A stretch of DNA of 64,000 nt, from contig CAVPXI010000007.1 in assembly GCA_963709585.1 (NCBI GenBank), positions 64,001-128,000 of the forward strand, read 5' to 3'. The translations under genes and the position numbers were made by a program. The notes under the pieces are model-generated. The model had not been told where the DNA came from and made no database searches. It saw only the letters and a program-made list of their open reading frames with translations. Shown here piece after piece: positions 1 to 64,000 of this stretch (position 1 is the first letter of the stretch; every line of letters begins with the position of its first letter). Source of the DNA: Candidatus Dormiibacterota bacterium (lineage in GTDB: Bacteria > Chloroflexota > Dormibacteria > Aeolococcales > Aeolococcaceae).

Positions 1-833
1 TGTGGGAGGGGATGGACGAGCCGCTGCCTTCAGCGAACTGGGGGGTTGTGGCGCCCTCCCCGATTCCCTACTCGGGCGCAAACCAGGTGCCCCGCGAGCT
101 GAGCACTGACGAGATGGTGGAGATCCGCGAGCAGTTCGTCCGCGCGGCCGCTGCCGGTGAGCGGGCCGGGTTCGACCTCCTCGAGCTCCACAGCGCGCAT
201 GGGTACCTGCTCTCCAGCTTCATCTCGCCGATCTCGAACCAACGGTCGGACGCGTACGGCGGAACACTGGAGAACCGGCTTCGCTTTCCGCTCGAGGTCT
301 TTGACGCCGTGCGCGCCGTGTGGCCCGGGCACAAGCCGATGACCGTGCGCATCTCCGCAACCGACTGGTACCCCGGGGGCATCGACGCCGACGACGCAGT
401 CGAGATCGCGCGCGCGTTCGCCGGACTCGGAGCCGACGCCATCGACGTTTCCACGGGTCAGGTGACCAAGGACGAGAGCCCGGCGTTCGGCCGTTCGTAT
501 CAGACGCCGTATGCGGACCGCATCCGAAACCAGCTGGGGATCGCGACCATCGCGGTCGGCGTCATCTCCTCGTACGACGACGTCAACTCACTCGTGCTCG
601 CGGGGCGCGCCGATCTCTGCGCGCTGGCGCGCGCACATCTCTACGACCCGCAGTGGACGCTTCACGCGGCTGCCGACCAGGGCTACTCGGGACCGGGAGC
701 CGAGTGGCCGGATCCGTTGCGTGCAGGCAGCCGCAAGCCGCAGGCGGGACGCAGCGACGGGCCCAAACCCAGGCTGCAGCTCATCCGCGAAGGCGAGGCG
801 AAGACCCGGCACAGCCGCTGGCGGCCGCGCTGA
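1..833 (+). CDS. C-terminal old-yellow-enzyme (NADH:flavin oxidoreductase) part of a bifunctional salicylyl-CoA 5-hydroxylase/anthraniloyl-CoA monooxygenase-like protein, 5' truncated by the window
   Basis: Motifs ELHSAHGYLLSSFISP, NQRSDAYGGTLENR, SYQTPYADRIRN, DLCALARAHLYDP; frame is open to the window edge. Confidence 0.8.
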   Translation, partial: WEGMDEPLPSANWGVVAPSPIPYSGANQVPRELSTDEMVEIREQFVRAAAAGERAGFDLLELHSAHGYLLSSFISPISNQRSDAYGGTLENRLRFPLEVFDAVRAVWPGHKPMTVRISATDWYPGGIDADDAVEIARAFAGLGADAIDVSTGQVTKDESPAFGRSYQTPYADRIRNQLGIATIAVGVISSYDDVNSLVLAGRADLCALARAHLYDPQWTLHAAADQGYSGPGAEWPDPLRAGSRKPQAGRSDGPKPRLQLIREGEAKTRHSRWRPR

Positions 834-840
834 GGCCCGC

Positions 841-1566
841 TCAGGACGCGGGCAGTGACGAGCGAGCGGCCAGCGCGCTCGCCACGGTGTCGAGGAACCA
901 CTTGCGCTCGCGCGCGAGGAAGAAGAGGTGCCCGCCGCCGAAGGTCACCAGATGCGATCCGCTGATGCCACGACGCATCGTCTCGGCGTCTCGCAAAGGG
1001 ACGATCCTGTCCCTCCTTCCGTGCAGGATGGTGGTGGGGACATGGATCTGGTCGAGGCGGTCGGTGCACTCATACGCGCGCGAGGCCTGACGCTGGCGGG
1101 CGAACGCGTAGCGCGGCTGCGGATACTTGCCTCTGAACACGAGGCTCGACAGCATCCTCAGCATCTCCATGCGCGAGGTCGGTGTTTCCGGCCGCGCTGA
1201 TGCCGACGTGCTGACGAGGATGAGCCGGGCGACCCGAGCCGGGTGCTCGAGCGCCAGGTCGAGCGCGATCCGCCCGCCCATGGAAATTCCGAGCACGGTG
1301 GTGTGCGACATGCCGACCGATTCCATGAGCGCGTCGGTGTCGGCGGCCATCATCGGGATCGTGTACGGCGCGTCGGGCGTGTCGGTGCGTCCGGCGCCGC
1401 GGTTGTCGAAGGCCAGCACCTGGCTGGTCTGCGCGCACCAGTCCGTGAGCCACCCCCACTGCGAGATATCACTGGCGAGTCCACCGATGATCACGAGCGG
1501 CTCCCCTGACCCATGCAGCTCGTAGTACATGTCGATGTCGCCGGCGCGTGCGACCGGCACGGTCAT
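841..1566 (-). CDS. Alpha/beta fold hydrolase (enol-lactonase-like)
   Basis: FDNRGAG, nucleophile elbow GISMGG, GGH catalytic His; overlaps the stop of the IclR gene. Confidence 0.85.
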   Translation of the reverse strand: MTVPVARAGDIDMYYELHGSGEPLVIIGGLASDISQWGWLTDWCAQTSQVLAFDNRGAGRTDTPDAPYTIPMMAADTDALMESVGMSHTTVLGISMGGRIALDLALEHPARVARLILVSTSASARPETPTSRMEMLRMLSSLVFRGKYPQPRYAFARQRQASRAYECTDRLDQIHVPTTILHGRRDRIVPLRDAETMRRGISGSHLVTFGGGHLFFLARERKWFLDTVASALAARSSLPAS

Positions 1567-2396
1567 GCCCCCAGGCGCGTGGATGTCTGCGCACCCCGTC
1601 GACCCAGATCCTCTTCGATGCCGCGTGCCGCGGCAAGCAGGTGCGGCAGGAACTCGCTGCGGACCAGGTCGGCGCTCCCGCGGCTCACCGGCGATGAGAC
1701 ATTGACGGCGGCGATCACCCGTCCCGAGAGGTCATTGATCGGAGCGGCGATCGCCCGGAGCCCTTCCTCGAGCTCCTCGTCGACGAATGCCCAACCCTGC
1801 TCTCGTACCTGGAGCAACTCCGCGCGCAAGGCTGGAGCATCGGTGACGGTCCGCGTGGTCAGCCGGCGCAGCTCCACTGTCGCGAAGTATCCGTCGAGCC
1901 ATTCGTCGCTCTGTCCGGCTAGGAGCACGCGACCCATCGACGTCGCATACGCGGGGAACCGCGTGCCGACACTGATGGTGATGGTCATGATCCGGCGTGT
2001 CGGCACCCGGGCGACGTAGACGACATCGTCGGCATCGAGCACCGAGACGGACGACGACTCGCGGAGCAGGCTCACCAGGCGCTCGAGGTGCGGCTGCGCA
2101 ACCTCGTGGAGGCTGAGGCTCGACAGGTACGCGTATCCGAGCTCGAGCACTCGAGGGCGCAGTGCAAAGAGGCGTCCGTTGCTGCGCACGTACCCGAGCT
2201 CGGCCAGTGTGCGCAGGAACCGCCGCGCCGATGCGCGCGTCAGCCCCGCCACCCGGGCGACCTCACTCAGCGTGAGCTCGGGGTGTTCCGCGTCGAAGGC
2301 GCGGATGACCGCGAGTCCACGCTCGAGGGACTGCACGAAATCCGTGCCGATGCCGCGATCCACGCGTGCGCGAGCCGGTCGATCAGCGTCGGTCAC
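1563..2396 (-). CDS. pcaR: IclR-family regulator PcaR
   Basis: DFVQSLERGLAVIRAF, LSEVARVAGLTRASARRFL, GTRFPAYATSMGRVLL; lies within the pca operon. Confidence 0.9.
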   Translation of the reverse strand: MTDADRPARARVDRGIGTDFVQSLERGLAVIRAFDAEHPELTLSEVARVAGLTRASARRFLRTLAELGYVRSNGRLFALRPRVLELGYAYLSSLSLHEVAQPHLERLVSLLRESSSVSVLDADDVVYVARVPTRRIMTITISVGTRFPAYATSMGRVLLAGQSDEWLDGYFATVELRRLTTRTVTDAPALRAELLQVREQGWAFVDEELEEGLRAIAAPINDLSGRVIAAVNVSSPVSRGSADLVRSEFLPHLLAAARGIEEDLGRRGAQTSTRLGA

Positions 2397-2785
2397 ATCG
2401 GCTCTCTCGCTGGTGCATCGCCGGCGAGCACGTCACAAGCGATGCTGAACGCACGATTCGCACGCGGAACGCCGGCATAGACGGCGACCTGGATCAGGAT
2501 CTCCTTGAGCTCTTCGACGCTGACGCCGTTGCGCAGCGCCGCACGCACGTGCAGCGCAAGCTCATGCTCTGAGCCCTGCGCAGCCAGCATCGCCACGGTG
2601 ATGCAACTGCGCGTGCGTCGATCCAAGCCCGGACGCGACCAGACAGCGCCCCACGCATAGCGGGTGATGTGGTCCTGGAAATCCGCGGTGAACGGATCCG
2701 CGCCGGCCGTCGCACGATCGACGTGCTCGTCACCGAGGACCTCGCGCCGCGTGGTCATTCCCTGTTCTTGAATATCGTCACTCAC
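2393..2785 (-). CDS. pcaC: 4-carboxymuconolactone decarboxylase
   Basis: RREVLGDEHVDR, FQDHITRYAWGAVWSRPGLDRRTRS, VYAGVP. Confidence 0.93.
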   Translation of the reverse strand: MSDDIQEQGMTTRREVLGDEHVDRATAGADPFTADFQDHITRYAWGAVWSRPGLDRRTRSCITVAMLAAQGSEHELALHVRAALRNGVSVEELKEILIQVAVYAGVPRANRAFSIACDVLAGDAPAREPM

Positions 2786-3561
2786 GGCGCTCCTCCATCA
2801 CCCTCGCTCAGATGCTCGAGCACCAGCCCGTTCACGATGTCCGGTTGCTCGACGTTCACAAGGTGGGCGGCATCCGGAACCACCGCGACGTTCGCGTCGC
2901 GAAACGATGCGCCGAACATGACCGCGCTTGACGCCGGAACAACCGGATCCTCCGCTCCAACGATGATCAGCGTCGGCGCATCCACCTTGTGAATGTCGGT
3001 GCGCAGATCCCCCGTCGCGATCGCCTCGCAACAACTGGCATAGCCCTCGGCATCCATTGCGGCGAGGGTCTCCTCGTAGCCGCGCAGCGTCTCCGGGTGC
3101 TCACGTGCGAACCCTGCCGTGAACCATCGAGCCACCACGCTCGAGGCAATCGAGCCTGTGCCGTCCGCTCGTACCGTCGCTGCGCGGTCGGTGTACCGGG
3201 TGGCCGGCTGGAGTTGGGAGAGAGTCGCCATGACCACAAGCCGGTTGATGCGTTGTGGGTGGTGCGCCGCCATCCAGAGACCGACCATGCCTCCCAGGGA
3301 CACGCCGCAGAATGACACGGCTCCAGCGCCGAACTTGTCGAGCAGGGCGATGACATCGCCACCGAGTTCCTCGATGCTGTACGGGCCTCGAGGTGCCGGC
3401 GACGCACCGAGGCCGCGATGATCGTAGAGCAGGAGGGAGTAGCGAGCCGTCAGCGCATTTTGCGCATCCCACATGGCCCTGGTTGTGCCGAGCGCGGAGC
3501 TCATCACGACCATCGGCCTGTCTGGATCGCCGAGCAACGTCGAGGCGACCTCCACGCTCAT
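2782..3561 (-). CDS. pcaD: 3-oxoadipate enol-lactonase
   Basis: Starts MSVEVAST at an ATGA overlap with pcaB; YDHRGLG, FCGVSLGGMVG, GYASCCEAI, AAHLVNVEQP. Confidence 0.9.
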   Translation of the reverse strand: MSVEVASTLLGDPDRPMVVMSSALGTTRAMWDAQNALTARYSLLLYDHRGLGASPAPRGPYSIEELGGDVIALLDKFGAGAVSFCGVSLGGMVGLWMAAHHPQRINRLVVMATLSQLQPATRYTDRAATVRADGTGSIASSVVARWFTAGFAREHPETLRGYEETLAAMDAEGYASCCEAIATGDLRTDIHKVDAPTLIIVGAEDPVVPASSAVMFGASFRDANVAVVPDAAHLVNVEQPDIVNGLVLEHLSEGDGGAP

Positions 3562-4916
3562 GGCTGCGCGCCGACGGCACGGTGAGCGTCCTGCGCACGC
3601 TGGATGAGCTCGTCGATCGACCCGAGGTACCCGGCTGGATCGAGCGCCGCCAGCACCTCCAACTCGGAGAGATGGCTGCGCACCTCGGGATCCTCGCGCA
3701 CGATCTCCGCAAACGCGACGTGGCGCACGATCGAGTCCTCGCTGCACCGGCTCACGATCGCTCGAGCGGTGGATCGTCCCGCGTGGCGGGACAGCTGCAG
3801 GGCGAGATGCTCCGCCATGACCAGCCCACCGTCCGAGGCGAGGTTCTCCTCCATGCGCTGAGGGTCGACGTGCAGTGAGCCGAGCATCGCCCCTGCGTGA
3901 TGGCTCGCGCCACCTGCGATATGGAGCAGCTGGCGGACCGTCTCCCACTCCGCATGCCATGCGCCGGCGGCACGCTCGTGCTCCTGCACCATGGTGGTGA
4001 ACACGGTGCCGACCAGACCCGCCGCGCGCTCCGCCGCAGCCAGAACGAGCACGGCACGCACCGGATTTCGCTTCTGCGGCAACGTCGACGACGTCCCGTG
4101 CTCGGCCTCCCCGACCTCTGCTACCTCCGCCTGTGCGAGCAGGATGACGTCGCGGGCGATCTTGCCGAGAACGCCGATCGCAGTGCCGAGCGCCGCGGCG
4201 AGCTCCGCGACACGGGTGCGGTCGGTGTGCCACGGAAGCACCGGCTCCTCGAGCTCGAGGCGAGCAGCCAGACGATGCACGACCTCGACACCTCGGCCCT
4301 CCAGCGACGCCAGCGTGCCTGTGGCTCCGCCAAGCTGCACCGCCAGCCGGTCAGCTCGCACGTGCGTGAGCAGCGCGCGAGCTTCGTCGAGGCTCACCAA
4401 CCAGCCGGCGGCTTTATAGCCGAACGTGGTCGGTGTGGCCGGCTGCAACAGCGTGCGCGCGGTCATGAGGGTGCGCCGGTGCGTCTCCGCCAGGGTCGAG
4501 CACGCGGAGCCGGCTGCCGACAGCTCGTCGATGATCACGCCGAGCGCGCGTTTCGCCATCAGTGAGAAGGCAGTGTCGATGACATCCTGGCTGGTGGCGC
4601 CGAGATGCACGTACTGCGCTGCACCGGCCGATACGGCGTCGCTGAGCGACTGGATCAAGGGTGCCGCCGGGTTGCCAGACAAGATCGAGCTCCTCCCGAT
4701 CTCCGCCGGGTCGAACGACGTAGCACTGCAAGCTGCTGCGATCTCGGTTGCAACGTCCAGCGGTACCAGGCCCGCGTCCGCCTCGGCGTGTGCCAGCGCC
4801 GCTTCGAAATCGAGCATTGCCTGGAGCCAGGCGGTGTCACTCACGGCCGCGTCGACGGCGGGACTGCCGAACAGCGGATCGACGAGTCCCTCAGCGATCG
4901 AAGAAGACTGTCTCAC
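3558..4916 (-). CDS. pcaB: 3-carboxy-cis,cis-muconate cycloisomerase (start uncertain: GTG 4916 or ATC 4898)
   Basis: Fumarase/ASL superfamily motifs VHLGATSQD, QLGGATGT, SSTLPQKRNP, QEHERAAGAWHAEW. Confidence 0.9.
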   Translation of the reverse strand: MRQSSSIAEGLVDPLFGSPAVDAAVSDTAWLQAMLDFEAALAHAEADAGLVPLDVATEIAAACSATSFDPAEIGRSSILSGNPAAPLIQSLSDAVSAGAAQYVHLGATSQDVIDTAFSLMAKRALGVIIDELSAAGSACSTLAETHRRTLMTARTLLQPATPTTFGYKAAGWLVSLDEARALLTHVRADRLAVQLGGATGTLASLEGRGVEVVHRLAARLELEEPVLPWHTDRTRVAELAAALGTAIGVLGKIARDVILLAQAEVAEVGEAEHGTSSTLPQKRNPVRAVLVLAAAERAAGLVGTVFTTMVQEHERAAGAWHAEWETVRQLLHIAGGASHHAGAMLGSLHVDPQRMEENLASDGGLVMAEHLALQLSRHAGRSTARAIVSRCSEDSIVRHVAFAEIVREDPEVRSHLSELEVLAALDPAGYLGSIDELIQRAQDAHRAVGAQP

Positions 4917-5376
4917 GCGCGCCCTGAAGGTGGATGTCGAATCGGAGACCACCCTCATGCCTCACCGCCACGAGGGTTGAACGCTCAGCCGAAGAAAGGG
5001 ATTGGAGCACCGGGTCCGCGTCATTGGCCTCGTCTTCGTCGGGGAAGTAGATGCGTGTCACCAGGCGGGTGAGCAGGCCGCGCGCGAAGACCGACACGTC
5101 GAGATGCGGCGCGTCCGGAGCACCGTTGCGCGCTGGTTTGGTGGTGACGATCGCGAAGTGCCCCTCGTCGTCGGTCCCGCAACGGCCGGCGCCCTCGGCC
5201 TGCCAGGTCTCGACCAGCGCATCGGGCACCGGTTCACCGGCACCATCGAGCACCTGCCCGGAGATGCGCACCGCGCCCGGCGACCCCTCGCCGGCGACGT
5301 GCGCCCCGATCGTGGTCGCAAGTCCGATTCGGAAGAACGGTCCAACGGTCTGCGACGGGGTGAGCGGCAGCGTCAT
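4891..5376 (-). CDS. pcaG: Protocatechuate 3,4-dioxygenase alpha subunit
   Basis: TPSQTVGPFF, VPDALVETWQA, APHLDVSVFARGLL, FDIHLQGARETVFF. Confidence 0.93.
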   Translation of the reverse strand: MTLPLTPSQTVGPFFRIGLATTIGAHVAGEGSPGAVRISGQVLDGAGEPVPDALVETWQAEGAGRCGTDDEGHFAIVTTKPARNGAPDAPHLDVSVFARGLLTRLVTRIYFPDEDEANDADPVLQSLSSAERSTLVAVRHEGGLRFDIHLQGARETVFFDR

Positions 5377-6071
5377 TCGGACGCATCATCGTCGAGCGGC
5401 GTGGCGTCACGCCCCGCGACCACAATGTCCCACGCGTACCCGAGCGACCACTCCGGCTCGGTGAGCTCGAGCGACCACGATGCGACCAGACGCCGCCGCG
5501 CGGCGTCGTCGGGCACCGAGTTGAACACCGGGTCCTGTACGAGCAGCGGGTCGCCGGGGAAATACATCTGCGTGATCAGACGCTGCGCGAACGCGGGCGA
5601 GAACACGGAGAAATGCACGTGCGCGGGACGCCATGCGTTGGGATGGTTGAGCCATGGATACGCGCCCGGCCTGATCGTGACGAACCGATAGCCTCCTGCC
5701 GCGTCGGTGAGGCACCGGCCCGCGCCGCTGAAGTTGGGATCGAGCGGGGCCTGATGCTGATCCGAGAGGTGCGCATAGCGGCCCGCCGCGTTCGCCTGCC
5801 AGACCTCGATGAGCGCGCCTGCCAGCGGGTTCGCGTTCTCATCGAGCACCCGCCCGCTGATGGTGATCCGCTCGCCGACTGGCTCTCCATCGTGCTGCCG
5901 GGTGAGGTCGTGGTCGAGGGCGCCGATGGTCTCGCCCGCCAGCAGCGGTGCGGCGAGCTCGCCGAGCCGCCCCGGGAGCACCCGCAGTGGCTGTTTCGGG
6001 GCGCGCAGCCGGCTCGAAGCGTATGCCGAAGCGTCATTCGGCGGATGCACCGAGCGCGTCGACGCCGGCAT
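5373..6071 (-). CDS. pcaH: Protocatechuate 3,4-dioxygenase beta subunit
   Basis: IEVWQANAAGRY, PLDPNFSGAGR, PGAYPWLNHPNAWRPAHVHFS, ITQMYFPGDPL. Confidence 0.95.
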   Translation of the reverse strand: MPASTRSVHPPNDASAYASSRLRAPKQPLRVLPGRLGELAAPLLAGETIGALDHDLTRQHDGEPVGERITISGRVLDENANPLAGALIEVWQANAAGRYAHLSDQHQAPLDPNFSGAGRCLTDAAGGYRFVTIRPGAYPWLNHPNAWRPAHVHFSVFSPAFAQRLITQMYFPGDPLLVQDPVFNSVPDDAARRRLVASWSLELTEPEWSLGYAWDIVVAGRDATPLDDDASE

Positions 6072-7254
6072 TCAGCCTTCCAGAACCACGGCGAGCCCCT
6101 GGCCGACGCCGATGCAGATCGCCGCAAGGCCGAAGCCCCCGCCACGACGTCGCAACTCGTGGGCGAGCGAGCCGAGGATGCGCGCCCCGGAACAGCCGAT
6201 GGGATGGCCGATCGCGATCGCCCCACCATTTGGATTCACCTTCTCGGGGTCGAGCTCCGGCCAGTCGCACAGACAGGCGAGCGATTGCGCCGCGAACGCC
6301 TCGTTGAGCTCGACGACCGCAAGATCCTTCCACCCGATTCCCGCGCGACCGAGCGCCAGGTTGGCCGCCGCAACCGGTCCGATTCCGTACAGCGGCGGCT
6401 CCACCGCGCTCACGCCGCGAGCAACGATGCGGGCCAGCGGCTCGCGATCCGCGCGTCGCGCACCCGCCGCATCAGCGAGCAGGATCGCGGCGGCGCCGTC
6501 GTTGAGCGGGGAGGCATTCCCCGCGGTCACCGTGCCGTCGGGCCGGAACGCCGGTCGCAGTGACGCGAGGGCGTTGATGGACGTGCCGGCGCGGATGCTT
6601 TCGTCGCGGCGAAGGTCAAGTCCGGGTACCGCGACGACCTCGCCGTCGTACCGCCCTGCGTCCCAGGCCGCAGCCCCCTGGCGATGGCTGCGCAGCGCGA
6701 ATTCGTCCTGCTGCTCGCGACTGATCGAATATTTTGAGGCGAGCAACTCCGCGCCCTCCCCGAGCGAGATCGTCCATTCCGCGGGCATCCGCGGGTTGAC
6801 CATGCGCCAGCCGAGCGTGGTCGAGAACAGCGTCTCGTTGGTGCGCGCATATGCGCGTTCCGGCTTGAGCATCACCCATGGCGCGCGGCTCATCGACTCG
6901 ACTCCGCCGGCGATGCAGAGGGAATGATCCCCGACCGCGATCGCCCGGCTCGCCGCGATCACCGCCTCGAGTTCCTGAGCCGCACAGCCGGTTGACGGTC
7001 GTGCCCGGCACGCCCGGCGGCATCCCGGCGAGCAGGAGCGCCATCCTCGCGAGGTTGCGATTGTCCTCGCCCGCACCGTTGCCGTCTCCAAACACCACGT
7101 CGCCGACCTCTGCCGGGTCGAGCGCCGGGCTCCGCGTCACGAGCTCGGAGATCACGCAGGCCGCAAGGTCATCCGGACGCACCCCCGCGAGCGCACCGCC
7201 GTGGCGGCCGATCGGCGTGCGCACCGCGTCCAGGACGTAGACGTCCTCGGTCAC
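6072..7254 (-). CDS. pcaF: Thiolase (3-oxoadipyl-CoA thiolase), one apparent +1 frameshift near 6972, probably a sequencing error
   Basis: N-part AVRTPIGRHGG...NRLCGSG in ORF 6616-7254; C-part LEAVIAA...NEAFA...GHPIGCSG...CIGVGQG in ORF 6072-7091. Confidence 0.85.
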
Positions 7255-8013
7255 GAGCCCTTGGTCGCCTCGAGGCGGCGCAGCACCGTGAGCTCCTCCT
7301 CGGTGGGCGGGTCGGTGGTCGCGAGGTCTGACGACACCGCAAGCGGCCAGCCGGTCGCGGCGCGCGCGTCCTCGGCCGTCGAGCCGTGGTGCACGCTGAC
7401 CAGCGTGAGCTCGCAGGTGCCCGGGGCAGGCGACAGGATGCCGAAGTCGGTGATCACGACCCGCGGTCCGGACCCGGTGAGACCGTGCCGCCGGCGCTCG
7501 TCAGATCCTCTCCCGAAGCCGGCCGAGGTGACGAAGTCGACGCGATCGACGAACGTCCGCGGAGTTCTGGCGGACCACAACCACGACCTCACGGCACGAC
7601 GCGGCGATCTCGGGGGCGCCTCCCGCACCCGGGAGCCGCACCGTCGGGTGGCGGTAGTCGGCGCCGATCACAGTGGTGTTGATATTGGCGTAGCGGTCGA
7701 TCTGCGCAGCGCTGAGGAAGCCGACGTCGATCCTTCCGGGTTGCAGCCAGTAGTTGAAGACCTCGGGGACACTGACCACCGCGTCAGCCGTTTCCGCAAG
7801 GATGCCGTCGCCGATCGAGAGCGGCAGACGGTCGGGCTTGGCGCCGATCGTTCCCGACTCGTAGATGAGCACGACGTCGGGGGCGTGGGTGACGCGCGCG
7901 AGATTCGCCGCGGTGCTCGGCAGCCCGATGCCGACAAAGCAGACGGTCCCGTTGTGCAGCTGGCGTGCTGCCGCGATGGTCATCATCTCGTCCGACGTGT
8001 ACGCCGCGCTCAC
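7251..8013 (-). CDS. pcaJ: 3-oxoadipate CoA-transferase beta subunit (GctB/CatJ type), apparent frameshift near 7565
   Basis: EMMTIAAAR, FVGIGLPS, LIYESG, GFLSAAQID, RLPGAGGAPEIA, then RTFVDRVDFVTS in a second frame. Confidence 0.82.
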
Positions 8014-8834
8014 GCGGCGGGAGCTCGGCGCATCACGTTCTCGTCCATCCAGCGCAGGAACGTGTCCCGCTGCCTGCTGATGGTGTCCCATTCTGTATAG
8101 AACGCGTTGTCCCGCAAGGAATATCCCTGCGCATACGAGGGATGCGATCCTCCCGGCGCGACCGCGACGTAGGTCGTCGCGAAGGAGGGAAGCACGACCT
8201 CCTGGGCTTTGGGGTCAAGGCTGTCGACGATCTCCTCGACGGTGATCAGCGAGCGTTTCGCGGCGAGCACGGCTTCCTTCTGGACGCCGAGGATGCCCCA
8301 CATCTGCACGTTGCCCTTCCGGTCCGCGCGCTGCGCATGGATGATCGTGACGTCGGGCGAGAGCGCGGGAAGCGCGGTCAGCACCTCGCCGGTGAACGGA
8401 CACGTGATCGGCCTGATCGTGTCCGTCTGCGCCACAAGATCGGTGCCGACATACCCGCGGAGCACGGCGAACGGAAGCCCGCTCGCTCCGGCGAGGTATC
8501 GGTTGGCCATGCCCGCATGGCTGTGCTCCTCCAGCTCCAGCGGGAGTGGCCAGGCGTTCTCCACCGCGTCGCGGAATCTGTGGAGAGAGCCGACGCCGGG
8601 GTTGCCGCCCCACGAGAAGATGAGCTTGGACGCGCACCCCATCCCGATCAGCTGGTCGTAGATGAGATCCGGAGTCATTCGCACCAGGGTGAGATTGCGA
8701 CGCCCCTGGCGAATGATCTCGTGACCGGCCGCGAACGGGATGAGATGGGTGAACCCCTCCATGACAAGCGTGTCGCCGTCGTGGACGAGCGCGGCGATCC
8801 CGTCGCGCAGCGAGACGATCTCAGCCATGCTCAA
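8010..8834 (-). CDS. pcaI: 3-oxoadipate CoA-transferase alpha subunit (GctA/CatI type)
   Basis: EGFTHLIPFAAGHEIIRQ, RMTPDLIYDQLIG, SWGGNPGVGSLHR, HPSYAQGY. Confidence 0.9.
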   Translation of the reverse strand: MSMAEIVSLRDGIAALVHDGDTLVMEGFTHLIPFAAGHEIIRQGRRNLTLVRMTPDLIYDQLIGMGCASKLIFSWGGNPGVGSLHRFRDAVENAWPLPLELEEHSHAGMANRYLAGASGLPFAVLRGYVGTDLVAQTDTIRPITCPFTGEVLTALPALSPDVTIIHAQRADRKGNVQMWGILGVQKEAVLAAKRSLITVEEIVDSLDPKAQEVVLPSFATTYVAVAPGGSHPSYAQGYSLRDNAFYTEWDTISRQRDTFLRWMDENVMRRAPAA

Positions 8835-8844
8835 GGATCAGCAT

Positions 8845-8952
8845 GTTCGCGTAGCGCACACTCGTGTTCGCAACCTTAGCTTTTCAGGGGTTTTCTTGCC
8901 GTCACAGAGATATGTTACGTTCAGGTAGAGAACTTAGGTTCGCTATACGAAC
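8845..8952. promoter_or_regulatory. Divergent promoter region with PcaR/PcaU-type IclR operator boxes
   Basis: GTTCG-N5-CGCAC at 8845-8859, extra TGTTCG half-site at 8865-8870, GTTCA-N5-AGAAC at 8919-8933, GTTCG-N5-CGAAC at 8938-8952; AT-rich gap between pcaI and pobA. Confidence 0.7.
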
Positions 8953-8984
8953 ACTCGGGCCCATCGGATTAGAGCGGGGTAGGC

Positions 8985-10163
8985 GTGCGCACCCAGGTTG
9001 CGATCCTCGGGGCCGGTCCCGCCGGCCTGATGCTTGCCCACCTGCTGAGCATCGCCGGCATCGAGACGATCGTCATCGAGTCGCGGACGCGCGAGTATGT
9101 GGAGCACCGTCTGCGCGCCGGCGTGCTCGAACAGGGAAGCGCTGATCTGCTCGAATCCACGGGTGTCGGGGCGAGGATGCGGCGCGAGGGCCTCGTGCAT
9201 CACGGTATCCGGCTGCGCTTCGGCGGTCGCGACCACCGCATCGACTTCGGTGCGCTCACCGGCGGGCGTGGGATCACCGTGTACGGACAGCAGGAGATCG
9301 TCAAGGATCTGATCGCAGTCCGCCTGTCGGCGGGCCAACCCATCCTGTTCGAGATCGGCGACGTACGGTTGCACGGCATCGACACCGAACAGCCGTCGGT
9401 CAGCTTCGTCCTCGACGGTGCCGGCGCCACCATCGACTGCGACATCATCGCCGGGTGCGACGGATTCCACGGCGTTTCGCGTGACAGCATCCCGCCCGGG
9501 GTGCTCACCGCGTACGCACACGAGTACCCGTTCGCCTGGCTTGGAATCCTTGCCGGTGTCGCTCCGTCAAGTGAGGAGCTGATCTACTGCTATCACGAGC
9601 ATGGCTTCGCGCTCCTCAGCATGCGATCCCCCACCGTGAGCCGTCTGTACCTCCAGGTACCCGCCGGCGAGCGCGTCGCAGACTGGTCTGACGCGCGCAT
9701 CTGGGAGGAGTTGCGGACCAGGCTGGCCGCGGACAGTTGGTCACTCACCGAAGGCCCGATCACGGAGAAGGGCATCACGGGCATGCGCAGCTTCGTCGTC
9801 GAACCCATGCAGTTCGGGCGCCTGTTCCTGAGCGGCGACGCGGCGCACATCGTGCCGCCCACGGGCGCCAAGGGGATGAATCTTGCGCTCCGCGACGTGA
9901 GCGTCCTCGCGCAGGCGGTGGTCGCGTTTTCCAGCACTGGCGACACGCGATTGCTCGACGAGTATTCCGCCAATTGTCTGCGCCGGGCCTGGAGGGCGCA
10001 GCACTTCTCATGGTGGATGACATCGATGCTGCATCGCTTTCCCGACGCTGACGCGTACCAGGTGCGCTTGCAGCTGGCCCAGCTCGCATATACCGTCAAC
10101 TCACGTGCGGCTTCGACGAGCCTCGCGGAGAATTACGTGGGGTACGAATGGACGACAACATGA
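8985..10163 (+). CDS. pobA: 4-hydroxybenzoate 3-monooxygenase
   Basis: GAGPAGL, RAGVLEQG, VYGQQE, GCDGFHG, RSFVVEPMQFGRLFLSGDAAHIVPPTGAKGMNLA, LAENYVG. Confidence 0.95.
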   Translation: MRTQVAILGAGPAGLMLAHLLSIAGIETIVIESRTREYVEHRLRAGVLEQGSADLLESTGVGARMRREGLVHHGIRLRFGGRDHRIDFGALTGGRGITVYGQQEIVKDLIAVRLSAGQPILFEIGDVRLHGIDTEQPSVSFVLDGAGATIDCDIIAGCDGFHGVSRDSIPPGVLTAYAHEYPFAWLGILAGVAPSSEELIYCYHEHGFALLSMRSPTVSRLYLQVPAGERVADWSDARIWEELRTRLAADSWSLTEGPITEKGITGMRSFVVEPMQFGRLFLSGDAAHIVPPTGAKGMNLALRDVSVLAQAVVAFSSTGDTRLLDEYSANCLRRAWRAQHFSWWMTSMLHRFPDADAYQVRLQLAQLAYTVNSRAASTSLAENYVGYEWTTT

Positions 10164-11030
10164 CAGCACACGCTCTGACCCGGCAGGTGATCGAGCGCCT
10201 GGAGCAATGTCCGGATCCCAGGCTGCGGGAGCTGGTCGGTGGCGTCATCCGCCATGTCCACGAGTTCGCCGTGGAGCAGGCGCTCACCGAAGCGGAATTG
10301 ATGGCGGGCATTGGTTTTCTCACCGAGGTCGGACAGATGTGCACCGACCGGCGCCAGGAGTTCATCCTGCTCTCGGACACGCTCGGTCTCTCGATGCTTG
10401 TCGACCTGATCAACCACGGGGCCGGGAGCAGCGCCACCGAGTTCGACCGTGCTCGGGCCGTTCTACGTCGAGGGTTCGCCCTGGCGATCGAATGGGGACG
10501 CGATCACCGACGATCTCGGAGCCCAACCGCTGCTGGTCAGCGGCCACGTGCGCGACACGGCCGGCCAGCCGTTGCCGGGTGCCACCGTCGACGTCTGGCA
10601 GAACGCGACCAATCGACTCTACGCGGTGCAGGATGACGGGCAGTCAGCCGAAAACCTTCGAGGTCGGTTTCGCACCGACGGCGACGGCGCGTTCGCCTTC
10701 CGCACCGTCCGACCGGTGGACTACCCGATTCCCGACGACGGCCCGGTCGGCAGGATGCTGCGGGCCACGGGCCGCCATCCGTGGCGCCCGGCGCACATTC
10801 ACCTCATCGTGTCAGCGGACGGGTACATCCCGGTGACCACGCACGTCTTCGACTCCGAGAGCGCGTATCTCGAATCAGACGTGGTGTTCGGCGTCAAGCA
10901 GTCGCTGGTGCGAACGCTCGTCGCCCACGATCCTGCTGTTGAAGCCCCACCTGCCGGCATACAGGGACGCTGGTACACGGTCGACATCGGCGTGGCCCTG
11001 GCGCCCGTCGCGTCATCGTCGCTGGGCTAG
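10160..11030 (+). CDS. Intradiol ring-cleavage dioxygenase (hydroxyquinol/catechol 1,2-dioxygenase family), apparent frameshift near 10442
   Basis: RQEFILLSDTLGLSMLVD, ATE[S]TVLGPFY, VDVWQ, YPIPDDGPVG, GRHPWRPAHIH; ATGA overlap with pobA. Confidence 0.85.
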
Positions 11031-11085
11031 GTGCCTGCAGCCGACCGCAGAGCTGTGCTGCGCGCGGCCCCCGTCGCGCGGTGCT

Positions 11086-12057
11086 TCAGCGCCGATGCCT
11101 CAAACGGCCCACCGCTCGAATGCTCGCCATCGCCTTGCGCTTCGCCTCGATGAGAGCAAGTTCGCGCTCCGAGAGTACGTAGCGGGGAAGCGACGATGCA
11201 GCCGCGGCGACACCGTTGCCGGATGATTTCGACGTCGCCGAGGGAAGTGATGGGATGCTGGCCAGACACCGTGCTCGAATCTCTTCCGGCGTCAGGTCAT
11301 CATCGGCCCGCTCGAGGGTGACAAAGAACTCAAAGTCCCCAGGTTGCGTGGGTCGATAGGCGACGAAGGGAAGCGTGACAAGTCGCATCTGCATGAGCGT
11401 GGCCATCAGCTCAACGAAGGTGGCGTCGGAGAACACCCAGCAATGTGTGTCGAGGTATGCATCAGTCGTCGCGGCTTTGGTGGCGAAGGCGATGGCCGTT
11501 TCGGCGTCCAGCGGCGGGTTGTCGTGACCCGGCAGGCCTGCCCAGATGGCACCCGGATCGACAACCACGAACCGGTAGAAGTGATCGAACGTGGCGCGCA
11601 CAGCCGGGCGGCGGAGGTGCAGCAGATAGGCCTCCACAACCTCCGAGACGTCGCTATCGCGGCGGCGGACATCGAAGGTATATCGGCGATCCGGCATCGC
11701 CAGGCTCAGACGTCCTCCGGGTCGCAGGACGCTTCCGATCTCCTGCAGCCAGCCCACGAGATCCGGCACATGCTCGAGGACGTGCGATGCCACGACGTAA
11801 TCGAACGGCGCCGACGAGCCGACCGCTTCGGCAAGCGTGTTCGCGCCCCAGACGAAGTCGGTCGAGACGATCATCCGCTCATCAACGTTGGGATCAGGGG
11901 TGTATTTGGCAATCAGGTCATCGGTCGCCAGGTGGTCGACGTAGTAGACGTCGCCGAGTTTCCGCGGCACGACCGGTGACGCCAGCGGGCCGATCTCGAG
12001 CCCGCGGCCGTTCGCCACGTCGATGTGCTCTCGCAGTCGATCGAACCGGTCCATCAC
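11086..12057 (-). CDS. Class I SAM-dependent methyltransferase
   Basis: GLEIGP motif I, FDYVVASHVLEHVPD, VLRPGGRL. Confidence 0.8.
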   Translation of the reverse strand: MMDRFDRLREHIDVANGRGLEIGPLASPVVPRKLGDVYYVDHLATDDLIAKYTPDPNVDERMIVSTDFVWGANTLAEAVGSSAPFDYVVASHVLEHVPDLVGWLQEIGSVLRPGGRLSLAMPDRRYTFDVRRRDSDVSEVVEAYLLHLRRPAVRATFDHFYRFVVVDPGAIWAGLPGHDNPPLDAETAIAFATKAATTDAYLDTHCWVFSDATFVELMATLMQMRLVTLPFVAYRPTQPGDFEFFVTLERADDDLTPEEIRARCLASIPSLPSATSKSSGNGVAAAASSLPRYVLSERELALIEAKRKAMASIRAVGRLRHRR

Positions 12058-12839
12058 TGCTGCAGCGTCCCCTGCTCCAACTGCTGCTGCACCCGGCGCA
12101 TCCCCTGCAGCCAGCGTTCCGGGTCATCGGTCTTGCGGTGCATCCAGGTTTCCGCAATCGGATCCGAGACTATCAGGAAGCACTCCTCGCTGATTGCCTC
12201 GACGACCAGCCCGGCCACGTAATCGGCGTCCTTGATCGGACCCGCCACGGCAGCCGCGAACCTGGGATCGGCCCGTTCGAGCATCGGCGTGCTCACGCCC
12301 AGCGGCGCAAGCAGCGACACGCCGATACCGCGATGGTGATACGTGATCGACAGCCACTCGGCGAGCCCGACCACCGCGTGCTTGGTCGTCGCGTATGTGA
12401 CGTTGCCGTGGCTGGTGAGAATGCCCGCCATCGATGCGGTGTGCACGAGATACCCCGTTCCTCGCGCGAGCATTCCCGGGAGCACCGCGCGGACCGCGTA
12501 CACGTGGGCCATCACGTTGACCGCCCACTGGTCGTGCCATACCTCAGGCTCGGTTTCAAGGATGTCGCCGCCGGTGGCGATGCCGGCGTTGCTGAAGCAG
12601 ACGTCGATCGGACCGAGCCGGGCGCTGACCTCGGCGACCATCGCGTTCACCGAGCCTTCGTCGCCGACATCGGTCCTGATCGCAATACCGCCGACCTCGG
12701 TGGCGATGGCCTCGCAACCCTCCCAGTCACGATCGACGACGGCGATGCTCGCGCCTGCGGCGGCGAACGCGCGGCACGCGGCCGCTCCGATCCCACTCGC
12801 TCCACCGGTGACGATCGCCACCTTCCCGATCAGTTCGAT
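12054..12839 (-). CDS. Short-chain dehydrogenase/reductase (start uncertain)
   Basis: VTGGASGIG, SNAGI, TASMAG, YATTK catalytic YxxxK. Confidence 0.88.
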   Translation of the reverse strand: MELIGKVAIVTGGASGIGAAACRAFAAAGASIAVVDRDWEGCEAIATEVGGIAIRTDVGDEGSVNAMVAEVSARLGPIDVCFSNAGIATGGDILETEPEVWHDQWAVNVMAHVYAVRAVLPGMLARGTGYLVHTASMAGILTSHGNVTYATTKHAVVGLAEWLSITYHHRGIGVSLLAPLGVSTPMLERADPRFAAAVAGPIKDADYVAGLVVEAISEECFLIVSDPIAETWMHRKTDDPERWLQGMRRVQQQLEQGTLQQ

Positions 12840-12852
12840 GAGGGCACCCCCA

Positions 12853-13269
12853 TCATTCCAGCTCGTAATCGAGGTGCAGGGTGTGCGAGCCGTCGTCGGC
12901 AATCGTGATCAGCCCCACTCCAGAGATCCCCGTCAGCTCCCCGGTGCCCGAGCGGGGCGAGATGAGATATCGGCTCAACGGCGGCTCGTTCCCGAGAACG
13001 GTCGAGATGTGGAGCAGCGCGAAGCTGCCCTGGCGGCCGTCGACAGTAGCGGAGATGCGCTCCAGGGCCACGTACCCCGCGCCGGCAAACGCCCCGTCGG
13101 CACCAGGCGTCCGCGTGTACAGCATCTCCACCGTGCTGGTGCCGTCGATCGCACCCGTGAACGTCTTCGCGAGCTCGAGACCGCCGTAGTCGACGCCCAT
13201 CTCCGTCGCGAACTCGAACGCACGCGGTTTCTGCGAGTTGATGACAAAGGCCGAGCTGGTGTGGGGCAC
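12853..13269 (-). CDS. DUF3224-family protein
   Basis: KTFTGAIDGTS, YVALERISATVDGRQGSF, SGTGELTGISG, HTLHLDY resemble DUF3224. Confidence 0.75.
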   Translation of the reverse strand: MPHTSSAFVINSQKPRAFEFATEMGVDYGGLELAKTFTGAIDGTSTVEMLYTRTPGADGAFAGAGYVALERISATVDGRQGSFALLHISTVLGNEPPLSRYLISPRSGTGELTGISGVGLITIADDGSHTLHLDYELE

Positions 13270-13298
13270 GAGGCAAGTCTAGTGCCGCGTCACGGCTG

Positions 13299-14072
13299 TC
13301 AGTGCTTGACCTCCTCGGGGGTCTCATACCATCGGACGCGTTCACCGACTCGGCTGCGCAGCCGCCACGCCCGGGACTTCGGTGCATCTTCGATCGCCTG
13401 CCGCAGCGTCGCGACCTGGGCCGCGACATCGTGCGTCGCCGCGGGCAGTGGCTCCAGTGACCACAGCTCGGCGACCTTGAGCGCGTTTCGCAGGACGGTG
13501 TGGCAGAAGCCCCAATCCTTGCCGAGCACCGAGCGTACCCGAGGGAGGCTGACTCCCTCGACATCACCGTCGTCCTCGGCGAGCGCGTGATCGGCGAGCA
13601 GACAGAGGGTGTCGCCGAGATCCTTCCGGTTGATCTCCCACACCTGGAGTTTCGTGAGCAGGAGGTCGGCGAGGGTGATCGTGGGTGCGGGCCCGTCGAG
13701 CCTGGCCGCGCAGGTCGAGCTTGTGCGACATCGCCAGCTCGTCGATGACCACGTCGATTGACCATCGACCGGCCGGCTTCCCCGTAATACAGTCGCGTGG
13801 CGCCATGTAGACCGTTGAAGAACTGGTCCGGAAGATAACCCTGGCTGATGAGCAGGGCCTTGAACTTGGTGGCGGCCGCGGCACCGATCGCGAAGTCCAT
13901 GTCGTCGTACGTCCGGGCGAACGGTCCGTCGTGCACGCTCGGACATCGCAGCCAGATCGCCACCCCACCGATCAGTCGCGCCGACATTCCCAGGCTCACG
14001 GTGGCTTCCGCGAGTTCTCCTGGCCTCCTCGCGGATATCGGAGAGGATCGGCGACTTGGGGTCCGCCATCAC
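13299..14072 (-). CDS. Uncharacterised nucleotidyltransferase-fold protein; three apparent frameshifts (near 14015, 13780 and 13705)
   Basis: Joined frames give RLIGGVAI..YDDMDFA (GG..DxD), FNGLHGATRLYY, IDVVIDEL.MSH, TITLADLLLTKLQVWEINRKD, DWGF, KSRAWRLRSRVGERVRWYE. Confidence 0.7.
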   Translation of the reverse strand: MMADPKSPILSDIREEARRTRGSHREPGNVGATDRWGGDLAAMSERARRTVRPDVRRHGLRDRCRGRHQVQGPAHQPGLSSGPVLQRSTWRHATVLRGSRPVDGQSTWSSTSWRCRTSSTCAARLDGPAPTITLADLLLTKLQVWEINRKDLGDTLCLLADHALAEDDGDVEGVSLPRVRSVLGKDWGFCHTVLRNALKVAELWSLEPLPAATHDVAAQVATLRQAIEDAPKSRAWRLRSRVGERVRWYETPEEVKH

Positions 14073-14100
14073 CAGGATCCGATCAGCATCAGGACATAGT

Positions 14101-14132
14101 AAGGGCGGCCGGTGCGATCACCGACCGCCCTT
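14101..14132 (-). terminator. Strong stem-loop downstream of the APC permease
   Basis: Minus strand AAGGGCGGTCGGTG-ATCG-CACCGGCCGCCCTT, a 14-bp stem with one G-U pair and only a weak U-tract; terminator or mRNA-stabilising hairpin. Confidence 0.6.
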
Positions 14133-14155
14133 CCAAGAAGGGGGCAAAAGGTCGC

Positions 14156-15793
14156 TCACTCCGGCGGGAGTTCCTTATAGACGAACCCGATGTTGACGCC
14201 CTGCTGGGCGCGGATGAAACGCGGCACGTAGTAGAGGAGCCCTCCGCCGACGATGAGGCCGCCCAGCCACGCCCATATCCACCATGCATCGGCCGGGTTG
14301 CCGGTCATCACCAGCGCAGGGTATTGAAATGAGATCCAGATGATGTAGATGAACTCGGCGATCGAAAGCGGTCCCACGATCCACAGCACGGGGATCCCGA
14401 GAAACTTGACGTTGGCCGGCGACGCCTGATACAGGTCTGGCCGTCGTATCGGCAGGGCGATAGCGGCAAGCCCGACGATTATCACCGCGAGAGCACCGGC
14501 GAGCACGATCAACCCGAGGACAAGCTGGAACTGGTTCCCGTACACGCTCCAGATCACCAGGGCCGCGATGATCACATTGGTGACGATGATCGCGTTGACC
14601 GGGGAATGAGTGCGCTCGTTGATGTTCGCAAGGCTCTCCGGCATGAGCCGGTCGAACGACCAGGCAAAGAAAGACCTGATCGGCATGAAGGTGTTCGCGA
14701 TCATGGATGGCAGTGACCAGAACAGGAACGACCCCATGATCAGGACGGTGAGGATCGGCGTGTTGAAAACGAGCGATGCCAGGAAGGGGTAGAAGGGTCC
14801 CGACGGAATCGCATAGATCGGATGTGCCCCGGCTCCCACCAGCGCACTGTTGTTCAGAGCGTAGACAAAGTTGTAGCCCGCGACGCGGAACAAGAGGAGG
14901 ACGCCAATGACGAGCAGAATGGTGTCCCAACCCAGGGCACCGAACATCACGGAGAGTTGCCGGCGACGGTTGGACGCGCTCTTCAGCTCACCCGACATGT
15001 ACACCGACCAGAAGTTCCACATCATGAAACCCTGGATCGAGAAGAGCGTGGGCAGAGTTGCGTTGCCGTTGAAGAAGTTCGGTGCTGCGCCCGCGCCGCC
15101 GCCCTTGGCGATGACCTGGGCAACAGTGCCGCCTCCGAAGCTCTTGTTGAGAACGTTGAAGTGCGAGAAGAAATCCGTCTGGCTGCCGAAGAGCAGCACC
15201 AAGAACGCGATCAGCGTCCCCGCCATCGCGATGATGAACGCACCGTTCTGCCAGCGGAAGGTCGCCTTGGTGCCTCGGATGAGGATCAGCGTCTGGAGCG
15301 CGACCATGAAGAGCGATGCGCCGAGGATCCAGCTGTTGTTGTTCCCGAAGGAGGTCCCCCAGCTGATGAGCGTGGTGTTATTGGCGAACGACCCCAATGC
15401 AACCAGCACCGGCCCGAGCGCGAGCACTGAGAAGAACTTTGCGAAGAACGCGGCTCCGAGGAGCCCGCCCATGATCATGCAGAGGTTGGATATCAGCGCC
15501 AGGGGCGGCGACAGCACGCGGCTGACCCAGACGTAATCACCGCCCACTCTCGGCATGCTCGCTCCGAGCAGCGCGAACATGATGAGCACCGGAATGTTGA
15601 TGGCCGCGACGAGCAGGATCACGGTGGCGACGTCGGCACCGGGGAACGCGACCAGCGCGAAGAAGATGGAGTACGCGATCGTCGATCCGACCGGTGCCGA
15701 GATGACCGCGTTGAAGATCGTCGCATCGATAGCCGACGCAGAGCGCACCAGCCCAGTGCTGTTGCGGACGAACAGCCTGCTCGCGGTTGCCAT
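14156..15793 (-). CDS. APC-family (amino acid/polyamine) permease
   Basis: LFVRNSTGLVR, MPRVGGDYVWVSR, SGELK, RSFFAWSFDRLMP, YKELPPE; many hydrophobic segments. Confidence 0.88.
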   Translation of the reverse strand: MATASRLFVRNSTGLVRSASAIDATIFNAVISAPVGSTIAYSIFFALVAFPGADVATVILLVAAINIPVLIMFALLGASMPRVGGDYVWVSRVLSPPLALISNLCMIMGGLLGAAFFAKFFSVLALGPVLVALGSFANNTTLISWGTSFGNNNSWILGASLFMVALQTLILIRGTKATFRWQNGAFIIAMAGTLIAFLVLLFGSQTDFFSHFNVLNKSFGGGTVAQVIAKGGGAGAAPNFFNGNATLPTLFSIQGFMMWNFWSVYMSGELKSASNRRRQLSVMFGALGWDTILLVIGVLLLFRVAGYNFVYALNNSALVGAGAHPIYAIPSGPFYPFLASLVFNTPILTVLIMGSFLFWSLPSMIANTFMPIRSFFAWSFDRLMPESLANINERTHSPVNAIIVTNVIIAALVIWSVYGNQFQLVLGLIVLAGALAVIIVGLAAIALPIRRPDLYQASPANVKFLGIPVLWIVGPLSIAEFIYIIWISFQYPALVMTGNPADAWWIWAWLGGLIVGGGLLYYVPRFIRAQQGVNIGFVYKELPPE

Positions 15794-15824
15794 GGCGATC
15801 CTCCGGCGGCCCGACCGCCTCGAA

Positions 15825-15882
15825 CTTGACACACGCGTCGAAAACCTGCAGAGTTTGAACACAATCGAACACCAGTGTCAAG
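15825..15882. promoter_or_regulatory. Overlapping divergent sigma70-type promoters with a probable DeoR operator
   Basis: TTGACA on the plus strand (15826-15831) and on the minus strand (15876-15881) form the inverted repeat CTTGACAC/GTGTCAAG; -10-like CAGAGT and CAAACT; GAACAC direct repeats at 15857 and 15867, 10 bp apart. Confidence 0.6.
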
Positions 15883-15975
15883 AGGCTCATGGACACGGAG
15901 GGACAACTTCCGGTCAAGACCCGACAAACCTAGCTGAGTAATCCGGGCGAGTAGTTCAAGGAGGAGTCGCGCAAG

Positions 15976-16806
15976 GTGTTAGCTGTCGAGCGGCGTTTGA
16001 AGGTGTTGGAACGGGTCGCGGAAGACCAGGCGATCGAGGTCAGCACCCTCGCGCGCGACTTCCAGGTTTCGGAGATGACGATCCGCCGGGACCTCCGCCG
16101 TCTGGAACGCGACGGTTTCGTGCGGCGCACCTATGGAGGCGCCACCACCCACCTGGTGCGGACGTTCGAGGTCGGCGCCAATGCGCGCACCCTGCACCAC
16201 GCCAGGGAGAAGCGCATCATCGCCAAGCGCGCGGCTGAGTTGACCGTGGGGGTGCGCGCCATGTTCCTCGGCATCGGCACGACCGTCGAGCATTTCGCGC
16301 GACTCCTGCCGGCGCGCGAGGACCTCATGGTGGTCACGCCGTCGCTCGCAGTGGCGAGCCTGCTCGGCACCCGCAACGTCCGCGTGATCATCGCGGGCGG
16401 CCTGGTTCGCCAGGACGAGCTGACGTGCATCGGTGCCTCGGCGGTCGAGGCCGTGCGCCGCTACAACACCGACACCGCGGTGATCGGCGCCGCGGGACTC
16501 TCCGCCCGCCGCGGGATCACCGAGCTCGACGATCGCGACGCGGACGTGATCCGCGGCGGCCTCGAGCGGACCGAGCGGATCATCGTGATCGCCGACGGCT
16601 CGAAGTTCGGCGCTGTCGCGATGAGCACGGTGGCGTCGATCGAGCAGATCTCCACCATCGTGACCGACGGCAGCGCCGATCCCGAGGAGATACTGCGCAT
16701 CGAGCAGGCGGGCATCGAGGTGGTGGTCGCCGGGCTCGAGACATCACTGCTCCGCCCGATGGAGAACGGCCGGACACGCCTCACCGACGTCAGGAGGCCG
16801 GCGTGA
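15976..16806 (+). CDS. DeoR/GlpR-family transcriptional regulator
   Basis: VSEMTIRRDLRRLE, RRTYGGA, GIGTT, ADGSKFG. Confidence 0.93.
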   Translation: MLAVERRLKVLERVAEDQAIEVSTLARDFQVSEMTIRRDLRRLERDGFVRRTYGGATTHLVRTFEVGANARTLHHAREKRIIAKRAAELTVGVRAMFLGIGTTVEHFARLLPAREDLMVVTPSLAVASLLGTRNVRVIIAGGLVRQDELTCIGASAVEAVRRYNTDTAVIGAAGLSARRGITELDDRDADVIRGGLERTERIIVIADGSKFGAVAMSTVASIEQISTIVTDGSADPEEILRIEQAGIEVVVAGLETSLLRPMENGRTRLTDVRRPA

Positions 16807-17618
16807 CTCTTCTGCGCCGCTTGTTCGGCGTGGACAAACCGGTGATTGCGATGCTCCACCTCCCGGCGATGCCCGGCCGCCCCCGGCACGACCGATCGGC
16901 TGGGATGCGATACCTCGTCGACACCGTCGAGCGCGATCTCGAATCGCTTCAGGCTGCCGGCGTCGACGCGTTTCTCTTCTGCAACGAGGCGGACCTGCCG
17001 TATCAGATGCGCGTTGGCCCCGAGGTTGCAGCGGCGATGGCGGCGGTGATCGGCCAGGTTCGTGACCTGATCACACGACCCTTCGGCATCGACCTCGTCT
17101 GGGACCCGGTGTCGAGCCTCGCGGTGGCGCGCGCGACCGGCGCGTCCTTTGTCCGCGAAGTGTTCACCGGTGTCTTCGAGAGCGACCTCGGCCTCATGCA
17201 GCCGGACTTCGGAGCGATCGCCGCGTACCGCGAGCAGATCGGCGCCGAGTCCGTGGCCATGTTCGCCAACATCACGCCGGAATTCGCGAGCAGCCTCGGG
17301 AATCGCTCGATCGCGATGCGAGCGAGAAGTGCTGCGTATCTCGGCGTCGACGCGATCCTCATCAGCGGTCAGATCACCGGGACCGACACGCACATCTCGG
17401 AGCTGCACGAGGCCAAGGAAGCGGTGCCGGAGATGCCCGTCCTCGCCAACACCGGCGTGCGTGAGGAAACCGTCGATGCGATTCTCGCGATCGCAGACGG
17501 GCTCCTTGTCGGCACCAGCCTGAAACGTGACGGCGTCACCTGGAACCCCGTCGACCCCGATCGAGCCGGACGCTTCATGACCGCGGTACACCGCGCACGC
17601 GAGGCGGTTCCCGCCTGA
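16803..17618 (+). CDS. BtpA/SgcQ-family TIM-barrel protein (copy 1)
   Basis: KPVIAMLHLPAMPGRP, FCNEADLPY, FVREVFTG, ANTGV, VGTSLK; GTGA overlap with DeoR. Confidence 0.88.
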   Translation: MTLLRRLFGVDKPVIAMLHLPAMPGRPRHDRSAGMRYLVDTVERDLESLQAAGVDAFLFCNEADLPYQMRVGPEVAAAMAAVIGQVRDLITRPFGIDLVWDPVSSLAVARATGASFVREVFTGVFESDLGLMQPDFGAIAAYREQIGAESVAMFANITPEFASSLGNRSIAMRARSAAYLGVDAILISGQITGTDTHISELHEAKEAVPEMPVLANTGVREETVDAILAIADGLLVGTSLKRDGVTWNPVDPDRAGRFMTAVHRAREAVPA

Positions 17619-17619
17619 C

Positions 17620-18570
17620 ATGTCGAAGACGAGGATCTACTTCGTCAGCGACCTGCACGGATCGAGCGTGTGCTTTCGAAAGTTCGTCAACGCAGCAAAG
17701 ATCTACCAGGCCGACATCCTGATTCTCGGTGGCGACGTTGCCGGCAAGGCGATCCAGTCGATCGTCCGCGCCCCGGGCGGGCACTGGCAATGCCGGTTCG
17801 TCGGCACCGACTACGACGTCGTCGAAGGAGCCGAGCTGAACGCGCTCGAGAAGCTGATCGCCGATCATGGCTATTACCCGTACCGCGCCGACCCCGGCGA
17901 GCTCGAGGCCAAGGAGGCGAACGGCGGTCTCGACGACCTCTTCCTGCGCCTCATGCGCGAGCGGCTGACCGAATGGCTCGAGCTTGCCGACGCCCGCCTC
18001 CGGCCCCTGAACATTCCGCTGTACTTCATGCTGGGCAATGACGACCCTGAGGAGCTTGGAGCGTTGCTGGACAGCGCTCCATGGGGCACGCACGACGAGG
18101 GCAAGGTCGTCTGGCTCGACGACGAGCACGAGATGATCAGCTGGGGGTTCTCGAACGTGACGCCCTGGCACACGTATCGCGAGCAGGATGAGGGCCATCT
18201 GCGGGCGACGATCGACGCGATGGTGCGCGAGCTTCAGCACCCGGAGCGGGCCGTTTTCAACCTGCACGCGCCGCCGTTCGGAACCCAGCTCGACGAGGCG
18301 CCGCTCCTGGACGCGAATCTGCAGGTGCAGGCGACCCTCGGTCAGGTGCGGATGGTGGCGGTGGGGAGCACAGCGGTCCGTGACGCCGAGCAGGCCTATC
18401 AGCCGCTGCTCGGGCTCCACGGACACATTCACGAGTCCGCGGGCATCCGGCGGATCGGCCGTACGGTGGTCATCAACCCGGGCAGTGACTACTCGACGGG
18501 AGCGCTGAACGGCGCGTTGATGACGCTCGACGGCGGCAACGTCAAGGCGCAGCAGCTGGTTCGCGGGTAG
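17620..18570 (+). CDS. Icc-related calcineurin-like metallophosphoesterase
   Basis: SDLHGS, GGDVAGK, GNDD, HAPP, GLHGHIHE, INPGS. Confidence 0.85.
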   Translation: MSKTRIYFVSDLHGSSVCFRKFVNAAKIYQADILILGGDVAGKAIQSIVRAPGGHWQCRFVGTDYDVVEGAELNALEKLIADHGYYPYRADPGELEAKEANGGLDDLFLRLMRERLTEWLELADARLRPLNIPLYFMLGNDDPEELGALLDSAPWGTHDEGKVVWLDDEHEMISWGFSNVTPWHTYREQDEGHLRATIDAMVRELQHPERAVFNLHAPPFGTQLDEAPLLDANLQVQATLGQVRMVAVGSTAVRDAEQAYQPLLGLHGHIHESAGIRRIGRTVVINPGSDYSTGALNGALMTLDGGNVKAQQLVRG

Positions 18571-18576
18571 CCCGCG

Positions 18577-20139
18577 GTGGCCACGACCGCGAATCCGACC
18601 GACGCCCTCCTGTCCGTCGACGTGGGCACGTCAGGTGCTCGCGCGACCGCGTACGACACCGCGGGGGCGATGCTCCTCGAGGTCCGCCGCAGCTACCCGA
18701 CGCGCACACCGCGCGAAGGATGGGCGGAGCAGGATGCGAACAGCTGGCGTTCGTCATCGCTCTCCGCCCTGGGCGCGCTCATCAAACAACTGGGGAGCGG
18801 GCACACGATCCACGCGATCGGGTTGACCGGGCAGTGCCCGTCTGTGGTTCCCATCGATGGCCACGGGGAACCGCTCCGGCCGGGTCTCATCTACCGGGAC
18901 AACCGCGCCGTCGCGGAAGCGGCGTGGCTGCGAGAAACATTCGGCGCCGAAGCGCTGCACACGTTGACCGGACACGTACCGGCCGCGTTTCACGTCGCAG
19001 CCAAGATCCTCTGGATCCGCGCCGAGGAGCCGGACGTCTTCAAGTCGGCGCGCCTCTTTCTGCAGCCGACGGAGCTTCTCGCGTTGACCCTCACCGGCGA
19101 GGCGGTAACCGACTGGACCATGGCGGCGTCGAGCGCGCTGCTGAACCTCCGAGAGCGCCGATGGGCACCCGCCCTCGTGGCCGCGGTGGGTCTCGACCCG
19201 GCGCAACTGCCGGTCCCCCAGCCGTCCTGGAGCATCGTCGGCGAGTTGCGCCCGTCGCTGGTCCGGCGCTTCGGGCTGGGCGCGACGATTCCGATCGTCG
19301 CCGGCGGCGGTGACAGCATCGCCTGCGCCTTCGGGGCCGGCGTAACCACGCCCGGACCGGTGAGCGAGATGGCCGGCAGCTCGACCTGCCTCAACACGGT
19401 CGTGAGCGAGCCGACCCGTGACCTGGCGGTGACTCACTACCCGAGCGCCGTCGGCCCCGATGGCTACGTCACCGAGGTGGGGATCAACACCGCGGGCGAA
19501 GCGGTGGATTGGCTCGCCTCGCTGACCTACGGCGGCCGATCCGGCCGGCTGCGAGCCGCCGACTTCGACCGGCTCGACCGCGAGGCAGCCGAGGTCGCCC
19601 CCGGGTCGGACGGTCTGCTCTTCGTGGCGGTCCTCGGGGACGGCGAGCGTGACGATCCGGAACTCCGCGGCGGCGCGATCGGCCTGTCGGTCCGGCACGA
19701 CCGTCGATCACTGGCACGAGCTGCGCTGGAGGGCGTCGCCTTCGCGATTCGAGCGCACGTGGAGCGCCTCGGAAACGCGAGCACGCCCGCAACCGAGATG
19801 CGCGTCTCCGGGCGCGCAGCCTCCCTGCGGACGTGGAATCACATCAAGGCCGACGTGCTCGGCATCCCGGTGCTGCGCATCCCCGGCGACGCGACCACCG
19901 CCGGCGTCGCGATGCTCGCCGGGCTCGGAATCGGCGTCTATCCGAACGCGGAGTCGGCGATCGCGACCGCCTGCCGCCCCGATGCGCCCATCGAGCCAGA
20001 TCTTGCCAATCACGACAGATACGCGGCTGTCTACGAACGCTACCGAGCAGTGGTCGCATCCACCGCGCTTCACCCCGGCGCCGCGGCGGTGGGCGCCGAC
20101 GACAGGCCGTCGCGGCCGTATCCGGAAGAGCGCGCATGA
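18577..20139 (+). CDS. FGGY-family carbohydrate kinase (xylulokinase-like)
   Basis: DVGTSG, GWAEQD, GLTGQ, YRDNRA, GGGDS, GER, RAALEGVAF. Confidence 0.9.
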   Translation: MATTANPTDALLSVDVGTSGARATAYDTAGAMLLEVRRSYPTRTPREGWAEQDANSWRSSSLSALGALIKQLGSGHTIHAIGLTGQCPSVVPIDGHGEPLRPGLIYRDNRAVAEAAWLRETFGAEALHTLTGHVPAAFHVAAKILWIRAEEPDVFKSARLFLQPTELLALTLTGEAVTDWTMAASSALLNLRERRWAPALVAAVGLDPAQLPVPQPSWSIVGELRPSLVRRFGLGATIPIVAGGGDSIACAFGAGVTTPGPVSEMAGSSTCLNTVVSEPTRDLAVTHYPSAVGPDGYVTEVGINTAGEAVDWLASLTYGGRSGRLRAADFDRLDREAAEVAPGSDGLLFVAVLGDGERDDPELRGGAIGLSVRHDRRSLARAALEGVAFAIRAHVERLGNASTPATEMRVSGRAASLRTWNHIKADVLGIPVLRIPGDATTAGVAMLAGLGIGVYPNAESAIATACRPDAPIEPDLANHDRYAAVYERYRAVVASTALHPGAAAVGADDRPSRPYPEERA

Positions 20140-21053
20140 GGGTCAACCTCGGCATCAACAACTGCTTCGCCCTGAAACGCTGGCCGCGCCCCGCTGACTG
20201 GGCGTCGGTCGTTCGCAATGACCTCGGGTTGGATCTCGTCGAGCTGTCACTCGACCTCATCGAGGGCATCGAGACCTTCGCCGGCGGCCGAGATGCCGTC
20301 GAACGTCACCGCGCTGCTCTCGACGCCAACCGGCTGGCGGCCCACGCCACCTTCACCGGCTTGTCGGCGTACTCGCTCGACCTCCTCATGCACCCCGACC
20401 AGGGGCGGCGTGAAGCGGCGCTGCAGTGGTACCGCGGCATCATCGATCTCACCGCGGCGCTGGGAGCCCGGGCCACCGGGGGGCACGTCGGAGCGATGAG
20501 CGTCCCGGACTGGAGTATTCCCGAGCGCCGAGCCGAACGCTGGGACGGTCTGAAGCGGGACCTCGAGACCATCGCCGCTCATGCAACCGCGGTGGGGCTC
20601 GAATACCTCCTCGTCGAAAATCTGGTGGCAGTGCGCGAGCCGTCGACGATGGCGCAGGTCGAGGATCTGCTCACCGACGGCGATCGCGAGCACGCCCCGT
20701 GGCGGCTCTGCCTCGACGTCGGCCACCAGTGCGTGCCCGGAACCGAAGGCGCCGAGCGCGATCCATACGCCTGGCTGCAGCACTTCGGGAGCCGGCTCGT
20801 GGAGGTGCAGTTGCAGCAGTCGGACGGGATCGCCGATCACCACTGGGCTTTCACCGCGGAGCACAACGCCACCGGGCGCATCGACCCGGCACGAGTCCTC
20901 GAGACCCTGGAAACCGCCGGCGCCGGGACCGTCGACCTGATCTTCGAGATCATTCCCGGTTGGGAGGATCCTGACGATCGGGTCATAGCAGACCTGCTTT
21001 CCTCGGTCGATCAGTGGCGCGGAGCGATCAACGCTCGCGGCCTCGGGGGTTAG
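20136..21053 (+). CDS. Sugar-phosphate isomerase/epimerase TIM barrel, EryC (D-erythrulose 1-phosphate 3-epimerase)-like
   Basis: HPD..R...W, GLEYLLVE, CLDVGH, DPYAW, QQSDG..DHHWAFTAEHNATGRIDP parallel my recollection of EryC; ATGA overlap with the kinase. Confidence 0.75.
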   Translation: MRVNLGINNCFALKRWPRPADWASVVRNDLGLDLVELSLDLIEGIETFAGGRDAVERHRAALDANRLAAHATFTGLSAYSLDLLMHPDQGRREAALQWYRGIIDLTAALGARATGGHVGAMSVPDWSIPERRAERWDGLKRDLETIAAHATAVGLEYLLVENLVAVREPSTMAQVEDLLTDGDREHAPWRLCLDVGHQCVPGTEGAERDPYAWLQHFGSRLVEVQLQQSDGIADHHWAFTAEHNATGRIDPARVLETLETAGAGTVDLIFEIIPGWEDPDDRVIADLLSSVDQWRGAINARGLGG

Positions 21054-21057
21054 GCGG

Positions 21058-21867
21058 ATGCCCCTCGTCCACGCCAACGGCCTCGACATCCACTACCGCA
21101 TCAGCGGGGAGAGTTCCGAGACCGTCGTGCTCGTCAACGGCGTGGGTGACGACCTCGAGTGCTGGACGATGCAGGTCGCTCCCCTCGTGGCCGCAGGTCT
21201 ACGCGTGATCACCTTCGACAACCGCGGTGTCGGGCGCACGTCGCTGCCGCCCGGCCCGTACTCGAGCCGCGAGATGGCCGCGGACACCAAGGCTCTCGCC
21301 GACGCGCTCGGGCTGGCGTCCTTCCACCTGGTCGGCGTCTCCCTCGGCGGCCTGATCGCCCAGGAATATGCACTGTCCTACCCCTCGGATCTCCGCTCGG
21401 TCGTGCTCGCGAACGCCTACGCCCGGCCCGACGCCTATACGCGGGCTGCCTTCGACGCCTGGAGGCAGATCGCCGAAGCCGGCGGGATGCCGTTGATGAT
21501 GCGCCAGCAGGCCCCCTGGGTTTTCAGCCCAGCCTTCTTCGAGGCACAGCCCGAGCGGCTCGCGACCATCGTCGCCGAGGCGGAGCAGAGCACCCAGCCG
21601 GCCGGGTCGTTTTCGGCGCAGATCGCCGCGCTCGCCACCCACGACTGCGCGGACCGTCTCGGTGCGCTGCACACCCCGGCGCTGGTGATCGCAGCCGACG
21701 ACGACATCGTCATCCGGCTGTCGCTCTCCCACCGTTTGTTCGAGGAACTGCCGCGCGGGTCCTGGGCAATCGTCCCCGGAGGACATGCGGCTTTCGTGGA
21801 GAATCCCGACCCGTGGAATCAAGCCGTCATTGCATTCATTGATCGGCACCGCGCAACGGTGCACTGA
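21058..21867 (+). CDS. Alpha/beta fold hydrolase
   Basis: FDNRGVG, GVSLGG, PGGH. Confidence 0.85.
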   Translation: MPLVHANGLDIHYRISGESSETVVLVNGVGDDLECWTMQVAPLVAAGLRVITFDNRGVGRTSLPPGPYSSREMAADTKALADALGLASFHLVGVSLGGLIAQEYALSYPSDLRSVVLANAYARPDAYTRAAFDAWRQIAEAGGMPLMMRQQAPWVFSPAFFEAQPERLATIVAEAEQSTQPAGSFSAQIAALATHDCADRLGALHTPALVIAADDDIVIRLSLSHRLFEELPRGSWAIVPGGHAAFVENPDPWNQAVIAFIDRHRATVH

Positions 21868-21876
21868 GGAGATGGG

Positions 21877-22692
21877 ATGAACCTGTCGCTGGCCCAGCGA
21901 TTCGGAACCCCGAAGCCGGTGATCGCGATGCTCCACTTCCCGGGGCTGCCCGGGCGGCCGCGTCACAACCGCGAGCTCGGAAGGAGCCACCTCGTCGAAG
22001 TGGTCGGCCGCGACCTCGAGACCCTCCAGGGGGCCGGCGTCGACGGCGTGCTCTTCTGCAATGAGAACGACATCCCCTATCAGCTGGTGGTCGGGCCGGA
22101 GATTCCCGCGGCGATGGCCGCGGTGATCGGCGAGCTGCGTGCGTCGGTGCGCGTCCCCTTCGGGGTCAACATCCTCTGGGACGCGAAGTCGAGCCTCGCG
22201 CTTGCTCGAGCCACGGGGGCGTCCTTCGTTCGAGAAGTCCTCACCGGCGTGTACGAGAGTGACCTCGGGGTCATCGCACCCGCCATCGGAGATCTCGCCG
22301 GCTATCGCACCGCGATCGGAGCCGATGACGTCGCCTTCTTCGACAACATCTCGCCGGAGTTCAGCAGCGCCCTGGGCACCCGTGGCATCGGCGATCGCGC
22401 CCGTAGCGCCGCGTTCCTCGGGGTGGACGCGATCCTCATCTCCGGGCCGGCGGCCGGGGTTTCGTTCACGATGAGCGACCTGAGAACCGCCAAGGACGCG
22501 GTGCCCGACATGCCGGTCTTCGCGAACACCGGCGTCAACGCGGAACGGCTCGACGAGATCCTCGCCGTCGCCGACGGGGTCATCGTGGGCACGAGCCTGA
22601 AGGTCAACGGCGACACATGGAGCCGGGTCGATCCAGCACGCGCGGAGCGCCTCATGGACGCCGCTCGCGCGATACGCTCGAAGGGATCCTGA
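21877..22692 (+). CDS. BtpA/SgcQ-family protein (copy 2)
   Basis: KPVIAMLHFPGLPGRP, FCNENDIPY, FVREVLTG, ANTGV, VGTSLK. Confidence 0.88.
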   Translation: MNLSLAQRFGTPKPVIAMLHFPGLPGRPRHNRELGRSHLVEVVGRDLETLQGAGVDGVLFCNENDIPYQLVVGPEIPAAMAAVIGELRASVRVPFGVNILWDAKSSLALARATGASFVREVLTGVYESDLGVIAPAIGDLAGYRTAIGADDVAFFDNISPEFSSALGTRGIGDRARSAAFLGVDAILISGPAAGVSFTMSDLRTAKDAVPDMPVFANTGVNAERLDEILAVADGVIVGTSLKVNGDTWSRVDPARAERLMDAARAIRSKGS

Positions 22693-22735
22693 GCAGACGA
22701 CGTCGCGATGGTCCAATCCATGAGATGAGGAGCGT

Positions 22736-24442
22736 GTGAGGATGGAATTCAGAGCCGCCCGCGACTTCCTGCTCTCGCATCGGGGGGATTACGAGACGGC
22801 CTACGCCGGCTTTCAATGGCCGCACCCCGAGACCTTCAACTGGGCTCTCGACTGGTTCGACGCCATCGCCGCCGGCAACGACCGGCCGGCGCTCTGGATC
22901 GTCGATGACGACGACACCGAGACACGGCTGTCGTTCGCCGAGCTGACCGCCCGCTCCAACGCTCTCGCCACATGGCTGCGCGACCAGGGCGTGCGTCGCG
23001 GCGACCGAACCCTGCTCATGCTCGGCAACCGCGCCGCGCTGTGGGAGTGCATCCTCGCGCTGACCAAACTGGGCGCGGTGATGATTCCATCGACCACCCT
23101 GCTCACCCCGTCCGACATCGCCGATCGGGTCGAGCGCGGCCACGTCGCGCACGTCATCGTCGAGTCCGCGCAGACGGGTCACTTCGCGCAGATCACCGGC
23201 GCGTTCACCCGTATCGCCGTGGGTGAGGCGGTCGATGGATGGCTCCGGTACGACGATTTCAAGACCGGCGAGAGCGGGTTCACGCCCGACGGGCCGACAC
23301 CGGCGAGCGATCCGCTCTTCCTGTACTTCACGTCCGGGACGACGGCGCAGCCGAAGCTGGTCGAGCACACCCATGTGAGCTATCCGGTGGGCCATCTCTC
23401 GACGATGTACTGGCTCGGTCTGCAGCCCGGCGATGTGCACCTCAACATCTCGTCACCGGGCTGGGCGAAGCACGCGTGGAGCAACGTCTTCGCGCCGTGG
23501 AATGCCGAGGCGACCGTCCTGATCCTCAACTCCGCGCGCTTTTCCGCGCGACGCCTGCTCGAGACGCTGACGCGATGCTCGGTGACGAGCCTGTGCGCTC
23601 CCCCGACGGTCTGGCGGATGGTCATCCAGGAGGACCTCCAGGCCTGGCACCCGCCGCTGCGCGAAGTGCTCAGCGCCGGCGAGCCGCTCAACCCGGAGGT
23701 CATCGAGCAGGTACGACGAGCATGGGACCTCATCATTCGCGACGGGTACGGTCAGACCGAGACCACCGCACAGATCGCCAACACGACGGGACAGCCGGTC
23801 AAGCCGGGCTCGATGGGCCGGCCGCTCCCCGGGTATGTGATCGATCTCATCGATCCGGCGAGCGGCGCCCACGGTGCGACCGGTGAGATCTGCATCGATC
23901 TCGCACGCCGACCGCTGGCGCTGATGGTCGGGTATCGCGACGACAGCGAGCACACCGCCGAAGTGATGCGCGACGGCTTCTATCACACCGGGGACGTCGC
24001 ATCCCGCGACGGCGACGGGTACATCACCTACGTCGGCCGGTCCGACGACGTCTTCAAGTCGTCGGACTATCGCATCTCCCCGTTCGAGCTCGAGAGCGTG
24101 CTCATCGAGCATCCGGCGGTGGCAGAAGCAGCCGTGGTGCCGTCACCGGATCCTGTGCGTCTTTCGGTTCCGAAGGCATTCATCGCCGTCGGCGGCGGGT
24201 ACGTTGCGTCGGAGGAGGTCGCACGCTCGATCTTCGAGCATTCACAGGCCAACCTTGCCGCCTACAAGCGCATCCGACGGCTGGAGTTCGCAGAGCTGCC
24301 CAAGACCATCTCAGGGAAGATCCGCCGCGTCGATCTGCGCGCGAAGGAGCTTACGCTGCGTAAGCAGACGGAGCGCGCACGCGCAGAGAACGAGTACTGG
24401 GAAGAGGATTTTCCCGATCTGCGAACGGCGCCGACGCGCTGA
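22736..24442 (+). CDS. AMP-binding short/medium-chain acyl-CoA synthetase
   Basis: YFTSGTT, SAGEPLNP, DGYGQTET, TGD, GRSDDVFK, PKTISGKIRR. Confidence 0.92.
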   Translation: MRMEFRAARDFLLSHRGDYETAYAGFQWPHPETFNWALDWFDAIAAGNDRPALWIVDDDDTETRLSFAELTARSNALATWLRDQGVRRGDRTLLMLGNRAALWECILALTKLGAVMIPSTTLLTPSDIADRVERGHVAHVIVESAQTGHFAQITGAFTRIAVGEAVDGWLRYDDFKTGESGFTPDGPTPASDPLFLYFTSGTTAQPKLVEHTHVSYPVGHLSTMYWLGLQPGDVHLNISSPGWAKHAWSNVFAPWNAEATVLILNSARFSARRLLETLTRCSVTSLCAPPTVWRMVIQEDLQAWHPPLREVLSAGEPLNPEVIEQVRRAWDLIIRDGYGQTETTAQIANTTGQPVKPGSMGRPLPGYVIDLIDPASGAHGATGEICIDLARRPLALMVGYRDDSEHTAEVMRDGFYHTGDVASRDGDGYITYVGRSDDVFKSSDYRISPFELESVLIEHPAVAEAAVVPSPDPVRLSVPKAFIAVGGGYVASEEVARSIFEHSQANLAAYKRIRRLEFAELPKTISGKIRRVDLRAKELTLRKQTERARAENEYWEEDFPDLRTAPTR

Positions 24443-24471
24443 TCCGATGCTGGATCGGGCGGATACGCAGG

Positions 24472-24931
24472 TCAGACGTAGAAGCGATACAGCCCCTGTG
24501 CGATGCAGCACGGCTTCTCGGCACCTTCACGCTCGATCACGAAGTCCACAACAATCTGCAGACTGCCGTCGGTGACGGTCTCGACCGACACGAGCGTCGC
24601 GCCGGTGCGGATCAGCGAGCCAACCGGAACCGGGGAAACAAACCGCACCTTGTTCAACCCGTAGTTGATGCCCAGGCGCACGCCCTCGAAATGCAGGATC
24701 TCGCTCCACATCGGGACGAGCAACGAAAGCGTGAGGAATCCATGCGCGATGGTGGTGCCGAACGGTCCCGCCGCCGCGCGCTCCGCGTCGACATGAATCC
24801 ACTGATGGTCGTCGGTCGCGTCGGCGAATGCGTTGATCTGCTCCTGGGTGATCTCGCGCCACTCGCAATACCCGAGGTGTTTGCCGGTCAGGGCCGTCAA
24901 CTCGGCGACGCTCGCGACGGTCGTGGTCACG
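24472..24931 (-). CDS. MaoC-family dehydratase
   Basis: FADATDDHQWIHVD, TIAHGFLTLS, NYGLNKVRF. Confidence 0.9.
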
Positions 24932-24966
24932 GTGTTCTCCTCAGTCCCAACTCGTTCTGGCATGCG

Positions 24967-25371
24967 TCAGTCGCGCGTCAGGATGACCACCGGAATCTCC
25001 CGCTCGGTGCGCTGCTGGTATTGATCGTAGTCCGGCCAGACCGCGGTCATCGTCTTCCACAGCTCCGGTTTCTCCTCGGCCGTCGCCGTCCGCGCGTGGG
25101 CGGCAAAGCGATCTGCCTTGACCTGGACCTGAACTTCGGGGTCTGCCGCCAGGTTCACGTACCACGCGGGTGGTGCGGGAGCTCCGCCCTTGGAGCCGAC
25201 GACCAGGTAGTCGTCACCGTGACGTCCGAAGATGAGCGCATTGCTGCGCATCGCACCGGACTTGCGCCCCTTGGTGGTGAGGATCAGGATCTCGACGCCG
25301 TCGCGCCAGCTGTACCCTTCTTCGCCGTTGGTCTCGACATATCGATCGACGTGCTCTCTGCCGTACAGCAT
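24967..25371 (-). CDS. Deazaflavin (F420)-dependent nitroreductase-family oxidoreductase (Ddn/FDOR-A)
   Basis: LTTKGRKSG, VVGSKGGAP..PAWYVNL, YDQYQQRTEREIPVV. Confidence 0.9.
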   Translation of the reverse strand: MLYGREHVDRYVETNGEEGYSWRDGVEILILTTKGRKSGAMRSNALIFGRHGDDYLVVGSKGGAPAPPAWYVNLAADPEVQVQVKADRFAAHARTATAEEKPELWKTMTAVWPDYDQYQQRTEREIPVVILTRD

Positions 25372-25492
25372 CCATGATCTCCAGAGGTGCGATTGTCTCC
25401 GACGCCGGGAAGCGCTCCTTCGAGTGTAATTTACCGGTGCACTTCGAAGACCCGCGGTCCTCGCGACCCCGCGCGACCAGGTCCGTCTGAGC

Positions 25493-26509
25493 ATGGGAGC
25501 GAGAACCGGCGGTCTCATCGGGCGGATGGGGCCCTTGGCGGTGGCCATCGCCGCCGCGATGTGGGCGACCGATCCCTACTTCCGCCCCGCGCTGACGAAA
25601 CAACTGACGGCGAGCCAGATCGTGTTCGTCGAGTCACTGCTCATCGCGCTGTGCTTCCTTCCCGTTGCCGGGCGGGTCCGCCGAGAGTTGCGCCATCTCC
25701 CCCTCCGCCAGTGGATCGCCATGGGCATCATCGCGCTCGGCGCGCAGGCCTTCGCGACAGTGCTCTTCACCCAGGCGCTGAGCTATGCATTCCCCGCGCG
25801 CGCCGCTCCGGATTTCAACGTCGAGAACGAGGTTTATCTCCTCTACATGCTGCAGCCGGTGTTCGGCATCGCCATGGCGCGCATCTTCCTCAAGGAGCGG
25901 CGCAAGCCATACTTCTGGCCCCTGGCGGCCTGCGCGATGGTGGGGGTCTATCTGATCGTGTTTCCGCAGAACCCGCTGGCTCCGTTCTCCTCGGTGCAGC
26001 ATGGTCAATTGCTCGCTGCGGTATTGATTCTCGGCGCCGTTATCCTCTGGGCCTCGGGGACGGTGTTCGGGCGCTACAGCCTCTCCAACGTCTCGTTCGT
26101 CACCACCGCGGCGATGCGTTTTACGCTCGCTCTGCCGGTGCTGCTCGTGCTCATGCTCACCGGGGTCGGCGGGGGGCACCTGGGCGCGTTCACAGTGCAA
26201 CAGATCCCCGGGTTCATCGGAATCGCGCTTATCCCGGGGCTGCTGGCGATGCTGCTGTACTACCGCGCGCTCGCGAGCACCCCTGCATCCATGGCCTCGA
26301 TCGCCGAGCTGGGCTACCCGTGCACCCTTTTTCTGGTCTTCTCGCTGCCGGCTCCAGTCGGACTCGGCCTCCGGCTGTACGGGATCGAGATCGTCGGCGC
26401 GCTGGTGCTCATCGCGGTGGTCACGACGCTGAACCTGCTCAAGGATCGCGACGTCGTCGAGACGCCACGCCGCACCGACGTGACCCTGGCCGCTGAAGGG
26501 AGCCGGTAG
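25493..26509 (+). CDS. DMT/EamA-family transporter
   Basis: About ten hydrophobic helices, LQPVF..ARIFLKER, WASGTVFGR, LYYRAL. Confidence 0.85.
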   Translation: MGARTGGLIGRMGPLAVAIAAAMWATDPYFRPALTKQLTASQIVFVESLLIALCFLPVAGRVRRELRHLPLRQWIAMGIIALGAQAFATVLFTQALSYAFPARAAPDFNVENEVYLLYMLQPVFGIAMARIFLKERRKPYFWPLAACAMVGVYLIVFPQNPLAPFSSVQHGQLLAAVLILGAVILWASGTVFGRYSLSNVSFVTTAAMRFTLALPVLLVLMLTGVGGGHLGAFTVQQIPGFIGIALIPGLLAMLLYYRALASTPASMASIAELGYPCTLFLVFSLPAPVGLGLRLYGIEIVGALVLIAVVTTLNLLKDRDVVETPRRTDVTLAAEGSR

Positions 26510-26515
26510 CACCCG

Positions 26516-27121
26516 ATGCCACCGTCGTTCTGGATCGTCGTGCTGATCAAGGACTTCACGACCGCGAAGAGCCGGCTGGCACCGGTCCTGGGGCCTGTGC
26601 CCCGTCGCCGGCTGGCCGAGATGACCGCGGCGCGTGCGCTGGATGCGGCACGGGCGCTGGCACCGACGCTCGCCGTCTGCGGATCGGAGGAAGCCGCCGG
26701 CCTCGCCCGCCTCCGGGGCGCGGCCCTCGTCGTGGAGCCCTCGCCGAGCGGGCAGAACCAGGCGGCCACGCGCGGTCTCGTCGAGGTCATGCAGCGCGGC
26801 GCGGCGGCGGCGCTGCTCCTGAGCTCTGATCTTCCGCTCGTCGACGAAGCAGCGCTGCGCCGGCTCCTGGCTCACACGGACGCTCCCGGAGGCCTCGTGG
26901 TCGCCGCTCCGGCGGACGGCCGCCAGGGGACGAACGCGCTCTATCTGCGCCCGCCCGGCGACTTCTCCCTTCACTTCGGAGCAGCCTCGCTGCCGAAGTT
27001 CGCTGAGGAAGCCCGGCTGCGCGGCCGTAGGTTCATCGTCCACGATGACCCACGCCTCGCGCTCGATCTTGACGAACCGTCAGACCTCTCAGCATGGCGC
27101 CGGCTCGAGCCGACTGGGTGA
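26516..27121 (+). CDS. cofC: 2-phospho-L-lactate/PEP guanylyltransferase
   Basis: IKDFTTAKSRLAP, SDLPL, GTNAL, FG..S, LDLDEPSDL. Confidence 0.88.
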   Translation: MPPSFWIVVLIKDFTTAKSRLAPVLGPVPRRRLAEMTAARALDAARALAPTLAVCGSEEAAGLARLRGAALVVEPSPSGQNQAATRGLVEVMQRGAAAALLLSSDLPLVDEAALRRLLAHTDAPGGLVVAAPADGRQGTNALYLRPPGDFSLHFGAASLPKFAEEARLRGRRFIVHDDPRLALDLDEPSDLSAWRRLEPTG

Positions 27122-27856
27122 ACCTCGAGCTGCGCGGCGTCGAAGGACTCCCCGAGATCCGCCCCGGCGACGACCTTGCGGCGCTCATCGTCCAGAATTC
27201 CGGGCCAATCCGTGGCGGCGATGTCGTCGTCGTGGCCCAGAAGGTGGTCTCCAAAGCGGAAGGCCGGATTCGCAGCCTCGCGGATGTCACGCCATCGGAG
27301 CGCGCGATCGCACTCGCGCGTAAGCTCGACGCGGATCCCCGCATGGTCCAGGTGATCCTCGACGAGACCACCAGTGTGGTGCGCGACGACCGCGTGCTGA
27401 TCGTCGAGACCCACCAGGGATTCGTCTGCGCCAACGCGGGCGTCGACCGGTCGAACGTCGACGGGGAGGACGACGTCTCCCTGCTTCCCGTCGATTGCGA
27501 CGCCAGCGCGCGTGCGCTTCGTGATCGGATCCACGCGCTGGCAGGCGTGCACGCCGGGGTGATCGTCAGCGACACCTTCGGGCGCGCGTGGCGGATGGGG
27601 CTTGTCAACGTGGCGCTCGGCGTCGCGGGGATACCGGCGATGATCGACTACCGCGGCCGGCCGGACGACTTCGGGATGCCGTTGCAGGCGACGCTGGTGG
27701 CGATCGCCGACGAGCTGGCGGCCGCCGCCGAGCTGCTGATGGGCAAGAACTCGACGCGTTCCCGCGGTCATCGTGCACGGACTCGATGAGCTCGACGCGG
27801 CGCCGGGCACCGGTCAGGAGTTGGTGCGCCCAACTGAGCTGGACCTCTTCCGGTGA
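27118..27856 (+). CDS. cofE: Coenzyme F420-0:L-glutamate ligase, apparent frameshift near 27749
   Basis: GLPEIRPGDDL, QKVVSKAEGR, CANAGVDRSN, SDTFGRAWRMG; corrected frame ends ELDLFR at a GTGA overlap with cofD. Confidence 0.88.
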
Positions 27857-28779
27857 GGGTGGCGCTGCTCTCGGGAGGCACAGGGGGCGCGCGGCTCGCA
27901 ACCGGCCTGGCGGCGGTGCTCTCACCCGACGAACTGTCCATCGTGGCCAACACCGCCGACGACGACGAGTTCTGGGGTCTGCTCGTGAGCCCTGACGTCG
28001 ACGCGATCCTCTACCGGCTCGCCGGCATCTTCAACGAAGCGACCGGATTTGGCGTGCGCGACGACACGTTTCACGCGCAGGCGATGCTCGGGAACCTTGG
28101 CGAGCAGACGTGGTTCCAACTCGGAGACCGGGATATCGGCATGCACCTGCTCCGGGCCACGCTGCTGCGTGGTGGGCAGCGTCTGGCAGAGGCGGTGGCG
28201 CATCTGGCTCGGAGCTTCGGCATCAGGGTGCGGGTGATCCCGATGAGCGACGACCCAGTGCGCACCCGGATCCTCACCGATTCCGGCGAGCTGAGCATGC
28301 AGGAGTGGTTCGTGGGACAGCGGTGCCGGCCGGCGGTACGCGGGATGCGCCTCGCGGGGATCGAATCGGCGCGCCCCGCGCCGGAAGCCGTCGACGCTGT
28401 CGCCAACGCCGAGGTCGTGATCATCGGACCGTCGAATCCACTCCTGAGCGTCGATCCCATCCTCGCCGTCCTCGGCAAGGAGCTCCACCGGGAGCGCGTT
28501 GCCGTGGTCTCCCCGGTGGTCGGCGGCCGGTCGCTGAAAGGACCGACCGTGGACATGCTCCGGCAGATGGGCGAGGAGGCGAGCGCCCTGGGTGTGGCCC
28601 GCCGCTACGCCGGCATCGCAGCCACCATGGTCATCGACCGCGATGACGGGGCATTGGCCGAGCCGATCCGGGCGTTGGGAATGCGCCCGCTGGTCGAGGA
28701 CACGGTGATGGACGGCGCGCAGGGCGAGCGGCGTCTGGCGGCGTCGCTGCTCCGCGCCCTAGACATCCCACGGGGATAA
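27853..28779 (+). CDS. cofD: 2-phospho-L-lactate transferase; last codons supplied by the IS end
   Basis: LSGGTGGA, NTADD, SPDVD, WFQLGDRD, PMSDDPVRT, GPSNP, SLKGPT. Confidence 0.92.
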   Translation: MRVALLSGGTGGARLATGLAAVLSPDELSIVANTADDDEFWGLLVSPDVDAILYRLAGIFNEATGFGVRDDTFHAQAMLGNLGEQTWFQLGDRDIGMHLLRATLLRGGQRLAEAVAHLARSFGIRVRVIPMSDDPVRTRILTDSGELSMQEWFVGQRCRPAVRGMRLAGIESARPAPEAVDAVANAEVVIIGPSNPLLSVDPILAVLGKELHRERVAVVSPVVGGRSLKGPTVDMLRQMGEEASALGVARRYAGIAATMVIDRDDGALAEPIRALGMRPLVEDTVMDGAQGERRLAASLLRALDIPRG

Positions 28780-28783
28780 GTCG

Positions 28784-29998
28784 TCAAGCAGCAGCCTGAC
28801 GGATGGGTGGCCAGGCCACGCGTTCGGAGTAGCAGCAGCGATGTTCGAGACAGCCGTGGAGGATGCCGACGAGACGGTTGGCGAGGGCACGCAGCGCCTG
28901 ATGGTGGGTGTGGCCGCGGGCACGATGAGCCGCGTAATAGGCACGTGCGCCCGCTGAATGCGTCAGGGTGCAGAAGGCCCACAGGTAGAGCGCATCGGCG
29001 AGACGGCGGTTGCGCGTCACACGCGCCAGGACCACCGACCGAGTGCCTGAGGCACGAGTGATCGGAGCGCTGCCGGCATAGCAGCGTCGCGCTCTGGCAT
29101 TCTCATAGCGGGTCCGGTCGTCACCGAACTCCGCCAAGACCCGGGCGCCGAGGATCACACCAAGTCCGGGCAGACTGCGCAGGATCTCGGCGTCCGGGTG
29201 ATCTTCAAAAGCCTCGGCAAGCTCGGCCTCGAGGGTGGCGATCTGCGCATTGAACTCGCTGATCACGCGCACCATGGCCAGCACCGAGCTGCCATACGCC
29301 CTGGCGAGCAGCGGCGGCGGCGCCAGTTGCGGCGCACGCAGTGCGCGTTGCAAGGCCGCAGCGCGGGGGGCGATCCCGCGACGGCGCCCGCTACGCGCCA
29401 GCACCACCCGGAGCTGGTTGAAAGTCAGCCGCCGTCCTTGCTCGGGCGTGGGTGCTCGGCTGAGCAACGCCAGTGCGTCCCGACCGGCCAACTCCGTGCC
29501 CAGCGCGTCCAGTGCAGCGGGATAGAACTCCCGCAGCGCGCTGCGCAGCTGATTGGCATGCCGGACGCGCGCCCACACCAACGTCTGATGGGTGCGGGCG
29601 AGCACTTTCAGACTCTCCGCGAGCTCGCTGTCGCCCGCCATCGGGCGATGGTTCTGGCGATCGGTGCGGACCAACTCGGCCAACACCTTGGCGTCGCCCG
29701 GATCCGACTTCGCCCGCGACACGGTATGGCGATCGCGGTAGCGACTCACCGCGAACGGATTCAGGGCATACACCTGATACCCGGTGGCCACCAACCCTTG
29801 CACCAGCAGACCGCGGTCGGTTTCGATGCCAACCACCACGGTCTCGGGTTTCGAGGTGTGCGCCCCGACCAGCTCATGGATGCGTGCCAGGCCTTCGATC
29901 CCATCGGGGACGCGCGCCTTGTCGAGACGGGCTCCTGCCTCGTCAAGGAGACACACGTCGTGGTGCGCCTCCGCCCAATCGATGCCGAGGTAGACCAT
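28784..29998 (-). CDS. IS110-family DEDD recombinase/transposase
   Basis: GIDWAE (D), GIETD (E), KSDPGDA (D,D), SLPGLG, APITRASG with the conserved Ser, ALRALANRLV; frame intact. Confidence 0.95.
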   Translation of the reverse strand: MVYLGIDWAEAHHDVCLLDEAGARLDKARVPDGIEGLARIHELVGAHTSKPETVVVGIETDRGLLVQGLVATGYQVYALNPFAVSRYRDRHTVSRAKSDPGDAKVLAELVRTDRQNHRPMAGDSELAESLKVLARTHQTLVWARVRHANQLRSALREFYPAALDALGTELAGRDALALLSRAPTPEQGRRLTFNQLRVVLARSGRRRGIAPRAAALQRALRAPQLAPPPLLARAYGSSVLAMVRVISEFNAQIATLEAELAEAFEDHPDAEILRSLPGLGVILGARVLAEFGDDRTRYENARARRCYAGSAPITRASGTRSVVLARVTRNRRLADALYLWAFCTLTHSAGARAYYAAHRARGHTHHQALRALANRLVGILHGCLEHRCCYSERVAWPPIRQAAA

Positions 29999-30039
29999 GT
30001 GGCGCTCCTCCTGTGTGAACGCGACAACGAGCCGGAGGA

Positions 30040-30215
30040 GCATCGCGGCGCCCTAATGGATCAGTGCTCGGGGCACGACATCCCACCGGCCGTCTTGTCT
30101 CCTCGCCAACCGTCGGGGCCACGGTCTAGGCCTGGAGCTCAGCGCTCTGAGTTCGAAGAGTGGTCACCCGCCGGCGGCTCGGGAGCAGCTTGCTCCTCAG
30201 CCGAGCTGCTCGCCA
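30040..30215 (-). ncRNA. Putative bridge RNA (seekRNA) of the IS110 element
   Basis: 5' hairpin 30183-30211; a loop with ACTCT / hairpin / CCTAGA matching the target; a loop with GTGGGATGTC / hairpin / CCATTAG matching the donor junction. Confidence 0.8.
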
Positions 30216-30232
30216 CCCATTAGAGTCAACCG

Positions 30233-30643
30233 ATGGCCCATGAGCTTGCACTCGAGTACCTCCGCGCGAACCCGCGAGGCGTGCTCGCGACCTATCGACG
30301 CGACGGCCAGGCACAGCTCTCGCCGGTGCTCGCCGGCGTCGACGCGGAGGCTCGCGTGGTGATCAGCACGCGTGAGGGGGCGATGAAGGCGCTCAACCTT
30401 CGCCGCAACCCGCGCGCCGGTCTCTGCGTGCTCAGCGAACGCTTCTTCGGCGAGTGGCATGCCCTCGAGGGCGACGCCGAGGTTCTCAGCCTTCCCGATG
30501 CGCTGGAACCGCTCGTCGACTACTACCGTCGGGTCAGTGGAGAACACCCCGACTGGCAGGACTATCGCGATGCCATGGCACGCGAGCGCCGTGTGCTGCT
30601 GCGCATCACCGTCGATCGCAGCGGGCCGACGACGCAGGGATAA
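30233..30643 (+). CDS. PPOX-class F420-dependent oxidoreductase
   Basis: VLATYRRDG.AQLSPV, K..NLRRNPR, EHPDW..YR.AM..ERR. Confidence 0.9.
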   Translation: MAHELALEYLRANPRGVLATYRRDGQAQLSPVLAGVDAEARVVISTREGAMKALNLRRNPRAGLCVLSERFFGEWHALEGDAEVLSLPDALEPLVDYYRRVSGEHPDWQDYRDAMARERRVLLRITVDRSGPTTQG

Positions 30644-30650
30644 ACTCGGC

Positions 30651-31685
30651 TCAGGCCCCGCCCTCGCGCGTCCGGAGGCTGCGGAGGCGGGGCAACACGT
30701 CGCGGGCGTACAGCTCGAGAAATCGACGCTGGTCAGGGCCCGGGGCGTGAAAGATCAGATGGGTGAATCCGAGGTCCAGGTATGGACGGATGCGTTCCAC
30801 ATGCTCGTCGGGATCTGACGAAACGATCCAGCGGCCGGCGGCTCGCTCGATGGAAAGCTCGTCGGCGAGGCGCTCCATCTCGACCGCGTCCTCGACGCCC
30901 ATCTTCTCCTCGGCAGACAGCGCCAGCGCTGCCCAGTGCCGCGTGTCCGCACGCGCTCGGTCGCGATCGCTGTCGAATGAGACCTTCATCTCGATGGCCA
31001 GCTCGACATCGGCCGGGTCTCGCCCGGCTGCGCGTGCGCCCTCCATCACCGCCGGGAGCAGCGTGTCGGAGTACAGCTCCATGCCCTTGCCGCTGGTGCA
31101 GATGAGTCCGTCGGCGACCCGGCCGGCGAGCCGTGCGGCCGACGCTCCCGCGGCGGCGATGTAGATCGGGATCGGCGTCGCCGGCCGATCGTAGATGGTG
31201 GCGTTCCGGGTCCGGTAGTACGTGCCGTCGAAGGTGACCCGGTCGCTCGTCAACAGCGTCTGGATGAGCGTGACCGCTTCCTTGAGCCGCGCGAACCGCT
31301 CCTTGGTGTCCGGCCAATCGATGTCGAGCGGCGCCTCGTTCATCAACTCACCGGTACCGACTCCGAGCCAGATGCGGCCGGGGAAGAGGGTCCCGAGCGT
31401 GCCCATAGCCTGCGCGACGATCGCCGGGTGATAGCGGAAGGTCGGGGTGAGCACGCTGGTGCCGAGCGCGATCCGGCTGGTCGCCTGACCGGCCGCCCCC
31501 AGCCACGTCAGCGAGAAGGGGGCGTGACCGCCGCTGTGCCGCCAGGGTTGAAAGTGATCGCTGATCGCGGCGGTGTCGAAGCCGCACTGCTCCGCGACCA
31601 CCGTGAAATCGAGCAGGTCGGAGGGACTGAACTGCTCCGCCGAGACCTTGTATCCGAACCGACGCTGGCGAGACAAGGCGCCCAT
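30651..31685 (-). CDS. fgd: F420-dependent glucose-6-phosphate dehydrogenase (LLM class)
   Basis: GYKVSAEQF, SDHFQPWRH..GHAP, GTSVLTPTFRY, ICTSGKG, HAPGPDQRRFL. Confidence 0.88.
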   Translation of the reverse strand: MGALSRQRRFGYKVSAEQFSPSDLLDFTVVAEQCGFDTAAISDHFQPWRHSGGHAPFSLTWLGAAGQATSRIALGTSVLTPTFRYHPAIVAQAMGTLGTLFPGRIWLGVGTGELMNEAPLDIDWPDTKERFARLKEAVTLIQTLLTSDRVTFDGTYYRTRNATIYDRPATPIPIYIAAAGASAARLAGRVADGLICTSGKGMELYSDTLLPAVMEGARAAGRDPADVELAIEMKVSFDSDRDRARADTRHWAALALSAEEKMGVEDAVEMERLADELSIERAAGRWIVSSDPDEHVERIRPYLDLGFTHLIFHAPGPDQRRFLELYARDVLPRLRSLRTREGGA

Positions 31686-31754
31686 CGTCTCATGAGGGCG
31701 CTTCAGATCAGGTCGCGCAGCATGCCGGGGCGCATAGAGCACCGGCAAGCGCCG

Positions 31755-33700
31755 TCATCCGACGGCCAGACCCTCGGGGTCAGGCGCTGCGGAGAAGCCG
31801 GCGTCGGCCGTCATCCGTCGAGCAGATTCGATCTTCGCCATCAAGGCTTCCGGGGCGAAGGGTTTGCCGAGGTATTCGCACTCGAGGTCGTAGGCTCGGT
31901 TGAGAACCTCGGCGCTGTCGAGCAGTCCAGTCATCACGACGATCGGAATACGAGCATGCATGGTGCCCGCGCGCACGTCGCTGATCAGGTCCCAACCGTC
32001 GCCGTCCGGCATGCCGATGTCCACCACCATCACATCGGTCGGGCGCGACAGCTCCGCCACCGCCTCTCGGATGGTCGGGACCAGCACGGTGCGCAGGCCG
32101 TGGCGCTCGAGGATCCGGCGGGCGATGACGCCGACCGCCTGATCATCATCGACGACGAGCACACGACCGGTCGCCGCTGTCTGAGCGATCGGCTCGCGTC
32201 GCGCCTCGATTGGGAAGACGGCCAGACCTCCTCCTTGCGCACGGGCGAAGGCCAGCGACCGCTCGATGCCGGCTGCATCCATCGGCCGGGCGTAGTAGAA
32301 GCCCTGGGCGAGGTCATAGCCGGACTCGCGCAGATGTTTCGCCTGGTCGGCGCGCTCCACACCTTCGACGATCGTCTTCAACTGGAGTGCACGGACCATG
32401 CCGACAACGGCATCGAGGAGATTGCTCGCCACATGTCCGTCGGGGACGTGATCGACCAGTGACTTGTCGATCTTCACGACGTCGACCGGGAGGCGTCGCA
32501 ACCTCGCCAGCGACGACGCGCCGATACCGAAATCGTCGATGGCCATCCCGACACCGAGTGCCTTGAGACGGCTGAGGATCCGGATGGCACCGTCCATGTC
32601 GTCCATGACCGCGGTCTCGGTCACCTCGAGGATCAGACGCTGAGGCTGAATGCTCGCGCTCCGAATCGCCTCCGCGACGATCGCAACGAGGTCATCCGTA
32701 TGCAGCTGGCGCGGTGAGAGATTGACGCTCATGGTGATGTCGGCCGTGTCGCCGTACTCCTGTTGCCAGCCGGCGAGTTGCTGACACGCCTCATTGAGGA
32801 TGCGCGCGCCCATGGGGATGATCAGCCCGGTGCGTTCCGCAATCGGGATGAAGATCGCCGGCGGTATGACATCACCATCGGGATGTTTCCAGCGCGCGAG
32901 TGCTTCCACCGAGACCATCCGTCCGTCGGCGAGGTCGACGATCGGCTGGTAGTGCACCAGCAGGTCGCCGGTGAGCCATGCCGTGCGCAGACCCTTCTCG
33001 ACCCGCACCCGCTCGGCGATCGCTGTGTGCATGTACGGCTGGTACCGCGCAAACTCATTCCCGCCCGCGGCTTTGGCGGTGTACATGGCGAGGTCCGCGT
33101 TGCGCAGGAGCTCGTCAGCAGTCTCGCCGTGCCCGGCTGTGGCGATACCGATGCTCGCCGCCACGGCGACCGTGGTCGTACTTATCGCCAGCGGGAGTTC
33201 GAGAGCGGCGAGCACGCGTCGTGCCACGGTGTTCACGTAATCGCCGGAACCAGATGCCAGCAGAATGGCGAACTCATCGCCACCGAGACGCGCGACCGTG
33301 TCGGCATCGCGGACGCTGTTCACGACACGACGAGCAACCTGAAGCAGCACCTGGTCGCCGACGCTGTGACCGAAGGTGTCATTGACCTCCTTGAACGCAT
33401 CGAGGTCGAGCATCATCAGCGTCACGGATTGCCCGGTGGTGTCGAGGGCCGCGAGCTCTTGCGCCAGGCGCCGGCACAGGAGCGCGCGATTGGGCAGCCC
33501 TGTGAGCAGAGTCGTGCAAAGCCTGATGCGCGAGCGCGTGGCGCAGTCCGCGCGACTTGATCGCGGTCAGCAGCGCGATACCGCCCGCGAGCAGCACCGC
33601 GGCAACCAGCGGGGTGGTCAGGGTCAGGGTCTCCTTTGATCGGCGCGACCTGATCGCCCGATCTGCTGCGACGACGTGCCCTCGCCCGCTGGCGGTCACG
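31755..33700 (-). CDS. Membrane-anchored diguanylate cyclase/phosphodiesterase, TM-GGDEF-EAL-REC; apparent frameshift near 33508, start uncertain
   Basis: QALHD[S]LTGLPNR, LDLDAFKEVND, RDAD I-site, RLGGDEF, EALARW, IDDFG, C-terminal VLVVDDD..VDIGMP..KPF. Confidence 0.85.
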
Positions 33701-33906
33701 ATCCGACGGTGCGTACCGAGACCCAATCTGGGGGTACCCCGTGAGGCCCGTCTGTTCGACAGCGGACTTAGCGGGATCGGGTATCGATGCGCGTTCAACA
33801 CTGTGACAACCGTCACCCAGCCGTCCGCATGTCCCCGTCGGAGCAATAAGCGTTTGTGTCATGCGCGTATCCGGACGGGTCGCGGTGGGTTGGTAGACTG
33901 CCAGAT

Positions 33907-34095
33907 GTGGCGAAATGGGTCGTGCTCCACCTGAGTGCCGACGACGCCTCGACGTATATCAACGTGGACGCGGTGACCCAGGTTCGACAGGTGTCGCTCG
34001 GCTCGACGCGCGTCTTCTTCACCGACGGCACCGACGTTTCGGTGCGCGAGGATGCGCCCATCGTGATCGCCGCCTTCCGTCGCAACTCGATCTAG
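33907..34095 (+). CDS. Small hypothetical protein, FlbD-like pattern
   Basis: 62 aa, YINVDAVTQV...TRVFFTDGTDVSVRE; typical GC3 codon bias. Confidence 0.6.
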   Translation: MAKWVVLHLSADDASTYINVDAVTQVRQVSLGSTRVFFTDGTDVSVREDAPIVIAAFRRNSI

Positions 34096-34185
34096 CGGAC
34101 CGAGCCGGTCGCCGCATCAACGGCATCGGGGGGCGCGCGGGCGAGTTCACCCGTGGCATGGCCCGTGTGGCAGCATGGGTTGCTC

Positions 34186-35287
34186 ATGACAACGTCGCCG
34201 CTGCTCATGATCCCCGGGCCCACGCCGGTGGACCCTGACGTGTTGGCGGCTCTCGCCGAGCCCGTCCGGAGCCACACCGGACCCGAGAACGCCGCGACGA
34301 TGCTCCGGATCCAGGAAGGCATCCGGCAGCTCGTGGGCTCCGCCCACGCACGGGTCTACTGCTTCGCGGGCGCGGGCACGCTGGCGATGGAGGCGGCGCT
34401 CGTCAACCACGCGTCACCCGGCGACCGGATCGTCGTCGTCAGCCACGGGTACTTTGGTGATCGCTTCGCCGAAGCCGCCGGAGCGCTCGGGATGCGCGCC
34501 GACGTGCTGCGAGTCGATTGGGGCGAGCACGCCGGAACGGAACTCGCTTCGAGAGCTTGTGCTGCTTGGCGACCAGCCGGCGCTGGTGTGCATGACCCAT
34601 GTGGACACCAGCAGCGGCGTGCTCGCGGATTGCGGCGCGCTCGCGGCGACGGTTCGCTCGGTCGCACCGGAAGCGGTGATCGTCGTCGATGGAGTCTGTG
34701 CGACCGGCGGTATCGATGAGCGGATGGATACATGGGACGTCGACGTCGTCCTGACCGGCGCCCAGAAGGCACTCGCCGTGCCTCCCGGCCTCGCGCTCCT
34801 GGCCGTATCCGAGCGAGCCCGCCGGCGGCGTGAGTCGCTCGGCGAAGTCCGCGCGTACTACGCGGATCTGCGCCGCTGGGATGCGTCGGTCGACGACCCG
34901 CGCACGTACTTCTCGACGCATGCCGTGTCATTGCTGCGCGCGCTCGAAGTGTCGCTCGACGGCATCTTCGTCGAAGGACTTCCGGTTCGTTACGAGCGCC
35001 ACCGCCGCGTGGCCGGCATGATTCGCGACGGCATGAGCGAGCTCGGGTTCGTGCCACTCACCAATGGCGCGTATCTCGCGCCCACGTTGAGCGTTCTCGC
35101 GCTCCCCGACGGGGTCGAGGACGTGACGTTGCGCAAGGGGATGAGCGATCGCGGGGTGGTGATCGCGCCCTGTCTCGGGCCGTGGGCGGGACGAGGCGTG
35201 CGCGTCGGGCACATGGGGACGGTCGGCAAGTCCGAGGCCGCGCGCACGATCGATGCGGCGGCGTCGGTGGTCGGCGCGCGTGCTTGA
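34186..35287 (+). CDS. Class V PLP aminotransferase (alanine/serine-glyoxylate type), apparent frameshift near 34542
   Basis: LMIPGPTP, GTLAMEA, GYFGDRF, HVDTSSGV, VDGV, TGAQKALAVPPGL, RVGHMG. Confidence 0.88.
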
Positions 35288-36731
35288 GCCCGCCCTGCTT
35301 GGACGTCTGCGCGCCGCGGTTGGCGGCGACGGGATGATCACCGCACCCGCAGCCCTGCGGACGTACGCGTGCGACGAACTCACGGGGCGCCGGGTCTCGC
35401 CCGCGGCCGTCGTGCTTCCGGTGACTACCGAGCAAGTGGCAGCGGTGGTGCGGGCGTGTGCGGAGGCGAACGTGCCGTTCGTCGCGCGCGGAGCCGGTAC
35501 CGGGCTGTCCGGCGGCGCGCTCCCGGTCGCCGACGGCGTCGTCATCGGCCTCAGCCGCATGCGGGCCGTCCTCGGCATCGACCTGGAGAATCAGCAGGTG
35601 ACCGTGCAGCCCGGCGTCACCAACCTCGAGGTGAGCAAAGCGGTCCGGCCGCTGGGGTACTTCTACGCACCCGATCCATCGTCGCAGCAGGTCTGCACCA
35701 TCGGCGGTAACGTCGCAGAGAATTCCGGCGGAGCGCACTGCCTGAAATATGGGTTCACCACGCACCACGTGCTCGGGGCGACCTTCGTCACCCCGCTTGG
35801 GCGAATCGCCCATCTCGGCGGACCGGTGCGCGACGCAGCGGGCTATGACCTGCTCGGCGTCGTGATCGGCAGTGAGGGAACGCTTGGGATCGTGACCGAA
35901 GTCGTGCTGCGGATCGTTCGCGTACCCGAGTCGACCGAGACGGTGCTCGCGGCGTTCGCAACCATGGGTGACGCCGGCGAGGCCGTGTCGCGGATCATCG
36001 CCGCCGGTATCACACCGGCCGCGATCGAGATGATGGATCGTCTCGCCATCCAGGCGTGCGAGGAAATCGTTCACGCCGGGTATCCGGATTGCGGAGCGGC
36101 GCTCATCGTCGAGCTTGACGGGCCTGCCGTCGAGTCGGAAGCGTTCCTTCGCCAGGTCATCGACATCTGCACGGCGAGCGGAGCGACCGAGAGACGCGTG
36201 GCCGCGAGCGAGGCTGAGCGCGCACTGATCTGGAAGGCACGCAAGGCCGCATTCGCTTCGATGGGACGGATCAGCCCGAGCTACTACGTCCAGGATGGAG
36301 TCATCCCACGCACGCGGCTGCGCGACGTTCTCGAGTCGATCAGCGCACTGTCGGCGACCTACGGCCTGCGCGTCGCCAACGTGTTCCACGCCGGTGACGG
36401 CAACCTCCACCCGCTCGTGCTGTACGACGACACCGAGCCCGGCGCCTCCGACCGCGCGCTCGAGCTCGCCGGATTGATCCTCGAGTCCTGCATCGCCGCC
36501 GGTGGCTCGATCACGGGTGAGCACGGAGTCGGATCCGACAAAGCCTGCTACATGCCGAAGATGTTCACCCCCGGCTCGATAGCGGTGATGGGGCGCGTCC
36601 GCGACGCGTTCGACCCGAACGATCTCTGCAACCCGGGCAAAGCGCTGCCGACCCCGCGGCTCTGCGGTGAGGTACCCGGGATGTACCGTCCGCACGCCAT
36701 CGAGACCGCAGGGCTGGCGGAGCGTCTCTGA
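35280..36731 (+). CDS. glcD: Glycolate oxidase FAD subunit
   Basis: ARGAGTGLSGGA, PDPSSQ..CTIGGN.AENSGG.HCLKYG, GSEGTLG, HAGDGNLHP, GEHGVG. Confidence 0.92.
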   Translation: MLEPALLGRLRAAVGGDGMITAPAALRTYACDELTGRRVSPAAVVLPVTTEQVAAVVRACAEANVPFVARGAGTGLSGGALPVADGVVIGLSRMRAVLGIDLENQQVTVQPGVTNLEVSKAVRPLGYFYAPDPSSQQVCTIGGNVAENSGGAHCLKYGFTTHHVLGATFVTPLGRIAHLGGPVRDAAGYDLLGVVIGSEGTLGIVTEVVLRIVRVPESTETVLAAFATMGDAGEAVSRIIAAGITPAAIEMMDRLAIQACEEIVHAGYPDCGAALIVELDGPAVESEAFLRQVIDICTASGATERRVAASEAERALIWKARKAAFASMGRISPSYYVQDGVIPRTRLRDVLESISALSATYGLRVANVFHAGDGNLHPLVLYDDTEPGASDRALELAGLILESCIAAGGSITGEHGVGSDKACYMPKMFTPGSIAVMGRVRDAFDPNDLCNPGKALPTPRLCGEVPGMYRPHAIETAGLAERL

Positions 36732-37948
36732 TGGTATCGGCGGCGCAGGAGCTGCATCTGTTCACCGAACTTGTCGGCGCTGCGCAGGTCCGGACCGGAG
36801 ACACCGCCGATGCGGTCGGCGGCATCGTTCCGGGCCTGGTCGTCTCGCCGGGTGACGAGCTGGAGGTCGCGTCCGTGCTCTCAGCCGCAACCGCGCGCGG
36901 ACTCGTGGTCGTGGCTCGCGGCGGTGGCACGAAGATCGACTGGGGTTCGCCGCCCGAACGGTGCGACGTCGTGCTCTCGACCGCCCGTATCGAGGGAATC
37001 GTCGACCACGAGCCCGCGGACCTCGTGTGCGTCGTCCGCGCTGGAACTCGGCTCGCCGGCCTGCAGGCAACGCTCGCCTCGGCTCCAGGCTTCCGGCAGC
37101 GCCTCATGCTCGATCCCCCACAGGGCGCCGACGCGACCATCGGCGGCGTGGTCGCCACCGCCGCCAGCGGGCCGCTGCGCACGCGCTTCGGCACGCCTCG
37201 GGACCTGGTGATCGGCGCGAGCTTCGTTCTCTCGGATGGAACCGTCGGGCGGAGCGGCGGCAAGGTCGTGAAGAACGTTGCCGGCTTCGATGTCGCCAAG
37301 CTGCTGGTGGGATCGCTGGGGACGCTTGCGGTGATCACCGAGGTGGCCTTCCGCCTCCATCCCATGCCCGCGGCGTCGCGAACCGTCGTCCTCGAGTCGC
37401 GGTCCGTCCTCGACCTGTGCAGGTTCGCCACAGGAGTCGGGCGGCTCCAGGTGACCCCGAGCGTCGTCGATCTCCACTGGCCCGAGGGCATGGTGATGGT
37501 GCGCTTCGACAGCTCAGAGCTCGGCGCCACGGTCCAGGCCGAGCGCGTCTCCCGGGAGCTCGGCGGCCGGATCCTTGCGGGCGATGAGGAGACCGCGTTG
37601 TCGGCGGCGGTTGCGGGGTCGCCCTGGACCGGCCCGGGGCTGGTGGGCGCGGTTGCGGTGCTGCCCTCGCGAGTCGGTCAGTTTCTGTCATCTATGTCTG
37701 CTACATGCGACGCCGTGGCACTGCGTCCGCTGCTCGGCACCGGCGAGGTGCGGTTCGCGCGGGAAGCGCTCGAGATGGTCGCGACCGCGGTGCGAACCGC
37801 CGGCGGCCGCCTGGTGATCAGGCGCGGCGAAACCACCTCCACCGGAGAGCCCGAGGACGGCGCGGCACTCGATTTGATGCGCTCGGTGAAACGGCAGCTG
37901 GACCCTGCCCGAACACTGAGCCCGGGCCGCCAGCTCGGTGGTATCTGA
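36731..37948 (+). CDS. glcE: Glycolate oxidase FAD-binding subunit
   Basis: GGGTK, HEPADL, LDPP, SGP.R, GGKVVKNVAGFD..KL..GSLGTL. Confidence 0.88.
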   Translation: MVSAAQELHLFTELVGAAQVRTGDTADAVGGIVPGLVVSPGDELEVASVLSAATARGLVVVARGGGTKIDWGSPPERCDVVLSTARIEGIVDHEPADLVCVVRAGTRLAGLQATLASAPGFRQRLMLDPPQGADATIGGVVATAASGPLRTRFGTPRDLVIGASFVLSDGTVGRSGGKVVKNVAGFDVAKLLVGSLGTLAVITEVAFRLHPMPAASRTVVLESRSVLDLCRFATGVGRLQVTPSVVDLHWPEGMVMVRFDSSELGATVQAERVSRELGGRILAGDEETALSAAVAGSPWTGPGLVGAVAVLPSRVGQFLSSMSATCDAVALRPLLGTGEVRFAREALEMVATAVRTAGGRLVIRRGETTSTGEPEDGAALDLMRSVKRQLDPARTLSPGRQLGGI

Positions 37949-37949
37949 C

Positions 37950-39338
37950 ATGACCGCGGAGAGCTCCGGCCCGCCACGTGTCCTGGGGCATCCGCGCGCG
38001 GGTGCGGCGACAGCCGCGTTTGACGATCACCACTCCCCGGACCCGGCCCTGATCGCGGACTGCGTGCACTGCGGTTTCTGCCTCCCCGCGTGTCCGACCT
38101 ACCTCCTCTGGGGCGAGGAGATGGACTCCCCTCGAGGTCGAATCCTGCTCATGGATCTCGCGGCGCGCGGCGAGGTCGGGATGGACGCGGAGGTGGTGCG
38201 CCACTGGGATGCGTGTCTCGGCTGCATGGCTTGCGTCGACGCCTGCCCCTCGGGGGTGCAGTACAACCGCCTGATCGAACAGGTCCGCCCGCAGATCGAA
38301 CGCCACTTCGCTCGCCCCTGGCACGTTCGCGCGTCGCGAGCCGCACTCTTCGCGGTGCTTCCCAACCCGCGGCGGATGCGCACGGTCGCAAGCGCGCTCG
38401 CGCTCACGCAAGCCCTCGGGCTCCGGAAGCTGCTGCGCCAGGAGCGGCTGCGACGCCTGCTGCCCAGGACCGTGCGCCGCCTCGACGACATGGCACCGTC
38501 CCTGCGCCTCGCTGATCTCCGCGCGCGCACGCCGCGACGCCTCTCACCCAGCGGACGGCCGGTCCTGCGGGTCGCACTGCTCACCGGATGCGTGCAGGAC
38601 GCCTTTTTCTCGCAGGTCAATCGAGCCACCGCACGTGTGCTCGCAGCTCACGGCTGCGACGTGCTCGTGCCCCCGCTCCAGAGCTGCTGCGGTGCGCTCG
38701 AGATCCATGCCGGTCGGGAGCGACCCGCGTTGCGGCGGATGCGCGATCTCATCGCCCAGATGGAGAACCTCGGGATCGACCGCGTCGTCGTGAACAGTGC
38801 GGGCTGCGGGTCGGCGATGAAGGAGTACGGGGCGCTGCTCGGCGATGACCCGTTCTGGTCGGCGCGTGCCGCGACCTTCTCGGCCCGAGTTCGCGACGTG
38901 ATGGAGGTGATCGCGGACCTCGACCTGCAGCTTCCCAGGCACCTCCACCCCCTGCCTGCTCGAGTCGCATATCACGACGCCTGTCATCTCGCTCACGCCC
39001 AGGGTGTGCGACTCCAACCGCGCGCCGTACTCGGCCGTATCCCGCAGCTCGAGCTCGTCGACCTCAAGGAATCCGATGTGTGCTGCGGGAGCGCGGGGAT
39101 CTACAACCTCGTCGCGCCGCGGGCCGCCGATGATCTCGGCGATCGCAAGGCCGCCAACGTCGTCGCAAGTGGTGCCGAGCTGCTCACCGCCGGCAACGGT
39201 GGTTGCCTGCTGCAGATCCAGGCTGCATTGCGGCGGGCGGGACGTCCGCTGCCCGTGTTCCATCCGGTGGAGTTGCTCGACGCATCCATCCGCGGCCTGC
39301 CGATGGCCGAGGTGCTGGCCGCGCCGCGCGGCCGGTAG
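37950..39338 (+). CDS. glcF: Glycolate oxidase Fe-S subunit
   Basis: CVHCGFCLPACPTY, DSPRGRI, CLGCMACVDACPSGV, two CCG domains, YHDACHLAHAQ. Confidence 0.92.
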   Translation: MTAESSGPPRVLGHPRAGAATAAFDDHHSPDPALIADCVHCGFCLPACPTYLLWGEEMDSPRGRILLMDLAARGEVGMDAEVVRHWDACLGCMACVDACPSGVQYNRLIEQVRPQIERHFARPWHVRASRAALFAVLPNPRRMRTVASALALTQALGLRKLLRQERLRRLLPRTVRRLDDMAPSLRLADLRARTPRRLSPSGRPVLRVALLTGCVQDAFFSQVNRATARVLAAHGCDVLVPPLQSCCGALEIHAGRERPALRRMRDLIAQMENLGIDRVVVNSAGCGSAMKEYGALLGDDPFWSARAATFSARVRDVMEVIADLDLQLPRHLHPLPARVAYHDACHLAHAQGVRLQPRAVLGRIPQLELVDLKESDVCCGSAGIYNLVAPRAADDLGDRKAANVVASGAELLTAGNGGCLLQIQAALRRAGRPLPVFHPVELLDASIRGLPMAEVLAAPRGR

Positions 39339-39342
39339 GCGC

Positions 39343-40541
39343 GTGAGCCCGGCGGCCGGCCACAACCCGGGAAACAGGGGGCTCACGGGGGATTCCCCCG
39401 AGTGCCGGGTGGTGGTTGTCGGCGCGGGCGCGATCGGGCTTGCGGTCGCTCTCCAACTCCGGCGTGCAGGGGTGGAGCGGGTCGTCGTGATCGACCGAAA
39501 CCCCTCGCCCGGCATGGGCTCGACGAGCCGCGCCAACGGCGGGGTTCGAGCGCAATTCACCACGCCGGTCAACATCACGTTCTCGCAATTCACCATCGAG
39601 AAGCTCCGCGAGTTGGACGAGGTCGAGGGTGCGCAGGTGGGGTTCCGTGCGGTCGGCTACCTCTTCCTCACCGGGACCGACGCGGGCGAGATTGCTCTCC
39701 GGCGGAGTTGGGAGTTGCAACGGTCACTCGGCGTCGACGTCCAGTGGCTCTCGCTCGCTCAGGTCCTCGAGATCGCCCCCTTTGTCAACGTCGACGGGCT
39801 ATCCGCCGCGACGTTCTGCGCCGGTGACGGAACCATCGACCCGCACGGTGTGGTGAGCGCGTTGTGGGCGGCGTGCCGGCGTCTTGACACCTCCTTTCTG
39901 CTCGACACCGAGGTGCTCGACGTGGCAGGAGGCCTGCGGCGCGCGTCCGCACCACGGCGGGAGACATCGAGACCGAGTTCGTCGTCAACGCCGGCGGGCC
40001 GTTCGCTCGTGAGCTGGCGGCGATGGCAGGCGTCGATCTCCCGGTCGTGTCGCGCCGGAGAAACCTTGCGTGCACCGAGGCTGTTCCCGGGATCCCAGAC
40101 GCGATCCCCATGTGTGTCGACAACGACACCGGTGTGCTCATCCGCCGCGAGGGTGCCGGCTTTCTGATCGGGTTCTCCGATCCCGCCGACCCACCGAGCA
40201 TGGACACCACCTTCGATCCCGCATTCCTCGACGCGGTCGCCGCGCGGGTCGGCAACCGCTTCCCCTTCCTCGAGGACGTGCCGATCAGCTCGCGAAAATG
40301 CTGGGCCGGGCTGTATCCCGAAACCCCGGACCACCACGCCATCATCGACGCCGCAGCCACGGCACCGTGGTTCATCCAGTGCGTGGGCTTCGGCGGCCAC
40401 GGCATCATGCACTCGCTTGCGGCGGGACAGGCGGTGACCGAGTTGATCAGCGAGGGTGAGTGCAGCAGCTTCGACCTGCGCCCGCTGCGACTGAGCCGCT
40501 TCGCCGAACCCGGAGCGGTCGTCGAGACCGCGGTGCTCTAA
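39343..40541 (+). CDS. FAD-dependent oxidoreductase (DAO/sarcosine oxidase beta-like), apparent frameshift near 39940
   Basis: VVGAGAIG, GSTSRANGGVRAQF, VNAGG, WAGLY..TPDHHAII, GFGGHGIMHS. Confidence 0.82.
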
Positions 40542-41433
40542 GCGACAGGGTGGAGCGCTGCGAGCGCTCCCGCCGGGTCGTCGATCAGGGTGCGGAGCGC
40601 CTGCCGCTGCTCCGCGTTCAGCGTCTGCAGGGGCGGTCTGACCGCGTCCTCGATCGCGACCCCGCGACGTTGCAGGATGAACTTCAACGCAGAGTGAAAG
40701 GGGAACGGTTCGATGGCTGATCTCGCCCGCGCGGCCCGAGCGCTCGCCTCCGGTGTGCCCGAGCGGACGGCGCCGATGGTCAGCTCGGGGAGCGCCGCGG
40801 CAAGGCCGGAGACCGCGCCTGCTGCGCCTGACTCCAGTCCCTGACAGATCAGGCCTTCGGCGCCGATGAACACGTCGAGGCCGGGAATCAGGTACGGCTT
40901 GACCCGATCGAAGGGAGCGTCGGAGACCTTGAGCCCGGCCAGGTTCGACGCGGTGGACTGCAGTCGCCGGACCACCTCGACCGGGACCGCGTAGCCGCTC
41001 CGCGCTGCGAACTCGTAGATGTAGAAGGGCAGTGGTGCGCATGCGCTTGCGGCTGCGTCGAGGTGGCGCCAGATGGCCTCCGCGTCGAGTGCGAAGTATG
41101 GAGGCGGGATCACGGCGACTCCGGCCGCGCCGTGGCTCGCCGCATGCTCGGCGAGAACCACCGTGTCGTGCGTGGTCTGCGCGCCGCAGTGCACCACGAC
41201 CGCGAGCCGGTGATGCGCCGATGTCACGAACTCGTCCGCCGCACGTCGACGCTCGTCGACCGAGAACAGGATCCCCTCGCCCGTGGTGCCGAGCGCGAGG
41301 ACGCCGTCAAGACCGGCGCGGGCGTAGAAGTCCACGACCGCTCGATCCCATCGCCATCGACGGCACCGTCCGCAGCCGTGAGCGGCGTGACCGCCGCCGC
41401 GAGGGTGCCGCGAATCCGATGCTGCGATTCCAT
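40538..41433 (-). CDS. Dihydrodipicolinate synthase/aldolase-family protein, apparent frameshift near 41340
   Basis: AAVTPL, LGTTGEG, PPPYF, FYIYE, GLKVSD. Confidence 0.82.
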
Positions 41434-41439
41434 GGCTCA

Positions 41440-44077
41440 GCCGAGTGTAGCCGCGCGGTCGGACAGCGATGCGACGTCATAAGCGATCGCGCTGCACCGG
41501 TTCGGCGCAGCAGCAGGTCGGCGACCAGGCCGGTCCACCCGGTCTGGTGCGATGCGCCGAGGCCCCTGCCCGGTCTCCGCGTGAAAGTACTCGTGGAACG
41601 GGATGGCATCCGCGAGGTCGGGCCGCGTGTAGAGATTGATGCCCGCGACCACCGGGCGCACGCCGTCCGGGCCTTCAGGAAGATGGATGCAAGACGCGCG
41701 GCGATGTCGTCTGCGACCGCGCCGAGGTGCGCCTGACGGCCCGACCCGCGCGGGTACTCGACGGTCCATGCGTCGCCGAGGAAGCGGTGATACACGCGAA
41801 GCGCCTCGATGATCAGGTGGTTGACTGGAAACCAGACCGGTCCACGCCAGTTCGAGTTGCCGCCATAGAGCCGCGAGGTCGATTCCGCGGGCTCGTAATC
41901 GAGCCGCGCGACAGTACCGCCGAGGTCGACCTCGAGCGGATGGTCGGCATGATATTGCGAAAGCGCGCGCAGGCCGTGGTCGCTCAGGAACTCCGACTCG
42001 TCGAGCACATACTCGAGAATGCGGCGCAGGCGGTCGGGGTCGACGATCGCGAGCAGGCGGCTTTCGCGCTGCGTCGTCCTCGACCTCGAGCGATACGGCT
42101 GCGGCGTAACGCGGTTTGAGCTTGATGAACAAGCGCAGCCGCGCCGCAAAATCCGGGAGCCGGCGCAGGGTGTCGTGACCGAGCGTCGTCGCGGCGCAGA
42201 GCGGGATGAGCCCCACGATCGAGCGCGCCTGGATCGGAATCCGCGTGCCGTCGGCGAGGTGCCAGCTGTCGTAGTAGAAGCCGGCATCCTCGTCCCAGAG
42301 TCCCTGTTCGTTCATGGCGGTCGCGATGGTCGCGAAGTGCTCGAAGAACTTCGTCGCCACATCCTCGTACGTGCGATCGAAGCTTGCGAGGATCAGGGCA
42401 ATCTCGAGGAGGTTGAGCGAGTACATGGCCATCCACGCGGTGCCGTCCGATTGCTCCAGGTGGCCGCCGGCGGGGAGCACCGCCGAACGGTTGAACGGGC
42501 CGACATTGTCAAGGCCCAGGAACCCGCCCTCGAAGATGTTGTTGCCCTCGGCGTCCTCGCGATTGACCCACCAGGTGAAGTTGATGAGCAGCTTGTGGAA
42601 GACGCGCGCGAGGAACTGGTAATCGGTCGCGCCGTCGATCTCGAAAACTCGCAGCGCAGCCCATGCGTGCACCGGCGGATTGACGTCGTCGAAGGACCAT
42701 TCGTAGGCTGGGAGCTGGCCGTTGGCATGCATGTACCACTCGCGACAGAGCAGGATCAGCTGCTGCTTGGCAAACTCGGGATCGACGTGGGCCAGCGCGA
42801 CGCACTGGAAACCCAGGTCCCAGGCGGCGAACCAGGGATATTCCCACTTGTCGGGCATGGAGAGCACGTCCGCGGTGTCGACGTGACGCCATCCGGCGTT
42901 GCGTCCCACGAGTCGCTCGGCGGGCGGTGCGGGTTCGGCCGGGTCGCCGTCGAGCCAGCGCGTCACGTTGTAGTGGTAGAACTGCTTGCCCCACAGCATG
43001 CCGCTGAGCGCTTGACGGACGACGAGGCGCTCGTCGGTCGTGAGAGGGTCGACCATCACGCTCGCGTAAAACGCGTCGGCTTCGCTGTGGCGGAGCTCGA
43101 GCGCAGCTGCCGCACCGCCGGCGGCGTCGGTCTCGCGGCGGCCGAATCGAAGCCTGATCAACGCATGCTCGCCGGGGTCGACGGAGAGCACGTAGTGCAG
43201 CGCCCCCTTGGTTCCGACCTGCGCGGGATTAACGGTCTGCGCAGCGTGGATCACGTGGTCGTTGATGCCGTCCTTGGGAAAGCCGCTGCGTGACGTCGAT
43301 CCCCAGAGGCGCTCGGCGTTGGACTCGTTGTCGCAGACCAGCGTCGTGTAGTCGCCGTCCCCGGTGAGGAACATCCGGCCCACCACCGTGTGGTCGGCGA
43401 CGATTCGTCCGTTCTCCACGTGCAGTGACGGAGTCGTGTCGGTGATGCCCCACGCCCATGTGTTGCGGAACCAGAGCGTCGGGAGGATGTGGAGGCTCTG
43501 GGTGGTGGCGCCGGTGTTGCGAGCGCACAATTCCAGGATGAGATCTTCGGGCGTCTCCTTCGCGTAGTCGAGGGTGATGTCCCAGAAGCCGCTGTCGAGC
43601 ACGCCGGTGTCCGCAAGCTCGTACTCGGGGTCGAGCTCACCGCGACGCTGGTTCTCGGCGAGCAGATCGTCGTAGGGAAACGCGACCTGCGGATAGAGAT
43701 ATCGCCAGCGCATCCACGAATGCGTCGGCGTCGAATCGACGTACCACCAGTATTCCTTGGCGTCCTCAGCCATGATTTCCCTGCGGGCCGGTCAGCCCGA
43801 AGATCCGCTCCTTGAGGATGGGATCGACGCCGTTCCAGAACGCGAACGCGAGACACAGCAACTGGTGCTCATCGCAGATCCCGCCAAGGCCCTCCTCGCT
43901 CCAGCGGAAGGCTCGCGAACGCGCCTGGTCGTGGGGAACGTAGCTCCAGGCGTCCCCGTTCGCGCTGTAGTCCTCGCGCACCGTGCCCCAGGCGCGCTCG
44001 CTGAGATACGGCCCCCAGCGCCGCCAGCCCGCCGGATCGTCGCGGAGCCGCGCGCGCTCGGCGTCGTGGTTGGTCAC
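41440..44077 (-). CDS. GH63/MGH1-like glucosidase with at least four apparent frameshifts; 3' end uncertain
   Basis: [85 protein letters not shown]. Confidence 0.82.
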
Positions 44078-44106
44078 GACCGTCCGGCCGCGGTGGCGTT
44101 CAGGCT

Positions 44107-45444
44107 CTAGCCCTGGACGGCCTGGTCCGCGATCGAGAGTGCGCCGTCGATGACCTCGAACCCGTGCGCCAGCTCCTCCGCGCTGATGCAGAGCGGCGGG
44201 TTGGTGTGGATCGAGTTGTTGGAGACCATCGTGTACACGCCGTGTTCCCGAAGATACATGGCGATGGCGGTCATCTCCGCGCTGGTCGCGTTGAACGCGG
44301 TCATCGGCGTATACGGCTCCTGCTTTCTGACCAGGTCGAGGATGCCGAAGAGTCCGAGGTTTCGGTGCGCGCCGACGCTGGGGTGCTTCGCTGCCAGCCG
44401 CTCGTGATGCGCGCGCATGACGGAGTCCATCGCGGCAGCACGTTCGATGAGGTGATCCTCCTCGTACACGCTCAAGGTCGCGAGCGAGGCGGCAAGTGAC
44501 ACCGGGTGGCTGGAGTAGGTGAGCCCGCCGTAGAACATCGTCGTATCGAACTTCTCGGCGATGTGCCGGCGCATCGCGACGGCGCCCAACGGAAGATACG
44601 AGGATGTGAGGCCCTTGGCCATGGTCATCAGGTCCGGGACCGTGTTCCAGTGCTCGATTGCGAACCACCTGCCGGTGCGCCCGAAGCCTGCCATCACCTC
44701 GTCGGCCACCATCAGGATGCCGTGCCGGTCGCAGAGTTCGCGAACGCCTTGAATGTAACCGTCCGGCGGTATCAGGATGCCGTTGGTGCCGACGATGGTC
44801 TCGAGGAATATCGCCGCGATGGTGTGCGGTCCCTCGTACATGATCACGTCCTCGAGACCGCGGAGGCTCTCCTCCACGGGTCGTGGCTCGCGCTCGCCCC
44901 AGCGATGGGTGTCGGGATACCGGACCACGCCGACGAGCCCCGGCTCCGTCGCCCAGCGGCGCGGATCGCCGGTGAGCGTCATCGCCCCCATGGTCGCGCC
45001 GTGGTAGGCGCGGTAGCGAGCGAGGATCTTGTAGCGCCCGGTGTACTGGCGGGCGATCTTGATCGCATTCTCGATCGCCTCGGCGCCACCGAGCGTGAAG
45101 AAGACCTTGTCGAGATCGCCGGGCAGGAGCCCGGTCAGCTTCTCGCCGAGTTGCGCTCGAATCTCGGTGACGAAGGCGGGCTGGACGAATTGCAGTCTGG
45201 TGGCCTGCTCGACGATGGCGTCGACGACCCGTCGGTCTCCGTGGCCGATGTTCACCGACATCAGCTGGCTGTTGAAGTCGAGAATGCGCCGTCCTTCCGG
45301 CGTGTACAACCAGACGCCCTCGGCATGATCGACGGCGATGGGATCGACCGCGCCCTGCACCGACCACGAGAAGAATGTGTGCTCCTTTGACAACCGCACG
45401 ATCTCTTCGCTGGTCATCCGGCGTTGCTCGACCTGAACGCTCAC
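44107..45444 (-). CDS. Class III PLP aminotransferase (taurine/beta-alanine-pyruvate-like)
   Basis: [39 protein letters not shown]. Confidence 0.9.
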
Positions 45445-45564
45445 GGGGTCCTGGACTCCTCTCGTCGAGACATCAACATGGCACAGTATCACCGTGTCAC
45501 ACGCTCGGGAATTCGGCATCGAGACCGGTACCCGCGAGCCTTTCGGACCCCGTGGGACAGGGAT

Positions 45565-46536
45565 GTGACCCTCCTCGTCGGAGTGGTCGAGGGCGATCCA
45601 CCAAGCCGCGACATCCTGGATCCGCGGCCGGATGTTCGATACGTCTTCGTCGATCCCGCGTCGCCGCTGCCGGCGGACGCCGCCGACGCCGACGCGCTGC
45701 TGATCTGGAACGTCCGCAGCGGCTACCTTCGCGAGCAGTGGAGCCGCTTCACCCGGCTTCGCTGGGTCCACGCGGGCACCGCCGGCGTCGAACGCGTGCT
45801 CTTCCCGGAGCTCGCCGCCAGCGACGTCGTGCTCACCAACTCGCGGTACGTCTTCGACCAGGCCCTCGCCGAGTACACGATCGGTCTGATGCTGGCCCTG
45901 AACAAGGACCTGCAGGCCACGTTCAGGCACCAGCTCGAGCATCGATGGGTGCAGCGTGAGAGCGAGACACTTTCAGGCAAGACCGTCGTGATGCTCGGCG
46001 TCGGTCCGATCGCACGGCGGACCGCCCAGCTGGCCAATGCACTCGGCATGTCGGTGCGCGGCATCGGGCGAACCGCACGCGCCGGCGATCCCGACTTCGG
46101 CGACATCGCCGCGTCCGATGCCCTGCCCGAGCTGTTCGCGGGCGCGGACTATGTCGTGATGGTCCTGCCCAGCACTCCGCAGACCGCCGGCATGGTCGGT
46201 GCCGCCGCCCTCGGCGCGCTCAAGCCGGCCGCGCGGCTCGTCAACGTCGGCCGTGGATCGACGCTCGACCAGGACGCGCTGTCCACGGCGCTGCGCGAGG
46301 GGCGGATCGCCGGGGCTGCCCTCGACGTCATGACCCCGGAACCGTTACCTGCTGACTCGCCGCTGTGGGACGTGCCGAACCTGATCATCTCGCCGCACAT
46401 GTCCGGCGACCACGCGGGCTGGCAGCGAGAGATCGCCGACCTGTTCACGAGAAACCTCGAGCGGTTCCAGCGCGGGGAGCCACTGCTCAACGTCGTCGAC
46501 AAGCGCCTCGGCTACGCGCCCTCGGAGCATCCATGA
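45565..46536 (+). CDS. D-2-hydroxyacid dehydrogenase family protein
   Basis: AGVE, LTNSR, GVGPIA, LVNVGRG, LDV..PEPLP, SPHMSG. Confidence 0.88.
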   Translation: MTLLVGVVEGDPPSRDILDPRPDVRYVFVDPASPLPADAADADALLIWNVRSGYLREQWSRFTRLRWVHAGTAGVERVLFPELAASDVVLTNSRYVFDQALAEYTIGLMLALNKDLQATFRHQLEHRWVQRESETLSGKTVVMLGVGPIARRTAQLANALGMSVRGIGRTARAGDPDFGDIAASDALPELFAGADYVVMVLPSTPQTAGMVGAAALGALKPAARLVNVGRGSTLDQDALSTALREGRIAGAALDVMTPEPLPADSPLWDVPNLIISPHMSGDHAGWQREIADLFTRNLERFQRGEPLLNVVDKRLGYAPSEHP

Positions 46537-46571
46537 CGCTGGTCGGGTGATTTGCGTATGGTTGCGCCGCC

Positions 46572-46970
46572 ATGCCGGACGCTGACCTCAGCTCTGCCCA
46601 CGAGTTCGCCTCGGTCAAGGACATCGGGCCTCTGGCACTCATGGATGGCCTGCGCGTCCGGGCGGTCAATGGAGAGCGGATCACACTCGCCGTCTTCGAA
46701 CTGGATCCCGGAATCGCAATGCCCGAGCACCGCCATCCAAACGAGCAGGTCGGGGTCGTGGTGCGCGGAGAGTTCACCTTCACGGTCGGCGGTGAGACGC
46801 AGCTGCGCAAACCGGGCGACATGTGGGTGATCCCACCGGGCGTTCCACACGCGGTCGAGCGCGCCGGCGAGGCGGGGTGCACGATCGTGGAGACATTCTC
46901 GCCACCGCGAGACGACTGGGCGGACAAGCCCCGCCAGGCCCCGTCGGCCGATGGCTGGCCGCAACCCTGA
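46572..46970 (+). CDS. Cupin domain protein
   Basis: PEHRHPNEQ, GDMWVIPPGVPH, ETFSPPRDD. Confidence 0.85.
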   Translation: MPDADLSSAHEFASVKDIGPLALMDGLRVRAVNGERITLAVFELDPGIAMPEHRHPNEQVGVVVRGEFTFTVGGETQLRKPGDMWVIPPGVPHAVERAGEAGCTIVETFSPPRDDWADKPRQAPSADGWPQP

Positions 46971-46982
46971 TCCAGCCTGAGG

Positions 46983-47219
46983 TCAGTCCCCGGTCGACCC
47001 CTCGGATGAGAACTGAAGTACGTGCATGTCCTCCAGCAGCCGGTCGGCAAGCCTGAGAAAGCGTCGCGTCCGCCACGCTTGATCCGCTTCTCCGGTGGTC
47101 AGCACTGGAACCGCCGCCTCTTTGATAACAAGCAGCAGCGCCTCGAGATCACGCATCAACCGCAGGACGCGCGTCCACGCGTCTTCCTGTTCGTTCATTC
47201 CCCGTTCCCCTTCCGCCAT
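46983..47219 (-). CDS. Small hypothetical protein
   Basis: Fills the gap; helical character (WTRVLRLMRDLEALLL); no recognisable motif. Confidence 0.4.
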   Translation of the reverse strand: MAEGERGMNEQEDAWTRVLRLMRDLEALLLVIKEAAVPVLTTGEADQAWRTRRFLRLADRLLEDMHVLQFSSEGSTGD

Positions 47220-47365
47220 GCCGAGTGGCACGCAGGAACATCTTCGCACATCTTGTGCTTCGTTTGGAGCGTTCGATCTTGACCAAGGGATCCGGGCCTC
47301 GCTGGCCCCGGGGTGCCGGCCGACTACAGTGGGGCCTCAGGCCGTCGCATGAACAGGGAGAAGCA

Positions 47366-47575
47366 ATGAAAATCAGCGCGCGCAACAAGCTGCCCGGCCG
47401 TGTCGAGCAGATCACCCGTGGAGCCGCCACCGCGAACGTGGTGGTCTCGGTCGCGGGCATGTCCATGACAGCCGCGATCACCGTCGATGCGGTCGAGGAG
47501 CTCGGCATCAAGGTCGGCAGCGAGGTCATCGTGATCGTCAAGGCGTCCGACGTCATGCTGGCCGTCGCCGAGTAG
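47366..47575 (+). CDS. Single TOBE-domain molybdate-binding protein (Mop/molbindin)
   Basis: MKISARNKLPG, AAIT..AVEELG, IVKASDV; GGGAG RBS upstream. Confidence 0.9.
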   Translation: MKISARNKLPGRVEQITRGAATANVVVSVAGMSMTAAITVDAVEELGIKVGSEVIVIVKASDVMLAVAE

Positions 47576-47604
47576 CTCCCGGCCACCCGAGACGACCTCA
47601 GCGC

Positions 47605-48705
47605 TTAGAGATTGCCTCGAGCCGCCTGCTCGCGCTCGATGGACTCGAACAGGGCTTTGAAGTTTCCCTTGCCGAAGCCCTTGCACCCCTTGCGCTGGAT
47701 GACCTCGAAGAACAGTGTCGGACGGTCGCCGACGGGGCGCGTGAAGATCTGCAGCAGGTAGCCGTCGTCATCGCGGTCGATGAGGATGTTGAGCGAGCGC
47801 AGCCGGTCGAGGTCCTCGTCGATGCCCGCGGCCCTTTCCCCGAGTGCGTCGTAGTAGGCGCCGGGGGCAGTGAGGAACTCCACGCCGCGGTCATGCATCT
47901 CCTGCACCGTGCCGACGATGTCGTCCGTGTGGACGGCGATGTGCTGGATGCCGCTGCCGCGGTAATAGTCGAGGTACTCCTGGATCTGCGACTTCCTGAG
48001 CCCGACGTGTGGCTCATTGATCGGCATGGTGATCTGGGTGCGCGGGTCGCGCGCCACCTTTGAGCGCAGCGCGCTGTACTGGGTCGCGATGTCCTTTTCG
48101 TCGAATTCCTGGAAGACCGTGAATCCGAACACCTCTGAGTAGAACGAGATCCAGTCGTCCATCTTGCCGGTGTCGACGTTGCCAACCGTGTGGTCGATGA
48201 AGCGGAGTCCAACGCCACCGCCGCTGCGACTGTCGGCGCGGTACCCGGGCCAGAAGACGCCGGAATACTCGTTGCGCTCGACAAAGGTGTGGATGGTGTC
48301 ACCGAACGTCGCGATCGAGGCGGAGGTCACGACCCCGTGCTCGTCCTCGGCGCGTGCCGGCTCTGCAACGCTGCGCGCCCCGCGTGCGGTGGCCGCCTCG
48401 TACGCGGCGGTCGCGTCCTCGACCCGGAGCGCGATGGTGCGGACCCCCTCACCGTGGAGCCGAAGGTGCTCGGCGATATCGCCCTCGGGCTGGAGCGGCG
48501 CAGTGAGCACCAGGCGCACCTTGCCCTGCTCGAGGACGTAGCTCGCCCGATCGCGAATGCCGGTCTCGGGTCCAGCGTAGGCGACGATGTCAAACCCGAA
48601 GGCCTTGCGGTAGTGGTATGCGGCCTGGCGCGCGTTGCCGACCCACAGCTCGACGTGATCGGTGCCCTCGAGCACGGGCACGGCAACCTCGGCGACCTGA
48701 ACCAT
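47605..48705 (-). CDS. hppD: 4-hydroxyphenylpyruvate dioxygenase
   Basis: [61 protein letters not shown]. Confidence 0.95.
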
Positions 48706-48724
48706 GTGGTTCTATTGTAGGAGC

Positions 48725-49735
48725 ATGAGATCAAGCGGCCAGAACGACCCTGGCGGCGCGGAGAGCGCACCACCGGGCGGGTCGGCGCCGGGCGCCGTCG
48801 TGGATCGCCACGAAGCCGAATTCCAGGCACTGATCGACGCCGATCAGCGGATCGAACCGCGCGACTGGATGCCCGCCGGCTACCGGAAGACGCTCATCCG
48901 CCAGATCGCGCAGCACGCCCACTCCGAGATCATCGGCATGCAGCCCGAGGGCAACTGGATCACCCGTGCCCCATCGCTGCGGCGCAAGGCGATCCTCATG
49001 GCCAAGGTGCAGGACGAGGCCGGTCACGGCCTGTACTTGTACTGCGCCGCTGAAACGCTCGGCGTCGATCGCTCCGAGCTCATCGACCTCCTGCACGAGG
49101 GGCGCCAGAAGTACTCGAGCATCTTCAACTACCCGACGCTCACCTGGGCGGACGTCGGCGCGATCGGCTGGCTCGTCGACGGCGCGGCGATCACCAACCA
49201 GATCCCGCTCTGCCGCTGCTCCTTCGGCCCGTACGCGAGGGCGATGGTGCGCGTGTGCAAGGAGGAATCCTTCCACCAGCGGCAGGGGTTCGAGTTGCTC
49301 TACGCGATGTCGCATGGGACTCCCGAGCAGCACGAGATGGCCCAGGATGCGGTGAACCGCTGGTGGTGGCCGTCCGTCGAGATGCTCGGTCCCCCCGACA
49401 CCGAGTTGACGCACAGCGCGCAGTCGATGGCGTGGGGCATCAAGCGATTCTCGAACGACGAGCTGCGCCAGCGCTTCATCGACATGGTCGCGCCGCAGGC
49501 TGTCGTGCTCGGTCTGACGCCGCCGGATCCGGAACTTCGCTGGAACGAGGAACGCGAGCACTACGATTTCGGACCGTGCGACTTCGAGGAGCTGCGACGC
49601 GTGGTCAGCGGTGACGGTCCATGCGACCGGCAGCGCGCCGCGCATCACCTGAAAGCGCACGAGGATGGTGCCTGGGTGCGGGCGGCGGCCGCCGCCTATG
49701 CGGCCAAGCACGCGGCGACCAGCGCGGCGGCATGA
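48725..49735 (+). CDS. paaA: 1,2-phenylacetyl-CoA epoxidase subunit A
   Basis: [41 protein letters not shown]. Confidence 0.95.
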
Positions 49736-50022
49736 GCGAGGAAACGCCTTCGCCGCTCTGGGAGGTCTTCATCCGCAGCAAGCGCGGGCTGTCCCACAAC
49801 CACGTGGGCAGCCTGCACGCCCCAGACGCCGAGATGGCGCTGCGCAACGCGCGCGACGTGTACACGCGGCGCATGGAGGGGGTGAGCATCTGGGTCGTCC
49901 CTTCGGCGCTGATCACCGCGTCATCTCCAGACGAGAAGGACTCGTTCTTCGACCCGGCGTCCGACAAGGCATACCGGCATCCCACGTTCTACTCGATACC
50001 GAAGGAAGTGCGGCAGCTGTGA
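49732..50022 (+). CDS. paaB: 1,2-phenylacetyl-CoA epoxidase subunit B
   Basis: [42 protein letters not shown]. Confidence 0.95.
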
Positions 50023-50783
50023 CCCTCGTGGTCGCCGGCGCGGCGGCCGTGTACACGCTGCGCGCCGCGGACGATTGCCTCGTGCTCTCGCACCGGCTGG
50101 CGCAGTGGTCGTCGTGGGCGCCGACCCTGGAGGACGACGTCGCCTTGACGAACATCGCGCTCGACCTGCTCGGCCAGGGGCGTGCGATGTACGCCCGCAC
50201 CGCCGAGCTCGACGGCACCGGCCGCTCCGAGGACGACTACGCCTTCATGCGAGATGAGCGCGAGTTTGTGAACTGTCTGCTCGTCGAACAGGAGAACGGC
50301 GACTTCGCCACGACGATCCTTCGCCAGCTCCTGTGTTCGACATATCAGCTCGCGCAGTGGCAGGCGTTGGTGACGTCGACGGACGATCAGGTCGCGGCGA
50401 TCGCCGCCAAAGCCGTCAAGGAGACGGCGTATCACCGCGACCATGCCACCGACTGGACGCTCCGCCTCGGCGACGGGACCGACGAGAGCCATCGCCGTAT
50501 GGACAGCGCCCTGGCAGCCCTCTGGCCGTTCACCGCCGAGCTTTTCGAGAGCGACTTCGTCGCCCGCGACGTTGCCGCCCTGGGCGTCGGTCCCGACCCG
50601 GAGACGCTCCGCCCCGAGTGGGAGGGGTATATCGGCCGCGTTCTCAACGACGCCACCCTCGTGGTACCGGAGAGTACCTGGAGGCCTTCCGGCGGGCGGC
50701 AGGGACTACACACCGAGCCGTTTGGGTACATGCTCGCCGAGATGCAACACCTTCATCGCTCATTTCCGGGTGTCACGTGGTGA
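50019..50783 (+). CDS. paaC: 1,2-phenylacetyl-CoA epoxidase subunit C
   Basis: LEDDVALTNIALDLLGQ, KAVKETAYH, RLGDGTDESH, HTE..GYMLAEMQ. Confidence 0.93.
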   Translation: MTLVVAGAAAVYTLRAADDCLVLSHRLAQWSSWAPTLEDDVALTNIALDLLGQGRAMYARTAELDGTGRSEDDYAFMRDEREFVNCLLVEQENGDFATTILRQLLCSTYQLAQWQALVTSTDDQVAAIAAKAVKETAYHRDHATDWTLRLGDGTDESHRRMDSALAALWPFTAELFESDFVARDVAALGVGPDPETLRPEWEGYIGRVLNDATLVVPESTWRPSGGRQGLHTEPFGYMLAEMQHLHRSFPGVTW

Positions 50784-51259
50784 CCGCGAGCGAAGAGATC
50801 CGTCGCGTGGCCGGGGCGATCCCCGACCCTGAGATGCCTGCCCTGACCATCGCCGACCTCGGCATCCTTCGCGATGTCCGCGTCGACGCATCCGGGCATG
50901 TCGACGTCGACATCACGCCGACGTACTCGGGGTGCCCGGCGCTCGACACCATCCGTGAGGACGTCGAACGTTGTGTGCGAAACCAGGGCTACGCCGATGT
51001 CAGCGTGCGCATCGTGCTCTCACCCGCATGGACGACCGAGTGGATGTCCGAGGCCGGGCGAGTCAAGCTGCGCGAGTACGGCATCGCGCCTCCGCGTCAG
51101 CACGCCTTCGAGGTGACGCCGCTGACCATCGCGGTGCAATGTCCTCTGTGCAACTCGTCGCGCACTCACGAGCTGGCCCACTTCGGCTCGACCCAGTGCC
51201 AGGCGGTGCGCCAGTGCGATGCCTGCGGCGAGACCTTCCCGCACTTCAAGGAGCACTGA
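50780..51259 (+). CDS. paaD: Phenylacetyl-CoA epoxidase subunit D
   Basis: DPEMP..TI.DLG, TPTYSGCPA, PAWTTEW, CPLC, FGST.C, C.E.F..FK. Confidence 0.92.
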   Translation: MTASEEIRRVAGAIPDPEMPALTIADLGILRDVRVDASGHVDVDITPTYSGCPALDTIREDVERCVRNQGYADVSVRIVLSPAWTTEWMSEAGRVKLREYGIAPPRQHAFEVTPLTIAVQCPLCNSSRTHELAHFGSTQCQAVRQCDACGETFPHFKEH

Positions 51260-51263
51260 GGGG

Positions 51264-52370
51264 TTGACCGCCACGCCGGTTGCGGAGGCATCCGCAGGGC
51301 ATCGGCGCGCCACCATCCATCCGCTGCGCGTGCAGGCTGTGGAGCCGCTCACCGACGATTCCGTGGTGATCGAGTTCGAGGTCCCCCCCGAGCTCGGGAG
51401 CGAGTTCGCGTTCATCCACGGGCAGCACGTCTCCCTCCGGTGCGAGGCGGCCGGAGACGACACCAGACGCAGCTATTCGATCTGCAGCGCCGCCGGATCG
51501 GGACGGCTACGGGTGGCCGTGAAACGGCTCCCGGGCGGGATCTTTTCCGCGTTCGCGATGGAACAACTCAGCGCCGGCGATGTCGTCGAGGTCGTGACCC
51601 CGATCGGCCACTTCAATACGCCACTCGATCCGAGCCATACGACCTCGTACGCAATGATCGCGGCGGGAAGCGGGATCGCGCCCATCCTGTCCAACGTCAC
51701 CACCATTCTCGCCGTCGAACCGCGCAGCACCGTCACGCTCATCTATGGCAACCGGACAGTCAAGGACATCATGTTCCTCGAGGAGCTCGAGGACCTCAAG
51801 AACCGGTACCCGGAACGGTTCGCCCTGTACCACGTGCTCTCGCGCGAGGAGCAGGAGGTGCCGCTCTTTCACGGGCATATCGACGCTGAGCGGCTGAACA
51901 TGTTCCTCGACCAGCTGGTGCGGCCCGAGGACGTGGACGAGTGGTTCCTCTGCGGGCCGCGAGAGATGATCAAGTCGACACGCGGCGTGCTCGTCGAGCG
52001 CGGTGTCGACGCGGACCACGTGCACGCCGAGCTGTTCCACGCGAAGGACGCAAAACCCCCACGCATCGGCGAGCAGCACGTCGCGGCAGGCGCGGCCGAG
52101 GTGACGATCATTCTCGACGGACGCAGCTCGACATTCCCCGTCGATCCGGATGGCGAACGGATCCTCGACGCCGCGCTGCGCGTGCGTTCGGACGCGCCGT
52201 ACGCGTGCAAGGGCGGTGTCTGCGGCACCTGTCGCGCGAAGCTGGTCAGCGGCAGCGTCGAGATGGACCAGCACTTCGCGCTCGAGCAGCGCGAGATCGA
52301 CGCCGGCTTCGTGCTCGCGTGCCAATCGCATCCCACCACCCCGAAGGTCGTTCTCGACTTCGACCAGTGA
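51264..52370 (+). CDS. paaE: Phenylacetyl-CoA epoxidase reductase subunit E
   Basis: RRSYSICS, AGSGIAP, YGNR, FLCGP, PYACKGGVCGTC, VLACQ. Confidence 0.93.
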   Translation: MTATPVAEASAGHRRATIHPLRVQAVEPLTDDSVVIEFEVPPELGSEFAFIHGQHVSLRCEAAGDDTRRSYSICSAAGSGRLRVAVKRLPGGIFSAFAMEQLSAGDVVEVVTPIGHFNTPLDPSHTTSYAMIAAGSGIAPILSNVTTILAVEPRSTVTLIYGNRTVKDIMFLEELEDLKNRYPERFALYHVLSREEQEVPLFHGHIDAERLNMFLDQLVRPEDVDEWFLCGPREMIKSTRGVLVERGVDADHVHAELFHAKDAKPPRIGEQHVAAGAAEVTIILDGRSSTFPVDPDGERILDAALRVRSDAPYACKGGVCGTCRAKLVSGSVEMDQHFALEQREIDAGFVLACQSHPTTPKVVLDFDQ

Positions 52371-52383
52371 TCGAGGATCCTGG

Positions 52384-53355
52384 TCAGACGATCGGGGTCA
52401 GCCAGTCCGCGTAGCGGTCGTTCTCGCCCTTGCAGACGCCGAAGTAGAGGTCCTGGAGCTTGCGGGTCAGCGGCCCGGGCGACCCCGAGCCGATCGCGCG
52501 CTGATCGATCTCGATGACCGCCGAAACCTCGGCGCCGGTGCCGCAGAGCAGGACCTCGTCGGCAACGTACAGCTCACTGCGGTCGATGGTGCGTTCGACG
52601 ACCTCGACGCCGAGTTCGTCACGCGCAAGGGTCATCAGCACCGAGCGCGTGATGCCCTCGACGATGTTCTCCGATGCCGGCGGCGTGATCAGCGTCCCGC
52701 GCCGGAGGATGAACAGGTTCTCCGCACTCCCCTCACAGACGTGGCCCTCCTGGGTCATGAGGATCGCCTCGTCGAACCCGTTGAGAAACGCCTCTGTCTT
52801 GGCCAGCGCGCTGTTGATGTAGATGCCCGTCGCCTTGGACCGCGCCGGCGCGACGTTGTCGTCGATGCGCCGCCAGCTCGAGACCTGACAACGAATCCCT
52901 CCGGTCGTGTCCACGTAAGCGCCGAACGGGACAGGGACGATCATGAACCCGTCGCGCAGGTTGTGAAATCGAATGCCGATCTCCTCGGTCGCCTTGTAGC
53001 AGAGCGGCCGCACGTACACGTCGGTGGTGAAGGCGTTGCGACGGAGCAGCTCGACGGTGATGTCGCACAGGTCGTCGACACTGTGGGGCAGCGCCATGTG
53101 GAGCATGCGTGCGTTGCCGGTCATGCGCGCGAAGTGATCGGCCATCCGGAAGACGTTGATGCGATGCTGCCGCTCGCTCCAGTACGCCCTGATTCCCTCG
53201 AAGCAGCCGGTCCCGTAATGGAGCGCGTGGGTGAGCAGGCCGAGATGTGCATCGCCGTACCTGCACAGCTCGCCCTCGAAGTACACCCACGTGTCCGCCT
53301 GTGCACGGCGAAGCTCGGACTGTGCGACGGGCGCCTTGGTCGGGATCTCAGTCAT
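52384..53355 (-). CDS. ilvE: Branched-chain amino acid aminotransferase
   Basis: HALHYGTGCFEGIRAY, YVRP, KATGIY, EGSAEN, GITR, GTGAEV. Confidence 0.9.
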   Translation of the reverse strand: MTEIPTKAPVAQSELRRAQADTWVYFEGELCRYGDAHLGLLTHALHYGTGCFEGIRAYWSERQHRINVFRMADHFARMTGNARMLHMALPHSVDDLCDITVELLRRNAFTTDVYVRPLCYKATEEIGIRFHNLRDGFMIVPVPFGAYVDTTGGIRCQVSSWRRIDDNVAPARSKATGIYINSALAKTEAFLNGFDEAILMTQEGHVCEGSAENLFILRRGTLITPPASENIVEGITRSVLMTLARDELGVEVVERTIDRSELYVADEVLLCGTGAEVSAVIEIDQRAIGSGSPGPLTRKLQDLYFGVCKGENDRYADWLTPIV

Positions 53356-54574
53356 CCGCACTTGCCTGGTCGGGTGCTTCGATAAGGTCCGCGAGATGCC
53401 TGATGAAGCCGCCGGCGACGCCTCCATCAGCGACGCGGTGATCGAAGACGAGTGAGAGCTCAACCACCGAGCGCGGCACCACGTAGTCGTCCACGACCCA
53501 GGGGCGGGTCGCGATCCGACCGACGCCGAGGATCGCCGCCTCTGGGGGATTGATGATCGCGGTGCCTCCGTCGACGCCGAAGGCACCGAAGTTGGAGACG
53601 GTGAAGGTGCTACCTCGGAGATCGGTCGCGTCGATGGACCCGTCGCGTGCCGCGCTCGCAAGCCGCTGGAGGTCATCGGCAATGCCTGGCAACGACTTGC
53701 TCTGCGCCTCGCGAATCACCGCAACGACGAGGCCGCGATCGGTCTGCACGGCCACCCCGAGGTGGATCGGTGTGAAGCGCACGATCTCGCTGGCCTCGGT
53801 GTCGAAATGGGCGTTGAGCCGGGGGAATTGCCGGAGCGCGATCACGCAGAGCCGCAGGATGATCGCGAAGGGTGTGACTGAGGCATCCGTGGTTCCGGGC
53901 GGCAGCTCCGCACGCAATTCCATGAGCCGGGTTGCGTCGGCGCGAACAAATGCGGTGGCGGTGGGCGCTTCGCGATGGGACCGGGTGAGCCGTTCCGCGG
54001 CGATCCGGTCGACGCCCGTGAGCGAAATGCGTTCGCCGCCCACAACTGTCGGAGGGCTTTGGTTTTCCGGTGTGGCGCCGTCGTGCCTCGAAGCACGCTC
54101 GAGGTCGGCCTGGGTCACCATGCCCCCGGGCCCGCTTCCCGCAATGGTCGCGAGGTCGACACCGAGCTCCGCAGCAAGCCGTCGAACCAGCGGCGAGGCC
54201 GGGGGTGACGGGGCGGACCGAGCCGATCCAGCCGTGCTTGCCGGCGCGACGCTCCGCCGCGAACGCGGCGCCGCTTCGCTGGTTCCGTAGCCGACGAGGA
54301 CGTTCCCCGACTCCGAGGCCGCAGAGGCGCCGGCGACCTCGATGCTGATCAGCGGCTTCCCCACCGCGATCATCTCGCCCTCGGCACCATGGAGGGTGGC
54401 GACGCGTCCCGCAAACGGCGTGGGCACCTCGACGACCGCCTTCTCGGTGGTGATCTCAGCGACCGGCTGGTCGACCGTGACCATGTCACCCTCGGCCACC
54501 AGCCAGCGGTTGACCTCCCCCTCGGTGAGCCCCTCGCCGAGGTCTGGCATGAGGAAGTCGCGAATCGCCGGCAT
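53348..54574 (-). CDS. 2-oxoacid dehydrogenase E2 (dihydrolipoamide acyltransferase)
   Basis: MPDLGEGLTEG, lipoyl site TEKA, ASPLVRRLA, FTVSNFG, FDHRVADG. Confidence 0.92.
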   Translation of the reverse strand: MPAIRDFLMPDLGEGLTEGEVNRWLVAEGDMVTVDQPVAEITTEKAVVEVPTPFAGRVATLHGAEGEMIAVGKPLISIEVAGASAASESGNVLVGYGTSEAAPRSRRSVAPASTAGSARSAPSPPASPLVRRLAAELGVDLATIAGSGPGGMVTQADLERASRHDGATPENQSPPTVVGGERISLTGVDRIAAERLTRSHREAPTATAFVRADATRLMELRAELPPGTTDASVTPFAIILRLCVIALRQFPRLNAHFDTEASEIVRFTPIHLGVAVQTDRGLVVAVIREAQSKSLPGIADDLQRLASAARDGSIDATDLRGSTFTVSNFGAFGVDGGTAIINPPEAAILGVGRIATRPWVVDDYVVPRSVVELSLVFDHRVADGGVAGGFIRHLADLIEAPDQASADD

Positions 54575-54577
54575 CGT

Positions 54578-55552
54578 TCAGTACTCGAGCAGTCGGGTGA
54601 CCGAGTCGAGGATGCGGTCGGCGTCGGGAAGGAAGTGGCGCTCGATCTTGGCCGACGGGTATGGGACGTCGAACCCGGTCACGCGCAACACCGGGGCCGC
54701 GAGATAGCCGAACGCGCGCTCGTTCAACTCGGCGGCGATCTCCGCGCCGTATCCGACGAAACGCGCCGCCTCGTGGACCACCAGAGCCCGTCCGGTCTTG
54801 GTGGCGCTCGCCACCAGCGTGTCCATGTCGACGGGCGACAGCGTTCGGACGTCGACCACCTCGAGCTCCCAGCCATGCTCCTCGTCGGCGCGCGTGGCCG
54901 CCTCCATCGCGGTGGTCACCATCGGTCCGTAGGCGATGACCGTCGCAGTCGTCCCGGTGCGGCGCACGACCGCCTCGCCGATCGGCGGGGCGGTCACCGG
55001 CAGCTCGAGGTCCTCCTTCAACCAGTAGCGGCGCTTCGGCTCGAGAAAGATGACCGGGTCGTCGAAGGCGATCGACGCGCGCAGCAGCGCGTAGGCGTCT
55101 GCGGGCGTCCCCGGCGAGACGACCGTGAGCCCCGCGGTGTGCGCGTAATAGGCCTCGGGACTTTCCGAATGGTGCTCGACGGCGCCGATGCCGCCCCCGT
55201 ATGGGATGCGGATCACCATCGGCAAACCGACACGGCCGCGGGTCCGGTTGCGGTACTTGGCGACGTGGCTGATCACCTGGTTGAGCGCGGGGTACGAGAA
55301 GCCGTCGAACTGCATCTCCACCACCGGACGCAGCCCGTAGATCGCCATGCCGATCGCCGTCCCCGCGATGCCCGACTCTGCGACCGGGGTGTCGAAGCAG
55401 CGGTCGGTGCCCATCTCCGCCTGGAGTCCGTCGGTGATGCGGAACACACCGCCCAGCTTGCCGACGTCCTCGCCGTAGACGACCACGGAGTCGTCGTCGC
55501 GCATCGAGTCGCGAAGGGCGGCGTTGAGGGCACCGGCCATGGTCAGGTCCAT
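54578..55552 (-). CDS. 2-oxoacid dehydrogenase E1 beta subunit
   Basis: GEDVGKLGGVFR, DTPVAESGI, EMQFDGF, EHHSESPE, FLEPK. Confidence 0.92.
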   Translation of the reverse strand: MDLTMAGALNAALRDSMRDDDSVVVYGEDVGKLGGVFRITDGLQAEMGTDRCFDTPVAESGIAGTAIGMAIYGLRPVVEMQFDGFSYPALNQVISHVAKYRNRTRGRVGLPMVIRIPYGGGIGAVEHHSESPEAYYAHTAGLTVVSPGTPADAYALLRASIAFDDPVIFLEPKRRYWLKEDLELPVTAPPIGEAVVRRTGTTATVIAYGPMVTTAMEAATRADEEHGWELEVVDVRTLSPVDMDTLVASATKTGRALVVHEAARFVGYGAEIAAELNERAFGYLAAPVLRVTGFDVPYPSAKIERHFLPDADRILDSVTRLLEY

Positions 55553-56670
55553 CAGCTCTGCTCGGCCGCCTGCAATTCCTGCGCGAGCAGCGCCCGCTGA
55601 CTGTCCAGCTGGGCGGTGGGCGTGGCGTAGACATGGTCGAACATCTCGCGCGGATCGCCGGCCGGAGCGCCGAAGAGAAAGTCACGCATGCGCGCTGCGG
55701 TCGCCTCGCCTTCGGCTTCGACCTCCGAGAGGAACGCGTCGTCGACGACGCCGCCCTCACGCAGCACCGCGAGGAAGCGTTCGACGGGATCCCGGGCGCG
55801 CCACTCGGCAGCCTCGTCGTCGCTGCGGTACCGGCTCGTGTCGTCAGCCGTGGTGTGCGCCTCGAGCCGGTAGGTCACGGCTTCGACGAGCGTCGGCCCG
55901 TCACCACGACGGGCACGGTCGACTGCCGTCTTCACGGCTCCGTAGACCGAGACGACGTCGTTGCCGTCAACGCGGATGCCCGGCATGCCGACGCCCGCCG
56001 CGCGCAACGCGATCGACGAGGTCCTGGTCTGGAGGCGATACGGAACGCTGATCGCGTACCCGTTGTTCTGGACGACGAACACGACCGGAGCCCCGCTCAC
56101 ACCGGCAATGTTCAGCGCTTCGTGGGCGTCACCCTCGCTGGCGGCTCCGTCGCCGAAGAAGGTCAACGCGACGATCGGATCGTGCTTGATCCGCGCGGCC
56201 ATCGCGAGACCGACCGCGTGCAACGCCTGAGTGGCCAGCGGAGTCGTCAGCGGAGCGACCCGGTACCGATAGGGGTCGAAGCCGCAGTGCCAGCTTCCCG
56301 AGAAGAGCGCGAGGAGCTCGACGACGTCGACCCCACGGGCGAACGTCCCCACCGTCTCGCGGTAGGTTGGAAAGAGCCAGTCGTCCGTCTCGAGCGCGAA
56401 GACCGCGCCGACCTGCGCCGCCTCCTGGCCGTGGCTCGAGGCGAAGACACCGAGCGCTCCCTGGCGGGTGAGGTTGATCGCCTGGCGATCGACCCGCCGG
56501 CTCAGCGCCATCAAGCGGTAGAGGGCGCGGAGCTGCTCCGTGGTCAGGTCGACGTCGTGGGACCGCGCGGCGCCGAGATCCCCCTCAGCGGCGACGTCCT
56601 GCCAGATCGCCGTCGACGGCCCCGGAAATGAGGACGGTCCGCTGGTCGCCGACGACACCTCCACACTCAC
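55552..56670 (-). CDS. 2-oxoacid dehydrogenase E1 alpha subunit (BCKDH/PDH type)
   Basis: GQEAAQ, PTYR, TPP motif FGDGA..EGD..NN, AHTTADD..RYR. Confidence 0.92.
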
Positions 56671-56681
56671 GTTGTTCGATC

Positions 56682-57494
<813 letters not shown>

Positions 57495-57505
57495 CTGAAC
57501 GCTGA

Positions 57506-58300
57506 CTACCGGCCGGTGAAGGCGGGATTGCGCTTCTCCTGGAACGCGGCGATGCCGTCCTGGTAATCGTGCGTCCGCGACGCGCGACCCTGGGCCGCGG
57601 CCTCGGCGGCGAGCAGGTCCGCGAATGTCGGCGATTCGTCCTGGATCATCCGGACGATGCGTTTGGACTCGAGGAAGGCGGACGTCGGACCGTGGGCAAT
57701 CGTACCGGCCATCTCGCGAGTCCGGCGAACGAGGTCGGCGCCGGCGACGCTGCGGTTCACCAGGCCCCATTCCGCCGCTTCGCGTCCGGACAGCAGCCGC
57801 CCGGTATAGATCAGCTCGAGGGTGCGGTGCGGCCCGATCCGGGACACCAGGGCCACATGCGCGCCGCTGTCCAGGACTGCGCCGATGCGGGCGAACGGCG
57901 AACCGATCCGGGCGTCATCGGCGGCGTACACGATGTCGCAGGCGAGTGCGAGGCCGAGACCGGTTCCGAGGCAGGCGCCTTGGACGGCGGCGATCGTCGG
58001 GACGGCGAGCCCGGCCATCCGCGCCATGAGCGGGTTGAACTCGTCGCGGAGGATCGCCTCGCCATCTTCGTGGGCCGGATCCGCGCTGGCGAGGTCACGT
58101 CCGCTGCAGAACGCGCGGCCCTCGCCACGAACGAGCACGGCCCGAGCCCCGGCGGTCTCCGCCGCGTCAAGGCTCTCGAGGAGCTCCCGCACCATCACGG
58201 CGCTCATCGCGTTCAGCTTGTCTGGACGATCGAGCATCAGCTCGGCAACGCCGCCCTCGATGGTCAGGCGGACCGTGCGGCCCTGCTCAGATTCCGGCAT
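57506..58300 (-). CDS. Crotonase-family protein, PaaG-like (epoxyphenylacetyl-CoA isomerase candidate)
   Basis: [41 protein letters not shown]; paa context. Confidence 0.8.
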
Positions 58301-58754
58301 AGGGCGCCCGCTCCCTGGCGGTGAGAATCTTCAGCTGGCTGGCGCAGACGGTGACCCCGTTCTGGTTGAGCACGTCCCAGCGATACGAGACCAGCCCCGA
58401 TTTCGCGTCGCGGTCCGACTTCTCGAGCACCTCGATGTCGAGGTAGATGGTGTCGTTGATCCACGTCGGTGCGGTGTAGCGCAGTCGATCGGTGCCGTAG
58501 TTGGCGAGGATTGTGGTCGCGTCGCTCGGTACACCGAGACCAGTTCCGAGCGCAAACACCATGATTCCGGGCGCGACCCGCTGACCGAACATCGATCGCT
58601 CCGCCGCGACTCTGTCGATGTGGGGGTAGAACCAGTCGCCGGTCAGCGCGCACCAGTTGACGATGTCCGTCTCGGTGATGGTTCGTCCCCGGGTGCGCTG
58701 GGTCTGGCCGACCTCCAGCTCGTCGTAGGTCCGGTACAGAAGAAACCGATCCAC
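58287..58754 (-). CDS. MaoC/PaaZ C-terminal-like hotdog dehydratase
   Basis: RTITETDIVN...TGDWFYPH.D, FGQRVAPG, ANYG.DRLR. Confidence 0.82.
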   Translation of the reverse strand: MDRFLLYRTYDELEVGQTQRTRGRTITETDIVNWCALTGDWFYPHIDRVAAERSMFGQRVAPGIMVFALGTGLGVPSDATTILANYGTDRLRYTAPTWINDTIYLDIEVLEKSDRDAKSGLVSYRWDVLNQNGVTVCASQLKILTARERAPYAGI

Positions 58755-58804
58755 CCCGATATGCCTCCGTGCGCCGGCGTGTTCGACCGGCGGGCTGGGG
58801 AAGT

Positions 58805-60115
58805 CTACGACCGGCGGTCGATCACCCGCTGGAGCTTGCCGGCCGAGCGTTCGAGGGTCTCGGGGTCGACGACCTCCACCAGGACGGTGACCCCCACCCG
58901 ATCCTTGACCTCGCGAGCCAGCGCCTCCGCGGCCGGGTCGCGGCGCTCGGGAGGGCAGTCGGAGCGAGCTTCGACGCGCACCGACAGCGTGTCGAGGCGC
59001 CCCGCGCGCCCGAGGATCAGCTGGAAGTGTGGCGAGAGACCGGCGGTGCGGAGGACGAGTTCCTCGAGCTGGGTGGGAAAGACGTTGACGCCGCGCAGGA
59101 TGATCATGTCGTCGCTGCGCCCGGTCACCTTCTCCATGCGCCGGAACGCCGGTCGCGCCGTCCCCGGGAGCAGCCGGGTGAGATCGCGCGTGCGGTAGCG
59201 GACCATGGGCAGCGCCTGCTTGGTCAGCGATGTGAAGACCAGCTCGCCGAGCTCGCCGTCAGGGAGCACCTCGCCAGTGACCGGGTCGATCACCTCGGGA
59301 TAAAAATGGTCCTCCCAGATGTGCAGGCCATCCTTGGTCTCGACGCACTCCTGTGAGACGCCGGGACCCATGACCTCCGACAGCCCATAGATGTCCACGG
59401 CGTGCATCTCCGCGCGGCCCTCGATCTCGGCGCGCATCGCCTCGGTCCACGGTTCCGCACCGAAGATGCCGATACGCAACGAGCACGTCCGCGGGTCCAC
59501 GCCCTGGCGTTCGAACTCGTCGATGAGGGCGAGCATGTACGACGGCGTCACCATGATGATCGCGGGCTCGAAGTCACGGATCAACTGCACCTGGCGCGGG
59601 GTCATCCCGCCGGAGACGGGCACGACGGTGCAGCCGAGGCGCTCAGCGCCGTAGTGCGCGCCCAGCCCGCCGGTGAACAGGCCATAGCCGTAGGCGACGT
59701 GGACGATGTCGCCGCTGCGCCCGCCGGCTGCGCGGATGGACCGCGCCATGAGGTCCGCCCAGGTGTCGAGATCGTCCTGGGTGTAGCCGACGACCGTCGG
59801 GCGCCCGGTGGTCCCGCTCGACGCGTGGACGCGGCGCACCTCTTGACGGGGGACGGCGAACATGCCGAACGGGTAGTTGTCGCGGAGATCTGTCTTGGTG
59901 GTCAAGGGAAATCGCGCGAGGTCGGCGAGCGTTTCGCAGTCTTTGGGCGTGACCCCCGCGGACTCGAATGCGCGGCGGTAATGGGGGACGTTGGCGTAGG
60001 CGTGATGCAACGACCAGCGCAGACGCTGGAGCTGCAGCTCGAGCAGGGCATCACGGCTCAGGCGTTCACCCGGATCGAGAAGCCACGGTGGCGGCGCGGT
60101 GCCCAGGCTGCTCAC
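58805..60115 (-). CDS. paaK: Phenylacetate-CoA ligase
   Basis: LRDNYPFGMFA, HASSGTTG, GYGLFTGGLG, GAEPW, IYGLSEVMGPG, GRSDDM. Confidence 0.95.
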   Translation of the reverse strand: MSSLGTAPPPWLLDPGERLSRDALLELQLQRLRWSLHHAYANVPHYRRAFESAGVTPKDCETLADLARFPLTTKTDLRDNYPFGMFAVPRQEVRRVHASSGTTGRPTVVGYTQDDLDTWADLMARSIRAAGGRSGDIVHVAYGYGLFTGGLGAHYGAERLGCTVVPVSGGMTPRQVQLIRDFEPAIIMVTPSYMLALIDEFERQGVDPRTCSLRIGIFGAEPWTEAMRAEIEGRAEMHAVDIYGLSEVMGPGVSQECVETKDGLHIWEDHFYPEVIDPVTGEVLPDGELGELVFTSLTKQALPMVRYRTRDLTRLLPGTARPAFRRMEKVTGRSDDMIILRGVNVFPTQLEELVLRTAGLSPHFQLILGRAGRLDTLSVRVEARSDCPPERRDPAAEALAREVKDRVGVTVLVEVVDPETLERSAGKLQRVIDRRS

Positions 60116-60510
60116 GCGCGATCCGTCCCGACCGTGCGGCTGGTACCACGGAATTCCGCGATGACGTCGTCGCCGTGGCGCACGGTCACGTCGTAGATTC
60201 CCGAGCGCCCGAAACGGGCTCGCTCGACGGCGCGGGCTTCGAGCACGTCGCCGGCACGCGACGGTGCGACAAAGGTGATGACGGCCGCGGCCGCGACCGT
60301 CATCGGGCCATGGCTGTTGCACGCACAGGCGAACGCGGTGTCGGCGACAGCGAACACGAACGCCCCGTGGGTGATGCCGTGGCCGTTCACCATGTCCGCG
60401 CGGATCGCCATGGTGGCGGTGGCGGCGCCGACTTCGACGTCGCGCACCTCAATGCCGAGTGCCCGTGACGCGGCGTCGCCCGCGAGCATCCGGGTCACCG
60501 AATCAGTCAC
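60112..60510 (-). CDS. paaI: Hydroxyphenylacetyl-CoA thioesterase
   Basis: MVNGHGITHG, ADTAFACACNS, GIYDV, AEFRG. Confidence 0.92.
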   Translation of the reverse strand: MTDSVTRMLAGDAASRALGIEVRDVEVGAATATMAIRADMVNGHGITHGAFVFAVADTAFACACNSHGPMTVAAAAVITFVAPSRAGDVLEARAVERARFGRSGIYDVTVRHGDDVIAEFRGTSRTVGTDRA

Positions 60511-60549
60511 CGATCCTCCCCTGCGTGCGCTCGTGTCGCCTTCGGATGT

Positions 60550-61143
60550 TCAGATCGTTATTGTGGTGCGCTCGACAGCGGCCACCGCGCCCGGGGCGCC
60601 TCCGAGGGTCACGCGCGCCGATGCGCGTCTGCCGCCGAGATAGAGAACGAGTTCGGTTGCCGGACCGTTGAGCGTTGCCGTGCCCCCCGAGCCATACCGT
60701 CGCCGCCCACCGTCAGGACGAACCAGTTCGAGCCCGTAGGGTCGGATGCGTCGCGCGAGGCGCCGCGCAGAGAAACGGACCATCCGCCATGACAGCGCCT
60801 CGAGGTCAGCCATCGGTGCGCGTGGATCACGACCGTTGGCGCGGCGGACGTCCTCGTGATGGATGAAGTATTCCAAGCCGTTCAACACATTTCGAATGCG
60901 CGGAAGACGCCAGGGAATCAGGGGGGCTCCGGCACGCAGACGGGCGACCATTGCGGGAAGCCCGTTGGCTTTCTCCACCGCGCGCTGGGCGTCGGACCAG
61001 CGGTGGAAATGCTCTCGGAGTACCAGGTGTGCAGCGAGGTCGGCAGTGGTCCAGCCCTCGCACAACGTGGGTGCGTCGGGACCGAGTTCGAGCAGGAGAT
61101 CGCAAAGCTCCGTGCGTTCGCGGACGTCGATCGGCGCGGTCAT
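60550..61143 (-). CDS. TIGR03085/MDMPI-type (DinB superfamily) metal-binding protein
   Basis: ER..LCD, PDAPTLCEGWT..DLAAHL..RE, EYFIHHEDVRRAN. Confidence 0.82.
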   Translation of the reverse strand: MTAPIDVRERTELCDLLLELGPDAPTLCEGWTTADLAAHLVLREHFHRWSDAQRAVEKANGLPAMVARLRAGAPLIPWRLPRIRNVLNGLEYFIHHEDVRRANGRDPRAPMADLEALSWRMVRFSARRLARRIRPYGLELVRPDGGRRRYGSGGTATLNGPATELVLYLGGRRASARVTLGGAPGAVAAVERTTITI

Positions 61144-61205
61144 CGGGGTGGGCAGCGTACCTGCTCGAGGGATCCGCCTCGATGCGCCGGCGTCGGGTCC
61201 GGGGT

Positions 61206-61541
61206 TCAGCCGAAGAAGCGCCGGCGCTTCCCAACCCCTGCCATGCGCAACACCGCGAGCAGGATGACCGCGCCCGCGAACGCGATGACGATTTCCACGA
61301 TGATCGAGCGGCTCGTGATGGCGGTGGTGACCCCGAGATATCGGGCAAGAAGTCCCCCCGCCAGGGCGCCGATGATTCCGATCACGATGTCGGTGACGAT
61401 TCCCTTACCGCGGCCGGTCATCACCTTGCTCGCCAGGAAGCCCGCGACCAGACCGATCAACGCCCAAACGAGGATCGAACCCGGGTCGAATGTCACGGAT
61501 ACCAGTGCAAGCATTGTTGGTGCGCCCTCCGCAGCCGTCAT
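61206..61541 (-). CDS. GlsB/YeaQ/YmgE-family small membrane protein
   Basis: WALIGLVAGFLA, DIVIGIIGALAGG, AFAGAVILL. Confidence 0.85.
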   Translation of the reverse strand: MTAAEGAPTMLALVSVTFDPGSILVWALIGLVAGFLASKVMTGRGKGIVTDIVIGIIGALAGGLLARYLGVTTAITSRSIIVEIVIAFAGAVILLAVLRMAGVGKRRRFFG

Positions 61542-61545
61542 CGAT

Positions 61546-61986
61546 TTACCTGGCGGTCGTCGCGTTACGAGCCGAGATCAGGGTGACAACCTTCACGATC
61601 GCGGTCGCCACAAGCACGTAGATGACAATGGCCAGGACGTCGGCCCACACGATCAGGTTGCCGCGAGCGGCGGTTGCCGTGTTGAAGATACCGGCGAACG
61701 GGCTCGCCAGTGCCTTGCCGACGGCGAAGACGAACGCCGCGAAGCCGACGTCGTTCGCTCCCGAGGCATGGAAGATGAAGTCGAGAGCGAGGAACGCGAC
61801 AACGATTCCGGCGATGAGCCAGACGAACTCGACTCCCGGAGATTTGCCTGACCACACAGCGGTCCTGCTCCGGCGCACGCTCGCTCCGGTGGCTGGATCA
61901 GCAACGGTCTGGGTCGTGGTGTTGACCCCGGTCCGGTTCGATCCGTAATCCGTGACGGCTTGATCCTGGGTCTGCATGTCGGTCAT
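61546..61986 (-). CDS. Hypothetical membrane protein (YggT-like C-terminal half)
   Basis: GGAG RBS; hydrophobic segments, GAN..F..FV..., PFAGIF. Confidence 0.65.
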   Translation of the reverse strand: MTDMQTQDQAVTDYGSNRTGVNTTTQTVADPATGASVRRSRTAVWSGKSPGVEFVWLIAGIVVAFLALDFIFHASGANDVGFAAFVFAVGKALASPFAGIFNTATAARGNLIVWADVLAIVIYVLVATAIVKVVTLISARNATTAR

Positions 61987-62103
61987 GGGGTGGCTCCTTC
62001 GTGGACGCTCGTCAGTGAAAACCGTTCCGCCTGCGGTCCCACGTGAAGTCAGTGTGTCGCGGAGAGCGCAACAATTTCAGTAACAGCGACGCATTGTGCC
62101 GTG

Positions 62104-62466
62104 CTATCCGGGAGGGACGAGCACAACCGCCGGAGCAACACCGGCGAGGCCATCGATGCGCCGGCAGGCCAACTCCCAGAAGCCCAGGCGCGATCGGAAC
62201 CGTTCCGCCTGGGCAACGACGACGGGCACGTTGGTGAGCGCGACCTCCTGCCGAGCTTGCGGCGACTGATCGGCCATCAGCTCATGAATGCGCTCCAGGA
62301 CCGACTCCTCCATCGCGAGGATCTCCGTGTAGATCTCTCTCCAGAACAGCGCTTGCTCGAGCGTCGCGGTGGCAGGATCGGCTTCTCCTTCCATGCCCAG
62401 CGAGTTGTCGCCACCCCGTATCGCGGCGACCACGTCGGGTCGCTCGTAGGCGGCGTTGTGATTCAT
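62104..62466 (-). CDS. Hypothetical helical protein, paralog of the N-terminal domain of the divergent regulator
   Basis: MEGEADP..EQALFWREIY.EIL..EESVLERI...AQAERFRSRLGFW. Confidence 0.7.
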   Translation of the reverse strand: MNHNAAYERPDVVAAIRGGDNSLGMEGEADPATATLEQALFWREIYTEILAMEESVLERIHELMADQSPQARQEVALTNVPVVVAQAERFRSRLGFWELACRRIDGLAGVAPAVVLVPPG

Positions 62467-62527
62467 GGTCTTCTCATACACCCGCCGGCGTAAGAAGATC
62501 AGCAACAGCTTCCGTATAGTCTCGGCC

Positions 62528-63089
62528 GTGGCAACCGGCGGCGAGACACCGGCGACACGCCCGCTCGAGGGCGAGGACATCCAGACGGAGCACTGGGAAG
62601 ACGCTCGCCACTGGATGAGCATCTACGATGACCTGATCCGTTTCAAGCTGGGCCTGCTCGAGCGCGTGAAACGCGAACTGCCCAAGCTGCATCCGGTGGC
62701 GCAGACCGCCGCCGACGAGGACATCGGCTTCATCGAAGCGCAGATGGCGGGGTACTACGCCCGCCTTGACCTCTGGTATCAACGAGTTCTGGCAACTCCA
62801 GGGCCTCTGGCTCGACCCGAACGGACGCGTCGTGCGCCACAAGGGGCAGGAGGCCGTTCTGACCCATCGGGAGTTCGAGCTCCTGCAGTTCCTCCTGGAT
62901 CATCCCCATCGCTTTTACACGGCGGCGCAGATCACCGGGCTGGCGTGGTCGGATGCCGCGCTCTTCCCCGAGGAGGTCCGAAACTATGTTCTGCGCATCA
63001 GGAAGATCCTCGCGCGTCTCGCGATCCCCTGCGACCTGGTGAACAAGCCCGGTAAGGGCTACTCGCTGACCTTCCGGAATACCGAGTAG
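62528..63089 (+). CDS. Unknown helical domain fused to an OmpR/PhoB-type winged-helix DNA-binding domain; apparent frameshift near 62787
   Basis: N-part LEGEDIQTEHWEDARHW; C-part LTHREFELLQFL, EVRNYVLRIRKIL, NKPGKGY; TATAGT 7 nt before the GTG. Confidence 0.78.
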
Positions 63090-63122
63090 CCGACCTCAGG
63101 CGAAGCGTCCATCGCCGCTACG

Positions 63123-64000
63123 ATGGCCGTGGTGAGCACCCTGACCCCTTCCACCGGCAGCGTCGACCTCGACGCGCTCGTCACCTCGTGGAGTGCAGCC
63201 AACTACCTGACCGTCGCCCAGATCTACCTCCAGGCGAACCCGCTCCTCCGGGAGCCGCTCACCGCCGAGCACATCAAGCCGCGGCTGCTCGGGCACTGGG
63301 GAACATCACCGGCACTGAGCCTGATCTATGTCCAGCTCAACCGTCTGATCCAGCAGCGCGACTGCGATGTGCTCTACATCGCCGGTCCCGGTCACGGCGG
63401 CCCGGCAATCGTCGCCAACGTCTACCTCGAAGGCACGTACTCGGAGATCTACCCCGCGGTCTCGCTCGATGAGCCCGGGCTGCTCCGGCTCGTCCGTCAG
63501 TTCTCGACACCGGGCGGCATCCCCAGCCACGTGAGTGTCCCGACCCCGGGTTCCATCCACGAGGGCGGTGAGCTGGGCTACGCGCTGGCACATGGGTTCG
63601 GGGCAGTTTTCGACAATCCCGACCTGATCGCGGCGTGTGTCGTCGGCGACGGCGAGGCCGAGACCGGCCCGCTCGAAGGATCGTGGAAGGGGGTGAGCTT
63701 CCTCGACCCGCGGCGTGACGGCGCCGTGCTGCCGATCCTGCAGCTCAACGGGTACAAGATCAGCGGGCCCACGGTTCTCGGGCGCGCTCGCGAGCAGGAC
63801 GTCAGCGGATTGCTGGGCGCCCATGGATACGATGTGCGCATCGTCGCCGGCGACGACCCGCGTGGCGTGCACGAGGAGTTCGCGCAGACTCTCGACGCCT
63901 GCTATGAGCGGATTCGCGAGATCCAGTCGGCGGCGCGCAGCGGCGCACGTGCGGAGCGCGCCGCGTGGCCCGCGATCGTGCTGCGCACTCCCAAAGGCTG
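63123..64000 (+). CDS. xfp: Phosphoketolase, 3' truncated by the window
   Basis: Translated by hand: [60 protein letters not shown]. Confidence 0.93.

Follow-up and report, generated by a model that had tools for sequence, protein, structure and literature searches.

An IS110-group insertion sequence from a Dormibacterota genome with a predicted bridge RNA in its left end

The 64,000-nucleotide stretch of a Candidatus Dormiibacterota genome analysed here (the window; contig CAVPXI010000007.1, positions 64,001 to 128,000) carries an insertion sequence of the IS110 group. The 225-nt left end of this element appears, with a probability of about 0.9, to encode a bridge RNA. This bridge RNA belongs to the class described in 2024, in a family distant from IS621. 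The analysis covered the anatomy of the element, the conservation of the RNA fold, the covariation between guides and DNA, a conserved split promoter, the catalytic residues of the recombinase, and three genome copies inserted in identical 9-bp sites. The fold conservation and the covariation support the original prediction, made from the letters of the window, that the leader is an IS110 bridge RNA with a target loop and a donor loop.

Most members of the family come from metagenome-assembled genomes that are labelled Dormibacterota or Acidimicrobiia/Actinomycetota. The results leave the known mechanism unchanged. They provide a complete guide map, together with natural evidence for the strand rule, the CT core, the handshake guides and the junction promoter, and the family alignment offers a ready covariation set in a lineage far from IS621. 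The suggestion in the original prediction that this might be a candidate new programmable system was an overstatement, since bridge RNAs were predicted in 85.7% of the IS110-group elements of ISfinder according to Durrant et al. 2024 (PMC11208160), and since the protein family is already named RNA-guided by NCBIfam (NF033542).

Boundaries, copies and genomic setting of the element

The element is 1,461 bp long and lies on the minus strand (window 30223 to 28763; Table 1). The left copy of the CT core forms the start of the element (30223-30222), and the right copy is located just beyond its end (28762-28761). The left end is a non-coding leader of 225 nt (30223 to 29999), and the right end comprises 21 nt. 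A long left end holding the guide RNA, combined with a short right end, distinguishes the IS110 group in the published description (PMC11208160). By the same features, namely the long left end, the short right end and the predicted RNA in the left end, the element is assigned to the IS110 group and not to IS1111.

Three near-identical copies, the window copy included, are present in the genome and differ at 3 positions in total. Their left and right flanks are GGTTGACTCTA and TAGGGCG, CCAGACTCTA and TAGGTCA, and AGTGACTCTA and TAGGCTC, so that GACTCTA before the element and TAGG after it are common to all three. In the window, the element interrupts the 3' end of cofD, and a PNPOx-like gene is thereby split off from cofD. 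The insertion altered the C-terminus of CofD from ALESTDGP-stop to ALDIPRG-stop (window 28761-28779 and 30224-30235) and broke the overlap between the cofD stop codon and the ATG of the PNPOx-like gene, the two genes now being 1.46 kb apart. Neither an empty site nor a circle junction turned up in the contigs of four soil runs; these contigs stop at the element ends, with no joint across the element.

To place the element in its family, one genome per species was scanned, which yielded 514 relatives, and the analysis continued with the 80 best. Among these best 80 of 514, the nearest relatives (83-94% amino acid identity) were from metagenome-assembled genomes labelled Dormibacterota, and the others (about 60% identity) were mostly from genomes labelled Acidimicrobiia or other Actinomycetota. 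A recognisable left end was present in 75 of the 80 loci and a right end in 50. The five loci without a left-end motif in range (L010, L021, L034, L054 and L081) were dropped, and the right-flank tests exclude the 25 of 75 loci that have no right-end motif. All left junctions read N-CT-AATGG (or AATAG), and all right junctions read GGG(A/G)TGT-CT-N. Because CT alone is common to every left and right junction in the family, the core is CT and not TCTA, as had been proposed; the additional T and A are shared in the window element because its target happens to resemble the donor.

Table 1 Features of the element and its predicted bridge RNA, in window coordinates
Feature	Position	Strand	Basis
IS110-group insertion sequence	28763..30223	-	same ends in three genome copies and family-wide junctions
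Left half of target, GACT	30224..30227	-	identical in three insertion sites
Right half of target, AGG	28758..28760	-	identical in three insertion sites
Right-end terminus GTGGGATGT, left half of donor site	28763..28771	-	sequence and family junctions
5' stem-loop GAGCAGCT..AGCTGCTC	30183..30211	-	read on sequence
Target-binding loop, basal stem 5' arm, ending in CAC of conserved CACT	30160..30178	-	helix 1
Left target guide, CGA(A)CT + core-guide CA	30148..30155	-	covariation with left flank, 77 pairs
Target-binding loop, apical hairpin GAGC-GCTGA-GCTC	30135..30147	-	helix 2
Right target guide, CCT + AG (core complement)	30126..30130	-	pairs with flank CT-AGG; covaries, 50 pairs
Predicted target-loop handshake guide, AC	30124..30125	-	analogy with IS621 (PMC11208158)
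Target-binding loop, basal stem 3' arm	30105..30122	-	helix 1
Donor-binding loop, outer stem 5' arm GAGGAG, pairs with CTCCTC 30040-30035	30099..30104	-	helix 3
Donor-binding loop, inner stem 5' arm CGGC, pairs with GCCG 30049-30046	30089..30092	-	helix 4
Left donor guide, GTGGGATGT + C, identical to right end	30077..30086	-	sequence; A/G covariation
Donor-binding loop, apical hairpin GTGC-CCCGA-GCAC	30064..30076	-	helix 5
Right donor guide, CCATT + AG, complementary to left end CT-AATGG	30053..30059	-	sequence
Donor-loop handshake guide, GG	30051..30052	-	covariation with target
Possible closing helix, GGCTCG with CGAGCC (30181-30176)	30028..30033	-	pairing conservation
Ribosome-binding site AGGAGGAG	30005..30012	-	six bases upstream of ATG at 29998
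Recombinase gene, 404 aa	28784..29998	-	Pfam, NCBIfam, invariant catalytic residues, profile match to structures
-35 box TTGACG of split promoter, overlaps stop codon	28782..28787	-	conserved in right ends

Conservation of the two-loop fold

The fold was assessed on an alignment of 66 distinct leaders, with a two-loop structure of 35 pairs (2,305 pair cells) that was derived partly from RNAalifold on the same alignment and partly from the window sequence. Standard pairs were found in 92.1% of the 2,305 cells, compared with 36-46% when the partners were slid, 23 of the 35 pairs had changed on both sides, and none of 500 shuffles reached any of the observed measures. Many G-U pairs in the leader helices are compatible with the transposase strand alone.

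The 5' hairpin GAGCAGCT..AGCTGCTC of the original prediction is present at 30211-30183, and an equivalent stem-loop of 7 or more pairs forms in 65 of the 66 leaders (median 12 pairs). The basal stem of the target loop (helix 1) has 17 pairs, is 95.6% paired and contains 11 pairs changed on both sides, and the hairpin at its apex (helix 2) is 97.3% paired, with both-sided changes in all four pairs. For the donor loop, the outer stem (helix 3) is 78.5% paired, and the inner stem (helix 4) is 85.2% paired, with three of four pairs changed on both sides; the hairpin GTGC-CCCGA-GCAC at 30076-30064 (helix 5), which had been read correctly by eye, is 98.5% paired in the family. A further helix, CGAGCC with GGCUCG, might close the structure, being paired in 91.0% of 387 cells compared with 24-38% for slid partners and showing a few compensated changes; it is regarded as tentative because it excludes three pairs of the target-loop basal stem.

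Folded as a single sequence, the leader was no stabler than its shuffles (z = -0.56; 51 of 200 at least as good), and the two loops were not seen. An Rfam scan of window 28000-31000 at E values up to 1 returned no family matching the leader.

Target guides and the target site

Under the rule reported for bridge RNAs, each loop's 5' side pairs with 8-9 nt of the bottom strand and its 3' side with 4-7 nt of the top strand, the core being included in both sides (PMC11208160). Read from its sequences, the IS110 family studied here follows this strand rule of Durrant et al. 2024. The left target guide adjoins the conserved hairpin GAGC-GCTGA-GCTC on the hairpin's 5' side. Across 77 pairs, with kinship uncorrected, the 8 non-core bases 5' of the hairpin gave 5.00 matches to the left flank compared with 2.39 after swapping, and none of 2000 swaps reached the observed value. 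The match per position increased from 0.53 to 0.90 toward the core. These matches are short and noisy: counting the first core base, the median contiguous run is 4 nt, the window copy having 4 and the sister copies 5. On the other side of the loop, the 7 non-core bases before AG gave 4.64 matches to the complement of the right flank compared with 2.47 when swapped (0 of 2000 swaps; 50 pairs, kinship uncorrected).

AG is present in the 3' target guide in 61 of 62 target loops, and the 3' donor guide also has AG. The 5' guides carry the C of the core, and the second core base is matched in 23 of 62 target loops and unmatched in the other 39; for the left donor guide, it is matched in 5% of pairs and unmatched in 95%.

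In the sister copies, GACT+C and CCT+AG together spell the full conserved target, GACT-CT-AGG. The target is 9 bp long (4+2+3; GACTCTAGG), in agreement with the short target originally predicted. All three occurrences of GACTCTAGG in the genome are occupied, and no empty one was found in the genome; ACTCTAGG is present in 6 copies and GACTCTAG in 2. The number expected for GACTCTAGG from base composition (22) is too high, because words containing CTAG are rare in this genome. A 9-bp target with all of its genome sites filled illustrates the way in which an element of this kind keeps its copy number in check.

All strings and coordinates of the original prediction were present on the sequence, including the leader length of 225 nt, and the part that had to be redrawn is the target loop. 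There the left target guide had been placed at ACTCT (30161-30157), next to an internal hairpin CTCAG-AGCG-CTGAG and with TCTA as the core. In the window element and in L005, ACTCT is indeed the same as the five final bases of left flank plus core, which in the window copy is a match one base longer than that of the canonical register, and the CTCAG/CTGAG hairpin is able to form in the window sequence. However, ACT sits in CACT, the motif at which the basal stem closes, and this motif shows conservation of at least 90% over the 66 aligned leaders although their targets are unrelated; the two bases following CACT are C in 21% and T in 31% of pairs. Locus L013 also has CACTCT, yet its left flank ends in GATG-CT. 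CTCAG-AGCG-CTGAG is paired in 54.5% of cells, a level that 355 of 500 shuffles also attained, and the conserved G of GACTCTAGG is explained by the canonical register through the sister copies. That the earlier map is the working one is thus improbable. The ACTCT register and the CTCAG hairpin were rejected, and the covarying guide at 30155-30148 was adopted as the left target guide.

This left target guide is also where the window copy differs from its sisters, reading CGAACT+CA instead of the CGACT+CA of both sister copies, with an extra A at 30153 or 30152. The original prediction had described the recombinase system as intact, which agrees with the presence of all catalytic residues but does not account for this 1-nt insertion. 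The chances are about even that the window copy is not an intact system, the extra A crippling or shifting targeting so that the RNA of the sisters would be needed, or else that the extra A is an assembly error in the AA run and not a real guide variant. The A is missing from both sister copies and, in three soil metagenome runs (X1, X2 and X3), from the sole contig that each run has over this position, and it makes the 5' side of the target loop 11 nt long, compared with 10 nt in 55 of 62 loops (the 3' side is 9 nt in all 62). This length, however, is not absolute, since 11 nt occur in 3 of 62 distinct loops (the window's included), 12 nt in two and 14 nt in one, and L004 has GAAC opposite a GAC target, which suggests that a bulged A may be tolerated. 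Contigs also collapse repeats and drop rare variants, so that the absence of the A from the window locus is not demonstrable by contigs.

Donor guides and handshake bases

Both donor guides are exact matches to the element ends and had been correctly located in the original prediction. GTGGGATGTC at 30086-30077 is identical over 10 nt to the right end at 28771-28762, and CCATTAG (30059-30053) is the reverse complement, over 7 nt, of the left end CTAATGG (30223-30217). At the variable A/G position of the left donor guide, 95% of pairs matched compared with 50% after swapping (0 of 2000 swaps; 21 pairs, kinship uncorrected). In five elements, the left end is CTAATA and the RNA there reads TATTAG, both sides having changed (alignment columns 6/241). 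The loop segments covary with the flanks and the ends, the behaviour that had been proposed as a check, and the number of swaps reaching the observed values was 0.

In both loops, the two bases following the 3' guide suit the other loop's DNA partner and could therefore pair after strand exchange. For the donor loop, the first handshake base and the last target base before the core formed a Watson-Crick pair in 80% of cases compared with 52% when swapped (0 of 5000; 76 pairs, kinship uncorrected). For the target loop, all 67 leaders have A as the first handshake base, complementary to the invariant donor T beside the core, and AC at 30124-30125 was assigned the predicted role of the target-loop handshake guide by analogy with IS621. 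The original prediction had included this A in a guide CCTAGA (30130-30125), of which CCTAG was retained as the right target guide and the final A was reassigned to the handshake position.

The pre-2024 view of such elements offers another explanation, in which there is no RNA guide and the segments of the leader act as DNA, being terminal repeats or sites bound by protein. The matches on the donor side could, taken alone, be subterminal repeats. The target-loop segments, on the other hand, vary with unrelated host flanks, something that DNA repeats within the element are unable to account for, and the leader helices keep pairing through both-sided changes and through G-U pairs limited to one strand. 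Moreover, biochemistry and structures have been reported for the related IS621 (PMC11208160, PMC11208158). A purely DNA-based role of the leader is accordingly very improbable, even more so than the ACTCT map above, and the reading as a bridge RNA is preferred.

Recombinase, predicted junction promoter and a possible switch in the leader

The recombinase contains the Pfam domains DEDD_Tnp_IS110 (PF01548, 1e-37) and Transposase_20 (PF02371, 2.9e-15), and it scored 202.8 bits, with a cutoff of 140, against NCBIfam NF033542, "IS110 family RNA-guided transposase". For the protein alignment, 23 of the 81 available recombinases were used, and L048 was left out on account of an internal stop. D7, E59, D99, D102, S317 and G318 are invariant among the 23 aligned homologues and fall in motifs aligned to those of IS621 that hold its DEDD and Ser-Gly residues, reported as catalytic D11, E60, D102 and D105 together with S241 and G242 of the Tnp loop (PMC11208158); the motifs also align with ISCro4. 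Searching the solved structures with the single protein by phmmer gave no match, and the profile of the 23 homologues matched ISCro4 (9t56, 3.1e-15) and IS621 (8wt6, 1.4e-14). By these signatures, the recombinase is an IS110 family DEDD/Ser enzyme with all catalytic residues present.

Joining of the two ends would complete a promoter. The -35 hexamer, TTGAC(N), matches TTGACA at five or more of six positions in all 43 distinct right ends, and at all six in 31 of them, and it is located 17-18 nt upstream of the junction hexamer, which starts at the last right-end base (the spacer is 18 nt in the window element). The -10 hexamer, TCTAAT, arises from T+CT+AAT only once the ends are joined. In the integrated copy, a scan for sigma-70-like promoters and terminators found none. 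A junction promoter has been reported for IS621 (PMC11208158), and at the sequence level the element has the parts of one. RNA runs were sought among the listed sequencing runs that contain the element sequence, and none was found.

The leader might also double as a switch that couples RNA folding to enzyme synthesis, although we consider this rather unlikely. In such a switch, CUCCUC (30040-30035) would pair either with GAGGAG (30104-30099), a look-alike of the ribosome-binding site, which would give the bridge RNA fold, or with the true ribosome-binding site (30012-30005), which would block translation of the recombinase. Cognate duplexes between the arm and the ribosome-binding site were at -15.97 kcal/mol compared with -14.82 +/- 0.31 kcal/mol for swapped ones, and 0 of 300 swaps were as low (kinship uncorrected; L028 was skipped); in the window, the duplex was at -18.0 kcal/mol compared with -13.5 kcal/mol for the stem. 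The signal is weak, because any CCUC pairs with any GGAGG and relatedness was uncontrolled.

Within the recombinase gene, an antisense match to Rfam Ms_AS-4 (RF02464) was observed at window 29093-29174 on the plus strand, scoring 54.8 bits where the gathering threshold is 50. The match probably reflects conservation of the coding sequence for the helix-hairpin-helix region rather than a separate sRNA gene at this locus.

Proposed cycle

The transcription, RNA-protein assembly and chemistry of the element are inferred by analogy with the known systems. As in IS621, the element would leave as a circle, by excision or copy-out. Excision is reported to be less efficient than insertion and to use the same complex (PMC13626964), and a preprint proposes a copy-out route and a direct-transfer route (10.1101/2025.10.25.684509). 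The joined right and left ends would form the donor site GTGGGATGT-CT-AATGG, and the same junction would complete the promoter, with TTGACG in the right end, a spacer of 18 nt, and TCTAAT across the junction. The transcript would then fold into the 5' stem-loop and two internal loops. In the target loop, the 5' side would repeat GACT+C as it stands on the top strand in the target's left half, and the 3' side would complement CT+AGG; in the donor loop, the 5' side would repeat the right end and the 3' side would complement CT+AATGG. The DEDD/Ser recombinase would exchange strands at the CT core, after which the handshake guides could pair, and the element would enter GACT-CT-AGG.

Comparison with known systems

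The element resembles IS621 of E. coli, as described by Durrant et al. 2024 (PMC11208160) and Hiraizumi et al. 2024 (PMC11208158), in having the RNA in a long left end, in the order of a 5' stem-loop, the target loop and the donor loop, in the CT core, in the handshake bases following the 3' guides, in a promoter completed by joining of the right and left ends, and in the DEDD plus Ser active site. In contrast to IS621, its protein is beyond the reach of phmmer and linked by profile only (E = 1.4e-14), and it is longer (404 aa compared with the 328-residue IS621 chain). The family of the window element has a donor sequence of its own, GTGGGATGT-CT-AATGG; the target match of the element is shorter (4+2+3 bp), and the 5' guides in this family mostly leave the second core base without a match; the possible extra closing helix and the possible anti-ribosome-binding-site pairing are further differences. 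Among solved structures, ISCro4 (IS622; PDB 9t56; Perry et al., preprint 10.1101/2025.05.14.653916) was the best match to the family profile (E = 3.1e-15), a remote one, in which the RuvC-like domain and the Tnp domain are each aligned.

Among cultured organisms, the closest relatives are IS110 family transposases on Mycobacterium and Rhodococcus plasmids (for example NZ_CP025547.1 and NC_012521.1), with 58-60% identity over 98% of the protein, which are annotated only as "IS110 family transposase". The seekRNA elements of the IS1111 group, a subject of Siddiquee et al. in 2024, are said to have the RNA in the right end and long subterminal inverted repeats. They share the recombinase family and the guide logic with the window element, whose left end is 225 nt and right end 21 nt.

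Guides and targets of individual relatives

A natural analogue of retargeting by guide changes is locus L006, at the same host site on the other strand. This element (88% amino acid identity, in another Dormibacterota genome) occupies the orthologous cofD/PNPOx junction in the opposite orientation (L006:1279-2730 compared with window 28640-28761 and 30224-30340), and its CT comes from the opposite strand of the same CTAG. The guides of L006 are altered to fit, with ATGCC+CA for ACGCC+CT and CAACTCT for AGAGTTG.

Two elements of an Acidimicrobiaceae genome, L027 and L028, whose protein is just 61% identical, carry the guides GCGACT+CA and GGCCT+AG, and their sites, GGCT/GACT-CT-AGG, are nearly the target of the window element. 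In L069 (L069:1242-1290), the leader opens with the left-end segment doubled (CTAATGGGGATCGACC twice), and the right donor guide lacks three bases; it is probably a decayed copy.
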